A DNA stretch of 64,000 nt from Deltaproteobacteria bacterium (GTDB taxonomy: Bacteria; Desulfobacterota; Binatia; Binatales; Binataceae). Both the position numbers and the translations under genes were made by a program. The stretch spans positions 9,755-73,754 of the forward strand of contig JAJYRQ010000007.1 of assembly GCA_021794015.1 (NCBI GenBank). The letters run 5' to 3'. The notes beneath the pieces were generated by a model. It ran no database searches and had not been told where the DNA came from. It saw only the letters and a program-made list of their open reading frames with translations. This document shows, piece by piece, positions 1-64,000 of the stretch. Numbering within the stretch: position 1 is the stretch's first letter; the number at the start of each line of letters is the position of its first letter.

Positions 1-1084
1 AATCGCTGTAGCCATGGCGGGCGAGCCGCGCCTGCTCATCCTGGACGAACCCACCTCGGGTCTAAGCCTGGCCGAAAAGCCGGAAGTGCTGGTCCACCTG
101 CGCCGCCTGGCCGCCCGGGCGCATGCCACCATGGTGCTGGTCGAACACGACATGGATATCGTCTTCTCGCTGGCCTCGCGCATCGTCGTGATGCATCAGG
201 GCATGGTGCTGGCTGACGGCGCGCCCGAGGTGATTCGCGATGATGGCCGGGTGCGCGAGGTCTACCTGGGCGCAGCGCTCGAAGCGGCGCCGTCACAGCG
301 CCGGGAGCGCGCGCCAGGGCCCGCGCAAGCCCTGCTCACCGTGCGCGGCCTCGAGGCAGGCTACGGCCTGGGCCGCGTCGTTCAGGGCGTTTCGCTGACG
401 GTACACCGCGCCGAGGTCGTGGCGCTGCTCGGCCGCAACGGCGCCGGCAAGACTACCACGCTAAAAAGCATCATGGGGCTGGTCCGGCCCAGCGCGGGCG
501 AAGTCGAGCTGGCGGGGCGCCGGCTTACGGGGCTGGCCCCGCACCGGGTCGCGGCCGCGGGCATCGGCTACGCCCCCGAGGAACGGCGCATCTTTGCCGA
601 ACTCACGGTGCGCGACAATCTTGCCGTTGCCGACCAGCTCGCGCGCCGCAACCATCAACGCTCCAGGCCGCGCCTGTGGCCCATCGATCAGGTTTACGCG
701 CTTTTCCCCGACCTGGCGCGGCTGGCGCACCTGCGCGGCGATCAGTTGAGCGGCGGACAACAGAAGATGCTCGCCATCGGGCGCGCGCTCATGGGCAACC
801 CCGAGGTGCTCCTGCTCGATGAGGCTTCGGAGGGGCTGGCGCCGCCGGTGGTGCGGATGCTCGGCGAGGCCGTCGCCAGAATTCGCGCGCAAGGCGTGAG
901 CATCCTGATGGCCGAGCAGAATGCCGCCTTTGCCGGCACGGCCGCCGACCGGCTCTATATTCTGGAGAAGGGGCGGGTGCAATTCGAGGCCTCGAGCGCG
1001 GAGCTGGGCGCAAGCGCGGAAATCTTGCATCGCTACCTCGCCGTGGCCGGCGGCGAAGCTCGGGCGTCGGGCGCCACACCGTAG
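1..1084 (+). CDS. 5'-partial fused double ABC ATPase, LivG-like C-terminus joined in frame to a full LivF-like domain (branched-chain amino acid transporter type)
   Basis: The ORF is open to the window edge. It reads 'LLILDEPTSGLS' (Walker B), then '...VREVYLG' (LivG-type end), then with no stop 'LLTVRGLEAGYG...GRNGAGKTTTLK...LSGGQQKMLAIGRAL...LLLDEASEGLAP' (LivF-type). Confidence 0.6.
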   Translation, partial: IAVAMAGEPRLLILDEPTSGLSLAEKPEVLVHLRRLAARAHATMVLVEHDMDIVFSLASRIVVMHQGMVLADGAPEVIRDDGRVREVYLGAALEAAPSQRRERAPGPAQALLTVRGLEAGYGLGRVVQGVSLTVHRAEVVALLGRNGAGKTTTLKSIMGLVRPSAGEVELAGRRLTGLAPHRVAAAGIGYAPEERRIFAELTVRDNLAVADQLARRNHQRSRPRLWPIDQVYALFPDLARLAHLRGDQLSGGQQKMLAIGRALMGNPEVLLLDEASEGLAPPVVRMLGEAVARIRAQGVSILMAEQNAAFAGTAADRLYILEKGRVQFEASSAELGASAEILHRYLAVAGGEARASGATP

Positions 1085-1196
1085 ACCGGCGCGCGTTTCA
1101 GCCGGGCGCCGCGCCGTCTGCGCGGATGCGGGCCTGCGAGGCGCGCCGGGTCGCCCGTGCGCTTGGGCAGATGGACCGTTCAGCAGCGGTTGCGTG

Positions 1197-2438
1197 ATGT
1201 CGGGCAGTTTTCCCTACACCGAAGTTGCCACCAAGATAGCTGTCGCGCTCGGCGTGGGGTTGCTGGTCGGGCTGGAGCGCGAGTGGGCGCACAAGGAGGT
1301 CGGTGCGCGCACCTTTGCGATCACGGCGCTGCTCGGCACGCTGGCCGCGCTGCTCGGGGCCGCGCTGGTGCCGGTCGCCCTGGGCGGCATGTTCCTGTTG
1401 GTCGGCCTGCTCAATGCGCGTTCGCTGATGCGTGACGGCTCGCTCGAGATGACGACTTCGGCGGCGCTGCTCGCCACGCTGCTCATCGGGGTGCTGGTAG
1501 GCTGGGGTCACTACTTCACCGCGGTGATGGCGGCCATCCTGGTCGCGATGTTGCTTGCCTGGAAGGCGGAGCTGTCGCGGTTTGCGAGCGTGCTTTTGCC
1601 CGAGGAAATCCGCAGCGCGCTGCTGCTCGGGCTGCTGGCCTTTGTGATCTATCCGCTGCTGCCCGATCGTTTTGTCGATCCTTGGGGGTTGGTGAATCTC
1701 CACCGGGCCTGGATGGTCGTGGTGGCGATCGCTGGGTTGGGGTTCTTCAACTACGTAATGTTCCGGCTTTACGGCCCGAGCGGCGCCTACTATGCGGCGT
1801 TTCTTGGGGGTCTGGTGAACAGCACGGCGGCGGCGGCCGAGTTGTCGGGCAGCGTGGGCGGCGCGCGGCGCTGGCGCTCGCCGGCGCTTTCGGTGCTGGT
1901 GCTGACGCGCGAGGCGATGCTGGTGCGCAACCTGGTGGTGCTGGCGATTTTTGCGCCGGGCGCCGCGCTGCTGGCGCTTGCTCCGCTGGGCGCGATGGCG
2001 CTTGCGGCCGGCGCGTTTGTCTGGCTTGGCTGGGACCGCTCGGAGGCGGTGCGGCGCGAAATTCAGCTGGCCTCCCCGCTCTCGCTTGTGCGGGTGGCGA
2101 AGTTTGCCCTGCTGTTCGTGGGGCTGTCGGCGGCCGGCACGCTGGCCAAGCGCTACTTAAGCGAATTGGGGTTTCTCGGGGTGAGCTTGTTGGGCGGTCT
2201 GGTGAGCAGCGCCAGCAGCACGGCGACCGCAGCCGAGCTTTGCGCGGTGGGTAGGATTTCGCAAAAGAGCGCGGCAACCGCGGCGGTGCTGGCCTCCATC
2301 GGCAGCGTGCTGATGAACCTGCCGTTGGTTTACCAGCAGACGGGCCGGGGCGTGCTCATCCGCACGCTGGTCCTCGTTTCGGCCTTGATTATCGCGCTCG
2401 GTCTGGTGGTGCTGGCGGTGAGTGTGCGCCCGGCATAG
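1197..2438 (+). CDS. MgtC/SapB + DUF4010-type integral membrane protein
   Basis: ATG at 1197 follows the end of the upstream gene. The product is polytopic and hydrophobic, with 'YTEVATKIAVALGVGLLVGLEREW' typical of an MgtC-family N-terminus. The ORF-track start at 921 overlaps the ABC gene and is probably wrong. Confidence 0.45.
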   Translation: MSGSFPYTEVATKIAVALGVGLLVGLEREWAHKEVGARTFAITALLGTLAALLGAALVPVALGGMFLLVGLLNARSLMRDGSLEMTTSAALLATLLIGVLVGWGHYFTAVMAAILVAMLLAWKAELSRFASVLLPEEIRSALLLGLLAFVIYPLLPDRFVDPWGLVNLHRAWMVVVAIAGLGFFNYVMFRLYGPSGAYYAAFLGGLVNSTAAAAELSGSVGGARRWRSPALSVLVLTREAMLVRNLVVLAIFAPGAALLALAPLGAMALAAGAFVWLGWDRSEAVRREIQLASPLSLVRVAKFALLFVGLSAAGTLAKRYLSELGFLGVSLLGGLVSSASSTATAAELCAVGRISQKSAATAAVLASIGSVLMNLPLVYQQTGRGVLIRTLVLVSALIIALGLVVLAVSVRPA

Positions 2439-3618
2439 CGGCCGGGGAGCGGCGCTTTGGGGTTTGGTGGCGGGCAGCGAGCGGGGCGAAAGCGTGGCTT
2501 TGCGCCAAAAGGCGAGGCAACTGCTGGTTGTGGTGAGCGCGCGCCGGCGTATCTTCAAGACCGCGCTTGCGGCCGGCGGCTCCTGGTCGCTTGCCGGCTG
2601 GCTTTTGTCCGATGCGCGGCCTTACTTTGCCCCGCTGGCCGCGATCCTGGCGCTGCAAATCACCGTGGCCGAATCGCTGCGCGCCAGCGCCCAGCGCATC
2701 CTCGGCGTGGTGGTCGGCGTTGCCCTGGCGCTTTTCCTGGCGCGGCTTGCCGGCCTTAGCGGCTTGAGCGTCGCAGCCCTGGTCTTCGTTGCGCTTAGCG
2801 GGGCGGCGGCCTTGCGGATGCCGCCTGCCGCCGCCGTCCAAGTGGCGATAAGCGGGCTGCTGGTCGCCACGGTAGGCGCCGGAATACCGGGCTATGCCTG
2901 GCACCGGATAGTTGAGACCGTTATCGGCGCTGCCTTGGCGGTGGCGATCAACGCGGCCATAGCGCCGGCCGATCACCTCGACACGGTCGAGCAGGCGCTG
3001 GCCAGATTGGCCGCAGGACTGGGGCGCCTCTTCGAGGAGCTGGGAGGGCTGGTCGGTCCGGCCGAGAGCGGCGATAATGCCGCCGCGCTGCTGGCGCGCG
3101 CCCGGGCGCTCCACAGCCAGGAGGTGGCGGCGGTGCACGAGGCCCTGGCGCTGGCCGCGCAGGGCCTTAAATGGAATTACTTCGGCGCCTCCAAACAGCC
3201 CAGGCTGGCGCGCTGCAAACAGATATCCGAGACGCTCGAACGCGTGCTCATCATGCTGCGCGGCATCATCCGGACGCTCAGCGAGCGGGCCGACAGCGCA
3301 GGCCCCGCTTCGGCGTGCGAGGCGCTGCGCACAGGACCGCCGCGCTTGCGTGCGGCCGTGGTCGCGCTTATCGAGTCGTGCCGCGCCGCCCTGGCGGCGG
3401 TCGAGCAGCATCTTGCGGCGCCGGGATGCCCGCCGGGGTGCGCTTCGCTGGCGGCGGTTGGTACGGCACGGCTTGCCCTGAGCGGCGCGGTCGAGGCTGA
3501 GCCGCAGGCGTTGGGCCGCGCGCGGTGGATTTGGCTGGGCTCGGTGACGACCGACCTGCTGCGTATCGCCCGGGAGCTGGCTGAGGCCTTTCCCGCAAGT
3601 CCGGGGAATGAGGCCTAG
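2422..3618 (+). CDS. FUSC/aromatic-acid-exporter-like membrane protein (start uncertain)
   Basis: N-terminal TM block 'PLAAILALQITVAESLRASAQRILGVVVGVALALFLARL' followed by a long Ala/Leu-rich, predicted helical cytoplasmic tail. The real start may be a GTG/TTG downstream of 2422. Confidence 0.4.
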   Translation: MCARHSGRGAALWGLVAGSERGESVALRQKARQLLVVVSARRRIFKTALAAGGSWSLAGWLLSDARPYFAPLAAILALQITVAESLRASAQRILGVVVGVALALFLARLAGLSGLSVAALVFVALSGAAALRMPPAAAVQVAISGLLVATVGAGIPGYAWHRIVETVIGAALAVAINAAIAPADHLDTVEQALARLAAGLGRLFEELGGLVGPAESGDNAAALLARARALHSQEVAAVHEALALAAQGLKWNYFGASKQPRLARCKQISETLERVLIMLRGIIRTLSERADSAGPASACEALRTGPPRLRAAVVALIESCRAALAAVEQHLAAPGCPPGCASLAAVGTARLALSGAVEAEPQALGRARWIWLGSVTTDLLRIARELAEAFPASPGNEA

Positions 3619-4391
3619 AAGCGGTCTTTCAGCGCGCGTGCCAGCGCGAAGACGCTCACCGGGTCTTCGCCGAGCGCCGGCGCGCGCGCCTTCAAGGCGG
3701 CGCGCAGTTCGGCGCTGTCCGCGCGCAGAAAGGGGTTGGTGGCCTTTTCCTCGGCGATCGTCGAGGGAACGGTCCAGCGTCCCTCGGCGCGTGCGGTAAC
3801 GGCGCGCGCGTAGCGGGCGTTAAGCGCGGCGTTGTCGGGCTCCAGCGTGAGCGCGAACTTGAGATTGTTTACCGTGTACTCGTGGCCGCAGAAAACCCGG
3901 GTCGCCTCGGGCAGCGCCGCCAGCCGCTTAAGCGATGCGAGCATGGTTGCCGCGTCGCCCTCGAAGAGCCGGCCGCATCCACCGGCAAACAGCGTGTCGC
4001 CGGTGAAAACCGCGCCCAGCGCGGCAAGGTAATAGGCGACATGCCCGCGGGTGTGGCCTGGCACGGCGATCACGCGCGCCTCAAGTGAATCGAGCCTTAT
4101 CGTGTCGCCATCGCCGACGGGATGGGTCAGGGCGGGAATCCGACCGTTCTCAGCGTGCCCGCCATAAATTTCGATTCCCGGAACGGCTTGCGCAAGCGCC
4201 TGGTTGCCCCCCACGTGATCGCCATGCCAGTGGGTGCAGAGCGCGGCGGCCAGCTTGAGGCCGCGCTCGGCGGCGGCGCCGAGTACCTTGTCGGCTTCGG
4301 CGCAATCCACCGCCACGCATCGGCGCGCCGCTTGGTCAACGACGAGGTAGGCAAAGTTATCGCTAAGCTGCGGGACAATTACGACCGACAT
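3615..4391 (-). CDS. gloB: hydroxyacylglutathione hydrolase (glyoxalase II)
   Basis: MBL motif 'CTHWHGDHVGGN', 'VPGHTRGHVAYY' and the C-terminal 'TNPFLR' region typical of GloB; 258 aa. Confidence 0.85.
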   Translation of the reverse strand: MSVVIVPQLSDNFAYLVVDQAARRCVAVDCAEADKVLGAAAERGLKLAAALCTHWHGDHVGGNQALAQAVPGIEIYGGHAENGRIPALTHPVGDGDTIRLDSLEARVIAVPGHTRGHVAYYLAALGAVFTGDTLFAGGCGRLFEGDAATMLASLKRLAALPEATRVFCGHEYTVNNLKFALTLEPDNAALNARYARAVTARAEGRWTVPSTIAEEKATNPFLRADSAELRAALKARAPALGEDPVSVFALARALKDRF

Positions 4392-4526
4392 TGTGGCTTC
4401 CTCGCTTGCCGGCGCCTGCGCCGTTTCTGCGGCCGGCCTTGCGGCCCCTCAGCGTAAGCTAGCATACCCGTAGCCGAGGCCGCGCGGGTGTCGGCGGCCG
4501 AACAGGGGTTGCGGGGCGGCGCCGAT

Positions 4527-5405
4527 TCAGGCGAGGACGTTGACCAGGGAAATCTTGGCCGCGGCCGACGCCAGCGACACCAGAGCGTTGGCCTGCGTCG
4601 TCTCCTGGGAGGCCTGCAGCGAGGCCTGGGCGAGGTTGACGTCCACGAGCTGGCCGATCGAGTCGGTCAACGAAGTCGCTTGCGCCTGCGCGTTCTGGGA
4701 AAGCGTTTGCGCAAACTGGCTGGCGGCGCCTATGACGGCGCGGGTCTGGGCAAGCTGGTCGACCGCGGTATTGAGTTGCGCCAGGGTGGCGGAGACGGCT
4801 GAGGTGTTGCCGCTGGAGAGGGCGGTTGCGAGGCTTTGCAGGGTGCCGATTAGCCCCCCGGTTGCGTTGCCGAAGACGCTCTGGCCGTCGAAGGTAAGTT
4901 GCAGTTGCGCGCCGTTGCTGAGCGTAACCGAGTTGCCGGGGCCGCCGCCCGCATAGTTGCCGGCCGAGTCGAAAGGTGCGCTCAGGGTTCGGTCGCCGCC
5001 GAAGACGTAGACGCCGTTGTAGCTGAAGTTGGCGCTCGCCAGCACTTGGGTCAGGTCGTTTTGCACGCTGGCGGCAATGTCGGTCATCTGGGCTGCGGTC
5101 AGCGTGCCGTTGGCTCCTTCGTTGGCGCTGGCAATCGCGGAGTCGAGCGCGCTTGCCGCCTGGCTGAGGGCGCCGTCGGTCGCGTTGAGCTGGTTCTGCG
5201 CGTCGCTGGCCAGCGCGTTGTCGTTATTGATCGCCGAAACGGTCGTTTGCAGCTCGGCGGCGCCAGCGAAGGACGACGGGTTGTCCGACGGCTCGACGAC
5301 CTGTTTGCCGGTGGCCAATTGCCCTTCGGTCGTCTGCAGGGCCTGGTACGTGTTGGTAATCGAGTCGGCCAGGGAATTGAAAAATCCGATGTCGGAGACC
5401 GTCAT
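4527..5405 (-). CDS. flgL: flagellar hook-associated protein 3 FlgL
   Basis: Flagellin-like N- and C-terminal helices, Ser/Thr/Asn/Gln/Ala-rich, and the last gene after flgK. Confidence 0.8.
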   Translation of the reverse strand: MTVSDIGFFNSLADSITNTYQALQTTEGQLATGKQVVEPSDNPSSFAGAAELQTTVSAINNDNALASDAQNQLNATDGALSQAASALDSAIASANEGANGTLTAAQMTDIAASVQNDLTQVLASANFSYNGVYVFGGDRTLSAPFDSAGNYAGGGPGNSVTLSNGAQLQLTFDGQSVFGNATGGLIGTLQSLATALSSGNTSAVSATLAQLNTAVDQLAQTRAVIGAASQFAQTLSQNAQAQATSLTDSIGQLVDVNLAQASLQASQETTQANALVSLASAAAKISLVNVLA

Positions 5406-5418
5406 TGGCTAAACTCCG

Positions 5419-6786
5419 TTAGTAGGTAAGCTGCGTCAGCAGAAAGGAGAGCGAGTCGCTGGCCGCCTGGACGGCGCGGCCGGCCGCCTGGAGGGTCTGC
5501 TGGTACTGAATGAGCTCGGTGAGCTGTTGGTTGACCGAGACGCCGGTGATCGACCCCGCCAGCGTGTTGAGCGAGTCGAGCGAGGCCTGCGCCTGCTGCT
5601 GGCCGCTCTGGGCGTTGGCGATCTGCGAGCCGAAATTGCTGGCAATGTCGGCATAGGACTGGCTCGGCGTGCTGCTCGGAAAAGAGCTGTCGAGCCCGGT
5701 TGCGCCGGCCAGCGCCGCAATCGCGCTGGCGTTCGAGCCGTCGCCCGGCACGCCTGCGGCGGTTGAAGCGGCCGGCAGGTTCTGCACGGTGATTGCCGGG
5801 TTGAGCGCGATCGGGCCGTTGCCGCCGGGAATCAAAAACAGGTCGTTGCCGGTCGAGCCGTCCAGCCCGTAGCCGAGCGCGCTCTGGCTGTTGATCGCCG
5901 TTGCCACCGAAGCGGTGAAGTTGTCGACCGCGCTGCGCGTTGCCAGGATGTCGGAAGCGCCGGTAAAAAGGCCGCCGATCGTGCCGCCCAGCGAGGTGCT
6001 CGGCACCGGCACGGTGCCGTTGGCCAGCGAGACCTCGAGCCCAACGCCTACCGTGGGGCCGCCGATGGTCCCGGTAAGCGAAAGCGTAAGCGGCGTGGTT
6101 CCCGAGACTAGGGGCACACCCGCCACCGCAACGTTGCCGCTGGCGTCGCCGGTCGCGCCAATCAACCCGGCCAGTTGGCTGACCAGAGCGTTGCGCTGAT
6201 CGACCAGGGCCGCCGTGCTGCCGCCGTTGGACCCGGCGGCGGTAATCTGGGCGTTGAGCGTGGCGACCTGTTGACTGAGGCTGTTGACCTGTTGCACCAG
6301 CGGTGCGAGTTGGGTTAGCGCCGTGTCGGCCGTCTGGTTCAGGTTGCCGGAAAGCTGCTGGGCCAGGCTAGCGAACTGGCCCGCCGCGGCGATTACCGCC
6401 TGGCGCGTGGCCGGGTCGGTGGGTGAAGCGGAAAGGTTGCTGAAGGCGTTGAACAGATTCTGCAGGCTTTGTCCAAGATCGGTGCCTGAGCCGGGCTCCA
6501 GATAGACTTGTGCCGCCTGGGTCGTTTGCGTCAGCGCCGTGTTGAACGCCTGCACGCCGCTGAGCTGGTTGATATCGGCGGTAAGGAATGGCGCCTGCGC
6601 GGCTTGGGCGGTTCCGACCTCGACGCCGACGGAATTGCCCTGCGGGCCGGCCAGGGCGCTGAGCGGCACCGACTCGACCGCATAGTTGGGGTTGTCGGCG
6701 TTGCTGATGTTGGCTGCGGTAGTGGCGATCTCGGCCTGCGCCGCCTCGATTCCGCTAAGGCCTATTGCCAGAAGATTCACGCTCAT
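5419..6786 (-). CDS. flgK: flagellar hook-associated protein 1 FlgK
   Basis: N-terminal 'LLAIGLSGIEAAQAEIATTAANISNADNPNY' rod/hook motif and C-terminal '...LTELIQYQQTLQAAGRAVQAASDSLSFLL'. Confidence 0.85.
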   Translation of the reverse strand: MSVNLLAIGLSGIEAAQAEIATTAANISNADNPNYAVESVPLSALAGPQGNSVGVEVGTAQAAQAPFLTADINQLSGVQAFNTALTQTTQAAQVYLEPGSGTDLGQSLQNLFNAFSNLSASPTDPATRQAVIAAAGQFASLAQQLSGNLNQTADTALTQLAPLVQQVNSLSQQVATLNAQITAAGSNGGSTAALVDQRNALVSQLAGLIGATGDASGNVAVAGVPLVSGTTPLTLSLTGTIGGPTVGVGLEVSLANGTVPVPSTSLGGTIGGLFTGASDILATRSAVDNFTASVATAINSQSALGYGLDGSTGNDLFLIPGGNGPIALNPAITVQNLPAASTAAGVPGDGSNASAIAALAGATGLDSSFPSSTPSQSYADIASNFGSQIANAQSGQQQAQASLDSLNTLAGSITGVSVNQQLTELIQYQQTLQAAGRAVQAASDSLSFLLTQLTY

Positions 6787-7027
6787 CGCGTAATCCGCTC
6801 CTCAATAAGGCGATCCGCAGCGCGACCGCCTGTTGCAACCGGGCAATGGTCGTCGTCAGCGCGCCGAGCTCGCGTGCCAGGCGCGGGGCCTCGCGCGCCC
6901 GCTCGGCGGGGTCGGCAGTTTCGAGCGATGCCTTAAGCGCGGCAAGTTCCTCCGCCACGCTCGACAGTTCGACCTTGATGCCGAGCCGCGCCGCCATCAG
7001 GGCCGGCCTTATCTGCTCCAGGCTCAT
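6755..7027 (-). CDS. flgN: FlgN-like flagellar chaperone (small, putative)
   Basis: 90-aa helical protein between flgM and flgK that overlaps the flgK start. Called from position only, so confidence is low. Confidence 0.35.
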   Translation of the reverse strand: MSLEQIRPALMAARLGIKVELSSVAEELAALKASLETADPAERAREAPRLARELGALTTTIARLQQAVALRIALLRSGLRDERESSGNRP

Positions 7028-7362
7028 CGCGTGACGGGGCCCAGCGCCTTTGCCACTGCGGCGCCGACCGCCAGCGGGTCTGGCTGGTAGCTCCCGCTGT
7101 TAACTGCCTGTTTTATGGCGCCCACGACCGCAGGGCGAAAGGCCGGCACCGCCTTGAGCGCTTGGCTGAGCCGAGCGGCCATTTGCCCCTGCGACGAAAG
7201 CGTCGTCTGGTCGACGGGTGGCGCGCTTTCGGAAGGTCCGTTGCCGCCGGCTGGTTGCGCGGGCTGCGCGGCGGTCGCGGAGGCCGGCTTTTTGCTTGCG
7301 GCTGCCGGCACGGGGCGTAAGTCGAGCGGCAAATTATTGGCGCCGTTGATGGTGTTGGCCAT
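7024..7362 (-). CDS. flgM: anti-sigma-28 factor FlgM
   Basis: The C-terminal 'RPAVVGAIKQAVNSGSYQPDPLAVGAAVAKAL' matches the FlgM sigma-28-binding helix pattern (IK.AI..G.Y.VD...IA), and the N-terminal half is disordered. Confidence 0.6.
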   Translation of the reverse strand: MANTINGANNLPLDLRPVPAAASKKPASATAAQPAQPAGGNGPSESAPPVDQTTLSSQGQMAARLSQALKAVPAFRPAVVGAIKQAVNSGSYQPDPLAVGAAVAKALGPVTR

Positions 7363-7367
7363 TGGTT

Positions 7368-7904
7368 TTACTCCGTGGACCTGCCGGCGTGCGGGCGCGG
7401 CAGAAAGGCCGCCTGGCCGGACTGTGTCGGCGATGGCGGCAGCAGGCGCGGCCCGCGCCCGTTGGTTGGCATTGGCGGCTGAAGGCGCGCCGGCTTAAGC
7501 ATCGTCAGCCCCGGCTGCGCGCTGGCCAGCGGTTGCGCCAAGGCCGGCTTACTTCGGGCCGTCGCTCGGGGCCGGAGCGCCGGCCCATTGGTGTTGCGCA
7601 AGGCGCTTAAGCGTCCAATTTCCTTGCTGAGCATCGCATTGAGAGGTTTCATGGCGGAGGACTTGGCCAGGCTCTTGCCCAGTGCCTGGTCGAAAAGCGA
7701 GCCGTAGACGGCGCCCGCCGCGCTGTCACCCATTCCCAGGGCAGCGCCTGTGCTGCCGGTAGTCATCGACCGCCTGAGCTCCCTCGTCACGAGCGAAGTC
7801 AGTATCTGCGAGAAACCCTCTACTGCAATTTTCCGGCCGGGATGACGCTCGGCGCCGATGGCGAAAAGGCCCCGGGTGAAAGTCGGATTCGCAATTGACG
7901 GCAT
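7368..7904 (-). CDS. flgJ: rod-binding protein FlgJ (rod-binding domain only, no glucosaminidase domain)
   Basis: 'FSQILTSLVTRELRRSM...AVYGSLFDQALGKSLAK' is the Rod_binding signature. The C-terminal half is Pro/Ala-rich low complexity with no muramidase fold. Confidence 0.6.
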   Translation of the reverse strand: MPSIANPTFTRGLFAIGAERHPGRKIAVEGFSQILTSLVTRELRRSMTTGSTGAALGMGDSAAGAVYGSLFDQALGKSLAKSSAMKPLNAMLSKEIGRLSALRNTNGPALRPRATARSKPALAQPLASAQPGLTMLKPARLQPPMPTNGRGPRLLPPSPTQSGQAAFLPRPHAGRSTE

Positions 7905-7922
7905 GGATGCTCCCCTTTGCGC

Positions 7923-9197
7923 TTAACGAATGATTAACTGCCCGTGGAGCGCGCCGGCGGCGCGCAGACCTTCGAAAATCGCGATCACGTCGCCGGGCTC
8001 CGTCCCCACGGCATTGAGCGTGTCGGCGATCTGCTCGACGCTGGCGGCCTCGGGTGTCATGAAAAATTGGCCGCGATGCTGCTTGGCCCGGATGCGGCCG
8101 GTTTTCATCGCCACGGTAGTGCCGGCGCTGAGCGCTCCCGGCTGCGAGACGGTAAGCTGCGGCTGGATGGTGATCGTGAGGTTGCCGTGGGTGATGGCCG
8201 CCTTGCCGACGGTGACTTCGCCGCCGATAACTACGGTGCCGGTGCGCTCGTCGACCACGACGCGGTCGGACTCAACCGTCTCGACGGCCATCGTGTGCAG
8301 CTTGGCGGCAAAGGCCACCGGGGTCATCCAGGGTGGGAGATCGACGGTTAGCGTGCCCGGGTCGTCGACGCGGACCCGCGCGCTGGTCAGTTGCGTTCCG
8401 ATCTCCTGCGCCACGCGCATCACCAGCGTCGCATTGGGTTGGTCGAGGTCGAGTTGCAGTTGGCGCAGGTTGCTGAAGCTGCTGGCGACCTCGCGCTCGA
8501 CCGTAACGCCGTTGGGTATCTGACCGGCGGTCTGGAAATTCTTGCGTGCGGCGGCGCCGCCCATCGCTCCCGCAAAATACCCTTCGATGGTGATCGGTCC
8601 CTCGGCCAGCGCGTAGATTTTTCCGTCGGCGCCGCGCAGCGGAGTCATGATTAGCGTCCCGCCCTGCAGCGATCGGGCGTCGCCCATCGAGGAGACCAGC
8701 GCGTCGATGCGCGAGCCGCGCCGGGCAAAGGGCGGCAAGTCGGCGGTTACCATTACCGCGGCCAGGTTGCGCGTTTGGATGTCCAGCGGGTTGAGCGCCG
8801 AAGGCAGCGTCACGCCGGCGTGAGCGAGCAGGTTTATCAGGAGCTGAATCGAGAACATGGTTTCCTGCGTGTCGCCGGTATTCTGCAGCCCGGCGACCAT
8901 CCCCATACCCACCAGGTGATTCACCCGCAGGCCGTGAACGTGGACGAGCGTGGTCAGGGAGACCAGGCCGCTGCCGTTTCCGCGCCGGTAGCCGAGCATC
9001 GCGCCGCCGGGAGGCAACAGCCTGGGCGAGGGCGGCATTAGCTGGGGCAGGAGCATTGCCTGCGCGCCGGCCGGCTGCGCGTAAGCGGCGGGCGCCCGGC
9101 AGGCAAGCAGCGCCAGCACGACGGCGGCAAAGATCAGAGTGGCGGCCAGAGCCCCGACTTCGCGGTTGCGCTTTGCGAGAGAAGGCCGGCCGGGCAA
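7923..9197 (-). CDS. flgI: flagellar P-ring protein FlgI
   Basis: C-terminal 'GDVIAIFEGLRAAGALHGQLIIR' and an internal 'GGTLIMTPLRGADGKIYALAEGPI'. The proposed TTG start gives the signal peptide 'PGRPSLAKRNREVGALAATLIFAAVVLALLA'. The ORF-track start at 9284 is probably too far upstream. Confidence 0.8.
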   Translation of the reverse strand: MPGRPSLAKRNREVGALAATLIFAAVVLALLACRAPAAYAQPAGAQAMLLPQLMPPSPRLLPPGGAMLGYRRGNGSGLVSLTTLVHVHGLRVNHLVGMGMVAGLQNTGDTQETMFSIQLLINLLAHAGVTLPSALNPLDIQTRNLAAVMVTADLPPFARRGSRIDALVSSMGDARSLQGGTLIMTPLRGADGKIYALAEGPITIEGYFAGAMGGAAARKNFQTAGQIPNGVTVEREVASSFSNLRQLQLDLDQPNATLVMRVAQEIGTQLTSARVRVDDPGTLTVDLPPWMTPVAFAAKLHTMAVETVESDRVVVDERTGTVVIGGEVTVGKAAITHGNLTITIQPQLTVSQPGALSAGTTVAMKTGRIRAKQHRGQFFMTPEAASVEQIADTLNAVGTEPGDVIAIFEGLRAAGALHGQLIIR

Positions 9198-9336
9198 CGG
9201 TAGGCCGCGCGACCGGGCTCTTGCTCCGGGTAAGCGAGGGCTAAGCGGTACTTGTCTGCCGGTTGTTGTAGGGTGCACCCTCAATTTTCACTGCGCGCCT
9301 GTGCGCGCCGTCTCCGCAGTTTCTTTGCCATCGCCG

Positions 9337-10284
9337 CTAGAACGGCCAGAGCCAGTCGAAGAGGCGGCTGCCGGCGCCGACTCCCTGCTTGTCGCGGATC
9401 AGCCCCTTGCCGGCCAGGCTTACGTGCAGGTTGGCGACCTTGTACGACGGCACGTTGTTGTTCGAGTCCAGGTCTTCGATCCGGACGATGCCGCTTACCC
9501 GGACAGTGTCGGTTTCGCCGTTGATGTGAACCTCGCGTTCGCCCTTAACCACCAGGTCGCCGGCGGGCGTCATGGCGACCACCAGGGCGCTTATGTTGGC
9601 GGTGAAGGTGTCGCCGGCGGTCATGTTGCCCTGGCCGGCGGTGTTGTTCTGGGATGACGTGTTGATGAGGCTGCCCAGGTTGAGCAGCGGATTGTGAGCC
9701 GCCAGTGACTCGGTTCCGGTGAGCAAATTGGGCGCCGCGCTTTGCAGCGCGCGCTTGTCGGCGAGCGTAGTCTGCGCCGAGCTGGCCCCGCTTATCGACT
9801 CGCTCACTTTGACGGTGATGAGATCGCCGACTGCGCGGGCTTTGTAGTCGGCGGCTAGATCAACGTCGTTCTCGGCCAGTGCTATGGTGCCGTCGGCTTG
9901 GGCGGCGCCTTGTGCCGTGCCAGGGTAGGCCAGCTCGGCCGGCGCCATGAGCATCGCCCCGGCGCCTGGGCCCTCCTTGGGCGGGTCGATTCGAGAAGGA
10001 TTGGCCGGCGCCGGCTGCGGCAATGCCGCGGCGCCGCTTGCGCTGCCGGCATTGGCAACTTGCACCGGGCCGCCCGCGGCCGGGCTCGTCGGCTGCGCCG
10101 CAACAGGCGGATCGGGACTGTCGGCCGGCGCGTTGGATCGCTCGGAACGGCGGCTGCCGGAGAACAGAGGCGGTGCCAGTTGGGCCACCGTCGGCAGATA
10201 ACCCAGAAAAGGCAGCGCGGCGCATCCCGCGGTCGTTGCCGCCAGGACAAGCAGCGCGGCTGCGGTGCCCAGGGTCCTGCTCAT
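9337..10284 (-). CDS. flgH: flagellar L-ring lipoprotein FlgH (with a long low-complexity insertion)
   Basis: Lipobox 'AATTAGCA' and C-terminal 'GETDTVRVSGIVRIEDLDSNNNVPSYKVANLHVSLAGKG' FlgH core. Confidence 0.8.
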   Translation of the reverse strand: MSRTLGTAAALLVLAATTAGCAALPFLGYLPTVAQLAPPLFSGSRRSERSNAPADSPDPPVAAQPTSPAAGGPVQVANAGSASGAAALPQPAPANPSRIDPPKEGPGAGAMLMAPAELAYPGTAQGAAQADGTIALAENDVDLAADYKARAVGDLITVKVSESISGASSAQTTLADKRALQSAAPNLLTGTESLAAHNPLLNLGSLINTSSQNNTAGQGNMTAGDTFTANISALVVAMTPAGDLVVKGEREVHINGETDTVRVSGIVRIEDLDSNNNVPSYKVANLHVSLAGKGLIRDKQGVGAGSRLFDWLWPF

Positions 10285-11018
10285 TGCAACAGCAGTTCGG
10301 CGCTGTGCGGTCCGGTCACGCGGACCGTCACGGCGGTGGCGCCGGCAGGGTTGAGCAGGACGGTGTTATCGCCGACGGCGGCGTTAGAGCGGGCCTGCAT
10401 TCTTGTTTTGAGCGTTACCGGACCGTTCCTGACCAGCACGCTCACCAACTCTCCCGCCCGTATCGCAACCGGGCGGACCAACTGATTGGCGTAGACCGGA
10501 GCGCCTGCCGGGATGAAGACCGCGGCGATCCTGGGCGCGGGTAGTGAAAAGCTGCTCAGCGCGCCGGGGGCAAGGCTTGCGGCGTCGGCCCAGCCCGAGG
10601 TGAAATCGGCGGCGCTGAGTTCCTGCCCGGGGGGAATGTCGCGGGCGGCGCGCAGCACGCGATGCTGCAAGGCCACCAGGGCGCTGCACAGGCGGGTGCG
10701 GCCGTTGTGCTCCAGCTCGACCGTGATGCTGGGGGAGCTCAGCCGGCTGACGCCGGGCGCAACGGCCTTGAGTTGCGTGTCGGGTCCCGCCGAGCAGCCA
10801 AGACTTACGCTGCGAAGCCGGGTCTCGGGCGGCACCAGCGGCTGCAACTGTTCGCCGATGCGCGCCTCGAGCGCTTTGCGGGCGGCCTCCCGGACGTCGC
10901 CGGAGGTTGATGGCGCGGCTCTCCTGCCGGCCGCCTGGGCGGCGTACACCCACAACGCGGTGATGAGCAGCCAGATGAAGAGCGCCACGGCAAGCCGGGT
11001 ATGCTTTTGCCGGCGCAG
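10281..11018 (-). CDS. flgA: flagellar P-ring assembly chaperone FlgA (start uncertain: CTG 11018, GTG 10987 or GTG 11066)
   Basis: Signal-like 'RRQKHTRLAVALFIWLLITALWVYAAQA' and a C-terminal SAF-like 'NAAVGDNTVLLNPAGATAVTVRVTGPH'. The stop overlaps the flgH start. Confidence 0.5.
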   Translation of the reverse strand: MRRQKHTRLAVALFIWLLITALWVYAAQAAGRRAAPSTSGDVREAARKALEARIGEQLQPLVPPETRLRSVSLGCSAGPDTQLKAVAPGVSRLSSPSITVELEHNGRTRLCSALVALQHRVLRAARDIPPGQELSAADFTSGWADAASLAPGALSSFSLPAPRIAAVFIPAGAPVYANQLVRPVAIRAGELVSVLVRNGPVTLKTRMQARSNAAVGDNTVLLNPAGATAVTVRVTGPHSAELLLQ

Positions 11019-11154
11019 CCACTGATAGCGCGGCGGTCGAGCAAGCGCGCCTGCAAAGGGAAGCACCAGATGCTGTGAACCCTGCGGGCAAGGCCGCGCG
11101 GGCGCTTTGCGCCAGCCCCTGCGGCCGGCAGATGAAGCGGCAGGCCGGCGCACC

Positions 11155-11943
11155 TTACTTGACCAGGTTGTTGGCGATGCTTTGCATGTTGTCGCCAATC
11201 GACACCGCCTTGGAGCTGGCCTCGTAGGCGCGCTGCGCTTCAATCAGGCCGACCATCTCCTGGACTACGCTTTCGTTGGGCATCTCCAGAAAGCCCTGCA
11301 TGATCACGCCGAAGCCGTTTTCGCTGGCGATGCCGACCTGCGGCGGCCCAGCGCCTTCGCTTTCCAGATATAGGTTCTGTCCGATCGGCATTAAGCCGGC
11401 CGGGTTAAGGAAGCGCACGAGTTGGACTTGGCCGATTTGCGTCGGCACGGTCTGGTTGTTGACCTGGACCGACACCGTGCCGTCGGGACCGACGGTCGGG
11501 TTGCGCGCTCCCTGCGGAATGTTAATGCCCGGCAGCAGGGGATAGCCGTCCAGCGTCACCAGGCGGCCGTTTTGGTCGAGCCGGAAGCTGCCGTCGCGGG
11601 TGTAGGCGATACTTCCGTCGGGCATCGAGATCTGGAACAGCCCGTCGCCTTCGACCGCCAGGTCGAGCGGATTGCCGGTGTTCTCCAACTCGCCCTCGGT
11701 AAAAATCTGGTCGACCGCGGCCGTGCGCGTGCCCAGCCCGATCGACTTGCCGGTCGGCACGTAGCTTACCGGCGAGGATTGGGTGCCGGCCTCGCGCTCG
11801 TTGATGTAGAGGAGATCCTGGAAGCGGGCGCGCGAGACCTTGAAGCCGGGCGTCGAGGCGTTGGCCAGGTTGTTGGCGATCACCTCGGTGCGAGTTTCCT
11901 GGGCCTGCATTCCGGTTGCGGCAACCGACAATGACTGCAGCAT
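11155..11943 (-). CDS. flgG: flagellar distal rod protein FlgG
   Basis: 'MLQSLSVAATGMQAQETRTEVIANNLANASTPGFK' and C-terminal 'IEAQRAYEASSKAVSIGDNMQ'. Confidence 0.9.
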   Translation of the reverse strand: MLQSLSVAATGMQAQETRTEVIANNLANASTPGFKVSRARFQDLLYINEREAGTQSSPVSYVPTGKSIGLGTRTAAVDQIFTEGELENTGNPLDLAVEGDGLFQISMPDGSIAYTRDGSFRLDQNGRLVTLDGYPLLPGINIPQGARNPTVGPDGTVSVQVNNQTVPTQIGQVQLVRFLNPAGLMPIGQNLYLESEGAGPPQVGIASENGFGVIMQGFLEMPNESVVQEMVGLIEAQRAYEASSKAVSIGDNMQSIANNLVK

Positions 11944-11962
11944 GGTGCTCCGGGTCCTCCTG

Positions 11963-12673
11963 TTATGCCTGGAAGGTGAAGGCCTGAATGGCCTGTTGAG
12001 TGGTCTGGTCGATCGTGCTGACGGCGTGCATCGCGGATTCGTAGCTGCGCATCACGTTGACGAGTTCGACCATGCCGGTTACCGGACTGGCGGCCGATTT
12101 TTCCAGGTAGCCCTGCTGCAGGCTGCTTACGGCCGGCTCCTCTGCCGGCAGGGGCGAGCCGTCGGCGTTCTGGTACAGGCCGCTGCCGATCAGCTCGAGA
12201 TTGGCATCGGTGGCGTCGGCCAGTTTGAGATGGCCTTGGAAGACGCCGTTGACCGTCACCGCGCCGTCGCCGTCGATAAGCAGCGTGCCCGGCGGCACCG
12301 CCAGCGGGTCGCCGTCGGGGTTGAGCAGCGGCATACCGGAAGCGTTGAGTAGCGTGCCGTCGGAGGCCACTGCCAGACGGCCGTCGCGGGTGTAGGCTTC
12401 GCCGTTGTCGGTTGCGACGGCCAGGTAGCCGTCTCCCACGATGGCGACATCGAGCGGGTTTGCGGTGCGTTCGAGCATGCCCGGGCCGCCGGCCGGCTCG
12501 GCGCGGGGCGGCGCCGCGTACTGGTAGGGCGAGCCGGCCGCGCTTGCGCTCTGCGCCACTATCTCGAGGCGGCGAAAGCCCGGGGTCGAGGCGTTGGCCA
12601 GGTTGTGGGCCTTGACCTCGAGCACCGCGGCCTGGAAGGCGGCGCCCGAGGCGGCGAGGTAAAGCCCGTTCAT
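11963..12673 (-). CDS. flgF: flagellar proximal rod protein FlgF
   Basis: ATG at 12673 is preceded by AAGGAG and gives 'MNGLYLAASGAAFQAAVLEVKAHNLANASTPGF'. The C-terminus reads 'VELVNVMRSYESAMHAVSTIDQ'. The start overlaps the fliA stop as ATGA. Confidence 0.8.
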   Translation of the reverse strand: MNGLYLAASGAAFQAAVLEVKAHNLANASTPGFRRLEIVAQSASAAGSPYQYAAPPRAEPAGGPGMLERTANPLDVAIVGDGYLAVATDNGEAYTRDGRLAVASDGTLLNASGMPLLNPDGDPLAVPPGTLLIDGDGAVTVNGVFQGHLKLADATDANLELIGSGLYQNADGSPLPAEEPAVSSLQQGYLEKSAASPVTGMVELVNVMRSYESAMHAVSTIDQTTQQAIQAFTFQA

Positions 12674-13275
12674 CGGCGCTCCTTTTCCTCCAGTGCTTTT
12701 TTTAGCTTGGCCAGGGATTGCCGGATAAGCCGCACCAGCGCGCCCGGCGTCTGTTCCACCACCGCGGCGATTTCGGCCAGGGTCAGCTCCTCGTAGTAGT
12801 AAAGCGTCAGGACAAGCCGTTCGGCCGGGGTAAGCAGGTATTCCATGAGTTGGCGGACCTCGGCCGCTTCGGCGCACGCGCCCGCGCTCGGCGTGCGCTC
12901 GTCGGGCAGCGAGTCGGGTTCGACCGGATCGCCCGGCGCCACCAGCGCGGCCTGCGGGCCAAGTCCCGAGGCCTGGATGGCCAGATTTATCTCCCGCATC
13001 AGCGCGCCGTGGATGTGGGCGTGCGCAAAGGCGGCGAAGGCCACGCCGCGCCCCGGATCGAAGCGCCGGGCGGCGAGCAAAAGTCCGTAGCCGCCGGCCG
13101 ATAGCAGGTCGTCGCGCGTAAGCCCAAGGCGCGCCGACAGCCAGACCCGCGCAACCGCTCTGGCCACCAGCGGCAGATGGCTTTCCACCAGTTGCCTGAT
13201 CCGTTCCTGGGCCGCGCTATCGGCGCCGGCGCAGGCGGCGGGCGGCTCGGCCAGAATCGTCGAGTAGCCCTTCAC
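12670..13275 (-). CDS. fliA: flagellar sigma factor FliA (sigma-28)
   Basis: Sigma-70 region 2 'LVESHLPLVARAVAR' and region 4 'ERLVLTLYYYEELTLAEIAAVVEQTPGALVRLIRQSLAKL'; 201 aa. Confidence 0.85.
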   Translation of the reverse strand: MKGYSTILAEPPAACAGADSAAQERIRQLVESHLPLVARAVARVWLSARLGLTRDDLLSAGGYGLLLAARRFDPGRGVAFAAFAHAHIHGALMREINLAIQASGLGPQAALVAPGDPVEPDSLPDERTPSAGACAEAAEVRQLMEYLLTPAERLVLTLYYYEELTLAEIAAVVEQTPGALVRLIRQSLAKLKKALEEKERR

Positions 13276-15317
13276 TTGATCCTCCCGACCACGACCGGGG
13301 TGACATAGGCCGGGATGTCGGTGGCACCCAGAACCGTCAGGTGGCGCGACACGCGCCGGGCCACCAGCTCGAACATGCGGCGTACCTGGGGTGAAACCAC
13401 GATGACCGGCGCCTCGGCCGACGCCGCGCTCCCTTCAACGGCACGTTGGATCGCTTCGGTCAGGCGCTGGATAACCTCGGGATCGGCGGGTATCGGCTGC
13501 TCGGCGGCCAAAGCGGCGAACAGCGGCTCTTCCAGCGCCGGGTCAAGCAGGATGACCGCCAGGGTGCCGTCGCTGCGGCGCAACGGCTCGCAAATGATCC
13601 GGCCCAGGCGCGGCCGAATGCGCTCGGCCAGCTCGCTCGGTTCCTTGGCGGCCGCACCTTCGGCCGCCAGCGCCTCCAGGATGACCGGGAGGTCGCGGAT
13701 CGCGACGCGCTGGGAGAGCAGCAGTTGCAGCACCCGGTGCACCGTACCGAGATGGATGTTGAGGCCGGAGAGTTCCTCGACGATGCGCGGCACGACCTTT
13801 TGCGCCTGCTCGAGCATCGTTTCGGTCTCCTTGCGGGTCAGGATTTCCGCGCCGTGGCTACGCACCACCTCGGCAAAGTGGGTTACCAGCGCGGTGAGCG
13901 CGTCGACCACCGTGTAGCCGCGCAGGCGCGCGTTGGTTGCCTGTTCCGTGGTGAGCCAGAGCGCCGGCAGGCCGAAGGCCGGCTCGACCGCGGCCAGCCC
14001 CTGGACGCTTTGGTGCGGTCCGCGGCTGCCGGCGATCGCCAGGCTCATCGTGGGGCGTAGCTGGGAGCGGGCGACTTCGGTTGCGCGCACCAGGATGCGG
14101 TAGCTGTTTGGCTCCAGCGCCAGGTTGTCGGCCAGGCGTACCGCCGGCAGCGTAAGCCCCAACTCGTCGCGCAGCTTGGGCCGCAGCGCCTGGATGCGTT
14201 CGACCAGCTTCCAGGGCTCGTTGACAAACGGCACCAGCGCGGCGCCGAGCTCGATTCGGATCGGCTCCGGCCAGGGGCCTTGGCTGCTCTTGTCGCCCGC
14301 CGCGGCTTTGGCGGCCGCCGGCGCCTCGCTGATGGCCGCGGCGGCAATTAGCCGGCCGCGCCGGGCCAGCGCCGCCAGCGTTGCCGCCATCAGGATGAAC
14401 GGCAGATGGGGCAGCCCGGGCGTGAGTGCCAGGAGCCCCAAAAGGCCGGCGGTTCCTAAAAGCGTTCCCGGGCTGCGCAAAAGCTCATGACCGATTGACT
14501 GCGCCAGGTCCGAATCGCTCCCGGCGTGCGCCACGATGATCCCCGCCGCGGTTGAGGTCAGCAGGGCCGGGATTTGCGTGGCCAGGCCGTCGCCTACCGT
14601 GAGCACCGTGTAAGTATGGAGCCCCGCGCTGAGCGTCAGGCCCTTTTCAAAGACGCCGATGAACAGCCCGGCCACCAGGTTGATCGCCATGATGAGAATG
14701 GCTGCCACCGCGTCGCCCCGCACGAACTTGCCGATCCCGTCCATGGCGGCGTAGAAGTCGCCCTCGCGCGCCAGCTCGCGCCGGCGCCGGCGCGACTCCT
14801 CTTCGCCGATCATGCCGGCGTTTAGGTCGGCGTCGATCGCCATCTGCTTGCCGGGCATGGCATCCAGCGCGAAGCGCGCCGCCACCTCGGCCACCCGGCT
14901 TGCGCCCTTGGTGACCACGGCGAAATTGATGATCGCCAGCACGACGAACACCACCACGCCGACCGCGTAGTTGCCGCCCACTACCGCGCGCCCGAAGGAC
15001 TCGATCACCACGCCGGCGGCGCCCGGGCCCCGCTCGCCATGCAGCAGGATGAGCCGCGTCGAGGCGACGTTGAGCGAAAGCCGCAACAGGGTTGCGCCCA
15101 GCAGCACCGTGGGAAATGCCGAAAAGTCCAGCGGCCGGCGGCTGGCCGCAGCTACCACCAGCACCGTTAGCGACAACGCCAGCGAGAGCGCCAGCAGCAT
15201 GTCGAGCAGGCCGGGGCTGATGGGCGCTATCATGCCGGCCAGCACCAGCACCGCGCCCAGCGGCAGCGCCAGCTCCGAGGCGGTCATCAGCGGTCCGGTG
15301 TTGGTTGGCGCGGCCAT
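13272..15317 (-). CDS. flhA: flagellar export apparatus protein FlhA
   Basis: 681 aa with N-terminal TM domains, then the FHIPEP core 'GGNYAVGVVVFVVLAIINFAVVTKGASRVAEVAARFALDAMPGKQMAIDADLNAGMI' and a cytoplasmic ring domain. Confidence 0.95.
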   Translation of the reverse strand: MAAPTNTGPLMTASELALPLGAVLVLAGMIAPISPGLLDMLLALSLALSLTVLVVAAASRRPLDFSAFPTVLLGATLLRLSLNVASTRLILLHGERGPGAAGVVIESFGRAVVGGNYAVGVVVFVVLAIINFAVVTKGASRVAEVAARFALDAMPGKQMAIDADLNAGMIGEEESRRRRRELAREGDFYAAMDGIGKFVRGDAVAAILIMAINLVAGLFIGVFEKGLTLSAGLHTYTVLTVGDGLATQIPALLTSTAAGIIVAHAGSDSDLAQSIGHELLRSPGTLLGTAGLLGLLALTPGLPHLPFILMAATLAALARRGRLIAAAAISEAPAAAKAAAGDKSSQGPWPEPIRIELGAALVPFVNEPWKLVERIQALRPKLRDELGLTLPAVRLADNLALEPNSYRILVRATEVARSQLRPTMSLAIAGSRGPHQSVQGLAAVEPAFGLPALWLTTEQATNARLRGYTVVDALTALVTHFAEVVRSHGAEILTRKETETMLEQAQKVVPRIVEELSGLNIHLGTVHRVLQLLLSQRVAIRDLPVILEALAAEGAAAKEPSELAERIRPRLGRIICEPLRRSDGTLAVILLDPALEEPLFAALAAEQPIPADPEVIQRLTEAIQRAVEGSAASAEAPVIVVSPQVRRMFELVARRVSRHLTVLGATDIPAYVTPVVVGRIK

Positions 15318-15332
15318 TGGTATTCTCCCGAG

Positions 15333-16415
15333 CTAGGTCTGTGCCGGCGCGTTTTGGGCGGCGCCGGTCTCGGATGCGCGCGGCGGGCGGCCGCGCATGA
15401 TAAGGGCCAGGACCTCGGCGATCGCCCGGTAAAAGGCGCGTGGAATGAAGTCGCCCACTTCGACGGCGCGAAACAGCGCCTGGGCGAGCGGGCGGTTCTC
15501 GACCACCGGCACGGCTGCCAGGCGCGCCACGGCGACGATGCGCGCCGCGCCGGCGCCGGCGCCCTTGGCCACCACCAGCGGCGCCGGGTCGAAACCCCGG
15601 CGGTAGCGCAGTGCCACTGCCAGGTGGGTCGGGTTGGTCAGCACCACGCTGGCCGATGCCGCCTGGTGCATCCCGCCGAAGCGCCGAACCCGCTTGAACA
15701 GCATCCGCCGCAGCACGCGGCGTACGTGCGGGTCGCCTTCCTCGCGGCGCAATTCGTCACGGAACTCCTGGCGCGTCATCCGCAGCTCGCTTTCCTGTTC
15801 GTGCCAGCGGTGGAGGTAATCAATGACTCCCACCGCCAGAGCGAGCACCGCCCCGGCCAGCAGCACTCGGCTTGCGCTCCACGCCCAAAGCGCCAGCCCT
15901 TTGCTCACCCCGCCGTCTGCCGGGTAGCGTTCCAGCGCATCGCGCGCCACCGCCCAGCCGACGAAAAGCAGGGGAACGATTTTAAGCAGCGCCCGGCCAA
16001 GCTCGACCCAACTGGCCGAGGAAAAGGTCCGCGCCAGGTACTTCGCCGGATTCAGGCGCGCCGGGTCGAATACCAGCCTTGCCGGAGTAAACAGAAACCC
16101 GCCCTGAAGCGTTGCCCCGAGGAGCGCAACCGCCGCCAGTACAAGGCCGAACAGTATCGCCCAGGCCAGCGGCTTAAGCAGCGCAAAACGCGTCGCGCCC
16201 GCTAAGTCGCTTGCCCCGCTGACGTTCATCACCGCGCCAAAGCCGCTGAGCGCCAGGGCCGACCATGTCCGCACGCCGGCGCAAAGGCCAAGCGCCACAA
16301 CCGCAAAAGCAAACGCCCCGGTCAGCTCGCTGCTGCGCGCCACCTGCCCCTGTTCCCGAGCGCGCTGGCGGCGCTGCGGCAGCGCGGGGAAAATCTTTTC
16401 CTCGCGCTCAGCCAT
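15333..16415 (-). CDS. flhB: flagellar export apparatus protein FlhB
   Basis: 'MAEREEKIFPALPQRRQRAREQGQVARSSEL' and the autocleavage site 'NPTHLAVAL'. Confidence 0.9.
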   Translation of the reverse strand: MAEREEKIFPALPQRRQRAREQGQVARSSELTGAFAFAVVALGLCAGVRTWSALALSGFGAVMNVSGASDLAGATRFALLKPLAWAILFGLVLAAVALLGATLQGGFLFTPARLVFDPARLNPAKYLARTFSSASWVELGRALLKIVPLLFVGWAVARDALERYPADGGVSKGLALWAWSASRVLLAGAVLALAVGVIDYLHRWHEQESELRMTRQEFRDELRREEGDPHVRRVLRRMLFKRVRRFGGMHQAASASVVLTNPTHLAVALRYRRGFDPAPLVVAKGAGAGAARIVAVARLAAVPVVENRPLAQALFRAVEVGDFIPRAFYRAIAEVLALIMRGRPPRASETGAAQNAPAQT

Positions 16416-17184
16416 TGAGCCAACCCAGCGCCTGGTCCATCATCGCCTCCCAGACCCGCTCAATCCCGGTTACCAAGCCGTAGGAGTAGCCGAGCATCAA
16501 AAGCAGCCCGGCGATCGTCATGGCGGCCGGCGCGGCCATCAGGGGATTGAGTTGCGGCGCGATGCGCGCGAGCACGCCCTGGACCAGCGCCAGCGCGAAA
16601 AGCGGCACCAGCAGCGGCAGCGCCAGTTCAAGGCAAATCACGAAAATCGATCCCGCCGCGGCCAACACCGCGTGCAGCCCGGGCAAGGCGGCTGCGCCCA
16701 GCGGTATGGTGCTCAGGCTCTTGCCCAGGGCGAGCAACAGCGAGCGGTGAAAGCCCGCGACGAAAAAGACCAGCCCGGCCAGCGCCGCCAGCGCCTCGCT
16801 CAGCACGTTGGGCGCCTGCGCGGCAGCGCTGAGTTGGCTTACCCCGCGCAAAAGACCACCTGCCTGCAGCTCCATGGTGTTGCCGATAAGCTCGCCCGCC
16901 ATCAGCACGGCGCCGACCGCCAGCGCCGTGGCAAATGAAATGAGAAGCCCCAGCACGATCTCGGGCGCCACCATCAGCGCCACGCCCAGCGCCCCCTGGG
17001 CCGGCGCCGCAGCCAGACGCGCCGCGGGCAGCAGCGCCGCCGAGAGCAGTGCCGCCAAAAGAATCCGCACCTGGACCGGCAACGCCACGCCCAGCATCGC
17101 GGGCAGCGCCAGCAGCACGGTGCCCGCGCGCGCGAACAGCAGCACGTAGGCCAGCGCGAGCTGGTCGGCAAAGCTTAAGTTCAC
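16408..17184 (-). CDS. fliR: flagellar export apparatus protein FliR
   Basis: GTG start at 17184 overlaps the fliQ stop, giving a polytopic product of about 259 aa. The ORF-track N-terminal extension is an artefact. Confidence 0.8.
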   Translation of the reverse strand: MNLSFADQLALAYVLLFARAGTVLLALPAMLGVALPVQVRILLAALLSAALLPAARLAAAPAQGALGVALMVAPEIVLGLLISFATALAVGAVLMAGELIGNTMELQAGGLLRGVSQLSAAAQAPNVLSEALAALAGLVFFVAGFHRSLLLALGKSLSTIPLGAAALPGLHAVLAAAGSIFVICLELALPLLVPLFALALVQGVLARIAPQLNPLMAAPAAMTIAGLLLMLGYSYGLVTGIERVWEAMMDQALGWLNG

Positions 17185-17453
17185 TGGCGGACGATCCACG
17201 GAATCGCTCCCAGGGTCTTGTCGACAAAGCCGCTGAGCAGCCGGGCCGCCTGACCGGCCCACAGCCACGTTACCAGCAGCGCTGCCGCCAGCTTGGGCGC
17301 AAACGAGATGCTGGAGTCCTGGACCTGGGTGGCGGCCTGCAGCACCCCGATCACCACGGCGGCCGCCGTGACGCATCCCAGAATCGGCGCCCCCAGCTCG
17401 ACCGCCAGCCAGAGCGCCGAGTGAAACAGATCGGCAGCCAGCGTCGGCGTCAT
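17181..17453 (-). CDS. fliQ: flagellar export apparatus protein FliQ
   Basis: About 90 aa, 'MTPTLAADLFHSALWLAVELGAPILGCVTAAAVVIGVLQAATQVQD', a typical FliQ hairpin. Confidence 0.85.
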   Translation of the reverse strand: MTPTLAADLFHSALWLAVELGAPILGCVTAAAVVIGVLQAATQVQDSSISFAPKLAAALLVTWLWAGQAARLLSGFVDKTLGAIPWIVRQ

Positions 17454-17478
17454 CGTCGTAAACCTCCTTGCTCCCCGG

Positions 17479-18219
17479 TCAGGCAAAGCTCCCAGCCAAA
17501 TTGCCCAGCAACAGCGGCCAGCCCGAGGCCAGCACAAAGACCAGCAGCTTTAGCGGCGTCGAGATAATTGCCGGCGGCAGCATGAACATGCCTAGGGCCA
17601 TCAGCACCGCCGAGGTGACCAGATCGATCGCCAGAAAAGGCAGGTAAATCAGGAAGCCCACCCGGAAGGCCGCGGTCAACTCGCTGGAAACGAAAGCCGG
17701 CACCAACGCGTAAAACGGCATCGCCTCCGGCCGCGCATCCGCCGGCGCACCGCGCGCATGGGTCAAAAGCGCGCGCGCCATCGCCAAGTCTTCGCGCCGG
17801 GTCTGGCGCAGCATGAACTCCCTTAGCGGCTCGGCCGCGCGCTCGGCGGCCTCGCCCGAGGCAAGCTTGCCCGCCAGATAAGGGTCCAGCGCGCCCTGCC
17901 GGATGCGCTGCCAGGTGGGCGCCATCACCAGCACGGTGAGAAACAGCGAGATCCCGGTAAGCACGATGTTCGGCGGGGTTTGCTGCAGGCCGAGCGCCTG
18001 GCGCAAAAGCGACAGCACAATCACGATTCGGGTGAACGAGGTCAGCATCACGAGCAGCGCCGGAGCCAGCGTGACCAACGCGAACAGCGCGGCAAGCTCC
18101 AGCGGCTCGGCCGCGCGCTTGCTCTGGATGCTGAGGTCGAACGCCCAGGCGCAGGCCGGCGCCGCCGCAATCAACGCCGCCGGCACGCCGGCCAAGCATA
18201 TGGCCTGCCGCGGTTTCAT
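17479..18219 (-). CDS. fliP: flagellar export apparatus protein FliP
   Basis: Signal peptide followed by 'LLVMLTSFTRIVIVLSLLRQALG...PTWQ'. Confidence 0.9.
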   Translation of the reverse strand: MKPRQAICLAGVPAALIAAAPACAWAFDLSIQSKRAAEPLELAALFALVTLAPALLVMLTSFTRIVIVLSLLRQALGLQQTPPNIVLTGISLFLTVLVMAPTWQRIRQGALDPYLAGKLASGEAAERAAEPLREFMLRQTRREDLAMARALLTHARGAPADARPEAMPFYALVPAFVSSELTAAFRVGFLIYLPFLAIDLVTSAVLMALGMFMLPPAIISTPLKLLVFVLASGWPLLLGNLAGSFA

Positions 18220-18644
18220 TCGACCAGGTAGTCCTTGAAGTAGAGCGAGCTTACGGCGCCGGGGAACGGGCGCTTAAGCGCCTCAATGATGTCGTGCTTG
18301 AGCTTGCGGGCGCCGGCCGGCGTCATCAGCTCGGTCGAGGTGCTCGAACTTGCCACCAGCAAAATGGCGTCGCGCACCATCGGCAGATGGCGGGTCAGCT
18401 CGTCCTGGCTTCCCGGCCTGACGGCCAGCACCGGCGCAAACTTGAGGTAATGCTCGTCGCCGGTGTCGGCCAGCCGCAGCGTGAAGTTGTCCAGGGGCAG
18501 GTAGACCGGCGCCTGCGCCTCGGTGGCGGCGGCGGCGTGCGCGCTTGCGCGCAGGCCGCCCGGGTAGTAGTAACGGCCGGCGAAAAAGCCCGCGCCGCCC
18601 AGCACCAGCGCCGTCGGCCCAAGCAGTAAGAGCAGCTTCTTCAT
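18216..18644 (-). CDS. fliL: FliL-like flagellar basal-body-associated protein (sits in the FliO position)
   Basis: 142 aa with a single N-terminal TM segment 'MKKLLLLLGPTALVLGGAGFFAG' and FliL-like 'YLKFAPVLAVRP...MVRDAILLV'. Confidence 0.5.
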   Translation of the reverse strand: MKKLLLLLGPTALVLGGAGFFAGRYYYPGGLRASAHAAAATEAQAPVYLPLDNFTLRLADTGDEHYLKFAPVLAVRPGSQDELTRHLPMVRDAILLVASSSTSTELMTPAGARKLKHDIIEALKRPFPGAVSSLYFKDYLVE

Positions 18645-19882
18645 GGCTGAATCTGGAGCTGTACGATGTCGGCCTCCATGTTGGCCGCCGTCTGGAGCGC
18701 CTGAGCGTTGGCCTGGAAGCTGCGCTGCAGCGCGATCAGGTTGACGAGCTGGCTGGTCGAATCAACGTTCGAGCTTTCCAGCGCGCTCGGCCGGATGACC
18801 CCGGCGCTGCCGGCGCCGGGCGTCGAAATCGTCGGCGCCCCCGACGCGCTGGTCGCCTGCAAAAGCCCGCTGGCGGTAAGCGATAGACCCTCGAGCGAGG
18901 GCAAGGTCGCCAGCGCCACCTGGCCGACGTTGCTCGTCTCGCCGTTGGAGTAGGAGACCGATATCACGCCGGTTGAGCTGACCTGCACGCCCTCGGGCGT
19001 GCCCACGGGATTGCCGTCGGCGGTGCCGGTGGCCGCACTGGTGGCCGCGTACTGGGTGAGCGAGCCCAGGTTGAGGGCAAGCGAAAGCGGTGCCGCACCG
19101 GTGACAGTGGCGGTCAGCGCCGCGGCCGGCGTAGCGCCCGAGACCACCGCGCCGGCGCTGTTGAATTCGACCGTGCCGGTGTTGTTGCTGAGCCCGGTTG
19201 TGCTGCCGTCGAGGGTCGCCAGCCAGTTCCACTGTTCGTTGGGCGGAGTGCCCGCGGTCGGCCCGGCGTTCTGGAAGTAGAAGGTCAGCACGTGGCTTTG
19301 CCCCAGGCTGTCGAAGACCTGAACGCTTACCGAGGCGCTGTAGCTGCTCGCATTGGAGGGATTTATCGCGCCTGTCAGCGCCGGATCGGCGGCGTCCAGG
19401 TTGCCGCTCAAGGCGACCTTGGCCGAGGCGGTCGGCGCTGCCACGGTCTGCGGAATCGTGAGCGGCGCAAGCACGCCGCTGGCGGCGCCGGCCGAGTTGA
19501 GCGCAAAGCCGAGCAAGGGATCGCCGGTGCTCCCGACCAGCGTGCCGTTGGGACCGATGCTTAGCTGTCCGTCGCGCGAGTAGGCCTGGATTCCCGCGCT
19601 GTCCTGGAAGATGAAAAAACCGTTGCCCTGGATCGCCAGGTCGGTCGGCGAGTTGCTCTGCACGATCGCCCCCTGGGAAAAATCGCGGTAAAGCCCGGTT
19701 ATCTCGGCGCCGCCGCCCAAGGCGTTGTTCCCCACCAGGGAGCCGAGCAGCGTGCCGAACTCGGCCGATTCGGCCTTGAAGCCGATCGTCTCGGCGTTGG
19801 CCAGGTTGTCGCTTACGGCCTGGAGGGCGGTATCGATGGTTTGCAGGCCGGTCTCGGTGATCGTTAGAGAATTTCCTGACAT
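18641..19882 (-). CDS. flgE: flagellar hook protein FlgE
   Basis: N-terminal 'LQAVSDNLANAETIGFK' and C-terminal 'QLVNLIALQRSFQANAQALQTAANM'. Confidence 0.85.
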   Translation of the reverse strand: MSGNSLTITETGLQTIDTALQAVSDNLANAETIGFKAESAEFGTLLGSLVGNNALGGGAEITGLYRDFSQGAIVQSNSPTDLAIQGNGFFIFQDSAGIQAYSRDGQLSIGPNGTLVGSTGDPLLGFALNSAGAASGVLAPLTIPQTVAAPTASAKVALSGNLDAADPALTGAINPSNASSYSASVSVQVFDSLGQSHVLTFYFQNAGPTAGTPPNEQWNWLATLDGSTTGLSNNTGTVEFNSAGAVVSGATPAAALTATVTGAAPLSLALNLGSLTQYAATSAATGTADGNPVGTPEGVQVSSTGVISVSYSNGETSNVGQVALATLPSLEGLSLTASGLLQATSASGAPTISTPGAGSAGVIRPSALESSNVDSTSQLVNLIALQRSFQANAQALQTAANMEADIVQLQIQP

Positions 19883-19908
19883 CGGGGTAGTCCTCTTTTT
19901 TACTTCAC

Positions 19909-20604
19909 CTAGGGTTGTGCCACCTGCGTTACGGAGGAGCCGGGCACGACCAGGTTGCCTAAGTTAAGGTTGATTCCGGAACTCGACATCGTGACGTTTT
20001 GCACCACGCCCTGTTCGAGCAGTCCGGAGAGCGCGCCAGCGCTGCTGCCGACGATCTGGACCGTGTAGGAGCCGTCGGCGATCGAGGTCGGCGGCTGCCA
20101 GGTAAAGGTCTGAAGCGTTCCGGCGCCGAGTTGGCCGAGTGACACGCTGCCCACCTGCGCGCCTTGGGCGTTGTAGATTTGCGCGGTGTAGTTGTCGGCG
20201 GCCGTCGGCGTGTAGACGATCGAGGTCGCCTTGCCGCCGCTCACTCCGATGGCGTTGCCGGGGGCGACGACCTGCTGCCCGATAAAGGAGGCCGCCTGGC
20301 TTAGGCCGGCCAGCGGCGACGGCTGTACCTCCTGGCTTATCGTTTGTAGCTGACCAAGCGTGGCAAACTGCGCCAGTTGGCTGGCAAACTCCGTGGGATC
20401 GACCGGCGCCGTGGGGTCCTGGTTCTGCATCTCGGCGGTAAGAAGCGTAAGAAAATCGGTCTCGCTGGCTGTCCCGCTGGAAGCCGCCGCGGAAGAGGCC
20501 GCGGAGGCCGCCGCGGAAGCGGCGACAGCAGCCGTCGGCGGCGAAGAAACCGAGCTTCTGACGCTGGGCGCCAACAGCCCGACAAGACTTGAGACGGAGA
20601 TCAT
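19909..20604 (-). CDS. flgD: flagellar hook capping protein FlgD
   Basis: 'DFLTLLTAEMQNQDPTAPVDPTEFASQLAQFATLGQLQ' is the FlgD signature. Confidence 0.8.
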   Translation of the reverse strand: MISVSSLVGLLAPSVRSSVSSPPTAAVAASAAASAASSAAASSGTASETDFLTLLTAEMQNQDPTAPVDPTEFASQLAQFATLGQLQTISQEVQPSPLAGLSQAASFIGQQVVAPGNAIGVSGGKATSIVYTPTAADNYTAQIYNAQGAQVGSVSLGQLGAGTLQTFTWQPPTSIADGSYTVQIVGSSAGALSGLLEQGVVQNVTMSSSGINLNLGNLVVPGSSVTQVAQP

Positions 20605-22193
20605 TGTTTCACCTCCTCTACGATGAAAACGCCGTGGTCGCCGGAGTCGCCGCGCTTGGCCTGCGCCGGCGATTCGAAGCCGTCGGACTGGCGGCCGCGG
20701 CCGGGGTCTCGATAGCTTACGTCGGCATGCTCGAGCTGCAGGCCGGCGCCGTGCAGCGCGCGCCGCAGGGCCGGCAGGCCGGCACTGATAAGCTCGGCGG
20801 CCTGCGCAGTGGGCGCGAAGACCTGCAGATCGACGGCGCCGTTGCGCTCCCGCACGGTGGCCCGGGCGGAATCCTCCGGCGCCAGATTGACGCTAAGGCG
20901 CGCCACGCGCACCGCAGGCTCTACCGCTTGGATCGACGGCGCCAGTCGAGGCGCCGCCACGGAGGCGGCGGCACCTGGTTGAGCGTTGCTGCCGCCGGGC
21001 AACGCGTTGCCCGGCGCGGTGCTCGCCGATGATTGCGGCCCCGTGCCTAGAGCGTCGAGTTTCGTCGGTGCGGTCTTGGGCCCGGCCGTCGCCGAAGCCG
21101 GCAGATCAGGGAGCAGGGTCTTTGCCTGGGCGCGAGCGCCGGTTGGCTGGGCGGTGGCGTTAGCTGGCGCATCCGAGCTGGTTTGCGCAGGATTGGGATT
21201 GGCAGCCGAATCCGAGGCCGACGGCGCAGGATCGGAGCTGATCGCCGGCGCTGATGAGTCTTGCTGGCTGCGGCCTTGCGCGAGGTTGGCGCCTGAAGCT
21301 GCCGGCGTGTCCGGTGCGCCGGTGCTGCCGGTCGGCGGACTCGCCGCTTCGCCTGTCGGTGGCGTTGCGCTTGCGGTAGCGCTTGTGTCGCTCGCCGTCT
21401 GTGTTGTCCTGCCGGCAGGGGATGCCGGAGGAGTGATCTCAAGGCTTGCCGGCGGCGGCGGCAAGGTGACCTCGGCTTCGGAAAAATCCTGAGGTCTGGG
21501 CGGTGAAGCATCCGCCTGTCCAGCGGATGACAAGACGGCTTGCGAATGCGGTACAGAAGCCGCCGCTTTGGCGGCGGAGCCGGCAGCGGCCTGGGTGTGA
21601 GCGGCACGGACTTGAACGCCGGCGCCGCCTTGAGTAGTAGCCCCGGCTTGTGCGCTGGCGCCCGGTTGCGCGGTTGTGCCGGGTTGTACGGCGGAACCGG
21701 CTTTGGCTGCGGCGTGGGGCAGCGGCGTAGTCCGCGCCTGTGCAGCGTCGCTGGAAGGTCTGCCGGTAGAGACCGCGGATGGGTCGGTAACGGCCTGGAC
21801 GGTCGCCCGGGGCGCGCCAGGCGATGCACCCTTGTGCTGCGCGCCGGCATCGAGCGTCGAGGTTGTCCGGCCTGGGGTAGAGGGCGTGACGTTGTCGGCC
21901 AGCGGCGCAACGGTGGCGCCACTGGCTGGCGCCGGCGCGCTGGCGACTGAGGGGTCTTGCCGGGCTTTGCCGGCGGGCGGATCGCTGGAGGTTTGCGCCG
22001 CCGCGCCGCTCGGCCGCCGGGCATGCGCTGCCGGTCCAGCCGGCGCTGCCGGGTTGGACGGCAGGGCGAGGAACCCCAGGAGCGCTGCTGCGAAGTCGGT
22101 GCCCTGATGCTCGCCTTTGCGTGCCGCCTTGCCGGAGGACTGGTCGTTCGGCCCGGCGAGCTGGGGGGTTAGGTTTGGTGCGACAAGCGCCAT
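20601..22193 (-). CDS. fliK: flagellar hook-length control protein FliK (Pro/Ala/Ser/Thr-rich)
   Basis: Long disordered region followed by the C-terminal FliK domain 'ARATVRERNGAVDLQVFAPTAQAAELISAGLPALRRALHGAGLQLEHADV'. Confidence 0.6.
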   Translation of the reverse strand: MALVAPNLTPQLAGPNDQSSGKAARKGEHQGTDFAAALLGFLALPSNPAAPAGPAAHARRPSGAAAQTSSDPPAGKARQDPSVASAPAPASGATVAPLADNVTPSTPGRTTSTLDAGAQHKGASPGAPRATVQAVTDPSAVSTGRPSSDAAQARTTPLPHAAAKAGSAVQPGTTAQPGASAQAGATTQGGAGVQVRAAHTQAAAGSAAKAAASVPHSQAVLSSAGQADASPPRPQDFSEAEVTLPPPPASLEITPPASPAGRTTQTASDTSATASATPPTGEAASPPTGSTGAPDTPAASGANLAQGRSQQDSSAPAISSDPAPSASDSAANPNPAQTSSDAPANATAQPTGARAQAKTLLPDLPASATAGPKTAPTKLDALGTGPQSSASTAPGNALPGGSNAQPGAAASVAAPRLAPSIQAVEPAVRVARLSVNLAPEDSARATVRERNGAVDLQVFAPTAQAAELISAGLPALRRALHGAGLQLEHADVSYRDPGRGRQSDGFESPAQAKRGDSGDHGVFIVEEVKQ

Positions 22194-22196
22194 CGG

Positions 22197-22598
22197 CTAT
22201 TTGCCTTGGGGACGATTTTTCCAGCCGAAAAAAGACTCGGCGTCGCCTTCCTGGTCGCGCTCGCGCTGCCGGTCCTGGCGGCGCAAGAGCTCTGCCCGCG
22301 ACTGCAAGGCGGCGCGGTGCAGTCGGCGCGCCTGGTCGGTTGCCTGGGCCGCGGCGGCGAGTTCCGCCCTAAGCGAGCGCACCTGGCGTGCCTGGCGCAG
22401 CCGCGCCGCTCCCAGCAGGCCGAGATCGGCGACCGAGGCCGGGGCGGCAGCGGCGCCTTGCGCGGCGCTTAGCGCCTGCGCGCGCGCCTGTTCCGCCTGG
22501 CCTACCGCGGCGGCGCGGGCCTTGAGTCCCGCAAGCGCTCCTTTGAGTCCGAGTTCGCGGATGCGGAGCAGCCGTTGGATTAGCTTGCTGTGCGCCAT
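22197..22598 (-). CDS. fliJ: flagellar export chaperone FliJ (coiled coil)
   Basis: 133-aa Ala/Arg/Gln-rich helical protein lying between fliI and fliK. Confidence 0.5.
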   Translation of the reverse strand: MAHSKLIQRLLRIRELGLKGALAGLKARAAAVGQAEQARAQALSAAQGAAAAPASVADLGLLGAARLRQARQVRSLRAELAAAAQATDQARRLHRAALQSRAELLRRQDRQRERDQEGDAESFFGWKNRPQGK

Positions 22599-23888
22599 CT
22601 ACTGAATTGCCTCGCTGAGTTGGTTGAGACTTGCGGCGAACGAAACCCGTTCGTCCATTGGTTGCTTGAGGAAAGACTCGAGTTTCTCGTGCAGGCGGAC
22701 CGCCTCGTCGGCGCGCCGGTCGTGCCCCGCGTGGTAAGTGCCGAGTGCCATCAACTCCTCGGCCTCGCGCCAGCGCACATAGAGCTCAAGAAAGCGCAGG
22801 CGGTCGCCGTTGTGCTCGGGACTCGAAATGCGCGGGGCCAGCCGGGAGACGGAGGTGCTGACCTCGATCGCCGGATAATGGCCGCGCCCGGCAAGCTCGC
22901 GGCTTAGCACGATGTGGCCGTCCAGCACCGACTTGGCAAGCTCGCCAACGGTGTCGTTCTCCTCGTGCAGAAGCACGGTGTAGATACCGGTGATGCTGCC
23001 GCCGGCCTCCCGGGTGCCGGCGGTCTCGACCAGCCGCGGGATCAACGCGAAGACCGAAGGCGGGTAGCCGCGCGCGGTGGGCGGCTCGCCGCTGGCCAGC
23101 CCAATCTCGCGCTGCGCCATCGCCACACGCGTCAGGCTGTCCATCAGCAGGAGCACGTTGTTGCCCTGGCGGCGCAGGTAGTTGGCGATGGCGGTTGCCA
23201 GGATGGTTCCCTTAAGCCGCATCGGCGCCGGCATGTCGCCGGTCACTACGATCGCCACCGAGCGCTTGAGCCCCTCGAGGCCGAGGATGTCCTCGATAAA
23301 CTCGCGCGCCTCGCGCCCACGCTCGCCAATCAGCGCGATGACGTTGCTGTCGGCCGCGGTGCCGCGCGCGATCATGCCGAGCAGCACGCTCTTGCCCACG
23401 CCGGGCATCGAGAAGACCCCGATCTTTTGTCCGACCGCGATCGGGAAAAGCCCGTTTATCGCCCGCACGCCGACGTCCAGCGGCGCCGAGCTGAGTCCGC
23501 GCGCCATCGGCTGCAGCGCCGGCGGCTCCAACTCGATAGCTTCGCCTTGGCTTGGCGCCGGTCCGCCGTCCAGCGGGCGGCCCAGGCCGTCGAGCACCCG
23601 GCCGAGCATCCAGGGCCCGGCCTTGAAGGTGAGATGCAGCGGCGCCACCGGACTGCGCGGCGCAAGGTGCTGGAACTTGTCGATCGCCAGCAGCAAGAGA
23701 CGGTCGTCGCGAAAGCCGACAACCTCGCAAATGACTCCGCCGTTGCCGTCCTCGACCACGGCCAGTGCGCCGACCGGCAGCGCCGGCCCGGTCGATTCCA
23801 GCAGCATCCCGACCGAGCGAATAAGCCGCCCCTTGGGCAAAAAGTGCGGCTCGGGCAGGGCCGCGAGGTAGCGCGCCGACTCTATCAT
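22599..23888 (-). CDS. fliI: flagellum-specific ATP synthase FliI
   Basis: Walker A 'GVFSMPGVGKSVLLGMIARG' and Walker B 'VLLLMDSLTRVAMAQREI'; 429 aa. Confidence 0.95.
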   Translation of the reverse strand: MIESARYLAALPEPHFLPKGRLIRSVGMLLESTGPALPVGALAVVEDGNGGVICEVVGFRDDRLLLLAIDKFQHLAPRSPVAPLHLTFKAGPWMLGRVLDGLGRPLDGGPAPSQGEAIELEPPALQPMARGLSSAPLDVGVRAINGLFPIAVGQKIGVFSMPGVGKSVLLGMIARGTAADSNVIALIGERGREAREFIEDILGLEGLKRSVAIVVTGDMPAPMRLKGTILATAIANYLRRQGNNVLLLMDSLTRVAMAQREIGLASGEPPTARGYPPSVFALIPRLVETAGTREAGGSITGIYTVLLHEENDTVGELAKSVLDGHIVLSRELAGRGHYPAIEVSTSVSRLAPRISSPEHNGDRLRFLELYVRWREAEELMALGTYHAGHDRRADEAVRLHEKLESFLKQPMDERVSFAASLNQLSEAIQ

Positions 23889-24553
23889 TGGCGCCGGCTC
23901 CCGGCCGGCCGTGGGCGGCGCGGCGCCACGGCCAAAAGGGCGCCTTTGATCTGCTCGAATGCCTCATCGATGCCGCCTTCGACGAAGACCGGACCGGCCT
24001 CGACCACCGCGTGGCCCGGCGCCAGGGTTGCGTCGGGGGCGACCGGAAGGTCGGCAAGCGCCTTGCCGAGCAGGGCCTGGTCGGCCGGGTTGATACGAAT
24101 TAGCGTCGGCGCCTGGGGCGCCAGGGCGCTCTGCGCCAAGCGGACCAGGCGGGTTATGAACTCGGCACGAACGCGGTCGATCTCGATGAGGCGTGCGGCG
24201 GCGGCCAGCGCGATTTCCAGGGCGAATTGTTCGACTTGCTCGCGCTGGGCTTTGGCCTCCTGCTCAAGTTGTGTGAGCGCGTCCTTTAGCGCTGCGAGGG
24301 CCTGAGCCGCCTCTGCCAAGCCTTCGCCGTGTCCCTGTTCGATGCCTTGGGCACGTGCGGCGGCGGCCAGTTGGGTCAACTCGGCCTGCGCCGCGGCGCG
24401 TCCTCTTTCCAGTCCTTCTTGGAAACCCCGGCGGACGGCTTCGGCGACCGCGGGGGGCTCGGCCGTCGCCGGGGTTTCGCGGTGGGCCTGCTGCGGGGGG
24501 AGCAGCAGGTCGTGCAGCCGCGGGAAGCTGTAGAGGCGCAGCGGCTCGCTCAT
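23885..24553 (-). CDS. fliH: flagellar assembly protein FliH
   Basis: Glu/Ala-rich coiled-coil N-terminus and a C-terminal FliH domain 'LIRINPADQALL'. The gene overlaps the stop of fliF and the start of fliI. Confidence 0.6.
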   Translation of the reverse strand: MSEPLRLYSFPRLHDLLLPPQQAHRETPATAEPPAVAEAVRRGFQEGLERGRAAAQAELTQLAAAARAQGIEQGHGEGLAEAAQALAALKDALTQLEQEAKAQREQVEQFALEIALAAAARLIEIDRVRAEFITRLVRLAQSALAPQAPTLIRINPADQALLGKALADLPVAPDATLAPGHAVVEAGPVFVEGGIDEAFEQIKGALLAVAPRRPRPAGSRRQ

Positions 24554-26217
24554 GGGGAAATCCGATGTTCGGGCGGGTTGGGAGCGGACCTGCCGCCGCT
24601 AATCCAGGAGCGCAGGACTGCGGCGGCCGCCGCGGGATTGCGCTCGACGTGCTCGTTTAAGCGGCGCTGCAGTTCGGCAAAGTCGGGCTCCGCCCGGTCG
24701 GCACCGGCGCCGTTCTCGGCGGCCACCTGCTGCTGGACCTGTTCGAGCAGGGTGTGGGCGCGGGCTTGCGTCCTGGTCTTGCGCCGGGCAAGCCAGCGGC
24801 GCACGCGCCAGGTAAGCAGCGCGGCGAGCGCCACCGCCAGCAGCGCGCCCAGGCCGACGGCGCCGTAGAGATAGAGCGGATTGCTCAAGAGGCTGCGCAA
24901 CTGTGTCACGGGATTCGGTACCGGCGGTATGTAGGGCTGGGAAAGCGGCGCGCTCTGGACATCAACGGTGTCTCCGCGCTGCGGCTGGGCGCCGACCGCG
25001 GCCGTGATCAGGTGCTTGATCGCTGCCAGACGTTCGGGCTCGAGCGGCTTGAAGCGGCCGCCCTCGTAGGTGCCGTCCAGGACCACAGCCACGGAGATGC
25101 GCTCGATTCTGATCGACGCGCCGACGTTGCGCACCTCGCGCTTGGAGGGCTGGTAATTGATGATGTCCTTGCGGGCAAGCTCGCCGCTCTGCATGGTTTT
25201 CTGAACTACGGCACCGGCGGCAGCGGGCGGCGCGGCGCCGGCTGCCTGCACTGGGGCAGGGGTGGGCGACGGCGTTGCGGTGGGCAGATTCGAGGTCAGC
25301 CCCGGGATACCGGCGGCCGGCGGCTCGACCGGCGCGACGCTGTGCTCTTCGCTGAGAATTACCCGGTCGCCGCCGCTGCCGTAGATGCTTTCCTGCCGCG
25401 AAATCCGCGAGGTGTCCAAGGCCACCGATACGGCCGCCGCGTAACGGTTCTCGCCCATGACGCGGGTGAGCAGGCGGGCGACCTTGCCCTGGAGGCGGTG
25501 CTCGAGGTCGTTGCGCAGCTCGGTGGCCTGGGAGAGATCGTTGCGGTTGGGCGGCGGGAAGAGCGTGGCGCCGTCGCTGGTGGTCACGATGACCAGCTCG
25601 GGTTTAAGCCCGCGCACCGCGCCGGCCACCAGGTGCGCGATAGCGGCGGCTACGCTTGCGTCGATTTGCGCTCCCGGCGCGGTGGTGAGCAACACCGAGG
25701 CGTGGCCGGCCTCGCCCGGGCCCAGCGCAAACGGCGAGGGGTGCTCCATCGCGATCATCACCCGGGCGCTGTCCACGCCCCGGATGTCCATGATGGTGCG
25801 TTCGAGTTCGCCCTGTACGGAGCGCTGATAGTTGACTTGCGCCTCGAAGTCGCTTTGGCCGAAGCTGGCGTGGTCGAAAAGGCCGAAGTCGTAGCCGCCT
25901 CCGCTAAAGCCCGGACTGCCCTCGAGCACGGCGCGCGCCTGCTCGAAGTAGCGCTCCGGCACGCTTATCGCGTCTTCGCTCAGGGAAAACGGCAGATGAT
26001 GGCGGCGCAGCCTTAAGGCAAGCGCCGTGCGGTCGGCCGGCGCCAGATTGGCGGCCAGCACGCGCGGGGCGCCGGGATCGAGCAAGTAGAGCATCGCTCC
26101 CAGCAGCAGTCCGACGAGCGCCAGCGCAGCGCCCAGGTTGAAAAGCGCCGGATTCTGCTCGCGCAAGACGGCAAGCTTAAGCCAAAGCTGGCGAAGCTGT
26201 TGGCGCAACGCTTCCAT
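24550..26217 (-). CDS. fliF: flagellar MS-ring protein FliF
   Basis: 555 aa, 'FNLGAALALVGLLLGAMLYLL' N-terminal TM segment, a periplasmic ring-building domain and a C-terminal TM segment. Confidence 0.9.
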   Translation of the reverse strand: MEALRQQLRQLWLKLAVLREQNPALFNLGAALALVGLLLGAMLYLLDPGAPRVLAANLAPADRTALALRLRRHHLPFSLSEDAISVPERYFEQARAVLEGSPGFSGGGYDFGLFDHASFGQSDFEAQVNYQRSVQGELERTIMDIRGVDSARVMIAMEHPSPFALGPGEAGHASVLLTTAPGAQIDASVAAAIAHLVAGAVRGLKPELVIVTTSDGATLFPPPNRNDLSQATELRNDLEHRLQGKVARLLTRVMGENRYAAAVSVALDTSRISRQESIYGSGGDRVILSEEHSVAPVEPPAAGIPGLTSNLPTATPSPTPAPVQAAGAAPPAAAGAVVQKTMQSGELARKDIINYQPSKREVRNVGASIRIERISVAVVLDGTYEGGRFKPLEPERLAAIKHLITAAVGAQPQRGDTVDVQSAPLSQPYIPPVPNPVTQLRSLLSNPLYLYGAVGLGALLAVALAALLTWRVRRWLARRKTRTQARAHTLLEQVQQQVAAENGAGADRAEPDFAELQRRLNEHVERNPAAAAAVLRSWISGGRSAPNPPEHRISP

Positions 26218-26226
26218 CGCGGTTCC

Positions 26227-26514
26227 TTAGACCGACATGGCGGCGATCTGCTGGTAGGCCGCCAGCGCGCGGTTGCGCAGCGCAACCGCCAGTCCGAAGG
26301 TGATATCGGCGCGCTCGGCCGCAAGCGCGGCCTCGGTAAGTCCGGTGCGTCCTTGCGCATAGCCGGCGGCCGCCTGGTCGGCCTGCCTGAGCGCCTGGTC
26401 GAGGGTTGTGAGCATTGCGGCGAAGCCCCCCGGCGAGGCGCTGTCGGCGCTCGCCGCCGGGGGACGCAGCGTCACTTCAGGAAGGCTTGCGCTGCTGGGA
26501 AGACTCACCGTCAT
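26227..26514 (-). CDS. fliE: flagellar hook-basal body protein FliE
   Basis: 95 aa with C-terminal 'GLAVALRNRALAAYQQIAAMSV'. Confidence 0.8.
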   Translation of the reverse strand: MTVSLPSSASLPEVTLRPPAASADSASPGGFAAMLTTLDQALRQADQAAAGYAQGRTGLTEAALAAERADITFGLAVALRNRALAAYQQIAAMSV

Positions 26515-26539
26515 CGGTTGCTTTTGCTCCCGCTCGGGG

Positions 26540-26969
26540 CTACGGGCCCTTTAAAATGTTGAGCGTCTGCAGGGCGACCGATTCGGCGCTCTGGAGCGTG
26601 GAGACGTTGGCCTGGTAGGAACGCGCCGCCTGCATGAGATCGACCATTTCCAGGATCGGATTGACCGCAGGGCTCGCGACGTAACCCGAGGCGTCGGCCA
26701 TCGGGTTGCCCGGATCGTAGCTTTTGCGTGCCGGTGCTGGATCGCGCACCACCGCGGCCACTTTCACGCCGAGCGCGCCGGAGTCGCTGACCGGCGCCGT
26801 TTCGATGAGCGGCACGCGGCGCTGGTAGGGGCCGCCCTCGGGCGTGCTGAGCGTGTCGGCGTTGGCAAGGTTCTGTGCAATCAGCGTCAGCCGCTCTGCT
26901 TGCACGCCGAGCGCGCTTGCGGATATGGCGAAAATCTCGTGGATCGACACCGCTTGCGTTTCCCCCAGC
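26540..26969 (-). CDS. flgC: flagellar rod protein FlgC
   Basis: GTG start at 26969 follows a GGGGGA Shine-Dalgarno. The product reads 'SIHEIFAISASALGVQAERLTLIAQNLANADT' and ends 'ILEMVDLMQAARSYQANVSTLQ'. Confidence 0.85.
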
Positions 26970-26984
26970 CGGCGTTCGCAGCTC

Positions 26985-27305
26985 CTAGGCGCTGTTCGCG
27001 GAGGCCTTGAGCCGCGCCAGCGAGTCGCCGTAGAGCTTGAGTGTGGCGAAGTAGCCCAGCGCGTTCTCGTAGACTCGGCCCAGCGCTTTGTTGACGTCGA
27101 TGCCGTTGCCGTCGGCCCGCAGGTCTTCGGGCGCGACCGCGCGGGTAATGACTGACGGGCCGTCGGCGGCCGGCCGCCCGAGCATCTCTTTGAGCGCCGC
27201 TTCAAAGCGCACGTCGCGGCCTAGGTAGTTGGGCGTGTCGGCGTTGGCCACGTTCTCGGCCAGAAGGCGCGCGCGTAGCGAGCGTACTCTAAGCGCGCCT
27301 TCCAT
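26985..27305 (-). CDS. flgB: flagellar rod protein FlgB
   Basis: 'LRARLLAENVANADTPNY' and C-terminal 'ALGYFATLKLYGDSLARLKAS'. Start taken at internal Met 27305, since the ORF extends to 27353. Confidence 0.75.
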   Translation of the reverse strand: MEGALRVRSLRARLLAENVANADTPNYLGRDVRFEAALKEMLGRPAADGPSVITRAVAPEDLRADGNGIDVNKALGRVYENALGYFATLKLYGDSLARLKASANSA

Positions 27306-27821
27306 CAGGGCTTGCTCTCCGGTTAGAACCTGCACGCCGGCGTTGCAACGCAACGGGCGTGCCGCCCAGCCTAAAAGGATTACCTAAAACCGCCTGGTCC
27401 AGTTGCCGGGCGCCGAGCAGCGGAAAACCCTTTTCCGCCGCGCTTCCGTGAAGCGCAACGCCAGGGAAACTCGGTTGCCGTGAGGCCGCCGCCGCGCCCA
27501 AAGGAAAGCGGCCTGGGTGGGACGGTCCGGCGCCGCACCGGCCGGGTCTTTTCCATGCAGCGCTCGTTTAGTGTCGCGCCTCAGACCCCTGCCTGAAGGG
27601 CGGCATGGCGTGGCCTGGTACACATAATGTCGCGTCTTGGTACAAGGCCACACGCGCCCGGGCGGGCAGGCGGCACAATGGCGCGTCACTCGACAATCCA
27701 AGAGTGGCAGAGTGTAGGGGAGCGCGCTGGAGTGCGGGGTTGGGATGCGAGCACGTTAGGCGTCGCAGCGCCCGGCCGCCCCGTGGCGGCCGCGGGCTCG
27801 GGCACAGCCGCGCTTGTGCTT

Positions 27822-28409
27822 TTAGCGCAGCTCGCCCCGCAAATAGCGTTGGTAGTAGTCGTAGACCTGCTGGTTGTAATGGGCACGGGCAGCCGGGCGG
27901 CGGCTATGGTAGGCGCCGATTCGCTCCCACAGGTCTCCGCCTTCCTGGAGGCAAAGCTTCAGGATGCGCGCGCCGGCCAGGAGATTGGTGCGCGGATCGA
28001 GCAGCTCCTCCTTGGAGAGGCCAAGACGGCGTCCCCAAAACGCCCAGTTGATTTGCATCAAGCCGATATCGACATTGTTGGAAAGCGCGACCAGGCGTGC
28101 CGCTTCGGCGCGGGAACTGCAATAAATCTCGCGCCCGTTGAAGTTGACGGCCCAGGGATGATAGCCGCTTTCCGCCCCTGCAACCGCAGCCAGCAGGGCA
28201 AGCGGCACGCCCGTGCTATCGGCGGCAGCCACGTAGGGGTCTTGTTGCAAAGCGGCTGAGGCCGGCGCAGCAGCCGCCGCCGCAGGCGGCTGTGCGCGGA
28301 GCGGGCCGGCTGGCGGGCCGATGCCAAGCAGCACCACGGCGGCTGTCAGCGCGGCCAGCAGTGCTTGCCGGTATGAGCCCCGCGCGCGTGTTGGCGGGCT
28401 TGCTTGCAC
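27822..28409 (-). CDS. SLT-domain lytic transglycosylase with signal peptide (flagellum-associated candidate)
   Basis: 'LLAAVAGAESGYHPWAVNFNGREIY...NVDIGLMQINWAFW...LLDPRTNLLAGARIL' is the family-1 lytic transglycosylase catalytic core, including the catalytic E in 'AESGY'. Confidence 0.7.
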   Translation of the reverse strand: MQASPPTRARGSYRQALLAALTAAVVLLGIGPPAGPLRAQPPAAAAAAPASAALQQDPYVAAADSTGVPLALLAAVAGAESGYHPWAVNFNGREIYCSSRAEAARLVALSNNVDIGLMQINWAFWGRRLGLSKEELLDPRTNLLAGARILKLCLQEGGDLWERIGAYHSRRPAARAHYNQQVYDYYQRYLRGELR

Positions 28410-28415
28410 GAGCGG

Positions 28416-29405
28416 CTAGGCGACCATTTCTTCGGCGGCGCGCACGGTTATCTTGCCTTCGCGCTCGAGCTGCATGGCCAGCGTGGTTAGCTCTCGGCGC
28501 GCCGCGCGCACGTCGCGCACGGGCACGGGTCCCATGGCCTCGAGCTCCTCGCGGATCGACTTGACGGTCACCTCGGGCAGGGCGCTGAAAATGGCCTGCT
28601 GTTGGTCGGCGGACAGCCCCTTTAGGGCGAGCGCGAGGCGCTCCGGGCGCGCGGCGGCCAGAATGGTCTGCAGGGTGCGGCCGTCGAGCCTGAAGAGGTC
28701 CTGAAAGCTGAACATTTCCTGCTCAATCGCGCTGGCGCGCGCGGCGTCGCCTTCACGGATCGCCTGGATTATCTTGCCCGCCACCTCGCCGTCGAGCTGG
28801 CTGAGCACTGCCGCCGCGCGCTGCACGCCCTGATTGCGTTTGCCGGCCTCGAAGGAGGCATGGCCGGCCAGGTTGGTTTCGATCGCCCGCAGCACGGCGT
28901 CCAGCGTGGGCGGGCTTACGCCTTCGGTTTCAGCGATCCGGGTGACGGTTTGCGCCCTAAGCTCTTCGGGCAGTCCCGCCAGCACTTCGGCGCTGTAGCG
29001 CGGAGGCAGGTGGGAGAGCACGATGGCCAGCGTCTGTGGCTGCTCGTCCTGGAGCATCGTGGTGAGCGCCTGAGGCGGCACGCGGGCGGCGATGGTGCGC
29101 CAGTGGTCGAGGCGCAGCATCTGCTCGGCGGTCTGGCCGCCGAAGGCGAGCGCCATCGCCTCGCGCATCATGTCGAGTGTCGAGGCGTTGCTGCCGGCTT
29201 GCAGGAACTCGCGCGCCACGGTCCGCATCTGTTCCTCGCTGGGCCGCTCGGTGGCGCCGGCGCTTTCGAGTTGCTGCATGATGCGCAGGACCTCGGGCGC
29301 TTGTAGCTGTTGGAGCAGCTTGGCCAGCACCGGCTGTTCGAGGTGCAGGATGAGCCAGAGTGCCTTGGTCAGGCCGGGATCGGCAGGAGGTGCGCTTTCT
29401 GCCAT
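28416..29405 (-). CDS. fliG: flagellar motor switch protein FliG
   Basis: ATG at 29405 gives about 330 aa with 'QTLAIVLSHLP', 'LQTILAAARPERLALALKGLS' and a C-terminal torque helix 'VRDVRAARRELTTLAMQLEREGKITV'. Confidence 0.85.
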   Translation of the reverse strand: MAESAPPADPGLTKALWLILHLEQPVLAKLLQQLQAPEVLRIMQQLESAGATERPSEEQMRTVAREFLQAGSNASTLDMMREAMALAFGGQTAEQMLRLDHWRTIAARVPPQALTTMLQDEQPQTLAIVLSHLPPRYSAEVLAGLPEELRAQTVTRIAETEGVSPPTLDAVLRAIETNLAGHASFEAGKRNQGVQRAAAVLSQLDGEVAGKIIQAIREGDAARASAIEQEMFSFQDLFRLDGRTLQTILAAARPERLALALKGLSADQQQAIFSALPEVTVKSIREELEAMGPVPVRDVRAARRELTTLAMQLEREGKITVRAAEEMVA

Positions 29406-29470
29406 GATCGGTTGACTCCTGGCGGTTTCGTTGTGATCCTGCCCCGGAGCCATGCTCCACACTGCGCGGG

Positions 29471-29770
29471 TCAGGCTGTATCCGTCGGCCGTTTTGCTAT
29501 CTGCCATCGCGCGTAGACCTTGGGCGGTGTGCCCTCCAGGATGCGGTTGATTTCAGCGAAGGCTGCGCCGCCTTCTTGAATCAGGGTTGCTTCGGCAAAG
29601 GGACGGCCGTTGGCCCAAAGCTCGATGCGCGGCGGCCAGCGGCAGGGTTCGACGATCTCCAGGCAGTCCTCGGTTTTAAGCGCGGCCAGCGTGCTGACCG
29701 GGATTCTTAGCCGGCAGAGCACGGCCGAGACCTCGACGGGAAGCCTGCTTGCGGCCTTAAGCTTGTTCAT
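29471..29770 (-). CDS. fliN: flagellar motor switch protein FliN (SpoA domain)
   Basis: 'VEVSAVLCRLRIPVSTLAALKTEDCLEIVEP...ELWANGRPFAEATLIQEGGAAFAEI'. Confidence 0.7.
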   Translation of the reverse strand: MNKLKAASRLPVEVSAVLCRLRIPVSTLAALKTEDCLEIVEPCRWPPRIELWANGRPFAEATLIQEGGAAFAEINRILEGTPPKVYARWQIAKRPTDTA

Positions 29771-30611
29771 CGCCGGCAAAGCGGCGGCGCAGGCGTAGCC
29801 TGACGCCGTCGGGTCCAAAGCTGGTCGCCACAGGCATCAGGTCGTGGTTGCGCGCGCGCAGGATGCACTCGACCGGATCGGGCAGCAGGACGCGGTCGCC
29901 GGGGCGCATCCGGCCCAGCTCGCCGACCGCGCTTTGCCAAATGCCCAGCACCACCTCGGCATCGACCGGGAGATCGTCCAGGGCGGGGCGGCCCGGGATT
30001 TGTTCCCGGGGTTTGTTGGCCTCGGTCTTGTCGCGCAACAGGTTGAGAAAGCCGGTCTCCAGCGCGATCAGGATTCTGCCCTCGCTGCCGGCGGGACCGC
30101 CGACAAGGCGGGTGACTATCATGTAGTCGCCGGGATCGAAGAAAAGCGTGAGATCGTGCAGGCGGCTGGCGCGATGGGTGAGTGTTGCCCGGCCCAAGCC
30201 GGCATGATCGCAGGCCTCGGCCAGCGCTTCAAAGACCAGGGTCGCGGCTTCTTCGGCGATTACCGCTTCGATCGAGGTGAAGGTGCGGCGCGGCTGGTCG
30301 CCCGCGCCGGCGCTAAGGCCCAGGTTGAAGTCAACGAAGCGGCGCGCCAGGACCGCGTCGATCGCCAGCAGCCCGGCGGCGGGGGCCTTCTCCAGGCTAA
30401 AGGCGCGCGCCAGGACCAGCGCGTCGTCTTCGGCATCAATTTGCGCGACGCGCACAAAGACGCCGGGCTGCGGCTCAAAACCGCCCAGGCTGCCCATCGA
30501 TTTGCGCAGCTTGGCGCCCACCGCGTGGTGCAGTTCGAGCAGCCGCATCCGCTGGATGGCGCTGAGCGTGGGGCGCCAGATTTCGTAGGGTTGTCCCTGT
30601 TCAGCGAGCAT
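29757..30611 (-). CDS. fliM: flagellar motor switch protein FliM (short, no recognisable N-terminal CheY-P binding motif)
   Basis: 284 aa with a CheC-like middle domain and a C-terminal SpoA-like domain. The N-terminus 'MLAEQGQPYEIWRPTL' replaces the LSQxEIDALL motif. Confidence 0.7.
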   Translation of the reverse strand: MLAEQGQPYEIWRPTLSAIQRMRLLELHHAVGAKLRKSMGSLGGFEPQPGVFVRVAQIDAEDDALVLARAFSLEKAPAAGLLAIDAVLARRFVDFNLGLSAGAGDQPRRTFTSIEAVIAEEAATLVFEALAEACDHAGLGRATLTHRASRLHDLTLFFDPGDYMIVTRLVGGPAGSEGRILIALETGFLNLLRDKTEANKPREQIPGRPALDDLPVDAEVVLGIWQSAVGELGRMRPGDRVLLPDPVECILRARNHDLMPVATSFGPDGVRLRLRRRFAGDEQA

Positions 30612-31344
30612 TAGCCGTTGCCTTCTCTAACGGCGGGCGCGAAAGCGCCGGTATGACGATGTCCACCCGCCGGTTGCGCGCCCGCTCCTGCTCGGTGTCG
30701 TTGCCGGCCACCGGGTGATAGGGACCGTAACCGGCCAGCGACAGGCGGCTGGCCGGTAGCGCGCAATGGTCGACGATGTAGCGCAAGACGTTGGCCGCAC
30801 GCGCCGCCGAAAGGTCCCAGTTGTCGGCAAAGCGGTTGTTGCTGATCGGGATCGAGTCGGTAAAACCCTCGATCCGCAGCGGATTGGGCAGCTTGACCAG
30901 CGGCGCCACGATCAGGTCGAGGGCCGGCTTCTCAGCGGGGTTGATGTCGGCCTGCCCGCTGGCAAAAAAGGGCGAGGCGGCAAGCCGTATGGTAAGCCCG
31001 TGCTCGTCGGCTATCAGGCTCACCCCCGAAACGGGATATTGGCTTAGGGAGGCCTCGAGCGCGCGCTGAGCGCGGGCCAAAGCGCGGTCGTGGTACCTCT
31101 TGACGCTTGGCCGTGCTCCCTTGGCTATCGGATTGTTCAACTGCGGCCGCTCGCCGCCCATCAGCGGCTTGGCCCCGAGCGCCACCGCCATCGCTCGCCA
31201 AATCTTGATGCGGTCGTTCGCCGATGAGATCGCCACGGCGTAAAGCAGCACGAAGAGCGCGAACAGCGTCGTGATGAAGTCGGCGTAGGAGACGATCCAG
31301 CGCTCGTCGACGTGCCCGCCGCCCTGCTGTTCGTCGTCCGCCAT
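30601..31344 (-). CDS. motB: flagellar stator protein MotB
   Basis: ATG at 31344 gives 'DERWIVSYADFITTLFALFVLLYAV' (the plug/TM segment with conserved D) and an OmpA-like C-terminus 'NWDLSAARAANVLRYI...NRRVDIVI'. The ORF-track Arg-rich N-terminal extension is an artefact. Confidence 0.8.
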   Translation of the reverse strand: MADDEQQGGGHVDERWIVSYADFITTLFALFVLLYAVAISSANDRIKIWRAMAVALGAKPLMGGERPQLNNPIAKGARPSVKRYHDRALARAQRALEASLSQYPVSGVSLIADEHGLTIRLAASPFFASGQADINPAEKPALDLIVAPLVKLPNPLRIEGFTDSIPISNNRFADNWDLSAARAANVLRYIVDHCALPASRLSLAGYGPYHPVAGNDTEQERARNRRVDIVIPALSRPPLEKATANAR

Positions 31345-31379
31345 GGTTAGGCGCCCTTTAGAGCCTGCACCGGTTGTCG

Positions 31380-32204
31380 TCAGGCGGCCCGGGCACGGCC
31401 GGTTTCGGACCCCTCGGCCGCCGCCGTGGTCTGCCCGCCGCTGGAGAAGTGGAGTCCTTCGGCCATCAGTTGGCGAAGCGGCGTGCCGATCATCCCTGCA
31501 CGCAGGCCCTCGATGCCGGTCACCACGAGCCGGTCGAGTTGGCGCTCGCTTATCGCGCGGGTGCGGATTTTGCGGGCTACAGGGTAGGCGATCAGGTTGG
31601 CAAACCCGACGCCGTAGACCGTGGCGACAAAGGCCGTGGCGATGCCCTCGCCGACCTTGCTCGGGTCGGCAAGGTTGCCCATGGTGTGAATCAGGCCGAG
31701 CACCGCGCCCAGGATGCCGAAAGTGGGCAGGTAGCCGCCGGCCGCCTCGAAGACCTCGGCGCCGGCGTTGTTGAGCCGCACCCGTTCGTGGAAGGCCCGC
31801 TCCATAATGGTAGCCATCGATTCCTCGGGAGTGTTGCTGATAATCAGATTGAGGCCGGTGCTCAGCATCGCGTAACGTTCCTCGCGCGCGTATTTTTGCA
31901 GGGCGATCGGGCCTTCCTTGCGCAGGACGGTGGCATAGCGGACGACGCGCTCGATGAGATCGTAAGGGTCGGGCGTGTCTTCGCTGATTACCTTGCGCAG
32001 GTCGCGCATCGCCGCCCAAAGGTAGCTCTGGGAAAAAGAGACCGCGCACGAAGCAACCGTGGCGCCGAGCACGATGAGCGCCGCGCTTTTCTGTAACAGC
32101 GCACCGATGCTGCCGCCCTCCATATGTTGGCCGAGCAGGATGAAGCCGGGTCCGGCCAAAAGGCCGAGCAGGCTGGCGAAATCGATGCGTCCACCCTTTT
32201 GCAT
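31380..32204 (-). CDS. motA: flagellar stator protein MotA
   Basis: ATG at 32204 gives four TM segments and 'YLPTFGILGAVLGLIHTMGNL...IATAFVATVYGVGFANLIAYPVARKI'. Confidence 0.85.
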   Translation of the reverse strand: MQKGGRIDFASLLGLLAGPGFILLGQHMEGGSIGALLQKSAALIVLGATVASCAVSFSQSYLWAAMRDLRKVISEDTPDPYDLIERVVRYATVLRKEGPIALQKYAREERYAMLSTGLNLIISNTPEESMATIMERAFHERVRLNNAGAEVFEAAGGYLPTFGILGAVLGLIHTMGNLADPSKVGEGIATAFVATVYGVGFANLIAYPVARKIRTRAISERQLDRLVVTGIEGLRAGMIGTPLRQLMAEGLHFSSGGQTTAAAEGSETGRARAA

Positions 32205-32251
32205 GGCGTTAGAGCGCGGCTTGAGCGGCGCCGGCACCCAGCGCGTGCCGC

Positions 32252-33553
32252 CTACGGTACATGCGAAGACATCGGGCCCGGCGCAGGCGGCAGCTCGAGC
32301 ATCGGTTGCGGCGCCAGCGCGGGCGCGCCCGCCGGGCCGGTGAAGATGCGCTGGGCGCCGCGCCTGCGCGAAAGCCCCGCCTTGGTGATGTGGTACTGCA
32401 GCGCGCGCGTGGTGATGCCGAGCTTGTGGGCGGCCTCGGCCCGGTTGCCGCCGCAGGCGGTGATCACGCGCAACACCATTTCGCGCCGCGCCTCCTCGCG
32501 GCTGACTTTCCAGCCCGAGCCGGCCGCCGGCTCGGGCGCCTTGATGTTGGCAAGTTGGCGGCGCAAGTCGGCAAGGTCGACCTGGTGGTTTGCCGCCGCA
32601 AGCGGGACGATCGCCAGGCGCGCGGCCAGATTGCTCAACTCGCGCACGTTGCCCGGAAATGGGTAGCTGCCAAGCATCCGCAAAGCCCCGGCCGTAAACC
32701 AACGGCGCGGGTTGGCCTGCCTGAGGAAATGCGCGGCCAAAAGCGTGATGTCCGCAGGACGCTCGCGCAGGGGCGGAAGCTTGATGCTGAAGACGTTAAG
32801 CCGCCAGTAAAGGTCGCGGCGTAGTTCGCCTCGCTCGACGCTTTGGCTGAGCAAGCGGTTGGTCGCGCCGATGTAGCGGGTTCGCCGCTCTGCGCCCGCG
32901 TCGTCCGCCGCGGCTGGCGCCGCGTCGTCCAGCTCGAGCCGGCGTAAAAAGCGCGCCTGCGCCGCGGACGAGAGTTCCGCAATCTCGTCAAGAAAGAGGG
33001 TAGCTTGCGGCGCCGGCGCCAGCGGGTCGTCAGCCGGCTGCAAGCTTTGGCTCGCCGCAAGCTCGGGCGGCTCGGCGCCGCCGCCTTCCAGCGTGGCGCA
33101 GTTGAGCACCCGAAACGGACCGCGGGCGTTGCTCGCCCGGTGGATCAGGCGGGCCAAGGTCTTCTTGCCGCTGCCGGTCTCTCCTTCCAGGATGACCGGT
33201 ACGGGGCTGGGCGCAACCGCCAGCGCGGTGCGCAGCGCGTGAAACATTTCGGCGTCAGCCGTGAGCAGGGGCGGCGCAAGTCCCAGCACGTGGCAGAGAA
33301 TGAAACAGGCCGCGGCCTGCAAATTGTCGCCGGCAAAGTTGGCTCCGGCACGCGGCGCACGCTGAACCTGCTTGCCCAGGTCAAGGCTGAGCAGCGGGAT
33401 ACCGCCGGGCTGCGCGCCGACGAAATCAATGTAAAGCGTTGCATGCTGCTTCTGGGCGTAGGGCAGAGGTTCCAGTCCCAGGCGCCTTAGCAGCTCGGGC
33501 AGCTCGCCCGGCGCGCCAAGACCGAGGCAGATACGGGCTGACGTCAGCTTCAC
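32252..33553 (-). CDS. AAA+ sigma-54-activator-type regulator (FleQ/FlbD-like position) lacking the GAFTGA loop; C-terminal Fis-type HTH
   Basis: 'LEGETGSGKKTLARLIH' (Walker A), 'TLFLDEIAELS' (Walker B), 'YIGATNRLL', 'YWRLNV', 'PPLRERPADI', 'FPGNVRELSNL' and HTH 'GNRAEAAHKLGITTRALQYHI'. The segment that normally carries ESELFGHEKGAFTGA is replaced by 'GGGAEPPELAASQSLQPADDPLAPAPQ'. Confidence 0.7.
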   Translation of the reverse strand: MKLTSARICLGLGAPGELPELLRRLGLEPLPYAQKQHATLYIDFVGAQPGGIPLLSLDLGKQVQRAPRAGANFAGDNLQAAACFILCHVLGLAPPLLTADAEMFHALRTALAVAPSPVPVILEGETGSGKKTLARLIHRASNARGPFRVLNCATLEGGGAEPPELAASQSLQPADDPLAPAPQATLFLDEIAELSSAAQARFLRRLELDDAAPAAADDAGAERRTRYIGATNRLLSQSVERGELRRDLYWRLNVFSIKLPPLRERPADITLLAAHFLRQANPRRWFTAGALRMLGSYPFPGNVRELSNLAARLAIVPLAAANHQVDLADLRRQLANIKAPEPAAGSGWKVSREEARREMVLRVITACGGNRAEAAHKLGITTRALQYHITKAGLSRRRGAQRIFTGPAGAPALAPQPMLELPPAPGPMSSHVP

Positions 33554-33702
33554 GGGGCGATGGCCTCCTTGGCGCGTTCGCGGCCGCGCCCCGCGCCTTG
33601 CCGAGCAGTTGCAGTTAAGGCGCGGCCGGCGGGGCGGCGAAAGGCCGTTTTGCGTGGCCTGGGCTCTGGTCGCAGCATGGGCCCGGTTTAGCCGTAAATC
33701 TG

Positions 33703-34131
33703 CTAGCGCAGCGACCCGGCGTGCCCTTGCGCTGCTGCGTCGAGCACCTCGGTTATGCGCACGCCGATTTGATCCTGCACCACTACGACCTCGGCGCGGG
33801 CGAAAAGAGCGCCGTTGACGTAGATATCGACCGGCTCACCGGCGTGACGGTCGAGCCGCAGTGTGTTGCCGACCTCGATTTCGCTCAGCACTTCGCCCAG
33901 GGTGAGCGTGGTGCGCCCGACCTCGACGTGCACCGTCATCGGCACCTGGGACAGGGCTCCCAGTTCGCTCGGTTGGGCGGTCTGAGGCGCAGCCGGCTTT
34001 GCCTCTGACGCGGCCGCAGCGCTCTCCTGCACGAGCGGCGGCGGCGGCGCAGCGGGCCGCTTCGCCGCCTTGGCGAGCACACCCGGCGGCGGGCTGGAGG
34101 ACGGCTTAAGGGTGGGTTGCTGTGCTTCCAT
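33703..34131 (-). CDS. second FliN-like SpoA-domain protein
   Basis: 'MTVHVEVGRTTLTLGEVLSEIEVGNTLRLDRHAGEPVDIYVNGALFARAEVVVVQDQIGVRITEVL' is an SpoA fold preceded by a Pro/Ala-rich linker. Start taken at Met 34131. Confidence 0.5.
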   Translation of the reverse strand: MEAQQPTLKPSSSPPPGVLAKAAKRPAAPPPPLVQESAAAASEAKPAAPQTAQPSELGALSQVPMTVHVEVGRTTLTLGEVLSEIEVGNTLRLDRHAGEPVDIYVNGALFARAEVVVVQDQIGVRITEVLDAAAQGHAGSLR

Positions 34132-35167
34132 TTTGCCAAGCCTTCTCCCGAACGAGAAATTTGCGCCATCCCCGGTCTTCGACCACGGTGCCGTAAAACA
34201 CCGGGTGCCCGTTGCAGGCAAGCTCAACCGGCATCGGCGCCTGTTGCGCGCGGTTCAGTACCAGCATGCTTCCGGGCCTAAGCCCGGCCAAATCGCCGAG
34301 CGGCAGCGTAACCGTGGCCAGCACGGCGTGCAGCTCGATCCGGGTTTTTGTGCTCGCGCCCACGATCGCCAATGCCGGCGCTGTTTCCTTCTTGAGGCCA
34401 GGCTGGCACGCGGGCAAACGTCCCCGCACGCCCATCAGGGCCGGCAGCGGCAACGCAAGTCCCAACGGCTCCCTGAGCAATCCGAGGGTGCATTGCGCGA
34501 CCAGCGCGGCGACTCGTTCCTGGGGCGCAACGGGCGCCGAGGCGCCCGCGGCCGGCAGGCTGCCGTCGGACTGCAGGCGTACGGCGCGTCCCTCGGCGCC
34601 GAATAGTTCTCCAAGACCTCGATTGAAGCCGTCAAGGGTCGCGGTGTTGAGCGTGTCGAACAATACCGCCGTTTCCAGCGCGGTCAAAGGACGCGCGGCG
34701 TCTCCAGGGGTTGTCGGCGCGGGAACCTCCCGGCTGAAGAGATCGTCTACCAACGCCCGGGCAAGCTGTTCCGTCAGCGCCAAAACCGCCACGGTCTGAA
34801 GATTCACCTCGACGGCGACGGCCAGTGCTCCTGCGCCCAGGCGAGCGGTGAAGGCAGCGTAGGATTCGACTCTCAAGCCGGCATCCAGCATCGTGGGCGG
34901 CCGCGCCGTGAACGTCGCAAAAGCGGCGCGCAAACCGTCGAAAAAGCGCTCGCTCAGTATCCTGAGCTGGGTCAGCTCCTCGCGCTTGAGCGCGTAGGTC
35001 TCGGCCAATGCTGCTAGTCCGGTTGCTTCCATGACCGCAGCCGGGAACAGCAAGAAGGATGCCGCCGGTGATGGTGCGAACGTCAAGGCGTCATAGGAAG
35101 GCGAAAGGAAAAAACACTGCCCGTGTCGCCCTAAACCCGCGGCTTCGAATGCGTCAGCGCGGGACAT
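34106..35167 (-). CDS. second FliM-like switch protein (CheC-like middle plus a C-terminal SpoA domain)
   Basis: ATG at 35167. The C-terminal 'RIELHAVLATVTLPLGDLAGLRPGSMLVLNRAQQAPMPVELACNGHPVFYGTVVEDRGWRKF' is an SpoA fold, and there is no N-terminal CheY-binding motif. Confidence 0.5.
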   Translation of the reverse strand: MSRADAFEAAGLGRHGQCFFLSPSYDALTFAPSPAASFLLFPAAVMEATGLAALAETYALKREELTQLRILSERFFDGLRAAFATFTARPPTMLDAGLRVESYAAFTARLGAGALAVAVEVNLQTVAVLALTEQLARALVDDLFSREVPAPTTPGDAARPLTALETAVLFDTLNTATLDGFNRGLGELFGAEGRAVRLQSDGSLPAAGASAPVAPQERVAALVAQCTLGLLREPLGLALPLPALMGVRGRLPACQPGLKKETAPALAIVGASTKTRIELHAVLATVTLPLGDLAGLRPGSMLVLNRAQQAPMPVELACNGHPVFYGTVVEDRGWRKFLVREKAWQNGSTATHP

Positions 35168-35475
35168 GGTGTCGCAGCGGCGACACCGAAGCGTTCGCTC
35201 AACCCATCTCGGTAAAACAGAGTTGATGTCCCACAGGGAAAAAACCTTCCCTTGGCCTGCCGGCCGCCGCCCGTTGACCCGGCCCGCGCCGCAATTGCCT
35301 CGACAGGAGGGAGCAAGCCGGCCCTGCGCCACACACCGAGGCCGGCGACCAAGACGAGTGATGCGCGAAGGTCAACCAACAACAACGCCGGCGCAACTTA
35401 GCGCGATGCGCGCGCGGCCACATTCGCTCGCCGCAGAACGAAAAAAGCGCAATCGCCCAACCCACGCTGCGCCCG

Positions 35476-35483
35476 GCCGACAA
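35476..35483 (+). promoter_or_regulatory. sigma-28-like -10 element (GCCGACAA) upstream of the flagellin gene
   Basis: It is one mismatch from the GCCGATAA consensus and lies about 67 nt before the flagellin GTG. A -35 TAAA-like element is not clear. Confidence 0.3.
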
Positions 35484-35549
35484 CGACGTTGCGCAGCGTC
35501 GTCGCGGCAGACGTTGAGCAACAAACCACATTAGAAAAGGAGGGGAGCG

Positions 35550-36779
35550 GTGCTAAGTATTCTCACCAACATGGGGGCCATCGAAGCCTCCAACGCCCTG
35601 CAGAACAACGAACTCTCACTTAACCAGTCGATCGCCCAGCTTTCCAGCGGCAAGCGAATCGTAACCGCGGCCAACGACCCGGCCGGTCTTGCCATTTCGA
35701 TGGAGATAACCGGCCTGCTCGGCGCGCTCAACCAGAACTCGACCAACACGGCCAACGCCCAGGGGATGCTGCAGACCGCCGACGGCGCGCTGGCCAACAT
35801 CGGCAACTCGCTCGCCACCATGCAGCAGCTTGCCACCGAGGCGGCCGACGGCACGATTAACAGTACCCAGCGGTCGGCGCTCGACTCGCAGTATCAGGCG
35901 CTTTACAAGGAGATCAACAACATCGCCCAGAGCAGCCAGTTCAACTCGATAAACCTGCTCCAGGGCGCAAGTGTCACCTTCCAGGTCGGTCCGACCGACA
36001 GTTCTGCCAATCAACTCGCGGTGACCATGCCTGACGTTACGGCAGCCGGCCTTCTTGGCGTGACGCCGCTTACCCCAGGCACCCTGCTAACCAGCGGCAC
36101 CAACGTTACCGTAACCGCTCCCGGCACCGACACGATGACGCTCGGCACAGGCGCGACGGCTGACTCCGGCATTGCGGCGAACACGGTCACGTCGGCCGCG
36201 CCGGTAAGCGGCACGCTCTCCTCGACGCCGCCCAATGAGGTGACCCTGACCGTTACCGGCACGACCAACAGCTCTGGCACCGGTACGGTCGGCACCGACA
36301 GCATCACCTTTGTCTTAACCGACTCCAACGGTACGACCTCGTCGCCCTTTACGATCACCCCGACCAACATGACGGTGCAGAACCTGGACAATCTGGGCTT
36401 CGACGTCCAATTCAAGACTGGCAATACCTACGCGGTCGGCCAGCAGGTGGGCTTTGTCTTCGGCACCTCCGGCAACCAGGTGAGCATTGCCACGCAAAGC
36501 GCGGCGCAGCAGCAGGTGACGCAGACCGCCAGCGGGCTGTCGACGCTTGCAGGCTACCGGGGCAACATGGGGGCCTACGAGCAGCAGTTGCAGACGGTCT
36601 CGGCCAACCTGCAGTCGGAGCAGCAAAACCTGACCTCCGCGCTCTCCAACATCCAGGACGCCAACATCGCGCAGACCATGGCGAGCTTCACCCAGTACCT
36701 GGTGCTGCAACAGGCTGACGTGTCGGTGCTGAAAAACGCGCAGCAGGTGCCGCAACAGCTCGTAGCGCTGCTCCAGTAG
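35550..36779 (+). CDS. fliC: flagellin
   Basis: GTG start 8 nt after AAAGGAGGGG. The conserved D0/D1 ends are 'IAQLSSGKRIVTAANDPAGLAISMEITG...' and '...LAGYRGNMGAYEQQLQTVSANLQSEQQNLTSALSNIQDANIAQTMASFTQYLVLQQAD'. The central region is Thr/Ser/Gly-rich. Confidence 0.9.
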   Translation: MLSILTNMGAIEASNALQNNELSLNQSIAQLSSGKRIVTAANDPAGLAISMEITGLLGALNQNSTNTANAQGMLQTADGALANIGNSLATMQQLATEAADGTINSTQRSALDSQYQALYKEINNIAQSSQFNSINLLQGASVTFQVGPTDSSANQLAVTMPDVTAAGLLGVTPLTPGTLLTSGTNVTVTAPGTDTMTLGTGATADSGIAANTVTSAAPVSGTLSSTPPNEVTLTVTGTTNSSGTGTVGTDSITFVLTDSNGTTSSPFTITPTNMTVQNLDNLGFDVQFKTGNTYAVGQQVGFVFGTSGNQVSIATQSAAQQQVTQTASGLSTLAGYRGNMGAYEQQLQTVSANLQSEQQNLTSALSNIQDANIAQTMASFTQYLVLQQADVSVLKNAQQVPQQLVALLQ

Positions 36780-36815
36780 CGGGCGCGGCGGGCGCAGGCG
36801 GCCTTGAGGCGAACA

Positions 36816-36849
36816 GGTACGGCTTCCGCCGCAAGGCGGAGGCCGTACC
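36816..36849 (+). terminator. strong GC hairpin between flagellin and fliD, a candidate attenuator or terminator
   Basis: GGTACGGCTTCCGCC-gcaa-GGCGGAGGCCGTACC forms a 15-bp stem with one mismatch. There is no clear U-tract. Confidence 0.4.
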
Positions 36850-36935
36850 GCCTGAGACCCAAGAGAGAAACCCCCTGGAGATCAGCGCAGGCCGTCTGAT
36901 ATCGCGCCGCCAGCGCAAAACGAGCAGAGAAAGCG

Positions 36936-38300
36936 ATGGCCGGAAGCATTGGTCCAATAAGCCTCCCCAACTACGCGGGCGTCGACTTTAACCAGATTCT
37001 GCAGTCGATCGAGGCCGCCGGGCAGGTCCCCATCGACCAGCTCCAGCAGGAAGTGAGCACGGAGAACTCGGCGGTCACGGCTTTGGGGCAGATAGGCAGC
37101 GATCTGAGCACGCTGGAGAGCGCGCTCACCCAATTCCAGACCATGGGCGCGCAGACGCCGATGGCTGCGACGGTCTCCAGCGGAGCGCCGCTTACGGCCA
37201 CGGTTGACTCCACCGGCGGCGCTCAGGCCGGCAGCTATTCCGTCTCGGTAAGCCAGCTTGCGCAGGCGCAGGTAAGCGTCTCGCAGGGGTATTCCAGCGC
37301 CTCGGATGCCGTCGGAACGGGCACGGTCACGCTTACCGTGGGAAGCACCAACTACACGGTGACGCTCACCAGCTCGAACGACACGCTGCAGGGGCTGGCC
37401 GATGCGGTCAACAGTTCCGGAGCGCCGGTTACCGCCCAGGTGCTGGACACCGGCAGCGGATCGACTCCCTACGTTCTGGAGCTGAGTGCCGCGGCAACTG
37501 GGACCAACGATGCCTTCAGCGTAAGCTCAAGCCTAAGCGGCGGCACGGCGCCCGCTTTCACCACGACCGTGGCGGCGCAGAATGCAGCGCTAACGGTTAA
37601 CGGCGTCGCTTTCGCCTCGCAGAGCAACACTGTCACCGACGCGATCGCCGGGGTAACCCTGGGCCTGAGCGGCGCCGGCGGGCCTTACACCGTTACGGTG
37701 GCGCAGGACACGGCAAGCGAGAGCCAGGCGATCTCGGCGTTTGTTTCCGCCTACAACAAGCTTCTCACGGACGTGGCTTCGAACACGCAAACGCAGCCGG
37801 GGCAGACGCCGCCGCCCTTGGCCAGCAACGGCGCAGTCGAGTCGATCGGTCTGGGGCTTCAGATCGGCCTTGACGGCATCAACCTGTCCGATCTCGGCAT
37901 CACCGTCGACAACAATGCCACCACCAACAACAACGGCCAGTTGGTCTTCGACCAGACATCGTTCTTGAACGCGGTCTCGACCGACCCAAGCGGGGTTCAG
38001 CAGGCCTTTTCCCAGGTTTATAACGCGCTTTATCCGATGGTCAGCTCGGCGCAAACGCCGACTACCGGCCTGATCCCTTCGGAAACCACCTCGTTTAACA
38101 ACCTGATCAATCAGCAAGACCAGCAGATTGGCACGCTGACCTCTCAGCTCCAACAGCAGGAGCAGATGTTCATCAGCGAGTCAGGCCAGGTGCAGGCGGA
38201 AATGGCCTACTACGCCAATATCGCCCAGCTCTTCCTGACCAGCAGCACCACCGGCTCCGGCAGCGGTCTCTCCAGCGGCACGCTGGCGTCGGTGGCATAG
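36936..38300 (+). CDS. fliD: flagellar filament cap protein FliD
   Basis: 'LPNYAGVDFNQILQSIEAAGQVPIDQLQQEVSTENSAVTALG' and a C-terminal coiled coil 'QQIGTLTSQLQQQEQMFISESGQVQAEMAYYANIAQLF'. Confidence 0.85.
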   Translation: MAGSIGPISLPNYAGVDFNQILQSIEAAGQVPIDQLQQEVSTENSAVTALGQIGSDLSTLESALTQFQTMGAQTPMAATVSSGAPLTATVDSTGGAQAGSYSVSVSQLAQAQVSVSQGYSSASDAVGTGTVTLTVGSTNYTVTLTSSNDTLQGLADAVNSSGAPVTAQVLDTGSGSTPYVLELSAAATGTNDAFSVSSSLSGGTAPAFTTTVAAQNAALTVNGVAFASQSNTVTDAIAGVTLGLSGAGGPYTVTVAQDTASESQAISAFVSAYNKLLTDVASNTQTQPGQTPPPLASNGAVESIGLGLQIGLDGINLSDLGITVDNNATTNNNGQLVFDQTSFLNAVSTDPSGVQQAFSQVYNALYPMVSSAQTPTTGLIPSETTSFNNLINQQDQQIGTLTSQLQQQEQMFISESGQVQAEMAYYANIAQLFLTSSTTGSGSGLSSGTLASVA

Positions 38301-38306
38301 GGTCGT

Positions 38307-40523
38307 ATGAAAGGACCAGGCGCGGCGCTGAACGGAGCAGCACCATTGCCCCCGACGGCGGGGAGCGCCGCCGCAGCGCGCCAGCCGGCCTTAAGCTCGG
38401 TAAGCGACGAGGCAGGGCGCTATCGGGCGCGTGGCGACCGTCTTGCCCTTAAAGGACAACTTGAACTTGCGGCCCAGGCTTACGCGCGCGTGCTGGAGAT
38501 AAATCCCGACGACGCTGTTGCTCATTCCAACCTGGGCGCGGTGCTCATCAGATTGGGCGCCCTGGCGGAAGCCGGCCTGCACCTAAGCCGCGCGGTCGAG
38601 TTGGCGCCCGATCTGGCCGACGCATATTCCAACCAAGCCTGCCTGCTGGTGCGGCTGGGGCGCTTTAGCGAGGCCGGCCAGAGCGCCCGGCGCTGCCTTG
38701 AGCTAAAGCCGTCGCACGTCGAGGGATGGATCAACTTGGGAGGGGCTTTCGCCGGCGCGGGCTTTAGTGGGCAAGCCAAGCGATGTTTGTTGCAGGCGGC
38801 CAAGCTTGCGCCCAACCGCGCCCGTGTCTGGCTGGACCTGGCGGACCTGCTGTGGCAAAACCGCGAGTTCGAGTTGGCCTTGAAATCCTGTCAACGGGCG
38901 CTGGCGCTCGATCCGGCTGCGCCCCAGGCGCAGGCGCTTCTGGGTGCGGTGCAGAGCGTGCTGCACGGACCTGACGCCGGGATCGTGCACCTGGTCCGCG
39001 CGCTGGCGTTTGACCCTCGAAACCCGGCGACGCTCGACACCCTGGGCGCGCTGCTGGCGCAACAGGGCAAGCCGCAGGCGGCGCAGGGCGCCTACCTGAA
39101 GGCGCTCGAAGTGGGAGCAGGCGCCCGGGCCAGCGCGATCAAACTCAAGCTTGCCGCCTTGGCGCCGGTGATACCGGAATCGACCGCCGAGATTCTTGCC
39201 TGGAGAAAGCGGGCCGACACGAGGCTTGCAGCACTGGTTAAAGACGACAGCCTAAAGCTCACAGATCCCTACCGGGAGGTGAATCTGGTGAGCTTCTATC
39301 GGGCGTACCACGGACTTAACGAGGCAGGGTTAAACCGCCGCTTTGCAGAGGTCTACCTCAAGGCATGCCCCGAGTTGGGCTGGACGGCGCCGCACTGTCA
39401 GAACTGGAAACGGCCGAGGCATTTGCGCCTGGGAATGATTACGGCTTTCGAGCAGACGCACATCGTGGGCGAGCTGTATCGGGCCATTGCGCGGCTGTTC
39501 GATCGCCGGCGCTTCGAGGTCTTTGGCCTTTACTCGCCGCGTTTGGCGAAAGATCCCCGGTCCATTGCGCCTGAGCTGGACGGAGTTGTGAGCTATGCGC
39601 CGGCGCTGGCGCCGGCCCGCGCAGCGATTGCCGAGGCGAGGCTCGACGTTCTTTTCCACCTGGACGTCTTCATGGACCCGTTCAGCTATTTTCTTAGCTT
39701 TGCGCGGCTGGCGCCGATCCAGTGTACGACCTGGGGCCATCCGCTAAGCACTGGCGTGCCCAACATGGATTACTTCATTTCGGCTGAGGACTGGGAGGTG
39801 CCCGGCGCCGAGGCGCACTATACCGAGCGGCTGGTAAGGCTAAAGGCGCTGCCGATGTACTTCGAGCGGCCGCCGGTTCCGGAAAGGGCTTTCGAGCGCG
39901 AGCGCCTGGGGGTGGACAGGGAGGCCAGGCTTTACCTCAGCCTGCAGAGCCTGTTCAAGCTGCATCCTGATTTTGACGCCGCGTTGGCCGGAGTTCTAAG
40001 GCGCGACTCAAAGGGCGTGGTGCTGTTGCTAAGCGGCAATGCGGCACACTGGGATGCGCTCTTTAGGCGGCGTTTTGAGCAGGCTTTTCCCGACGTTGCC
40101 GCGCGGGTTTTCTTGCTGCCGAAGCTTACGCGGCGCGACTACCTGGCACTGCTCAAGGCGAGTGACGCGGTGCTCGACCCGTTTCACTGGTCGGGGGGCA
40201 ACACGACCCTCGAGGCGCTTGCCTGTGGCGTGCCGGTGCCGACGCTTGCGAGCGAGTACCTGCGCGGCAGGCTGACGCTGGGCTTTTACCGCAGGATGGG
40301 GATCGCCGAGCTGGTGGTCCAAAGCTGTGATGAGTTCGTCGATCTCAACGTTCGGATTGCCAACGACCGGCCGTTTAGGCAAGTCCTGCAGGCCGCGGTC
40401 GAGGAGCGTCTAGCGCGGCTCTGGCAGGACCAGGGCGGAATCGAGGCGCTGGAGGAATTTTTCCTTGAAACAGCCGAGAAACAAGAATCTCAGTCGCGAA
40501 GCGATGCAACCGATATCGCCTAA
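38307..40523 (+). CDS. TPR-repeat + GT41-like glycosyltransferase (FlmG-like candidate flagellin glycosyltransferase)
   Basis: The N-terminal 330 aa contain repeated TPR units ('AHSNLGAVLIRLGALAEA', 'AYSNQACLLVRLGRFSEA' and others). The C-terminus resembles an O-GlcNAc-transferase fold: 'TTWGHPLSTGVPNMDYFIS...DPFHWSGGNTTLEALACGVPVPTL'. Confidence 0.65.
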   Translation: MKGPGAALNGAAPLPPTAGSAAAARQPALSSVSDEAGRYRARGDRLALKGQLELAAQAYARVLEINPDDAVAHSNLGAVLIRLGALAEAGLHLSRAVELAPDLADAYSNQACLLVRLGRFSEAGQSARRCLELKPSHVEGWINLGGAFAGAGFSGQAKRCLLQAAKLAPNRARVWLDLADLLWQNREFELALKSCQRALALDPAAPQAQALLGAVQSVLHGPDAGIVHLVRALAFDPRNPATLDTLGALLAQQGKPQAAQGAYLKALEVGAGARASAIKLKLAALAPVIPESTAEILAWRKRADTRLAALVKDDSLKLTDPYREVNLVSFYRAYHGLNEAGLNRRFAEVYLKACPELGWTAPHCQNWKRPRHLRLGMITAFEQTHIVGELYRAIARLFDRRRFEVFGLYSPRLAKDPRSIAPELDGVVSYAPALAPARAAIAEARLDVLFHLDVFMDPFSYFLSFARLAPIQCTTWGHPLSTGVPNMDYFISAEDWEVPGAEAHYTERLVRLKALPMYFERPPVPERAFERERLGVDREARLYLSLQSLFKLHPDFDAALAGVLRRDSKGVVLLLSGNAAHWDALFRRRFEQAFPDVAARVFLLPKLTRRDYLALLKASDAVLDPFHWSGGNTTLEALACGVPVPTLASEYLRGRLTLGFYRRMGIAELVVQSCDEFVDLNVRIANDRPFRQVLQAAVEERLARLWQDQGGIEALEEFFLETAEKQESQSRSDATDIA

Positions 40524-41316
40524 ATGGGCCGCCCAGGCCAGTCGCCGCCTGCATGCCTACCTGGACGCGCTTGCAGCTTCACCCAAGCTGGTGGCCGACG
40601 ACGGCCGGCTCTACGACGTCTATCCTGTGGGCCTTACCCCGGAGCGGGCCGGACTTCTGGTCGAGGTGTGCCGCAGCGCGCGGCCGCGGGCCACCCTGGA
40701 AGTGGGCATGGCCTTGGGCGTCTCGACCCTGACTATTCTGGAAGCGCTTCTCGAAGGCGGCCCCATGGCCAGCCGCCACGTGGTAATCGACCCGTTTCAG
40801 CAAAGCCAGTGGCGCAACGCAGCGCGGCGCTCGCTTAGGCTGCTTGGAGTCGAGGAGCTGGTCGAGTTTTACGAAGAGTCGTCGCTGGCCGTGCTGCCCC
40901 GGATGGTTGGCGAAGGCCGGCGTTTCGATCTGATATTTGTCGACGGCAACCATCGCTTCGACTACGCCTTTGTCGATTTCCGCTTTGCCCACGAGCTTCT
41001 GACAGCCGGGGGAGTCGTCGTGCTGGACGATACCTGGCTTGACGCGCTGCATCTTACGGTTCGTTACGCCGAGACCAACCTGGGCTACACGATTTGCGCG
41101 GCCGCCGGGCGAACTATGGGCCGGCCGGCGATTTTGGCGTTGCGCAAGCCGGCGGAAGAACCGCGCCGAGGCTGTTCGCACTTTGAATCGTGCGGCTGCC
41201 AGGATTTTGTCCCGTTCTTCGACGGGCCGGACGCGGTCGTGCCGGTGCCGTCAGAGGAAGCCGATCTCGGGCGGCGCGCGGATGGCATGGCAGGTGTAGA
41301 GTGCGCCGAAGCGTGA
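40504..41316 (+). CDS. class I SAM-dependent methyltransferase
   Basis: 'LEVGMALGVSTLTILEAL' (motif I GxGxG-like), 'DLIFVDGNH' and 'GGVVVLDD'. The ORF-track start at 40465 overlaps the glycosyltransferase. Confidence 0.55.
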   Translation: MQPISPKWAAQASRRLHAYLDALAASPKLVADDGRLYDVYPVGLTPERAGLLVEVCRSARPRATLEVGMALGVSTLTILEALLEGGPMASRHVVIDPFQQSQWRNAARRSLRLLGVEELVEFYEESSLAVLPRMVGEGRRFDLIFVDGNHRFDYAFVDFRFAHELLTAGGVVVLDDTWLDALHLTVRYAETNLGYTICAAAGRTMGRPAILALRKPAEEPRRGCSHFESCGCQDFVPFFDGPDAVVPVPSEEADLGRRADGMAGVECAEA

Positions 41317-41517
41317 AAAAGCGGTGTCAGTGCCGCTGCTGACTGCGACCGCGTCGGCGGGCAATCTCGGTTGCTCGGCGGTGCTGAAAAGGGGGGAGCG
41401 GTCCGGCCGGTAGCGGCCAAGGGTGGGGCGCCCCGCAAGGGCGTCTCACCCGGAAAATTCCGAGCGCTGGACGAAGCAAGCCGGCGAGCCGGCACGCGAA
41501 CCGAAAAGAGGAGTAAA

Positions 41518-41907
41518 ATGGCAGCGTCTCTGACTTATTCACGCATGCAGGCGATTACCACCGAGGGCGAGCGCGCCTTCGCTCAGCTTTACGTGCGCCT
41601 TGCCCGCTGGTGCGGCGAGTTGCTCGACCTTTGCCGCGCTCAGGAACTGCAGCGCTATGACGCCTTGATCGAACGCTCGATCTACGTCATCGGCATAATG
41701 GACGGCCTCATCGACGTGTCGCGCCACTACCAACTGGCATGCCGGATACTTAGCCTCCATCGTTTCGCGGTGCGCAGCCTTGTCAAGGCCAAGCTCAATC
41801 CCGGCGACGGCGAGCTGGCCGACTTGGCCAAGGTTTTCGCTACGCTCGGCGAGACTTTTGAGCTGATGGCTCGCCGGGGCGCAGGGCGCGAAGACGCCGC
41901 CGGCTAG
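41518..41907 (+). CDS. FliS-like flagellin export chaperone (tentative)
   Basis: ATG at 41518 follows GAGGAG. The 129-aa all-helical protein carries 'SIYVIGIMDGLIDVSRHYQLACRILSLHRFAVRSL', which resembles the FliS helical bundle. Its position directly follows the flagellin, cap and glycosylation genes. Confidence 0.35.
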   Translation: MAASLTYSRMQAITTEGERAFAQLYVRLARWCGELLDLCRAQELQRYDALIERSIYVIGIMDGLIDVSRHYQLACRILSLHRFAVRSLVKAKLNPGDGELADLAKVFATLGETFELMARRGAGREDAAG

Positions 41908-42123
41908 CGGGCTGCCTCACACCTGCGCCCACTAAGCGCGCGCTGTCGTTGCCGGTGCCGGCCGGCCGCGGCGCGGCAGCCAGGCGACCCGCCGCGCCGT
42001 AACGCCTTCCGCCCTGCTCCCGGCAGGGAGAGGGCGGTGCGAGGCATCGAGTGAGGAACCTTTTTATGGTACCGGACGCTGCCGGACCCAGCCGCTCGGG
42101 GCGTCACAGCCGCGCCTTGGCCG

Positions 42124-42525
42124 TCAGGCGGCTTGGACCTCGATCCGGTGCGTCCTGGCCTGCTCGACCTTGGGCAGATAGAGTTCGACTACGCCGCTGC
42201 GCAGAACGGCGCGGATTTTCGAGCGATCAATCATCTCATCCAAGATAAATTGCCGGTAGTAGCCGTCGACGGCGTACTCGGTATAAAGCGGCGTCAGCTT
42301 CTTATCCTGTTCGAGCGAGGACATTGCGCTCAGAGTCAGCAGATCGCCATCGACGGTCGCCTCGAGGCTGCCGTCGGCAACGCCGGGCACGTTGGCGTAT
42401 AGCACCAGGTGATCGTCGTACTCGACTATATCGACATCCGGCGACAGGCGGTGTTGCGGCCGGCTGTTCGGCGCATCTTTAAGTTGGTTCGCGGCCGGGG
42501 CCGCGAGTTTTTGTCCGGCGAACAT
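42124..42525 (-). CDS. Hsp20/alpha-crystallin small heat-shock protein
   Basis: ATG at 42525 follows AGGGAGG. The product carries 'DVDIVEYDDHLVLYANVPGVADGSLEATVDGDLLTLSA...AVLRSGVVELYLPK'. Confidence 0.75.
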   Translation of the reverse strand: MFAGQKLAAPAANQLKDAPNSRPQHRLSPDVDIVEYDDHLVLYANVPGVADGSLEATVDGDLLTLSAMSSLEQDKKLTPLYTEYAVDGYYRQFILDEMIDRSKIRAVLRSGVVELYLPKVEQARTHRIEVQAA

Positions 42526-42556
42526 GATTGGGACCTCCCTAAGCTGGCGTCGTTGG

Positions 42557-43063
42557 TCAGGCATTCTGAACGGCGATCCGCTGCGGCCGCGCGGGTTGCG
42601 CCTTCGGCACCTCGACGGTGAGCAGTCCGGCTTCGTACCTGGCGCTTGCCTTATCGGCCTCGAGTTCCTGCGGCAGCAAAAAGGAGCGGGAGAAGCTTCC
42701 GCTCGGACATTCACGACGCAGGAAGCCGAGCGGTTGCCGGGCGCCGTTGGGCGAGCTGCGCTCGCCGCTTACGGTAAGCGTGCGGCCTTCAATTGATACG
42801 CTAAAATCGCCCGGCTTGAGCCCGGGTGCTTCGAAGGTCAGCACGGCGGCATCGCCGCGGTCAAATATATTGACCGGAGGATAGGCGTTGGCAGCCGGCA
42901 CTCCCAAGCTCAGGGCCGGATTCTGCCAAAAGCCTTGAAGGGCGTTTTCCAGGGAACGCAGGTCCATCCATGGGCTAAGTTCTAATCTTGCTGCCAGGGC
43001 GGGCATGTTGGTAATACCTCCTGCAAAGCCGAGACCGAGTCGGCCTGCTTGAAACCTAAGCAT
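42557..43063 (-). CDS. Hsp20/alpha-crystallin small heat-shock protein (second copy)
   Basis: 'PVNIFDRGDAAVLTFEAPGLKPGDFSVSIEGRTLTVSGER...ARYEAGLLTVEVPK'. Confidence 0.7.
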   Translation of the reverse strand: MLRFQAGRLGLGFAGGITNMPALAARLELSPWMDLRSLENALQGFWQNPALSLGVPAANAYPPVNIFDRGDAAVLTFEAPGLKPGDFSVSIEGRTLTVSGERSSPNGARQPLGFLRRECPSGSFSRSFLLPQELEADKASARYEAGLLTVEVPKAQPARPQRIAVQNA

Positions 43064-43502
43064 TGTATTTCCGGCGTCAAGGCCGCGGTATCGTGACCGG
43101 CAAGGGCGAGGGCGGGCGCTCGTGTGGCCGACAGAGATGGATTGAGCCCGGATGTACGTGTCCCAGTCGACTAGTAATTTGGCAAGATGTCCGGCAGGCC
43201 CGATGGGTGCGGGGAGAGGCGACCGGCGACCCGCCACGAGAGCTTTTCCGGCGCGCGGCCGCAGGAAGTAGAGCCGGCCCCACTGGCGGCCGCCCAGAGT
43301 CGGCCGCGGCCGTCAGACATGCGGCAAGTTGACAGCGGGACCGCCCGTGGCCTGCAACCCTTGCGGGAAGAAGTCAAAATCGGCATTGTGGGCTAAAGCG
43401 GGTATTCGAGTCTCCGTGCCGCCACGACTTCCAAACGGCGTTGGCGCACCCAGGTGGCTTCCGGTTCCCAATCTTTATAGGGCGAAAACACAATAGCGAA
43501 AG

Positions 43503-44102
43503 GTGCAGTTGGCGGAGGCGGGGTTGGGGCCGAGACGGCCAGGATTTTGGTGGTTCGACCCCGGGATTACCATTGGCTTCGCGACGCTGATTGCGGCCTG
43601 CGGTAACGATTATTCAGCTTCGCTTTCGGGAACCGTGAGGAGCGGGCCCAATCCCATTTCGGCGGCGGCGGTGACGCTTTACCAGGCCGGGAACGCGGGC
43701 GCCCGAACTGGCGCGACCGCCCTGGACCGGGCGACCACCGATTGCGCCGGCAATTTCACGATGGCTTTTGTTCCTCCTACGGGGCGGGCGACGCTTTACC
43801 TGGTGGCGCTCGGCGGAGATGCCGGCTTGGGAAATAACCCGGCGATCGGTTTGATTGGCGTTGCGGGCCTGTCAAACGCGCTGCCCGCGTCGGTGACGCT
43901 CAACGAGTTGACCACGGTGGCTGCGCAATGGGCGTTGGCGCAATTTACCGACTCGACCGGCCAACAGATGGGGACTACCTCCACTAACGCGCCCGGCATC
44001 CAGAACGCGGTCGAGCTGGTTGAAGCCAACCTGGTCGATAGTGCAGGCAACCCGGCCGGGTTCTGGCCTGCGCCGGCGCTCGGGCCGCCGCAAAAACCGT
44101 GA
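43503..44102 (+). CDS. hypothetical lipoprotein
   Basis: Lipobox 'TLIAACGN' followed by a Gly/Ala/Thr-rich secreted-type sequence with no recognisable domain. Confidence 0.3.
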   Translation: MQLAEAGLGPRRPGFWWFDPGITIGFATLIAACGNDYSASLSGTVRSGPNPISAAAVTLYQAGNAGARTGATALDRATTDCAGNFTMAFVPPTGRATLYLVALGGDAGLGNNPAIGLIGVAGLSNALPASVTLNELTTVAAQWALAQFTDSTGQQMGTTSTNAPGIQNAVELVEANLVDSAGNPAGFWPAPALGPPQKP

Positions 44103-44402
44103 CCAATTCGGCGACTTCTCAGAGCGGCATCCTCGCCCGCCGCCGCAGAGCCATCCGGCCGGGCATGCCGGCGGGCGCTGGGCCGTTCGGTCTGTCTCTG
44201 GAGACCGGCGAAGCGGCGCCTGGCGACCCGAGCATCGTTTCGCCGGTAGGCGAGCAAGAGCGTTCAGGATTCATGCGGAGAGTACGCCGCCGAAGGGAAA
44301 GGTGGTTAAAATGTCTTGTGTAGCCCTCGGTTGCGAACGGTTAAAGGCGCTGTGCTGGAACAGGCTGGGGGTGCCGGTAGGATTAGCCGCGCAAGGATGC
44401 CA

Positions 44403-45695
44403 ATGGTAGAGCGCAGGAAGGTCGTCATTTTGGGCAGTAACGGTACGATGGGCGCCGGCGCGGCGGTGGTCTTTGCCGGCGCCGGATTCGAGGTCGTGAT
44501 GCTGGCGCGCGAGCCGGCCAAGGCGCGCGCCGGGATCGAGGCGGCCAAGCGCGTCGCCCGCTCGGAGGCGGTTGCCGAACGGATCGAGTACGGCAGCTAT
44601 CGCGAGCATCTGGCGCGGGCAGTGGCGCAGGCGGATATCGTGTTCGAGGCGCTGGCCGAGGAGTTGGAACTCAAGCGCGCTTTCTTCGCCGAGGTAGACC
44701 GCTGGCGCAAGCCCGAGGCGCTGGTGGCGAGCAATTCCTCGGGGCTTTCGATGGCCGAGATGGCCGCCGGGCACAGCCTTTCGTTTCGCCGTTGCTTTCT
44801 GGGCATTCATCTCTTCAACCCGCCGCACCTGGTGGTCGGCGCCGAGGTGGTGCCGAATCCCGAGTCCGACCCGGAGGTGGTTGAGCAAACCGCGGTCCTG
44901 CTGGCCCGGCGGCTGGGCCGCAAGGTGATCGTTGCGGGCGACCAGCCGGGCTTCGTAGGCAATCGTGTCGGCCTCAAGGTGCTCAACGAAGTGGCGCAGC
45001 TTGCCGTCGAACATGGGGTGGCGCTGATGGATTACCTGGTGGGGCCGCACACCGGACGCTCGATGCCGCCGCTTAAGACCATCGACCTTATCGGATGGGA
45101 CGTCCACAAGGCGATTGTTGCCAACATTTATGCGCGTTGCCCCGAGGACCCGGCGCGTGATTCATTTCGCCTGCCGCAGTTTATCGAACACGGCGTCGCG
45201 GCCGGGCGGCTCGGAGTCAAGACGCCGGCCGGCGGCGGGTTCTACCGCCAGGAGACGAACGGCACCCTGACCGTGCTCGATCCGGCAAGCGCAGAGTACC
45301 GGCCCTACCGGGCGCCTGCGCCCGTCGGGTTTGTTGAGGCGATGCGAAGACTCAACCGGATCGGCCGCTACCGTGAAGCGGTCGCGGTGATGGCCGACGC
45401 GCAGGGCGCCGAGGCGGAGCTTTTGCGCCGCCTGGTTCTGGGCTACCTAAGCTACGGGCTTGGGCTGTGCGGCGGGGTTGCACGCACCGCGGCCGACGTC
45501 GATACGATCATGGGTTACGGTTTCAACTGGGCGCCGCCGGGAGCGTTGGTCGATCTGCTGGGGGCGCGCCGCACGGTTGAGCTGCTTGAGCGCCACCGGC
45601 TTGCGGTGCCGGCGGTGGTCGAGCGCGCCGCGGCAAATGGAGAACGACTGTGCGGGGGCGGCCCGATGGAATACGGCCGCACTCTAGTGGGATAA
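44403..45695 (+). CDS. 3-hydroxyacyl-CoA dehydrogenase family protein
   Basis: Rossmann 'KVVILGSNGTMGAGAAVVFAGAGFEVVM', then 'GFVGNRV' and a C-terminal 3HCDH dimerisation domain. Confidence 0.8.
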   Translation: MVERRKVVILGSNGTMGAGAAVVFAGAGFEVVMLAREPAKARAGIEAAKRVARSEAVAERIEYGSYREHLARAVAQADIVFEALAEELELKRAFFAEVDRWRKPEALVASNSSGLSMAEMAAGHSLSFRRCFLGIHLFNPPHLVVGAEVVPNPESDPEVVEQTAVLLARRLGRKVIVAGDQPGFVGNRVGLKVLNEVAQLAVEHGVALMDYLVGPHTGRSMPPLKTIDLIGWDVHKAIVANIYARCPEDPARDSFRLPQFIEHGVAAGRLGVKTPAGGGFYRQETNGTLTVLDPASAEYRPYRAPAPVGFVEAMRRLNRIGRYREAVAVMADAQGAEAELLRRLVLGYLSYGLGLCGGVARTAADVDTIMGYGFNWAPPGALVDLLGARRTVELLERHRLAVPAVVERAAANGERLCGGGPMEYGRTLVG

Positions 45696-45710
45696 AAAGG
45701 AGCTACGATT

Positions 45711-46946
45711 ATGGCCAAGGCACCGGCGGTTTATATTCTGGGCGGCGCGCAAAGCGATTTCGCCCGCAACTGGACCAAGGAGGGCAAGCACTTCGTGGCG
45801 ATAATGCGCGAGGTGGTGCTGGCTGCGCTCGAGACCGCGAAGCTTGAGCCGCACGAAGTGGAGACGGCGCACGTCGGCAATTTCGCCGCCGAACTCTACG
45901 CCAAGCAGGGGCATGTCGGGGCGTTTTTCGTCGAGATCGATCCGGCTTTTCGCGGTCTGCCCACGGCGCGGCACGAGGCAGCCTGCGCCTCGGGCTCGAT
46001 CGCGGCGCTCGCCGCCTCGGCCGAAATCGAGGCCGGCCGCTACGATCTGGCCGCGGTGGTGGGCGTCGAGCAGATGAAAACCGTCGATTCGGTCACCGGC
46101 GGCGATTTTCTCGGCACTGCCGCCTGGTACGAGCGCGAATCCAAGGGTATTGAGTTTCCCTTTCCCAAGCTCTTCGGGCGGTTGGGCGATGAATACGACC
46201 GGCGCTACGGACTCAAGGACGAGTACCTGGCGCGCATTTCAGCCATCAACTACGCCAACGCGCGGCGCAACCCGCTGGCCCAGACGCGCAACTGGTTCAT
46301 GAGCGACAGCCACGCGCTCAAGAGCGACAAGTACAACGCCGTGGTGGCCGGTCGAATCAAGGTCAGCGACTGTTCGCAGATAACCGACGGCGCGGTGGCC
46401 CTCTTCCTTGCCTCGGAGCGCTGGGCCGCGCGGTACGCCCGCCGCCATGGGGTGGCGCTGGAGCGCATTCCCCGCATTTTAGGCTGGGGACACCACACGG
46501 CGCCGCTTGAATTTGACACCAAGGTTGCGGAAAGCCGGGAGAGTGCTTACGTTCTCCCACATACGAGGCAGGCGATCCTGGATGCTTTTCAGCGGGCAGG
46601 GGTGGCTTCGGTCGAACAGATCTCGGCAATCGAGACGCACGATTGCTTTACCACCTCCGAATATATGGCTATCGATCATTTCGGCATCACCGCGCCCGGC
46701 CAGTCATGGAAGGCGATCGAGGAGGGCTGGATCGAACCGGGTGGACGCATCCCGATAAACCCCAGCGGCGGCTTGATTGGCGCCGGGCATCCGGTGGGCG
46801 CCACCGGCGTTCGGCAGTTGCTTGACGCTTACCGGCAGGTCGCCGGGCAGGCGGGCGATTACCAGGTCGAGGGCGCCGGCCGGGTGGCGACGCTGAACAT
46901 CGGCGGCAGCGGAACGACCAGTTGCGCTTTCGTGGTAGGCTGCTGA
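45711..46946 (+). CDS. thiolase-family acyltransferase (SCP-x/propanoyl-CoA C-acyltransferase-like)
   Basis: 'AVYILGGAQSDFARN', active-site Cys context 'EAACASGSIAALAAS' and C-terminal 'NPSGGLIGAGHPVGATGVRQ'. Confidence 0.8.
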   Translation: MAKAPAVYILGGAQSDFARNWTKEGKHFVAIMREVVLAALETAKLEPHEVETAHVGNFAAELYAKQGHVGAFFVEIDPAFRGLPTARHEAACASGSIAALAASAEIEAGRYDLAAVVGVEQMKTVDSVTGGDFLGTAAWYERESKGIEFPFPKLFGRLGDEYDRRYGLKDEYLARISAINYANARRNPLAQTRNWFMSDSHALKSDKYNAVVAGRIKVSDCSQITDGAVALFLASERWAARYARRHGVALERIPRILGWGHHTAPLEFDTKVAESRESAYVLPHTRQAILDAFQRAGVASVEQISAIETHDCFTTSEYMAIDHFGITAPGQSWKAIEEGWIEPGGRIPINPSGGLIGAGHPVGATGVRQLLDAYRQVAGQAGDYQVEGAGRVATLNIGGSGTTSCAFVVGC

Positions 46947-47042
46947 GCCCGTGCCGGACGTCGAGCGCTCGGCCGAGGACGCTATCGGTATATCAACTTG
47001 AGCGGACAATGAGCCGTTCATGACACGAGGAGGACAAAGAGA

Positions 47043-47282
47043 ATGTCAATGACAGAACCCTTGAGCGGGTCCGAGTTTGTCGAAGGCACCAGGAAGTTTG
47101 CTTCCTGGTATATCGACACCGGCGAGAAGTTCGCCAACGCGGTCCTTGACTTGCAGAGCGCGACGACCAAGTGGGCAAAGGAAACGCCGCTCGGCCCGGT
47201 CTTCGAGGCGCAGAACGACTTTGCGCGCAAGCTGGTCAAGCAGGGATCCGAGACCGCGCGCAACCTCTGGCAGCGCGCGTAA
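47043..47282 (+). CDS. small phasin-like protein upstream of phaC (tentative)
   Basis: 79-aa helical, Lys/Glu-rich protein immediately upstream of the PHA synthase. Phasin identity is inferred from context only. Confidence 0.3.
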   Translation: MSMTEPLSGSEFVEGTRKFASWYIDTGEKFANAVLDLQSATTKWAKETPLGPVFEAQNDFARKLVKQGSETARNLWQRA

Positions 47283-47367
47283 CCTTCGGTAGTCTCGCCC
47301 GGGCGATGGGAGCATCGACGGCCTGCAAGCCGCATGCTTCCTGCGCCCGGCGCGACGGCTCCCAGCC

Positions 47368-49170
47368 GTGACGCTCAAGGCCGCGCCAAGGGGAATCGAG
47401 GCGGCCGCTTCCGAGCGGGCGCGGGATTCGACCGCCGCCGATCGGGGCGCGCAGGGAGATGACGCGTCCGCGCGGGCGCCAGGCGCAGCCGGCGCCGAGC
47501 AGCCGGCGGCCCTGGACGCCATTTTGGGAGCCAATCCGTTTGTTGCCCCCAGCCTGCGCTACGTGGTTTCGCTGTTGGGGGCGGTCGGGCAGCGGTTCCT
47601 CGCCCGTCCCGGTGAGCTGGCCTCGCGCCTGGGGCGGTTGGGGATTGAGTTGGGCGAGATCGCGGCCGGCGTGTCATCGCTCGAGCCGGCGCCCGAGGAT
47701 CGGCGGTTCGCCGACGCGGCCTTTACGGGGAATCCGTTCTACCGGCGCTTGATGCAAACCTATCTTGCCTGGCGGACCGCGGTCTACGACCTGGTAAAGG
47801 CCGATGGATCGGCGGCGGCCGGCGATTGGAAGACCGCCGAACAGTTGCAGTTTGCGGCCAAGCTCTTGGCCGAGGCGCTGGCGCCCACCAACGTCTTGAT
47901 TGGTAATCCGGCGGCGCTCAAGCGCGCCTTCGATACCGCGGGGCTGAGTCTGGCGCGCGGGTTGCGCAACTTCGTCGGCGATCTGCTGGAGAACGGCGGG
48001 ATGCCTGCGCAGGTGGACAAGCGGCCGTTTGTGGTGGGCAAGACCCTGGCCGTGAGCCGGGGTGCGGTCGTCCGGCGCAGCCCGCTGTTTGAGTTGATTC
48101 AGTATCAGCCTCTGACCGAGAAAGTGCTTGGGCGGCCGCTGGTCATCATCCCGCCTCAGATCAACAAGTTTTACATTATGGATCTGGCGCCCGGGCGCAG
48201 TTTTGTCGAGTATGCGGTGGGGCGCGGGATCCAGGTTTTCGTGGTGAGCTGGAAAAACCCCGGCCGCGCGCAGTCCGAATGCGGGCTGGACGAATACGTG
48301 GACGCCTGCAAGGAGGCGACGGCAGCGGCCTGCGCCATCACCGGCAACTCGCAGTGCAATGTGCTCGGCATCTGCGCCGGCGGAATCACGACGGCGATTC
48401 TGCTGGGCCACTTGGCGGCGCTGGGCGATGAACGGGTCAATGCCGCCACGCTTTTGGTGGCGATGCTCGATACGAAGCTGCCTTCGATGACCGGCATGTT
48501 TGCCACCAAGGAACTGGTGGCGTCGGCGGTTGAGCGCTCGCGCCGCCAGGGAGTGTTGTCGGCCGCCGAGATGGGGCGATTGTTTGCCTGGTTAAGGCCC
48601 AACGACTTGGTCTGGAATTACTGGGTGAACAACTATTTGATGGGCGAGAGGCCGGCGGCCTTTGACATTCTTTACTGGAACAATGATTCGACCAACCTGC
48701 CGGCGCGGCTTCACGCCGGGTTTATGCGGCTGTTCACCGACAATCCGCTGCAGAGGGCGGGGGCCTGGCGCGTCCTGGGCACGCCGATCGACCTGCGCGA
48801 GGTCAAGTGTGATCTTTACGTGGCCGGCGGGCAGACCGATCATATCTGCGCCTGGCGCGCGGCTTACCATGGCGCCCGGATGTTCGGCGGCAAGGTCGAA
48901 TTCGTGCTCAACTCAAGCGGCCACGTGCAAACGCTGGTGTGTCCCCCGGGCAATCCCAAGGCGCGCTACTTCACCAACGCTCGGTTGCCTGACGATCCCG
49001 ACGCATGGCTTCACGAGGCTGCCGCGCACAGCGGCAGTTGGTGGGATCATTGGCTGGCGTGGATTGGGCCGCGCTCCGGCGAGTTGCGCGAGGCACCTGG
49101 AAAGCTGGGGGGGAACGGATTTGCGCCGCTTGAGCCGGCGCCCGGCCGCTACGTGCACGAGCGCGGTTAG
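47368..49170 (+). CDS. phaC: class I poly(3-hydroxyalkanoate) synthase PhaC
   Basis: Lipase box 'GICAGG', the 'FVVSWKNPG' region and 'YWNNDSTNLP'; about 600 aa. Confidence 0.85.
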   Translation: MTLKAAPRGIEAAASERARDSTAADRGAQGDDASARAPGAAGAEQPAALDAILGANPFVAPSLRYVVSLLGAVGQRFLARPGELASRLGRLGIELGEIAAGVSSLEPAPEDRRFADAAFTGNPFYRRLMQTYLAWRTAVYDLVKADGSAAAGDWKTAEQLQFAAKLLAEALAPTNVLIGNPAALKRAFDTAGLSLARGLRNFVGDLLENGGMPAQVDKRPFVVGKTLAVSRGAVVRRSPLFELIQYQPLTEKVLGRPLVIIPPQINKFYIMDLAPGRSFVEYAVGRGIQVFVVSWKNPGRAQSECGLDEYVDACKEATAAACAITGNSQCNVLGICAGGITTAILLGHLAALGDERVNAATLLVAMLDTKLPSMTGMFATKELVASAVERSRRQGVLSAAEMGRLFAWLRPNDLVWNYWVNNYLMGERPAAFDILYWNNDSTNLPARLHAGFMRLFTDNPLQRAGAWRVLGTPIDLREVKCDLYVAGGQTDHICAWRAAYHGARMFGGKVEFVLNSSGHVQTLVCPPGNPKARYFTNARLPDDPDAWLHEAAAHSGSWWDHWLAWIGPRSGELREAPGKLGGNGFAPLEPAPGRYVHERG

Positions 49171-49231
49171 CGCCGGCGCAAGCGTGACGCGAGCGGGGAG
49201 CCCGGGGCGGCCGTGAAAAAGACGGCCGGAG

Positions 49232-49252
49232 CCGTGCAGCGCCACGGTTTTT
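49232..49252 (+). terminator. rho-independent-like terminator after phaC
   Basis: Stem CCGTG-cagcgc-CACGG followed by TTTTT. A second hairpin GGCCGT-gaaaaag-ACGGCC lies just upstream. Confidence 0.45.
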
Positions 49253-49259
49253 GACGCTC

Positions 49260-50015
49260 ATGGAGATTTTTGCCTGTATCATCGGGCGCGCGCTGCGCAG
49301 CCGCCATTTCATGTTTCACCTCTCGAACGAAGTGGGAGAGGTGGAGCTGGTCTACCCGTTTTGGGTGATAAGAGACGCAGCGTCCCGGCCGATCCTGATC
49401 GATACCGGGTTTGCCGAGCAGGTCGCTCTGCGGCGCGGGGTGGGGGCCTATGTCGATCCCGGCCGCGCGCTTGCCACGCTCGGGATTTCGCCGGCGGAGA
49501 TCGAACTGGTCGCGGTCTCGCACCTGCACTACGACCATTTCGGGATGCCGGAGCGTTATCCCAATGCGGTCTTCGCCGTGCAGCGCGAGGACCTCGACTA
49601 CTTCAATCGCCGGGGGCTCAAGCATCCGGCGCGCGCGCTGGCCGACGAAGAGAGCCTGGCCAGGCTGGCCGGTCTCGGCGCGTCCGGGCGGCTGCGCGCG
49701 CTTGACGGCGCAACCCGGCTTGCGCCCGGCATCCGGCTTGTACCGGTGGGCGGCCATACGCCCGGCATGCAAATCGTGGTCTGCGAGGCGGGCGCAAGCC
49801 GCGTCGTGCTGGCCTGCGACGCCTCGCACTTCTACGCCAACCTGGAAGAGCGCCGGCCCACGGCCATCATCCATGACTACGAGGCCTACCAGCGCGGCTT
49901 TGAGACCATCGAGCGCGAGGCGGGCGCAGGCCGGTGGTTTCCCGGCCACGATCCCGCGATCCTGCTCCGGCTCGAAGAGGTTGCGCCGGCAGTTTGGCGT
50001 GTGCCGGCGGCTTAG
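49260..50015 (+). CDS. MBL-fold metallo-hydrolase (AHL-lactonase-like)
   Basis: 'VSHLHYDHFG' (HxHxDH) and 'GGHTPGMQ...FPGHD'. ATG 49260 is preferred to the ORF-track TTG at 49251. Confidence 0.7.
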   Translation: MEIFACIIGRALRSRHFMFHLSNEVGEVELVYPFWVIRDAASRPILIDTGFAEQVALRRGVGAYVDPGRALATLGISPAEIELVAVSHLHYDHFGMPERYPNAVFAVQREDLDYFNRRGLKHPARALADEESLARLAGLGASGRLRALDGATRLAPGIRLVPVGGHTPGMQIVVCEAGASRVVLACDASHFYANLEERRPTAIIHDYEAYQRGFETIEREAGAGRWFPGHDPAILLRLEEVAPAVWRVPAA

Positions 50016-50404
50016 GCGCGCGCGGCCGGCTTAAGCCGTCCCTGTTCGCGCAGGACCTTGCGCGCGACCTGGAAGCCGCGCGCGGCAACCGGCACGCCTC
50101 CGTAGACCCCGGCCTGGAGCAGCACTTCGGCGATCTCGTCCGGGGTGACGCCGTTGTTGAGCGCGCCGCGCACGTGGATTTCAAACTCCTCCCAGCGGCC
50201 GAGCACGCTCAGCATCGCCAAATTCAGCATGCTGCGCGTTTTGCGCTCGAGACCGGGACGCACCCAGACATTGCCCCAGCAGTGCTCAATCGTGAAATCG
50301 AGGAAGTGCCGATAAAAGGAATCGACGTCGGCTTCGGCCCGGGCCGCGTATTCCGCGCCGAGCACTTCCCGGCGAATGCGAGCACCTTCTTTGATGCGAT
50401 CCAT
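50012..50404 (-). CDS. carboxymuconolactone decarboxylase family protein (PcaC-like)
   Basis: 'FLDFTIEHCWGNVWVRPGL...RSMLNLAMLSVLGRWEEFEIHVRGALNNGVTPDEIAEVLLQAGVYGGVPVA'. Confidence 0.7.
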   Translation of the reverse strand: MDRIKEGARIRREVLGAEYAARAEADVDSFYRHFLDFTIEHCWGNVWVRPGLERKTRSMLNLAMLSVLGRWEEFEIHVRGALNNGVTPDEIAEVLLQAGVYGGVPVAARGFQVARKVLREQGRLKPAARA

Positions 50405-50421
50405 TGGCGGTTCCCCTACGG

Positions 50422-51132
50422 TTAAATGCCCAGGTAAGAAGCCCGTACGGCCTCATCGCGGGCAAGTCTGGCGCTGGGTCCTTCCAGCGCAACGATGCCA
50501 TTTTCGATTACGTAGGCACGCGAGGCAAACTCAAGCGCCCGCGCCGCGCTCTGTTCGACCAGCAGGATTGCGGTCGTGCCCTGCGCGGCAATGGTGTCCA
50601 GACCCTGGTAAAGCTCCCCGATCGCGCGCGGCGCCAGACCCTGCGACGGCTCGTCCAGCATCAGCAGTCTCGGCCCCAGCATCAGGGCCCTGCCGATCGC
50701 AAGCATCTGCTGCTCGCCGCCGGAAAGCGTCTCGGACGCCTGCCGGCGGCGCTCCTTGAGCCGGGCAAAAAGCGCAAAAACCTCATCCAGCCGCCGGCGG
50801 CGCTGGGCCGAGCCCCAAGGAGCGGCATGGGCGCCCGCAAGCAGGTTGTCTTCCACGCTCATCCCGGCGAACACCTGCCGTCCTTCGGGAACGTGGGCGA
50901 TCCCGAGCGCGGGGATCAGATGCGGCGCAAGCGCCGAAAGATCGCGGCCGTCAAAATGAAGCCGCGCGCCTTGCCGGCGTACCAGGCCCGAGATCGCGCG
51001 CAGAATGGTTGTCTTGCCGGCACGGTTGGGCCCGATGATCGCCACGCGCTCGCCGGCTTGTACCGCAAGCGAAACACCGTGCAGCGCCTCGATCACCCCG
51101 TACCAGGCAAAAAGCTCCCGGATTTCAAGCAT
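50422..51132 (-). CDS. livF: branched-chain amino acid ABC transporter ATP-binding protein LivF
   Basis: 'GPNRAGKTTILRAISGL', 'LSGGEQQMLAIGRAL', 'LMLDEPSQGLAP' and C-terminal 'YLGI'. Confidence 0.85.
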   Translation of the reverse strand: MLEIRELFAWYGVIEALHGVSLAVQAGERVAIIGPNRAGKTTILRAISGLVRRQGARLHFDGRDLSALAPHLIPALGIAHVPEGRQVFAGMSVEDNLLAGAHAAPWGSAQRRRRLDEVFALFARLKERRRQASETLSGGEQQMLAIGRALMLGPRLLMLDEPSQGLAPRAIGELYQGLDTIAAQGTTAILLVEQSAARALEFASRAYVIENGIVALEGPSARLARDEAVRASYLGI

Positions 51133-51844
51133 CGCCGGCGGCTCCGCCCAGGTACGACTCAACTACGCGCGGATCGCGACTCACTGCTTCGGGGCTGCCC
51201 TCGGCAATCAACCGACCGGCGTCCAGCGCCAGCACGCGGCCGCAAAGCCGCATCAGCGCACCCAGGTTGTGCTCGATTATGGCCAGGGTGAGCCCCTGGC
51301 TGTGAAGTCGGCGCAAAAGCTCAAGCGTCACATTAACTTCGGCGGGGCCCAGGCCAGCCAGTAATTCGTCCACCAGGAGCAGCGCCGGCTCGGTACACAA
51401 TGCTCTGGCCAGCTCCAGCCGCATCCGGTCGACCAAGCCGAGATCGCTTGCCGAAAGGTACGCCGCATGGCCAAGGCCGAGCCGTTCGAGCGCGGCCATG
51501 GCGATGCTGCGGGCTTGGCGGATATTGCGGGTGCGCAAAAGGGCGCCGACCAGGGCGTTGTCGGTGACGCTCATGCCGGGGAAGATGCGCACGAGTTGCG
51601 AGGTTTTGGCCAGTCCCAGGGCGCAAACCCGATGTGCCGGCAGTCCGTCGATGCGCCTGCCGGCAAAGCTGATGGCGCCCGTGTTAGGGCGCGCCAGGCC
51701 GCAAATCAGGTTGAACAGCGTGCTTTTGCCGGCGCCGTTGGGTCCGATAAGGCCGACGATTTCACCGCGTTCGATGGTAAAGGAGACCTCGCGCAGGACG
51801 GCCAAACCGCCAAAATGCTTCGAGACCCGGGTCAATTGCAGCAT
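51125..51844 (-). CDS. livG: branched-chain amino acid ABC transporter ATP-binding protein LivG
   Basis: 'GLIGPNGAGKSTLFNLI', 'LLLVDELLAGL' and the LivG-type C-terminus 'SYLGG'. Confidence 0.85.
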   Translation of the reverse strand: MLQLTRVSKHFGGLAVLREVSFTIERGEIVGLIGPNGAGKSTLFNLICGLARPNTGAISFAGRRIDGLPAHRVCALGLAKTSQLVRIFPGMSVTDNALVGALLRTRNIRQARSIAMAALERLGLGHAAYLSASDLGLVDRMRLELARALCTEPALLLVDELLAGLGPAEVNVTLELLRRLHSQGLTLAIIEHNLGALMRLCGRVLALDAGRLIAEGSPEAVSRDPRVVESYLGGAAGDA

Positions 51845-51862
51845 CGCAAAGCGCCTGCCGGC

Positions 51863-52843
51863 TTAAGCTTGGGCGCGCGCGCCGCGCCGGCGCCGGTTAA
51901 GCAGGGCCGCCAAGCCGTCGGGTTCGACGATCACCATGGCGACCAGGATGAGACCATAGAGCACCTTGGTGATGCCCGCGCCGGCGCCCGCTTCGGAAGA
52001 AGTCATGAGTTCGCCAAGCGGCACCAGCAGCGCGGCGCCGGCCAGCGGCCCCCACCAGGTGCGTGCTCCGCCGACGATCGCGTAAAGCGCAAGCTGGATC
52101 GAAAGCGGAATTGAGAGCACCGAATCGGGATCGATGAAGCCGGTGAACTGGGCGTACACGGTGCCGGCCAGCGCGGTCAGGATCGCCCCGGCAACGAAGG
52201 CGCGCATCTTGGCGCGCCGCACGTTGACGCCGGCCAGGGCCGCGGCGATCTCGTCGTCGTAAACGGCGCGCAGCTCGTAGCCCAGCGGCCAACCGGCGAT
52301 GGCGCGCGAGAGAGCGAGCGCCGCCAGCAGCAGCAGCGCGGCGATCTCGTAGTAGTCACGCGCCCGCGCAAACTGAAGCAGCACCAGCGAATTGCGCACC
52401 AGCGGCACGGAGAGTCCCTGCGCCCCTCCGGTCAGCGGCTGATCGTACTCGACGACGATTCGCACCATCTCGGCCAGCGCCAGCGTAATCAGCGCGAAGT
52501 AATGACCGCGCAAGCGAAAGGCGACGCCGCCCAGCGCAATCGCCACCAGCGCCGCCAGCGCCGCGCCGGCCGCACCGCCCAGCCAGGGAGTTACGCCCCA
52601 GCGCGCAAACAGCAGCGTCGAAACGTAACCCCCGATACCGAACATGGTTGCCTGGCCAAGCGATACCTGGTTGGCAAAGCCGCCGATTAGCGTCCACCCG
52701 GTCGCTGCCACCGCGTAAAGCGCCGTCAGCGTCGCCACCCGCATCGCGTAGTCGGAAAGACCCAGCAGCGGAAGGCCAAGAATCGCCAGCACGCCGGCCG
52801 CTAGCGCGCCGGCGCCCCCCAAGCCCGGGCCCTCAGAGCGCAT
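51863..52843 (-). CDS. livM: branched-chain amino acid ABC transporter permease LivM
   Basis: Polytopic permease with 'GGFANQVSLGQATMFGIGGYVSTLL'. Confidence 0.85.
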   Translation of the reverse strand: MRSEGPGLGGAGALAAGVLAILGLPLLGLSDYAMRVATLTALYAVAATGWTLIGGFANQVSLGQATMFGIGGYVSTLLFARWGVTPWLGGAAGAALAALVAIALGGVAFRLRGHYFALITLALAEMVRIVVEYDQPLTGGAQGLSVPLVRNSLVLLQFARARDYYEIAALLLLAALALSRAIAGWPLGYELRAVYDDEIAAALAGVNVRRAKMRAFVAGAILTALAGTVYAQFTGFIDPDSVLSIPLSIQLALYAIVGGARTWWGPLAGAALLVPLGELMTSSEAGAGAGITKVLYGLILVAMVIVEPDGLAALLNRRRRGARAQA

Positions 52844-53699
52844 GCGCGCGGCCCAGCAGACCCGCGGGGCGAATGCTCAGCACTAAAACGAAAAGCGTGA
52901 ATACCAGCAGATTCTCCAGCACCGTCGGGAAAAAAAGCGTGGATACCGACTGGACGACGCCGACCAAAAGCGCCGCGGCTATCGCGCCGTTGACGTTGCC
53001 CAAACCGCCCAACACAACCACCGTGAACATGATTACGATGTACTGAAAGCCGACCGTGGGGAAAACGTAAGCGTAGGGTAGGATCACCGCGCCAGCCAGG
53101 CCCGCCAAACCGCAGCCCAGCGCAAAGGCAACCATCCTGACCCGCGCCACGTTGACCCCGCAAAGCGTGGCGGCCGTCGAATTGGCTGCCACGGCCCGCA
53201 TCGCGCGCCCAAAGCCGGTGCGCGTTAGAAAAAGGTGCAGCGCCGCGCTGACTGCCCCGGCCCAGCCGAAGGCCAACAGGTAAGGCACTGAAAGTCGCAC
53301 CGGGCCGAGCGCCAGCGCGCTCACCTGGTAGGGCGTCTGCACCGCGCGGAAGTCGCCGCCGAACAGCGCCAGCGCACCGTTTTGCAGCGCTACCGAGAGG
53401 CCTACCGTCAGAAAAATGTGGCCTAGCTGAGAGCCCTTGAGCACCGGCCGCACCAGCCCGGCTTCGATTGCCATGCCCAGGCCGAACAGCAGGCCAAAGG
53501 CCAGCAGCGCCGACACCAACGGATCCAGGTGAAAGCCGACAAACCCCAGGTAGGCGATATACATCCCCAGCATCAGAAACTCACCCTGGGCGAAATTAAC
53601 GATCTCCATCACGCCGAAGACGAGCGTAAGTCCCACGCTGACGAGCGCGTAAACGCCGCCAACCAAAACTCCGTTGACCAGCGCCTGCAGCAGCGCCAT
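52833..53699 (-). CDS. livH: branched-chain amino acid ABC transporter permease LivH
   Basis: 'LLQALVNGVLVGGVYALVSVGLTLVFGVMEIVNFAQGEFLMLG'. ATG at 53699. Confidence 0.85.
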   Translation of the reverse strand: MALLQALVNGVLVGGVYALVSVGLTLVFGVMEIVNFAQGEFLMLGMYIAYLGFVGFHLDPLVSALLAFGLLFGLGMAIEAGLVRPVLKGSQLGHIFLTVGLSVALQNGALALFGGDFRAVQTPYQVSALALGPVRLSVPYLLAFGWAGAVSAALHLFLTRTGFGRAMRAVAANSTAATLCGVNVARVRMVAFALGCGLAGLAGAVILPYAYVFPTVGFQYIVIMFTVVVLGGLGNVNGAIAAALLVGVVQSVSTLFFPTVLENLLVFTLFVLVLSIRPAGLLGRAHAL

Positions 53700-53701
53700 C
53701 G

Positions 53702-54928
53702 CTAACGAAGCGGCTGGCCGCGCCAGGCCAGCGCCGCCCGCGCCGCCTCCCTCGGCCAGACGGTCGCCAAGTTGCCTGCGCGCCACTGCACCATGATCGG
53801 GTAGGCGCTCTCGTTGAGGCCGCTGGCGTTGAACTTGACCCTGCCGCCGGGAAGACCGGCAAACGGCCCGCCATGCACGTCGATGGCGCTCAAGGCCGCG
53901 TGCAGCGCCGCCGGCGTAGGGCGGCGGGCGGCGTTCAGCGCCGCCGCGATCACGTAAAGGCTGATCGCATTTTCATAGGCCTCGTGCGGCGCAAAGCTGT
54001 GATAGGCCGCCTGGTAGGCGGCCTCGAACTTTCCGTAATGATCGTAGTTCGAGGTGTCGACGCTCATGATGCCTTCGGTGAGCGGCCCCAGCGCCTCGAG
54101 AAAAGCCGGGATGACGAAGCCCGCGGCCCCGGCAACGATCTGCGGCTTGGCGCGGCTTTGGGCAAGTGCCCGCACAATAAGCACCGCGTCGGTAAAGTAG
54201 GAGACTGGGAAAAGCACCTCGGGGCGGCTGGCCAGCACCTTCTGCACCAGCCCCATGGCGTCGGTCAGCCCGTGCGGATAGGCCTCGAACAGCGCCACCT
54301 CAAGCGACAGCCGCTCGGCCTGCCGCCTAAGCCCCTGCGCCTGCGAAGTGCCGTAGGCAGTGTTTTCATAGATAATCGCAATCCGCTTAAGCGGCGTGCC
54401 GGCCCGGTTCGCGATGGCCGCCGCGTAGGACACCTGCGCCGCCCCGATGACCGAGGCCTTGGGCACTACCTGAAAGGTGTAGTGGTAGCCCCGGCTGGTC
54501 AGATCGTCGGTAAAGGACATGGTGACAAACGGTACGCCGGCCCGCTCGCAAACCGACGAAGCGGTCAGGCTAAGCGCGCTGGCGTAGGCGCCGATGATCG
54601 CCACCGGATGGGCCTGTTCGATCAGCCGGGCCGTGGCGTTGGCCGCCGCCGCCGGCTCGCTGGTGCTGTCGCGCACGACAAGTTTGACCGGCGCGCCGCC
54701 CAGGCCCGCGACGCCGCCGCGCGCGTTGATCTCGCGCGCGGCAAGCTCAACCCCGGCAAGCGAGGTCTTGCCGAAGGCGGCCAGGCTGCCGGTAAGCGGC
54801 ATCACCACGCCCACCACAACGGCCGGCGCGCCGGCACTGTTTGCCGGCTGAGCGAAAACGACGGCGACAAGCAGCGCCAGCGCGCCGGTGAGAAGCGGCC
54901 CGCACCTCAGGCGTCGCAACAGTTTCAT
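53702..54928 (-). CDS. livK: branched-chain amino acid ABC transporter substrate-binding protein (LivK/LivJ-like)
   Basis: ATG at 54928 follows AGGAGGAGAA. Signal peptide, then the type-I periplasmic binding fold 'VVGVVMPLTGSLAAFGK'. Confidence 0.8.
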   Translation of the reverse strand: MKLLRRLRCGPLLTGALALLVAVVFAQPANSAGAPAVVVGVVMPLTGSLAAFGKTSLAGVELAAREINARGGVAGLGGAPVKLVVRDSTSEPAAAANATARLIEQAHPVAIIGAYASALSLTASSVCERAGVPFVTMSFTDDLTSRGYHYTFQVVPKASVIGAAQVSYAAAIANRAGTPLKRIAIIYENTAYGTSQAQGLRRQAERLSLEVALFEAYPHGLTDAMGLVQKVLASRPEVLFPVSYFTDAVLIVRALAQSRAKPQIVAGAAGFVIPAFLEALGPLTEGIMSVDTSNYDHYGKFEAAYQAAYHSFAPHEAYENAISLYVIAAALNAARRPTPAALHAALSAIDVHGGPFAGLPGGRVKFNASGLNESAYPIMVQWRAGNLATVWPREAARAALAWRGQPLR

Positions 54929-55848
54929 TTCTCCTCCTTGTCGGATGCGCAAGCGCCGGCGGGCAGCTCAAATCCGGCCCAGCGCTCGATAAGCGTTATC
55001 AGGCTGGTGAGGTCGGCCTGCGGACCCAGCGCGTCGCGGGCGTGCAAGAGATGCCCTTCGGTTGCCGCCAGCAGCGGCGCCGGCACATCGCAGGAGCGGG
55101 CGAGCCGGGCCGCGATGCCGAGGTCCTTGGCCATCAGACCGAGCGAAAAGCCGTAGTCGAAAGTGCGCGGCAACACGGCGCGGGGAATCTTCACCTCGAG
55201 GGCATGCGAGCGCGCCGTGCCGGTCTTCCACACATCGACCATCACCGCCGGGTCCAAGCCGGCCCGTGCGCCGATCACCAACGCCTCGCACGAGGCCCAG
55301 AAGGCAGCCGCCGAAAGGTAGTTGTTGAGCGCTTTCATCGCATCGCCCGCGCCCAGGGCGCCGACCTGCCGGATGGTCGCGCACATATGGGCCAGCAGCG
55401 GCCGCCAGCGCTCGAAGACCTCGCCGCTGCCGCCCACCATCGTGGTAAGCTCGCCGGTTTGTGCGCGGGAAACGCCGCCGCTTACCGGCGCATCCAGCAT
55501 CGCCACCCCGGCCCGCGCCAGTTCCTGGCCGAGTTGGCGCGTCGGCCCCGGCGCCGAGCTGGACATGTCGATCAGCACCGCGCGGCGATGCGGCCCGCTA
55601 AGCGCGCCGCGCTCGCCGAGCACGGCCTCGCGCACCTCGGCGTCGGTCGGCAGCATCGTGATCACCGCCTCGCCCGCCAGCTCGGCGGGAAAGCGCGCCA
55701 CGCTTAGCCCCTGCCGGCGAAAAGGCTCAAGCGCCTGTTCAGAAAGGTCGCACACCGCCAGGCTTAAGCCGGCAGCCAGCAGGCGGCGCGCCATGGGATT
55801 GCCCATCCGGCCAACGCCGATGAAGAGCACCTTTCCAGTTTCGCTCAT
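54925..55848 (-). CDS. NAD(P)-dependent 3-hydroxyisobutyrate-dehydrogenase-family oxidoreductase
   Basis: 'KVLFIGVGRMGNPMARRLL' Rossmann and 'GAGDAMKALNNYLSAA' in the catalytic region. Confidence 0.75.
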   Translation of the reverse strand: MSETGKVLFIGVGRMGNPMARRLLAAGLSLAVCDLSEQALEPFRRQGLSVARFPAELAGEAVITMLPTDAEVREAVLGERGALSGPHRRAVLIDMSSSAPGPTRQLGQELARAGVAMLDAPVSGGVSRAQTGELTTMVGGSGEVFERWRPLLAHMCATIRQVGALGAGDAMKALNNYLSAAAFWASCEALVIGARAGLDPAVMVDVWKTGTARSHALEVKIPRAVLPRTFDYGFSLGLMAKDLGIAARLARSCDVPAPLLAATEGHLLHARDALGPQADLTSLITLIERWAGFELPAGACASDKEEK

Positions 55849-56011
55849 AACGTCATCCTCAGATACGACACCGGCCGCAGCTTCTGCTTTGGATACAAGG
55901 GAATGCGCCAATATACAAGCCGGCGCGGCCCGGGTTGCCGGCCCCGACGCTATCGGCTAAGACTTCGGCTAGCTTACAGCCCAAGACGTTGCAACCGCAG
56001 GAGAGGAGAGC

Positions 56012-57037
56012 ATGGCACCGTTGAAGAATCGGCAGTGGCTGCTGGCGGCGCGGCCGCAGGGCATGGTCAAGGAAAGCGATTTCCGCTGGCACGAGACGAC
56101 CGTCGACGCGCCGGCCGAGGGGCAGCTATTGGTGCGCAACCTGGCGCTCTCCTTCGATCCGACGCAGCGCGGCTGGATGTCGCGCGACACTTACGTGCCG
56201 GCCGTCCCGCTCGGGCAGGTGATGCGCGCCGGGGCCGTGGCGCAGGTGGTCGAATCGCGGCTGGAGGGCTTCGCCCCCGGCGACCTGGTACAGGGCGTGT
56301 TCGGCTGGGAAGACTATACGCGGACCGACGGCCGCGGGCGCTTCGGCTTGCGCAAGCTGGCGCCGGGAACCGATCCGCTGCTGGCGCTCTCGCTGCTTGG
56401 CTTAACCGGCCTGACCGCCTACTTCGGCACGCTCGAGATCGGGCGGCCCAGGCCGGGAGAGAGCTTCGTGGTCTCAGGCGCGGCGGGCGCCACCGGCTCG
56501 GTGGCCGGCATGATTGCCAAGCTCAAGGGATGCCGGGTTGTCGGGATCGCCGGCGGGCAGGCCAAGTGCGACTGGCTTATTAGCGAAGCGGGCTTCGATC
56601 TGGCCATCGACTACAAGCGCGAGGACGTCGGCCAGGCGCTTTCGCGCCACTGCCCGGATGGAATCAACGTCTATTTCGACAATGTCGGCGGCGCCATTCT
56701 CGATCTCGCGCTGGAGCGGCTGGCGCCTGCGGCGCGGGTGGTGCTGTGCGGGGCGATTTCGCAGTACAACGAGCCGGCCGGCCCGGCGGCGCGTCCGCCG
56801 CGCAACTACTTTTACTTGATTTGGCGCGGCGCGCGGATGGAGGGTTTTCTCGTCACTCAGTTTGCCGCACGTTTTCCCGAGGCGCTGGCCGATCTTTCCG
56901 CCTGGCACAGCCAGGGCCGGCTCAAGAACAGGATCGACCTGCAGCACGGGCTGGAAAACGCCCCGCGCACCTTGATTCGGCTCTTTACCGGCGACAACTT
57001 CGGCAAGCAGCTCCTTAAGCTTGCCGACCCGCGCTAG
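56012..57037 (+). CDS. NADP-dependent oxidoreductase (MDR family, CurA/YncB-like)
   Basis: 'FVVSGAAGATGSVAGMIAKLKGCRVVGIAG' and 'INVYFDNVGG'. Confidence 0.8.
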   Translation: MAPLKNRQWLLAARPQGMVKESDFRWHETTVDAPAEGQLLVRNLALSFDPTQRGWMSRDTYVPAVPLGQVMRAGAVAQVVESRLEGFAPGDLVQGVFGWEDYTRTDGRGRFGLRKLAPGTDPLLALSLLGLTGLTAYFGTLEIGRPRPGESFVVSGAAGATGSVAGMIAKLKGCRVVGIAGGQAKCDWLISEAGFDLAIDYKREDVGQALSRHCPDGINVYFDNVGGAILDLALERLAPAARVVLCGAISQYNEPAGPAARPPRNYFYLIWRGARMEGFLVTQFAARFPEALADLSAWHSQGRLKNRIDLQHGLENAPRTLIRLFTGDNFGKQLLKLADPR

Positions 57038-57123
57038 CCGGCGCGCTTGCTTGAGAGCGCCGGCCGGATCGTCCATGCCCGCGGATCGTCGTCGCGCTGC
57101 GCGCTCGGGCCGTGCCGCCAGGG

Positions 57124-58119
57124 TCAAATCCGAATCCGCTCAACCTCGTCGAGTGCGACCGCGTCGCGGGTGCGGTCGTAGAGCTTGGTGGTGCGCGGCG
57201 ACTCGTGCGCGGCGATCTGCTGGGCGTGCTCCAGCGTACCGCCGTTTTGCAGGTAGGTGGTGATGCCGGTTGCGCGGAAGGTGTGGCAGCAAGTCGAGTA
57301 GGGCAGCCCGGCCTTTAATGCCCGCCGCTTGATCATTTGCAGGACGTCGATCCGTGTAAGCGGGTTGGCCGCCAGCCGTCCTCCCTTGCGCACCGTCCGG
57401 AACAGCGGCCCCTTGCGCTCGGCCTTAAGCCCGGCTGCGGCGATCCAGGCGTCGATCGCTTCCTCCAGCTTATGATGGCAGGGCACCTCGTGGCGCTTGC
57501 CGCCCTTCTCATGGAGCCGCACCCAGGCGCGCCGGCCCTGGCTGAAGTAGTCCTCGACCCGCATCGCCACGACCGCTCCGACCCGGGCAAAGCTGTAGAC
57601 CATGGTTGCGATCAGCGCCCGGTCGCGAACGCCGATTAACGTATCGGTTTCAATTGAATCGATCAGCCGTCGGGTCTCCTCGGCGCTTAAAACCGGCGTC
57701 TTGCCCCGCTTGATAACGTATTTCGGCCCGCGCACCGAGCCGGCCGGATTGGAACGCAGGATGCCGCCGGTGACCAGGTAGTCAAAAAGCCGGCGAATCG
57801 CCGCCAGGTGTTGCTTGACGGTTGGCTTGGCCGCCCTTTGCTGAAGTCTTTCGACGTAGGCGGCCACCACGGTCGGCCCGATATCGTCCAGACTGAAGCG
57901 GCGCCGATCGCAGAAATCAAAGAACTGCCTTACCGCGCGGGCGTAGGCCAGGCGCGTGTTGCGGTTGCGAATCGCGGCGGCGAAAAACTCGATGAACCGC
58001 CGGCTTGCCTGCTCGCCGCCGGCACGGATCGCCGCCGGCAGGGCCTCCATTCCCGCCCGGACAAGGGCCGGCGGCGGCGCAACCTCGTCCGTCAGAAGAA
58101 TCGGCGCTTTGCCTGACAT
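57124..58119 (-). CDS. tyrosine-type site-specific recombinase/integrase
   Basis: N-terminal SAM-like domain and a C-terminal catalytic box 'HTFRATGITTYLQNGGTLEHAQQIAAHESPRTTKLYDRT' with the R...HxxR...Y signature. Confidence 0.85.
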   Translation of the reverse strand: MSGKAPILLTDEVAPPPALVRAGMEALPAAIRAGGEQASRRFIEFFAAAIRNRNTRLAYARAVRQFFDFCDRRRFSLDDIGPTVVAAYVERLQQRAAKPTVKQHLAAIRRLFDYLVTGGILRSNPAGSVRGPKYVIKRGKTPVLSAEETRRLIDSIETDTLIGVRDRALIATMVYSFARVGAVVAMRVEDYFSQGRRAWVRLHEKGGKRHEVPCHHKLEEAIDAWIAAAGLKAERKGPLFRTVRKGGRLAANPLTRIDVLQMIKRRALKAGLPYSTCCHTFRATGITTYLQNGGTLEHAQQIAAHESPRTTKLYDRTRDAVALDEVERIRI

Positions 58120-58143
58120 TCCGACTTCCAGCCATTCTGGCAG

Positions 58144-58506
58144 ATGATGGAAGCGTTGGCCAACAAGGTGGGCCGGCGCGCAACGGTCGTGTTGCCGGCG
58201 AAGCTGCGCCGCCGCCTCGGTATCGAAGAGGGGTCCTTCGTGGTCACCGAAGAGCGCGAGGATGGGATACTGATCCGCCCGGCTGCCGTGCTACCGGTCG
58301 AAGTCTATACAGCCGAGCGCAGGGCTGAGTCCCTGCTTAACAACGCGCTCGATGCTGAGGATTACCCGCGTGCACGCGCCGAAGTGAAGCGGCTGGGGCT
58401 GGATCCCGACCGCACCAAGCACCGCCGGCCCCAGGCGGCCAAGCCGCGAAGCCGGCAAAATCAAGCCGGCGCTGCGGGTAGGGCAGGGCGCCGGCGCCCT
58501 GGGTAA
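58144..58506 (+). CDS. AbrB/MazE/SpoVT-family antitoxin-like protein (orphan)
   Basis: 'RRATVVLPAKLRRRLGIEEGSFVVTEEREDGILIRP' is a swapped-hairpin AbrB fold. No cognate toxin ORF is adjacent. Confidence 0.5.
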   Translation: MMEALANKVGRRATVVLPAKLRRRLGIEEGSFVVTEEREDGILIRPAAVLPVEVYTAERRAESLLNNALDAEDYPRARAEVKRLGLDPDRTKHRRPQAAKPRSRQNQAGAAGRAGRRRPG

Positions 58507-58678
58507 TCTTCCGAGGCAGGTAGACGCGACAAGCAATGGAAGAAGGGGAAGGCCGCCGGAGAACGGCCGGCCTCGCGCAGATTCCATAAAAGCGCTTGCG
58601 TCCATCAATCCTGGCGTCCGGAAAGCCGGAAAATCGGTCGTGAACGACTTACATCCAGCCACCACTTGTTGCGTACTA

Positions 58679-58703
58679 CATGCTGTGATACATCTTAAGC
58701 ATG
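58679..58703 (+). promoter_or_regulatory. inverted repeat CATGCT-N13-AGCATG spanning the start of the RHH antitoxin gene, a candidate autoregulatory operator
   Basis: Perfect 6-bp arms at 58679-58684 and 58698-58703. The -35-like TTGCGT lies at 58669-58674. Confidence 0.3.
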
Positions 58704-58997
58704 AGCGCGTTGAGCATCAGAGTCGATCCGGAAACCGCAGCTTTTCTTGAGTGCGCGGCGCGCCAAACCGGTCGCACCAAGTCCGAACTCGTTCGCCAAG
58801 CGCTCGAGGCCCTGCGTAACCAGGAGGCTCAGCCGGTCATGCGGCCGGCCGCGGCGATGACTGGCCTGATCGGATGTTGGGACAGCGGCGGCATGCGGCT
58901 TTCCGAGCGCACGGGTGCGCGCTTCGCCCAGATGCTACAAAAGCAAAGACATGAGCACCGTACTGGTCGACGCCGGCCCGCTCGTCGCGCTGATTGA
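58701..58997 (+). CDS. ribbon-helix-helix (CopG-like) antitoxin
   Basis: 'LSIRVDPETAAFLECAARQTGRTKSELVRQALEAL'. Confidence 0.6.
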   Translation: MSALSIRVDPETAAFLECAARQTGRTKSELVRQALEALRNQEAQPVMRPAAAMTGLIGCWDSGGMRLSERTGARFAQMLQKQRHEHRTGRRRPARRAD

Positions 58998-59361
58998 TCG
59001 CAGCGATCCCTATCACGACGCCTGTCGAGAAGCTCTGAGGGAGATCGACGACCCGCTCGGCACCGTGTGGCCCGCTTTTACGGAAGCGATGTATTTGCTC
59101 AGATCATCCGCGCAGGCGCAGCGTGCGTTGTGGGACATGATCAATGTGGGCGCGGTGCGCTTCATGCCTCTCGGGAGCGACGACTGTCCCCGCATCCGTG
59201 AGCTAATGTGGAAATATCGCGATTTGCCGATGGACCTCGCGGACGCCGCTTTGGTCCGGTTGGCTGAACGTGAACGCCTGCGGCGCATTTTCACCGTGGA
59301 CCGTCAAGACTTCGAGGTTTACAGGCCGCATCGGCTCGGCCGTTTCGAGATTATTCCTTGA
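58951..59361 (+). CDS. vapC: PIN-domain toxin VapC
   Basis: 'MSTVLVDAGPLVALIDRSDPYH...DLADAALVRLAERERLRRIFTVDRQDF' PIN acidic residues. The internal ATG at 58951 is preferred to the ORF-track start at 58915. Confidence 0.7.
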   Translation: MSTVLVDAGPLVALIDRSDPYHDACREALREIDDPLGTVWPAFTEAMYLLRSSAQAQRALWDMINVGAVRFMPLGSDDCPRIRELMWKYRDLPMDLADAALVRLAERERLRRIFTVDRQDFEVYRPHRLGRFEIIP

Positions 59362-59402
59362 GCTTTCCCCGCCCGGGACAGGCGCTCAGCACACCGGCGC
59401 CT

Positions 59403-59882
59403 CGCTTTCTCCTGGACCGGATATTTCTCGACGCCAACGTACTGTCTTCGGCCGCATACCTGAAGAATTCCCGGCTGGGCCGGCTCTGACGGCTTGAAGA
59501 TGCCGAGCTTCTGAGCTCGGCCTTCGCCGTCGAGCAAGCGCGACGCAACCTGGCCTTGGACCGTCGCGCGGCGCTGGCCCGCCTTGAACGGCTGACCCTT
59601 GCGCTGAAACTGCTCAACCCGCCGCGCGACCTCAAGCTGCCGGCAGGCGTCCGGCTTGACTTCAACGATCAGCCGATCCTGCTGGCCGCGATCCACGGCA
59701 AGGCTGATTTTCTGCTGACCGGCGACGGCCGCCACTTCGGCCATCTTTTCGGCAAGCGCATCGAGGGCGCGATGGTGTTGCGGCCGGCGCAGTACTTCCA
59801 GCGCCGGGGGCGCCGCCGCTTTCCCGCCCGGAACCACCGCCTCGCCGACCATGGGCAAGCATTGGACTTAGTCCGAGGCTAA
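59403..59882 (+). pseudogene. PIN-domain toxin-like gene interrupted by an in-frame TGA at 59487-59489
   Basis: Frame 0 reads 'LDRIFLDANVLSSAAYLKNSRLGRL*RLEDAELLSSAF...DFNDQPILLAAIHGKADFLLTGDGRHFGHL', so the N- and C-terminal PIN motifs are separated by a single TGA. There is no ATG at the 5' end. Confidence 0.45.
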
Positions 59883-59886
59883 GTCT

Positions 59887-60135
59887 ATGATCAGCGACAT
59901 GAGCCGAGCGGTCAACGTACACGAAGCCAAAACGCGCTTCTCGAAGCTGCTCAAGCGCGTCGAACTCGGCGAAGAGGTGGTAATTGCCAAAGCCGGCCGC
60001 CCGGTGGCGCGCCTGGTTCCGTTTGTACTTGCCGGAGCCTTGCGGCGGCCCGGTACCGCCAAAGGTCGAATCACGGTTGCGCCTGACTTCGACGCGCCGC
60101 TCTCCGAAGAACTCGCAAGCGCCTTCCTCGGGTGA
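59887..60135 (+). CDS. Phd/YefM-family antitoxin (VapB-type)
   Basis: 'RAVNVHEAKTRFSKLLKRVELGEEVVIAKAGRPVARLVPF'. Its stop overlaps the vapC GTG as GTGA. Confidence 0.7.
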   Translation: MISDMSRAVNVHEAKTRFSKLLKRVELGEEVVIAKAGRPVARLVPFVLAGALRRPGTAKGRITVAPDFDAPLSEELASAFLG

Positions 60136-60518
60136 AGCTTCTGCTCGACACGCACGCCTTTCTTTGGTGGGTTAGCGACAATCCCAAGCTCTCGCCTCGC
60201 GCGCGCCGGCTAATCGCCGCCGGCACAAACCAAGTCTTCTTCAGCGCCGCCAGCGCCTGGGAAATAGCAATCAATACGGGCCTGGGCCGGCTAACAGTGG
60301 CCGGCGACCTGCAAGAGTTTATGCTCGAGCAGCTAAGGCTCAACGGCTTCGAGGTGCTGCCAATCCACCTCAAGCATGCGCTCTTAACCCACCGGCTGCC
60401 GCCACACCACAGCGACCCGTTTGACCGGATGCTGGTTGCCCAAGCGATGGCTGAGGGCTTGGCGATCCTGAGCGCCGATCCGGCGCTTGGCCGCTACCGG
60501 GTGCGCGTGGTCTGGTGA
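60132..60518 (+). CDS. vapC: PIN-domain toxin VapC
   Basis: 'KLLLDTHAFLWW...SAASAWEIAIN...SDPFDRMLVAQAMAEGLAILSADPAL'. Confidence 0.8.
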   Translation: MKLLLDTHAFLWWVSDNPKLSPRARRLIAAGTNQVFFSAASAWEIAINTGLGRLTVAGDLQEFMLEQLRLNGFEVLPIHLKHALLTHRLPPHHSDPFDRMLVAQAMAEGLAILSADPALGRYRVRVVW

Positions 60519-60519
60519 G

Positions 60520-61620
60520 CGGGCGGATCGCACCACCATCGAGGAGCAAAGCGCGGGCTTCGCCAGGCAGCTTCCAGCGCAGAGGCCGGCAATCGACTCA
60601 ACCACCGCTTCCGCGCCGCAGGCGGCGCCGTCATTATTGCTAATTGCATATTGCAGTGACAGAGTCGTCCTGAGCCGGCTCGTTTGGTGCGTGATTCTCG
60701 GCTGCAGTTGCCACGCGGAGAATCGTAACGTTTCGCCCGCGCTGCGGCAGCATAACCCGGGATTCCCCTCGGCAGGGACACGCGTCGCGCATCCCCGCAT
60801 TGCACTCCCGCTGGCCGGGCAAGCTGTCGTGCGGCGAGCACCGCGCGGGGGAGTGACAGCAGTGGGGCGCGCACCTCCTTTTCCTGATTCCTCTCCCCCG
60901 CCGGGGGAGAGGATCAAGGAGAGGGGGGCGCACCGCGCAAGCGGAGTCGAAGGCAGAAGGGGGGCGCACCCAGAGGCTCGAGGTGGCGCCAGCGGCCCCC
61001 CTCACCCTTCCCTCTCCCCCCAAGGGGAGAGGGAGACAAGAACGAGCACCGCGCGCGGGAATGACGGCAGTGGGGCGCGCGGCTCCTACTTGTCACCCCC
61101 GCGCTCCCTTCTCCCTGTCACCCTGAGCGAAGCGAAGGGCCTACGCGAAGCGATTTGTCCTCCAGCGGCGTGGCGAACCCACCTGCCTGCGCCGACGCGC
61201 CAGGCAGGTCGCTGCGCGTAGATTCTTCGCTCCGCAGACCGCGCTCAGAATGACATCCGCGGTCGACGGTCACCGGTGAGGCTGCCTCCAGCACGAGCAG
61301 GGCTGCCCTGCAGCGAGCGCCGCGCGGAAATGACGGCAGTGGGGCGTCCGGCTGCTGCTTGTCACCCCCGCGCGTGGCCGTTGCATCGCGGCAGGGACAC
61401 GCGTCGCGCATCCCCTTTTCCTGATTCCTCTCCCCCGCCGGGGGAGAGGATCAAGGAGAGGGGGGACGCTCCGCGCAAGCGCAGTCGAAGGAAGAGGGGG
61501 GACGCACCGCGCGCGAGGGGTCCCGGGCCCACGGCGCCACGCCATCGCGTGCCGCCTGGCTCGTGTGCCGACCAGCGCGGCGTTACGCTCCCGCTGGCCG
61601 TGCCGCACCCGAGGTGCTCG
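60520..61620. repeat. non-coding block of mosaic direct repeats and GC-rich hairpins
   Basis: A 26-nt exact direct repeat (GGCAGGGACACGCGTCGCGCATCCCC) lies at 60771-60796 and 61390-61415. A 52-nt exact repeat lies at 60877-60928 and 61414-61465 and extends to about 95 nt at roughly 90% identity. Three copies of a CGCGCGG..ATGAC.GCAGTGGGGCG unit lie at 60843, 61053 and 61320. Hairpins CTCTCCCCC-gcc-GGGGGAGAG and CCCTCTCCCC-caa-GGGGAGAGGG are present. Confidence 0.7.
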
Positions 61621-61751
61621 ACCAGGTGATCGAAGGACTCAACGAGAACATCGGGCGAGCCAAGCCGCTGTTCGGGCCTGATTTATCCATCATAAAGGAC
61701 ATTATGATAGGAAAAAAAGGAAGGCGCGCCGAGTCCTAAACGATCGCGCGA

Positions 61752-63569
61752 TTAGACTCCCCACAGCCGTTCCCGACAGAACGCTTCGGCCTGAGAGAAT
61801 CTGCGTATCGATCCGCCAAAGAGGCCTGCCCGGAGTGCCGGCCATTCCTCTTTCGCCTCTGCGGCCTCTCGGACGATCTCAACCCATGTCTCCTTAGCTT
61901 GCCACGCGAAGCGCCCTGGTAGCGTTATCGGCCAGTCAGGGGCAACATCCCTATGGACGAGCGTGAGGAAGCACTCGAAGCGGTGGAAGCATGCGTCATA
62001 TTGAGCGTCCTCAGGCAGCAGGTCCTGAAATGATTCACGGAGTGCGGCGTGAATGTGCTGGCTGAATGGTGTCGGCTTGGAATGGAGAACACCCTTAACC
62101 CCTGGCAGGTTGACCGCCAAGCGCTCATCGAGAATCATTCCCGTATTCACTAGCCGGATCAATGGAAGTTCGCCCGCTACGGAGCGCACCTTAATTTGCG
62201 GGGAAAGCAACGCCGCGAGCGCCTCGTACCCTGGCGCCGCCACCGCTGCAACTCCTCCAGCGTATAAAACGAGCAATGCCGGGTACCACCTGAAGTTGAA
62301 CCACTCCCCATCGCCAAAATGCGTTACCGGAGGGTTCGCGATCCGCCTGAGGCACCCAGCCCAATATGCCGCATGCTTCGGCGCACCCCAACGGCATCCC
62401 GTCAGAACAATGGCGCGAAGACGCCCGGTGAGCGACTCGTACTCTTTAAGCCGACCGGCAATTTCCGGAACCCTAAACGGCACGCCCAGAACGGGAAACC
62501 GAGCGTCGGTAAGCTTGGTGTGAACCGTCTCGGTTTCGCCAATGACAAGCTTGTGAAGTTCGATCCTATGTATGTCGTCGACCAGATATTTCTGCAACCG
62601 ATCGATGACATCAGCGGTCGCGGGCACTTTGGGCGCTTCGGTGTTCGGAAGCTCGACTAGCTCTGTGCTCTCTTCCGGCGCAATCGCGCGTACTAACTCC
62701 GCTATGACGTATTCGAGACCCCTTGCAGAGGATACAGCCACCCGGTCTGCCAATGTTGGCGAGTAGGCTCTTATCTCATTTGGGCCAATTTCATGCCATA
62801 CCGGCAGTAAGACTTTCGCCCCGCCAACTTCGCGCGCAACCAATCCGTCCAATTCCTTTTGAGGCCAGTTCTTCTGCAAAAAACTTGGGCTAATTACCAC
62901 CACGCCGAACTTGGAGCGTGCCAAACCCCGATCAATTGACTGGCGCAAGCTGTCTCCTACCCTAAGTGTGGCTTCATCGAACCACACCCTGAGCCCGCGC
63001 TCCTGTAGCCCTTTAGCCAGCGGACGCACAAAAGCCTCCTTGTCTTCGCTCGCGTGGCTCACGAACACCTCCCACTCTGCGTAGGGTGTCCCTTGGCCTC
63101 GCGGAATGACAGGCTCTTTGGGCAGAGCCTCCCAGAGAATATCACTGGGTTCACAGTCGACGGCTCCGGCAAGGTTCTTCACCTTTTCGACGCCGTCGGC
63201 GAGCGAACTTACCGCTCCCTCCGGCCAACCATCTTGGGCTGTTTTCGCACACTCCTGTTGACGCCTCTGCGTCACAAACATCAGCGCAGCCTTCACATAT
63301 CGCAGGTTCCCTACCGAGATCCCCCTGACGACGATCCCCTGGGCGTTCGCCTCGCCTAGTTGTTGCTCCCCAAATTCGAGTAGCTGGGTCAGGTCAGCGA
63401 CTTCGTGTTCATATGGTGGGTATGTCGCACCATGTTCGATCGCGCGCTGGTTCCACGCCTTGAGCTCGTCGCAAAGAAGACGCAGCCCTTCCTGGACAAC
63501 TTGGTAACGCATGCGCGAAAGCCTGAAATCTCCGGTAAGCGTCGAGTCAAACTCATAGTGATAGCCCAT
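61752..63569 (-). CDS. 605-aa protein with a central TIR domain flanked by unassigned N-terminal (about 160 aa) and C-terminal (about 300 aa) regions
   Basis: 'EVFVSHASEDKEAFVRPLAKGLQERGLRVWFDEATLRVGDSLRQSIDRGLARSKFGVVVISPSFLQKNWPQKELDGLVAR...VLLPVWH' matches a bacterial TIR pattern: the FISHASEDK-type betaA strand, the VW.D...L.VGDSL loop and the W..KEL helix with a conserved Glu. GAGGTGA Shine-Dalgarno 7 nt before the ATG. The gene is lower in GC than its neighbours. Confidence 0.8.
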   Translation of the reverse strand: MGYHYEFDSTLTGDFRLSRMRYQVVQEGLRLLCDELKAWNQRAIEHGATYPPYEHEVADLTQLLEFGEQQLGEANAQGIVVRGISVGNLRYVKAALMFVTQRRQQECAKTAQDGWPEGAVSSLADGVEKVKNLAGAVDCEPSDILWEALPKEPVIPRGQGTPYAEWEVFVSHASEDKEAFVRPLAKGLQERGLRVWFDEATLRVGDSLRQSIDRGLARSKFGVVVISPSFLQKNWPQKELDGLVAREVGGAKVLLPVWHEIGPNEIRAYSPTLADRVAVSSARGLEYVIAELVRAIAPEESTELVELPNTEAPKVPATADVIDRLQKYLVDDIHRIELHKLVIGETETVHTKLTDARFPVLGVPFRVPEIAGRLKEYESLTGRLRAIVLTGCRWGAPKHAAYWAGCLRRIANPPVTHFGDGEWFNFRWYPALLVLYAGGVAAVAAPGYEALAALLSPQIKVRSVAGELPLIRLVNTGMILDERLAVNLPGVKGVLHSKPTPFSQHIHAALRESFQDLLPEDAQYDACFHRFECFLTLVHRDVAPDWPITLPGRFAWQAKETWVEIVREAAEAKEEWPALRAGLFGGSIRRFSQAEAFCRERLWGV

Positions 63570-63658
63570 CCTGCGTCACCTCGACTGGCATAAGTAAACT
63601 GTTTCTCTGCTGCTTCCGAGCGTGAGCGGTGCAATCGACTTACGGCTTACCGGTTTTC

Positions 63659-63964
63659 CTACGCTGCACGTAGGCGAACGCGCCGGTTCCCAAAGCTAGC
63701 GACGACTTCGATCTCGCCTCCGAGAGCGGCCACGTACCGCTGCAATGTGGACAGTCGGTAGTCTGTCCGGCTTTCGAGCCGCGATATTTCCGACTGCGCC
63801 TTCCTCAGGGCTTCCGCCAGCTCCTCCTGCGTCTTTCCGGCAGCCTCGCGCAATTCCCTGAGGTCCATTTCGAGCAGTTGATCCGCTACGGCGCGGTCGA
63901 TCTCTTTGAGCTTCTTGGGCGAAAACTTCCGTGCCCGGACGTCGCGCCACGGCTTGGTCCTCAT
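63659..63964 (-). CDS. XRE-family HTH protein, HigA-type antitoxin-like
   Basis: 'WRDVRARKFSPKKLKEIDRAVADQLLEMDLRELREAAGKTQEELAEALRKAQSEISRLESRTDYRLSTLQRYVAALGGEIEV' is a HigA-like HTH. Its ATG overlaps a TGA of an upstream ORF as ATGA. Confidence 0.7.
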   Translation of the reverse strand: MRTKPWRDVRARKFSPKKLKEIDRAVADQLLEMDLRELREAAGKTQEELAEALRKAQSEISRLESRTDYRLSTLQRYVAALGGEIEVVASFGNRRVRLRAA

Positions 63965-64000
63965 TTTCTCTTCTCCTCTCTTGCCAGATCGGCCAAGTAG
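63961..64000 (-). CDS. 3' end of an upstream minus-strand ORF running off the window (possible HigB/RelE-type toxin partner)
   Basis: The frame is open from the window edge ('...YLADLAREEKRK*') and ends in an ATGA overlap with the XRE start. Its identity cannot be determined from 13 codons. Confidence 0.25.
   Translation of the reverse strand, partial: YLADLAREEKRK

What the first reader, a model, noticed from the sequence alone, without database searches (positions are those of the whole stretch)
63570..64000. HigA-like XRE gene directly upstream of the TIR gene on the same strand, with a partner ORF cut by the window edge
The 101-aa XRE protein has the HigA antitoxin pattern (WRDVR..KFSPKKLKEIDR...LSTLQRYVAALGG). 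Its start codon overlaps (ATGA) the stop of another minus-strand ORF that continues past position 64000. There are two readings. One is that this is an ordinary higBA-type TA module that happens to sit next to the TIR gene. The other is that the XRE regulator belongs to a three-gene cassette (an unknown gene, XRE, TIR) in which it controls the TIR effector. The gap to the TIR gene is 89 bp and the TIR gene has its own Shine-Dalgarno.
Basis: partly seen in the sequence, partly recalled or inferred. Interest (0 to 1): 0.55.

Follow-up and report, generated by a model that had tools for sequence, protein, structure and literature searches.

The report
HigBA-type toxin-antitoxin pair beside TIR gene
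The small regulator gene is the antitoxin half of an ordinary, very common two-gene toxin-antitoxin module that here sits next to a stand-alone TIR immune gene inside a cluster of such modules, and comparison with related genomes gives almost no support for a dedicated three-gene system.

Summary
A 101-aa XRE gene (63659-63964, minus strand) overlaps by ATGA the stop of an ORF that leaves the window. It lies 89 nt upstream of a 605-aa TIR gene that has its own GAGGT ribosome-binding site.

The window end is 100% identical to a public contig, so the cut ORF can be read. It encodes a 117-aa Gp49/PF05973 protein. Its predicted structure best matches solved HigB and RelE toxins. The XRE protein matches solved HigA3, HigA2 and HigA antitoxins. 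A near-consensus promoter with a palindromic operator precedes the toxin gene and is conserved in most aligned relatives.

The pair behaves as an autonomous two-gene module:
- At least 70 of 80 related genomic loci keep the toxin-antitoxin pair, with unrelated downstream genes on either strand.
- The closest pairs (85-89% identity) have no TIR gene.
- None of 86 loci encoding TIR relatives, including the closest (59-75% identity), carries the pair.

One other metagenome-assembled genome (MAG) shares a colinear toxin-antitoxin-gap-TIR block. No separate promoter or terminator is predicted in the gap, so read-through transcription into the TIR gene remains possible.

Verdict: an ordinary HigBA-type module in a toxin-antitoxin/defence island. 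Low interest.

The parts
63961..64000 (-). Last 12 codons plus the stop of the toxin gene. The full gene is 117 aa, Gp49/PF05973, a HigB-like RelE/ParE-superfamily toxin. The rest lies beyond the window at L001 9651-10004.
   Evidence: The window end is 100% identical to L001. Pfam Gp49 scores 3.6e-16. The AlphaFold model has pLDDT 93.8. The best Foldseek hits are HigB of S. pneumoniae 6AF3/6AF4 (TM 0.70-0.73), V. cholerae HigB2 5JAA, and RelE. NCBI names it a RelE/ParE family toxin.
63659..63964 (-). HigA-like XRE antitoxin gene, 101 aa. The HTH covers residues 35-86 and is preceded by a ~34-residue N-terminal extension.
   Evidence: Pfam HTH_3 and HTH_31. PDB sequence hits to HigA3 6LTY (4.4e-11), HigA2 7EWC, and HigA 6AF3_B, which is the partner chain of the toxin's best structural match. 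A 101-aa partner with the same 4-nt overlap is present in the closest relatives.
63961..63964 (-). ATGA start/stop overlap, indicating translational coupling of toxin and antitoxin.
   Evidence: Read directly from the sequence. The same -4 overlap appears in 36 of 70 related pairs even with naive ORF calling, and in all called genes of loci L189-L193.
63973..63978 (-). GAGGAG Shine-Dalgarno for the XRE gene, located inside the 3' end of the toxin gene.
   Evidence: Sequence reading only. The spacer to the ATG is 8 nt.
63570..63658 (-). 89-nt intergenic gap between the XRE and TIR genes. No sigma-70-like promoter, no intrinsic terminator and no copy of the TA operator were found in it.
   Evidence: Promoter and terminator scan. 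The RNA fold is not unusual (z = 0.46); the one hairpin sits at the XRE stop and has no U-run. The operator search hits only the TA promoter. There is no Rfam match. The gap is poorly conserved against L025 and unrelated to the upstream regions of other TIR homologues.
63578..63582 (-). GAGGT Shine-Dalgarno of the TIR gene, 8 nt before the ATG.
   Evidence: Sequence reading. A GAGGT or AGGT recurs at this position in most TIR homologues.
61752..63569 (-). Neighbouring 605-aa TIR gene, which is not part of the TA module. It has three parts: an N-terminal domain (1-160), a TIR domain (165-295) and a C-terminal domain (309-600).
   Evidence: Pfam TIR_2 at 1.2e-21. PADLOC PDC-S66 at 5e-59 on the TIR domain and PDC-S65 at 8e-42 on the C-terminal domain. 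Domain shuffling among homologues is shown.

Best explanation
The XRE gene and the ORF cut by the window edge form an autonomous type II toxin-antitoxin module of the HigBA kind. It belongs to the Gp49/PF05973 toxin plus XRE-HTH antitoxin class, the same class as tad-ata and M. tuberculosis HigBA3.

How it most likely works:
- The toxin is inferred to be a ribosome-dependent mRNA endonuclease with the RelE fold.
- The antitoxin is inferred to neutralise it by direct binding.
- Through its HTH, the antitoxin is inferred to repress the module's own promoter. That promoter lies just beyond the window (L001 9605-9633, TTGACA-17-CATAAT). The binding site would be a palindromic operator (GCATATGC / ATGCT-N6-AGCAT) that overlaps the -35 and -10 elements.
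- The two genes are translationally coupled through the ATGA overlap.

The TIR gene downstream is an independent, modular, single-gene defence candidate. It was brought next to the module because both lie in an island rich in TA modules, beside a tyrosine recombinase gene. The likeliest relationship between them is physical linkage: co-inheritance, and possibly stabilisation of the island by the addiction module. At most there is passive read-through transcription from the TA promoter. A dedicated regulator-effector system is unlikely.

Shown here: fold and family assignments, gene order and overlap, promoter and operator conservation, and the absence of conserved linkage. Inferred: toxin activity, neutralisation, autorepression and the transcription pattern.
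For: Toxin identity:
- Pfam Gp49 at 3.6e-16.
- The AlphaFold model (pLDDT 93.8) matches HigB 6AF3/6AF4 (TM ~0.72), HigB2 5JAA and several RelE structures.
- PMC11980606, Table 1, lists PF05973 as RelE/ParE-superfamily toxins (tad, HigB1, HigB3). It gives their activity as ribosome-dependent mRNA degradation and their gene order as toxin first.

Antitoxin identity:
- PDB hits to HigA3, HigA2 and HigA.

Autonomy of the pair:
- More than 2,000 Gp49 homologues were found.
- In 80 genomic loci, an XRE partner is adjacent in at least 70. Downstream genes lie on the opposite strand in 36 and on the same strand in 27, and they are unrelated to one another.
- The closest pairs (85-89% identity) are followed by a ferredoxin-like gene, housekeeping genes or an unannotated ORF, not a TIR gene.

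Promoter and operator:
- The promoter matches 11 of 12 consensus positions.
- The operator motif occurs only there within 20 kb.
- It is conserved in most aligned relatives, whatever gene follows.

Independence of the TIR gene:
- Full-length homologues at 75, 74, 72, 71, 63 and 59% identity lack Gp49/XRE. Their upstream neighbours are an IS3-family transposase gene, unknown genes or another TIR gene.
- None of 80 metagenome TIR loci was positive with HMMs built from the pair. Of 86 TIR loci in all, 26 carry the N-domain, and 21 of those have more than 400 nt of upstream sequence.
- The upstream ORFs in those loci are unrelated to each other.
- PADLOC files the matching models as single-gene candidates.

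Island context:
- HigB-like/HTH, MazE, Phd/PIN and RHH/PIN modules plus a tyrosine recombinase gene.
Against: - No sigma-70-like promoter is predicted between the TA promoter and the TIR start, and there is no terminator after the XRE gene. In this locus the TIR gene may therefore be transcribed from the XRE-repressed TA promoter.
- One other MAG (L025) carries a colinear 1,640-nt block at 70.5% identity. It runs from the Gp49 start through XRE and a 90-nt gap to the end of the TIR domain, and its flanks are unrelated. The three genes have thus travelled together at least once.
- All strain variants of this species keep the three genes together while neighbouring modules are swapped. Those strains are, however, about 99% identical.
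- No experiment was possible.
Confidence: 0.8

Rival explanations
1. TA-gated TIR defence cassette. The three genes form one operon driven by the TA promoter. When the labile HigA-like antitoxin is lost, for example when a phage shuts off host expression, the promoter is derepressed and the TIR effector is induced together with the toxin. XRE would then effectively control TIR.
For: - The genes share a strand and the gap is short (89 nt).
- The only consensus-like promoter on this strand within ~800 nt upstream of the TIR gene is the TA promoter, and no terminator was found.
- The gap hairpin has no U-run.
- A colinear Gp49-XRE-gap-TIR block is shared with L025, where the flanks differ.
- A second Gp49-XRE pair (L056) lies 71 nt upstream of a same-strand NucC-like PD-(D/E)xK nuclease gene.
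Against: - Linkage is absent in all 86 other TIR-relative loci, including the closest at 59-75% identity.
- Linkage is absent in 79 of 80 Gp49 loci, and in the closest Gp49 pairs at 85-89% identity.
- There is no operator copy in the gap, and the gap sequence is poorly conserved.
- The TIR gene has its own ribosome-binding site and is not translationally coupled.
- Read-through from a neighbouring operon would be incidental and does not define a system.
Confidence: 0.12
2. Tripartite toxin-antitoxin system in which the TIR protein is a second toxin, or an accessory component, neutralised by or dependent on the XRE/Gp49 pair. [quoted passage not shown]
For: Only the adjacency and the shared block in L025. 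Three-gene HigBA derivatives are known to exist (TAC papers listed).
Against: - There is no co-occurrence beyond one locus.
- TIR homologues occur alone, with unrelated neighbours.
- The XRE protein has the same 101-aa length and 85-89% identity in pairs that lack a TIR gene, so it carries no extra domain for a third partner.
Confidence: 0.03
3. The XRE gene is a stand-alone transcriptional regulator, and the upstream ORF is a degraded or non-toxic remnant.
For: NCBI names the XRE protein only 'helix-turn-helix transcriptional regulator'. Toxin activity was not tested.
Against: - The toxin ORF is full length.
- 25-30 columns are invariant across homologues at 50-89% identity, including R54, E55, L56, Q59, R66, Y69, D72, R75, K85 and Y92.
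- The structure model is confident.
- The overlap and pair architecture are conserved.
Confidence: 0.05

Closest known systems
HigBA of Streptococcus pneumoniae (PDB 6AF3/6AF4)
   Same: The toxin model's best structural matches are the HigB chains of this complex (TM 0.70-0.73). The XRE protein matches the HigA chain of the same complex by sequence (6AF3_B, 3.1e-6, residues 5-88). Both have an XRE-HTH antitoxin.
   Different: Only 17-19% sequence identity for the toxin. The organism and the promoter/operator are unrelated. No activity data exist for the protein studied here.
Mycobacterium tuberculosis HigBA3 (HigA3, PDB 6LTY) and HigA2 (7EWC)
   Same: HigA3 is the best sequence match in the PDB for the antitoxin (4.4e-11, nearly full length). 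HigB3 is listed among PF05973/gp49 toxins in PMC11980606, Table 1.
   Different: The similarity is distant. Nothing links the mycobacterial modules to a TIR gene.
tad-ata / phage N15 gp49-type modules (PF05973 toxin plus HTH antitoxin), known from Paracoccus plasmids
   Same: Same Pfam family and same toxin-first order. The only plasmid DNA matches to the block fall within the toxin gene. They are in Paracoccus and Pannonibacter plasmids, where the matched genes are annotated as RelE/ParE toxins.
   Different: The module here is chromosomal and sits in a TA island. Identity is about 77-78% over only ~100-120 nt.
HTH-regulated defence operons such as CapH/CapP-controlled CBASS, the comparison for the three-gene reading
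   Same: An XRE-type HTH gene lies upstream of, and on the same strand as, an immune effector gene. There is a weak PADLOC hit to capH (1.5e-4).
   Different: The partner of the XRE protein is a RelE-fold toxin, not a CapP-type protease. The capH hit is generic HTH similarity. No conserved co-occurrence with the effector was found, and there is no operator in front of the effector gene.
PADLOC single-gene TIR candidates PDC-S65/PDC-S66 and Thoeris ThsB (for the neighbouring TIR gene)
   Same: PDC-S66 matches the TIR domain at 5e-59, PDC-S65 matches the C-terminal domain at 8e-42, and ThsB1 models match at 6e-35.
   Different: No single model covers the whole three-domain protein. No ThsA-like partner is present in the island (gene list).

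Membership tests
Type II TA, HigBA kind (Gp49/PF05973 toxin + XRE antitoxin) | Toxin with a RelE/ParE (BECR) fold | tested here: met
   Pfam Gp49 at 3.6e-16, above the 23.9-bit cutoff. AlphaFold model with pLDDT 93.8. Foldseek hits to HigB 6AF3/6AF4, HigB2 5JAA and RelE 1WMI/4FXE at probability 1.00. Sequence-only PDB searches with the protein and with a profile found nothing.
Type II TA, HigBA kind (Gp49/PF05973 toxin + XRE antitoxin) | Antitoxin with an XRE-type HTH, homologous to HigA | tested here: met
   HTH_3 and HTH_31 above their cutoffs. HigA3 at 4.4e-11, HigA2 at 2.2e-7 and HigA at 3.1e-6 in the PDB.
Type II TA, HigBA kind (Gp49/PF05973 toxin + XRE antitoxin) | Reverse gene order (toxin first), with adjacent or overlapping genes | tested here: met
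   ATGA overlap. The same architecture appears in at least 70 of 80 related loci and in all the closest relatives. Toxin-first order for PF05973 is given in PMC11980606.
Type II TA, HigBA kind (Gp49/PF05973 toxin + XRE antitoxin) | Own promoter with a palindromic operator for autoregulation | tested here: met
   TTGACA-17-CATAAT matches 11 of 12 positions. The palindromic motif is unique to this site within 20 kb and is conserved in most aligned relatives. Binding by the antitoxin was not tested.
Type II TA, HigBA kind (Gp49/PF05973 toxin + XRE antitoxin) | Toxin arrests growth (mRNA cleavage) and is neutralised by its cognate antitoxin | not testable with these tools
   This needs expression and rescue assays. 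The only indirect support is strong conservation of 25-30 invariant columns.
   None of 86 TIR-relative loci has Gp49/XRE. Only 1 of 80 Gp49 loci has an adjacent TIR gene. None of the closest Gp49 pairs has one. The single exception is the L025 block.
   The operator pattern, allowing up to 3 mismatches, hits only the TA promoter. The gap is poorly conserved.
   No promoter-like or terminator-like site was found in the gap, and the fold is unremarkable. This permits read-through but does not show it. RNA data are needed.
Thoeris (for the TIR neighbour) | A ThsB-type TIR protein together with a ThsA-type effector (SIR2, Macro or TM with SLOG) | tested here: not met
   ThsB models match the TIR domain (6e-35). 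No ThsA-like gene is present in the island (precomputed Pfam gene list).
Integron cassette array (considered for the island) | An IntI-type integrase | tested here: not met
   The recombinase scores 46.7 bits on TIGR02249 against a cutoff of 265. It looks like a generic XerC/XerD-like tyrosine recombinase.

The most novel reading that the evidence does not exclude
In this lineage the HigBA-type module has been co-opted as the expression switch of the TIR effector. The TIR gene would have no promoter of its own and would be transcribed only by read-through from the antitoxin-repressed TA promoter. Loss of the labile antitoxin during infection would then induce both the RelE-fold toxin and the TIR protein. 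The block shared with L025, and the NucC-like nuclease gene behind another Gp49-XRE pair (L056), would be further examples of TA modules acting as portable, stress-derepressed promoters for defence genes.
Probability: 0.1. Interest if true: 0.45.

Novelty: new member of a known kind. Interest (0 to 1): 0.15.

Why it matters
It matters little beyond annotation. The result settles the identity of an ORF cut by the window edge: it is a HigB-like toxin. It also shows that the XRE gene is that toxin's antitoxin rather than a dedicated TIR regulator. This guards against proposing a new 'XRE-TIR' defence system from adjacency alone. The remaining question is whether TA promoters sometimes drive neighbouring defence genes by read-through. 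That is cheap to test by RNA-seq and would be of moderate interest if it proved general.

Tried and rejected
- Sequence-only searches of the toxin against PDB chains, with the single protein and with a 25-sequence profile, gave only chance hits. The fold had to be shown by structure prediction plus Foldseek.
- NCBIfam gave only sub-threshold hits for both proteins.
- The PADLOC hits of the XRE protein (HTH_VI, PDC-M64C, capH) were judged generic HTH similarity.
- An integron explanation for the island was rejected because the integrase is not IntI-like. No tRNA gene was found in the 20-kb locus L001.
- A search for a conserved alternative upstream partner of the N-domain TIR family found none.
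- Aligning the upstream regions of TIR homologues showed no conservation beyond the ribosome-binding site.
- An Rfam scan of the promoter, gap and repeat region found only sub-threshold hairpin hits, all in the repeat region.
- A viral-contig scan with the TIR alignment returned only matches at the level of the TIR domain.
- A plasmid DNA search matched only the toxin gene.
- A literature search for TIR plus HigBA found no paper containing 'HigBA' among the 10 listed. The one TIR-systems preprint checked does not mention XRE, helix-turn-helix or antitoxin.

Full report
**Observation**

On the minus strand the window ends with three features.
- A 605-aa TIR gene at 61752-63569.
- An 89-nt gap at 63570-63658.
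- A 101-aa XRE gene at 63659-63964.

The ATG of the XRE gene overlaps, as ATGA, the stop of a frame that stays open to position 64000. Only 12 codons of that frame (YLADLAREEKRK*) are inside the window, which by itself proves nothing.

The XRE protein carries HTH_3 and HTH_31 domains at residues 35-86. The TIR protein has TIR_2 at residues 168-277. GAGGT lies 8 nt before the TIR ATG. The TIR N-terminus, MGYHYEFD, matches the family consensus MxYxYxFD.

**Extending the window**

An exact-protein look-up found the same XRE and TIR genes on dozens of public contigs. The last 10,001 nt of the window are 100% identical to contig DAHZEH010000057.1 of assembly GCA_027403145.1 (locus L001). Window position 64000 corresponds to L001 position 9965.

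In L001 the cut ORF is a complete 117-aa gene at 9651-10004. NCBI's record names three consecutive proteins:
- MDA8205167: RelE/ParE family toxin.
- MDA8205166: helix-turn-helix transcriptional regulator.
- MDA8205165: TIR domain protein.

**What the upstream ORF is**

- It matches Pfam Gp49/PF05973 at 3.6e-16.
- Sequence searches against PDB chains failed.
- An AlphaFold model built on 26 homologues is confident, with pLDDT 93.8 and pTM 0.86.
- The model's best Foldseek matches in the PDB are the HigB chains of the Streptococcus pneumoniae HigBA complex (6AF3/6AF4, TM 0.70-0.73). Next come Vibrio cholerae HigB2 (5JAA) and several RelE toxins.
- A 2025 review, PMC11980606 (Table 1), lists PF05973 among RelE/ParE-superfamily toxins under the names gp49, tad, HigB1 and HigB3. 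It gives their activity as ribosome-dependent mRNA degradation and their gene order as toxin first.

**What the XRE protein is**

Its best hits among solved structures are all antitoxins:
- HigA3 of M. tuberculosis (6LTY, 4.4e-11, residues 4-100).
- HigA2 (7EWC).
- HigA chain B of 6AF3, the same complex that holds the toxin's best structural match.

Toxin and antitoxin are thus both homologous to a solved HigBA pair.

**Promoter and operator**

Upstream of the toxin gene lies the only strong sigma-70-like site in the scanned region, L001 9400-12700. It is TTGACA-17-CATAAT at L001 9605-9633, matching 11 of 12 consensus positions. It is interwoven with palindromes, GCATATGC and ATGCT-N6-AGCAT.

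The pattern GCATATGCTnTTnnnnGCAT, allowing up to 3 mismatches, occurs only at this site in the 20-kb locus, once on each strand. The TTGAC...TATGC...GCATA core is conserved upstream of most aligned related Gp49-XRE pairs, whatever gene follows them. L190 and L192, which carry the same toxin protein, are exceptions: their upstream sequence shows no such motif. This is the expected layout of an autorepressed TA operon. Binding itself is inferred.

**Linkage tested from the TA side**

- The toxin has more than 2,000 homologues with E below 1e-5, many at 80-89% identity.
- In 80 loci from species-representative genomes, an XRE homologue lies directly downstream on the same strand in at least 70. 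It is present somewhere in the locus in 77. The modal overlap is 4 nt.
- The next gene lies on the opposite strand in 36 loci and on the same strand in 27, and these genes are unrelated to one another.
- A TIR relative is adjacent in only one locus, L025. One further locus, L090, has a TIR ORF about 3.2 kb downstream.
- The closest pairs found (toxin 85-89% identical, XRE 88-89% identical and 101 aa long, same overlap) are followed by other genes. One has a ferredoxin-like gene on the opposite strand, one has a 201-aa unknown gene after 427 nt, and one is surrounded by housekeeping genes.

**Linkage tested from the TIR side**

The TIR protein is modular. Some homologues share the N-terminal and TIR domains but have other C-termini, for example P0012. 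Others share the TIR and C-terminal domains without the N-terminal domain, for example P0065.

Full-length homologues are few. None has Gp49 or XRE upstream.

| Identity to window TIR | Locus | What lies upstream |
|---|---|---|
| 74-75% | L185 | IS3-family transposase gene |
| 74% | L188 | 761-aa protein with weak, sub-threshold P-loop (AAA_22) matches; TIR reading frame apparently split |
| 72% | L186/L187 | 454 or 284 nt with no gene |
| 71% | L019 | another TIR_2 gene |
| 63% | L021 | small ORFs |
| 59% | L022/L105 | 97-aa unknown |

HMMs built from the 77 XRE and 82 Gp49 sequences found the pair in L025, included as a positive control. They gave no real match in the 80 metagenome loci encoding TIR relatives or in L019, L021 and L022. 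The only other hit was a marginal XRE match on the opposite strand in L184 (3.2e-4). A tblastn check covered L185-L188.

Of the 86 TIR loci in all, 26 include the N-terminal domain. Of those 26, 21 have more than 400 nt of upstream sequence and 17 have more than 750 nt. The upstream ORFs of N-domain TIR genes are unrelated to each other. Upstream DNA shares only the ribosome-binding site. PADLOC matches the protein to the single-gene candidates PDC-S66 and PDC-S65.

**The exception**

L025 is a 4.2-kb contig of low coverage from a MAG labelled Deltaproteobacteria. It aligns with L001 in one colinear 1,640-nt block at 70.5% identity. The block runs from 4 nt before the toxin start, through the XRE gene and a 90-nt gap, to about residue 300 of the TIR protein. 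The flanks are unrelated, and the C-terminal domain is absent or different.

Identities within the block are as follows:

| Segment | Identity |
|---|---|
| Toxin | 82% |
| XRE | 87% |
| TIR domain | 78% |
| N-terminal domain of the TIR protein | 47% |

The gap aligns poorly; by eye roughly half its positions match.

Both the toxin and the TIR protein have closer relatives elsewhere that lack the association. The simplest account is that a piece of a TA/defence island was inherited or transferred as a block, and that each component is also mobile on its own. This shows physical linkage, not functional dependence.

**What stays open**

The scan found no promoter-like site in the gap or within the XRE gene, and no terminator after the XRE gene. 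The only gap hairpin spans the XRE stop codon and is not followed by a U-run. The overall fold is no better than shuffled sequence, with z = 0.46. There is no Rfam match in the gap.

Read-through from the XRE-repressed TA promoter into the TIR gene is therefore plausible in this locus. Only the first half is met.

**Context**

The genes lie in an island of about 10 kb between a glucan phosphorylase gene and an alcohol dehydrogenase gene. The island holds:
- a second HigB-like/HTH pair;
- a MazE-type gene next to a 92-aa ORF with no Pfam match;
- Phd/PIN and RHH/PIN pairs;
- a further MazE-type gene;
- a XerC/XerD-like tyrosine recombinase gene that is not an integron integrase.

Strain variants swap neighbouring modules but keep the toxin-XRE-TIR trio. 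Those strains are, however, about 99% identical. Stabilisation of such islands by addiction modules is established knowledge on my part, not tested here. It offers an ordinary reason for the adjacency.

**Verdict**

This is an ordinary HigBA-type (Gp49/XRE) type II toxin-antitoxin module, already named as such in the public annotation. It sits next to a stand-alone modular TIR gene. The three-gene cassette reading is not supported as a conserved system, and about 10% probability remains for locally meaningful transcriptional coupling. Interest is low.

Noticed in passing
window 60770-61600: A repeat-rich, non-coding stretch downstream of the TIR gene. It contains two copies of a perfect palindrome core, TTCCTCTCCCCCGCCGGGGGAGAGGA, at 60888 and 61425. 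It also has several 27-61-nt direct repeats at 88-100% identity. A 768-nt segment (about 60821-61588) is absent in strain variants L004 and L005. It looks like a MITE- or REP-like insertion.
   Followed up: partly
L002 and L003 versus the window, break at window ~61051: Two other contigs are identical or nearly identical to the window through toxin, XRE and TIR. They then join entirely different housekeeping genes: EPSP synthase and his genes in one, trmD, rimM and rpsP in the other. The break falls exactly at the repeat element. This is either an assembly chimera at a multi-copy repeat or a real rearrangement.
   Followed up: partly
window 57124-60518 and L001 6342-9527: A dense TA island beside a XerC/XerD-like tyrosine recombinase gene (57124-58119). 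It contains MazE-type (58144-58506), RHH plus PIN (58701-59361) and Phd plus PIN (59887-60518) genes. Beyond the window it has a PF05015 HigB-like/HTH pair, a MazE-type gene next to a 92-aa ORF with no Pfam match, and a 349-aa protein with no family match.
   Followed up: partly
L005, L007, L009, L015 compared with L001: Strains about 99% identical differ in module content upstream of the toxin gene. A MazE-type gene plus 92-aa ORF is replaced by a 137-aa PIN gene. The HigB-like gene is replaced by a 130-aa unknown gene on the other strand. This is module-by-module turnover inside the island.
   Followed up: no
window 61752-63569 (TIR protein) and homologues P0012, P0065: The TIR protein is a three-part mosaic. 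The N-terminal domain (1-160) plus TIR domain occurs with other C-termini in dozens of ~400-aa proteins. The TIR domain plus C-terminal domain (309-600, PDC-S65-like) occurs without the N-terminal domain. Neither the N-terminal nor the C-terminal domain has a Pfam match.
   Followed up: partly
L056 4001-5573 (Acidobacteriota MAG): Another Gp49-XRE pair lies 71 nt upstream of a same-strand DUF6602 protein. That protein matches PD-(D/E)xK and NucC-type nuclease models in PADLOC (1e-22). It is a second case of a defence-type effector gene directly behind such a pair.
   Followed up: partly
L001 9651-10004 (toxin): The toxin also matches the C-terminal 100 residues of the PADLOC model NsnC (4.1e-9). 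This suggests that NsnC carries a RelE-like domain.
   Followed up: no
whole window / assembly GCA_027403145.1: NCBI labels the proteins 'Thermaerobacter sp.'. The closest relatives of the toxin in genome collections are in MAGs labelled Candidatus Binataceae or Deltaproteobacteria. The taxonomic label of the source MAG may be unreliable.
   Followed up: no
L188 2905-4725: In the 74%-identical TIR homologue, the reading frame appears split into a 185-aa ORF and a 412-aa ORF. tblastn aligns residues 1-604 continuously across both, so this is a frameshift or a sequencing error.
   Followed up: no
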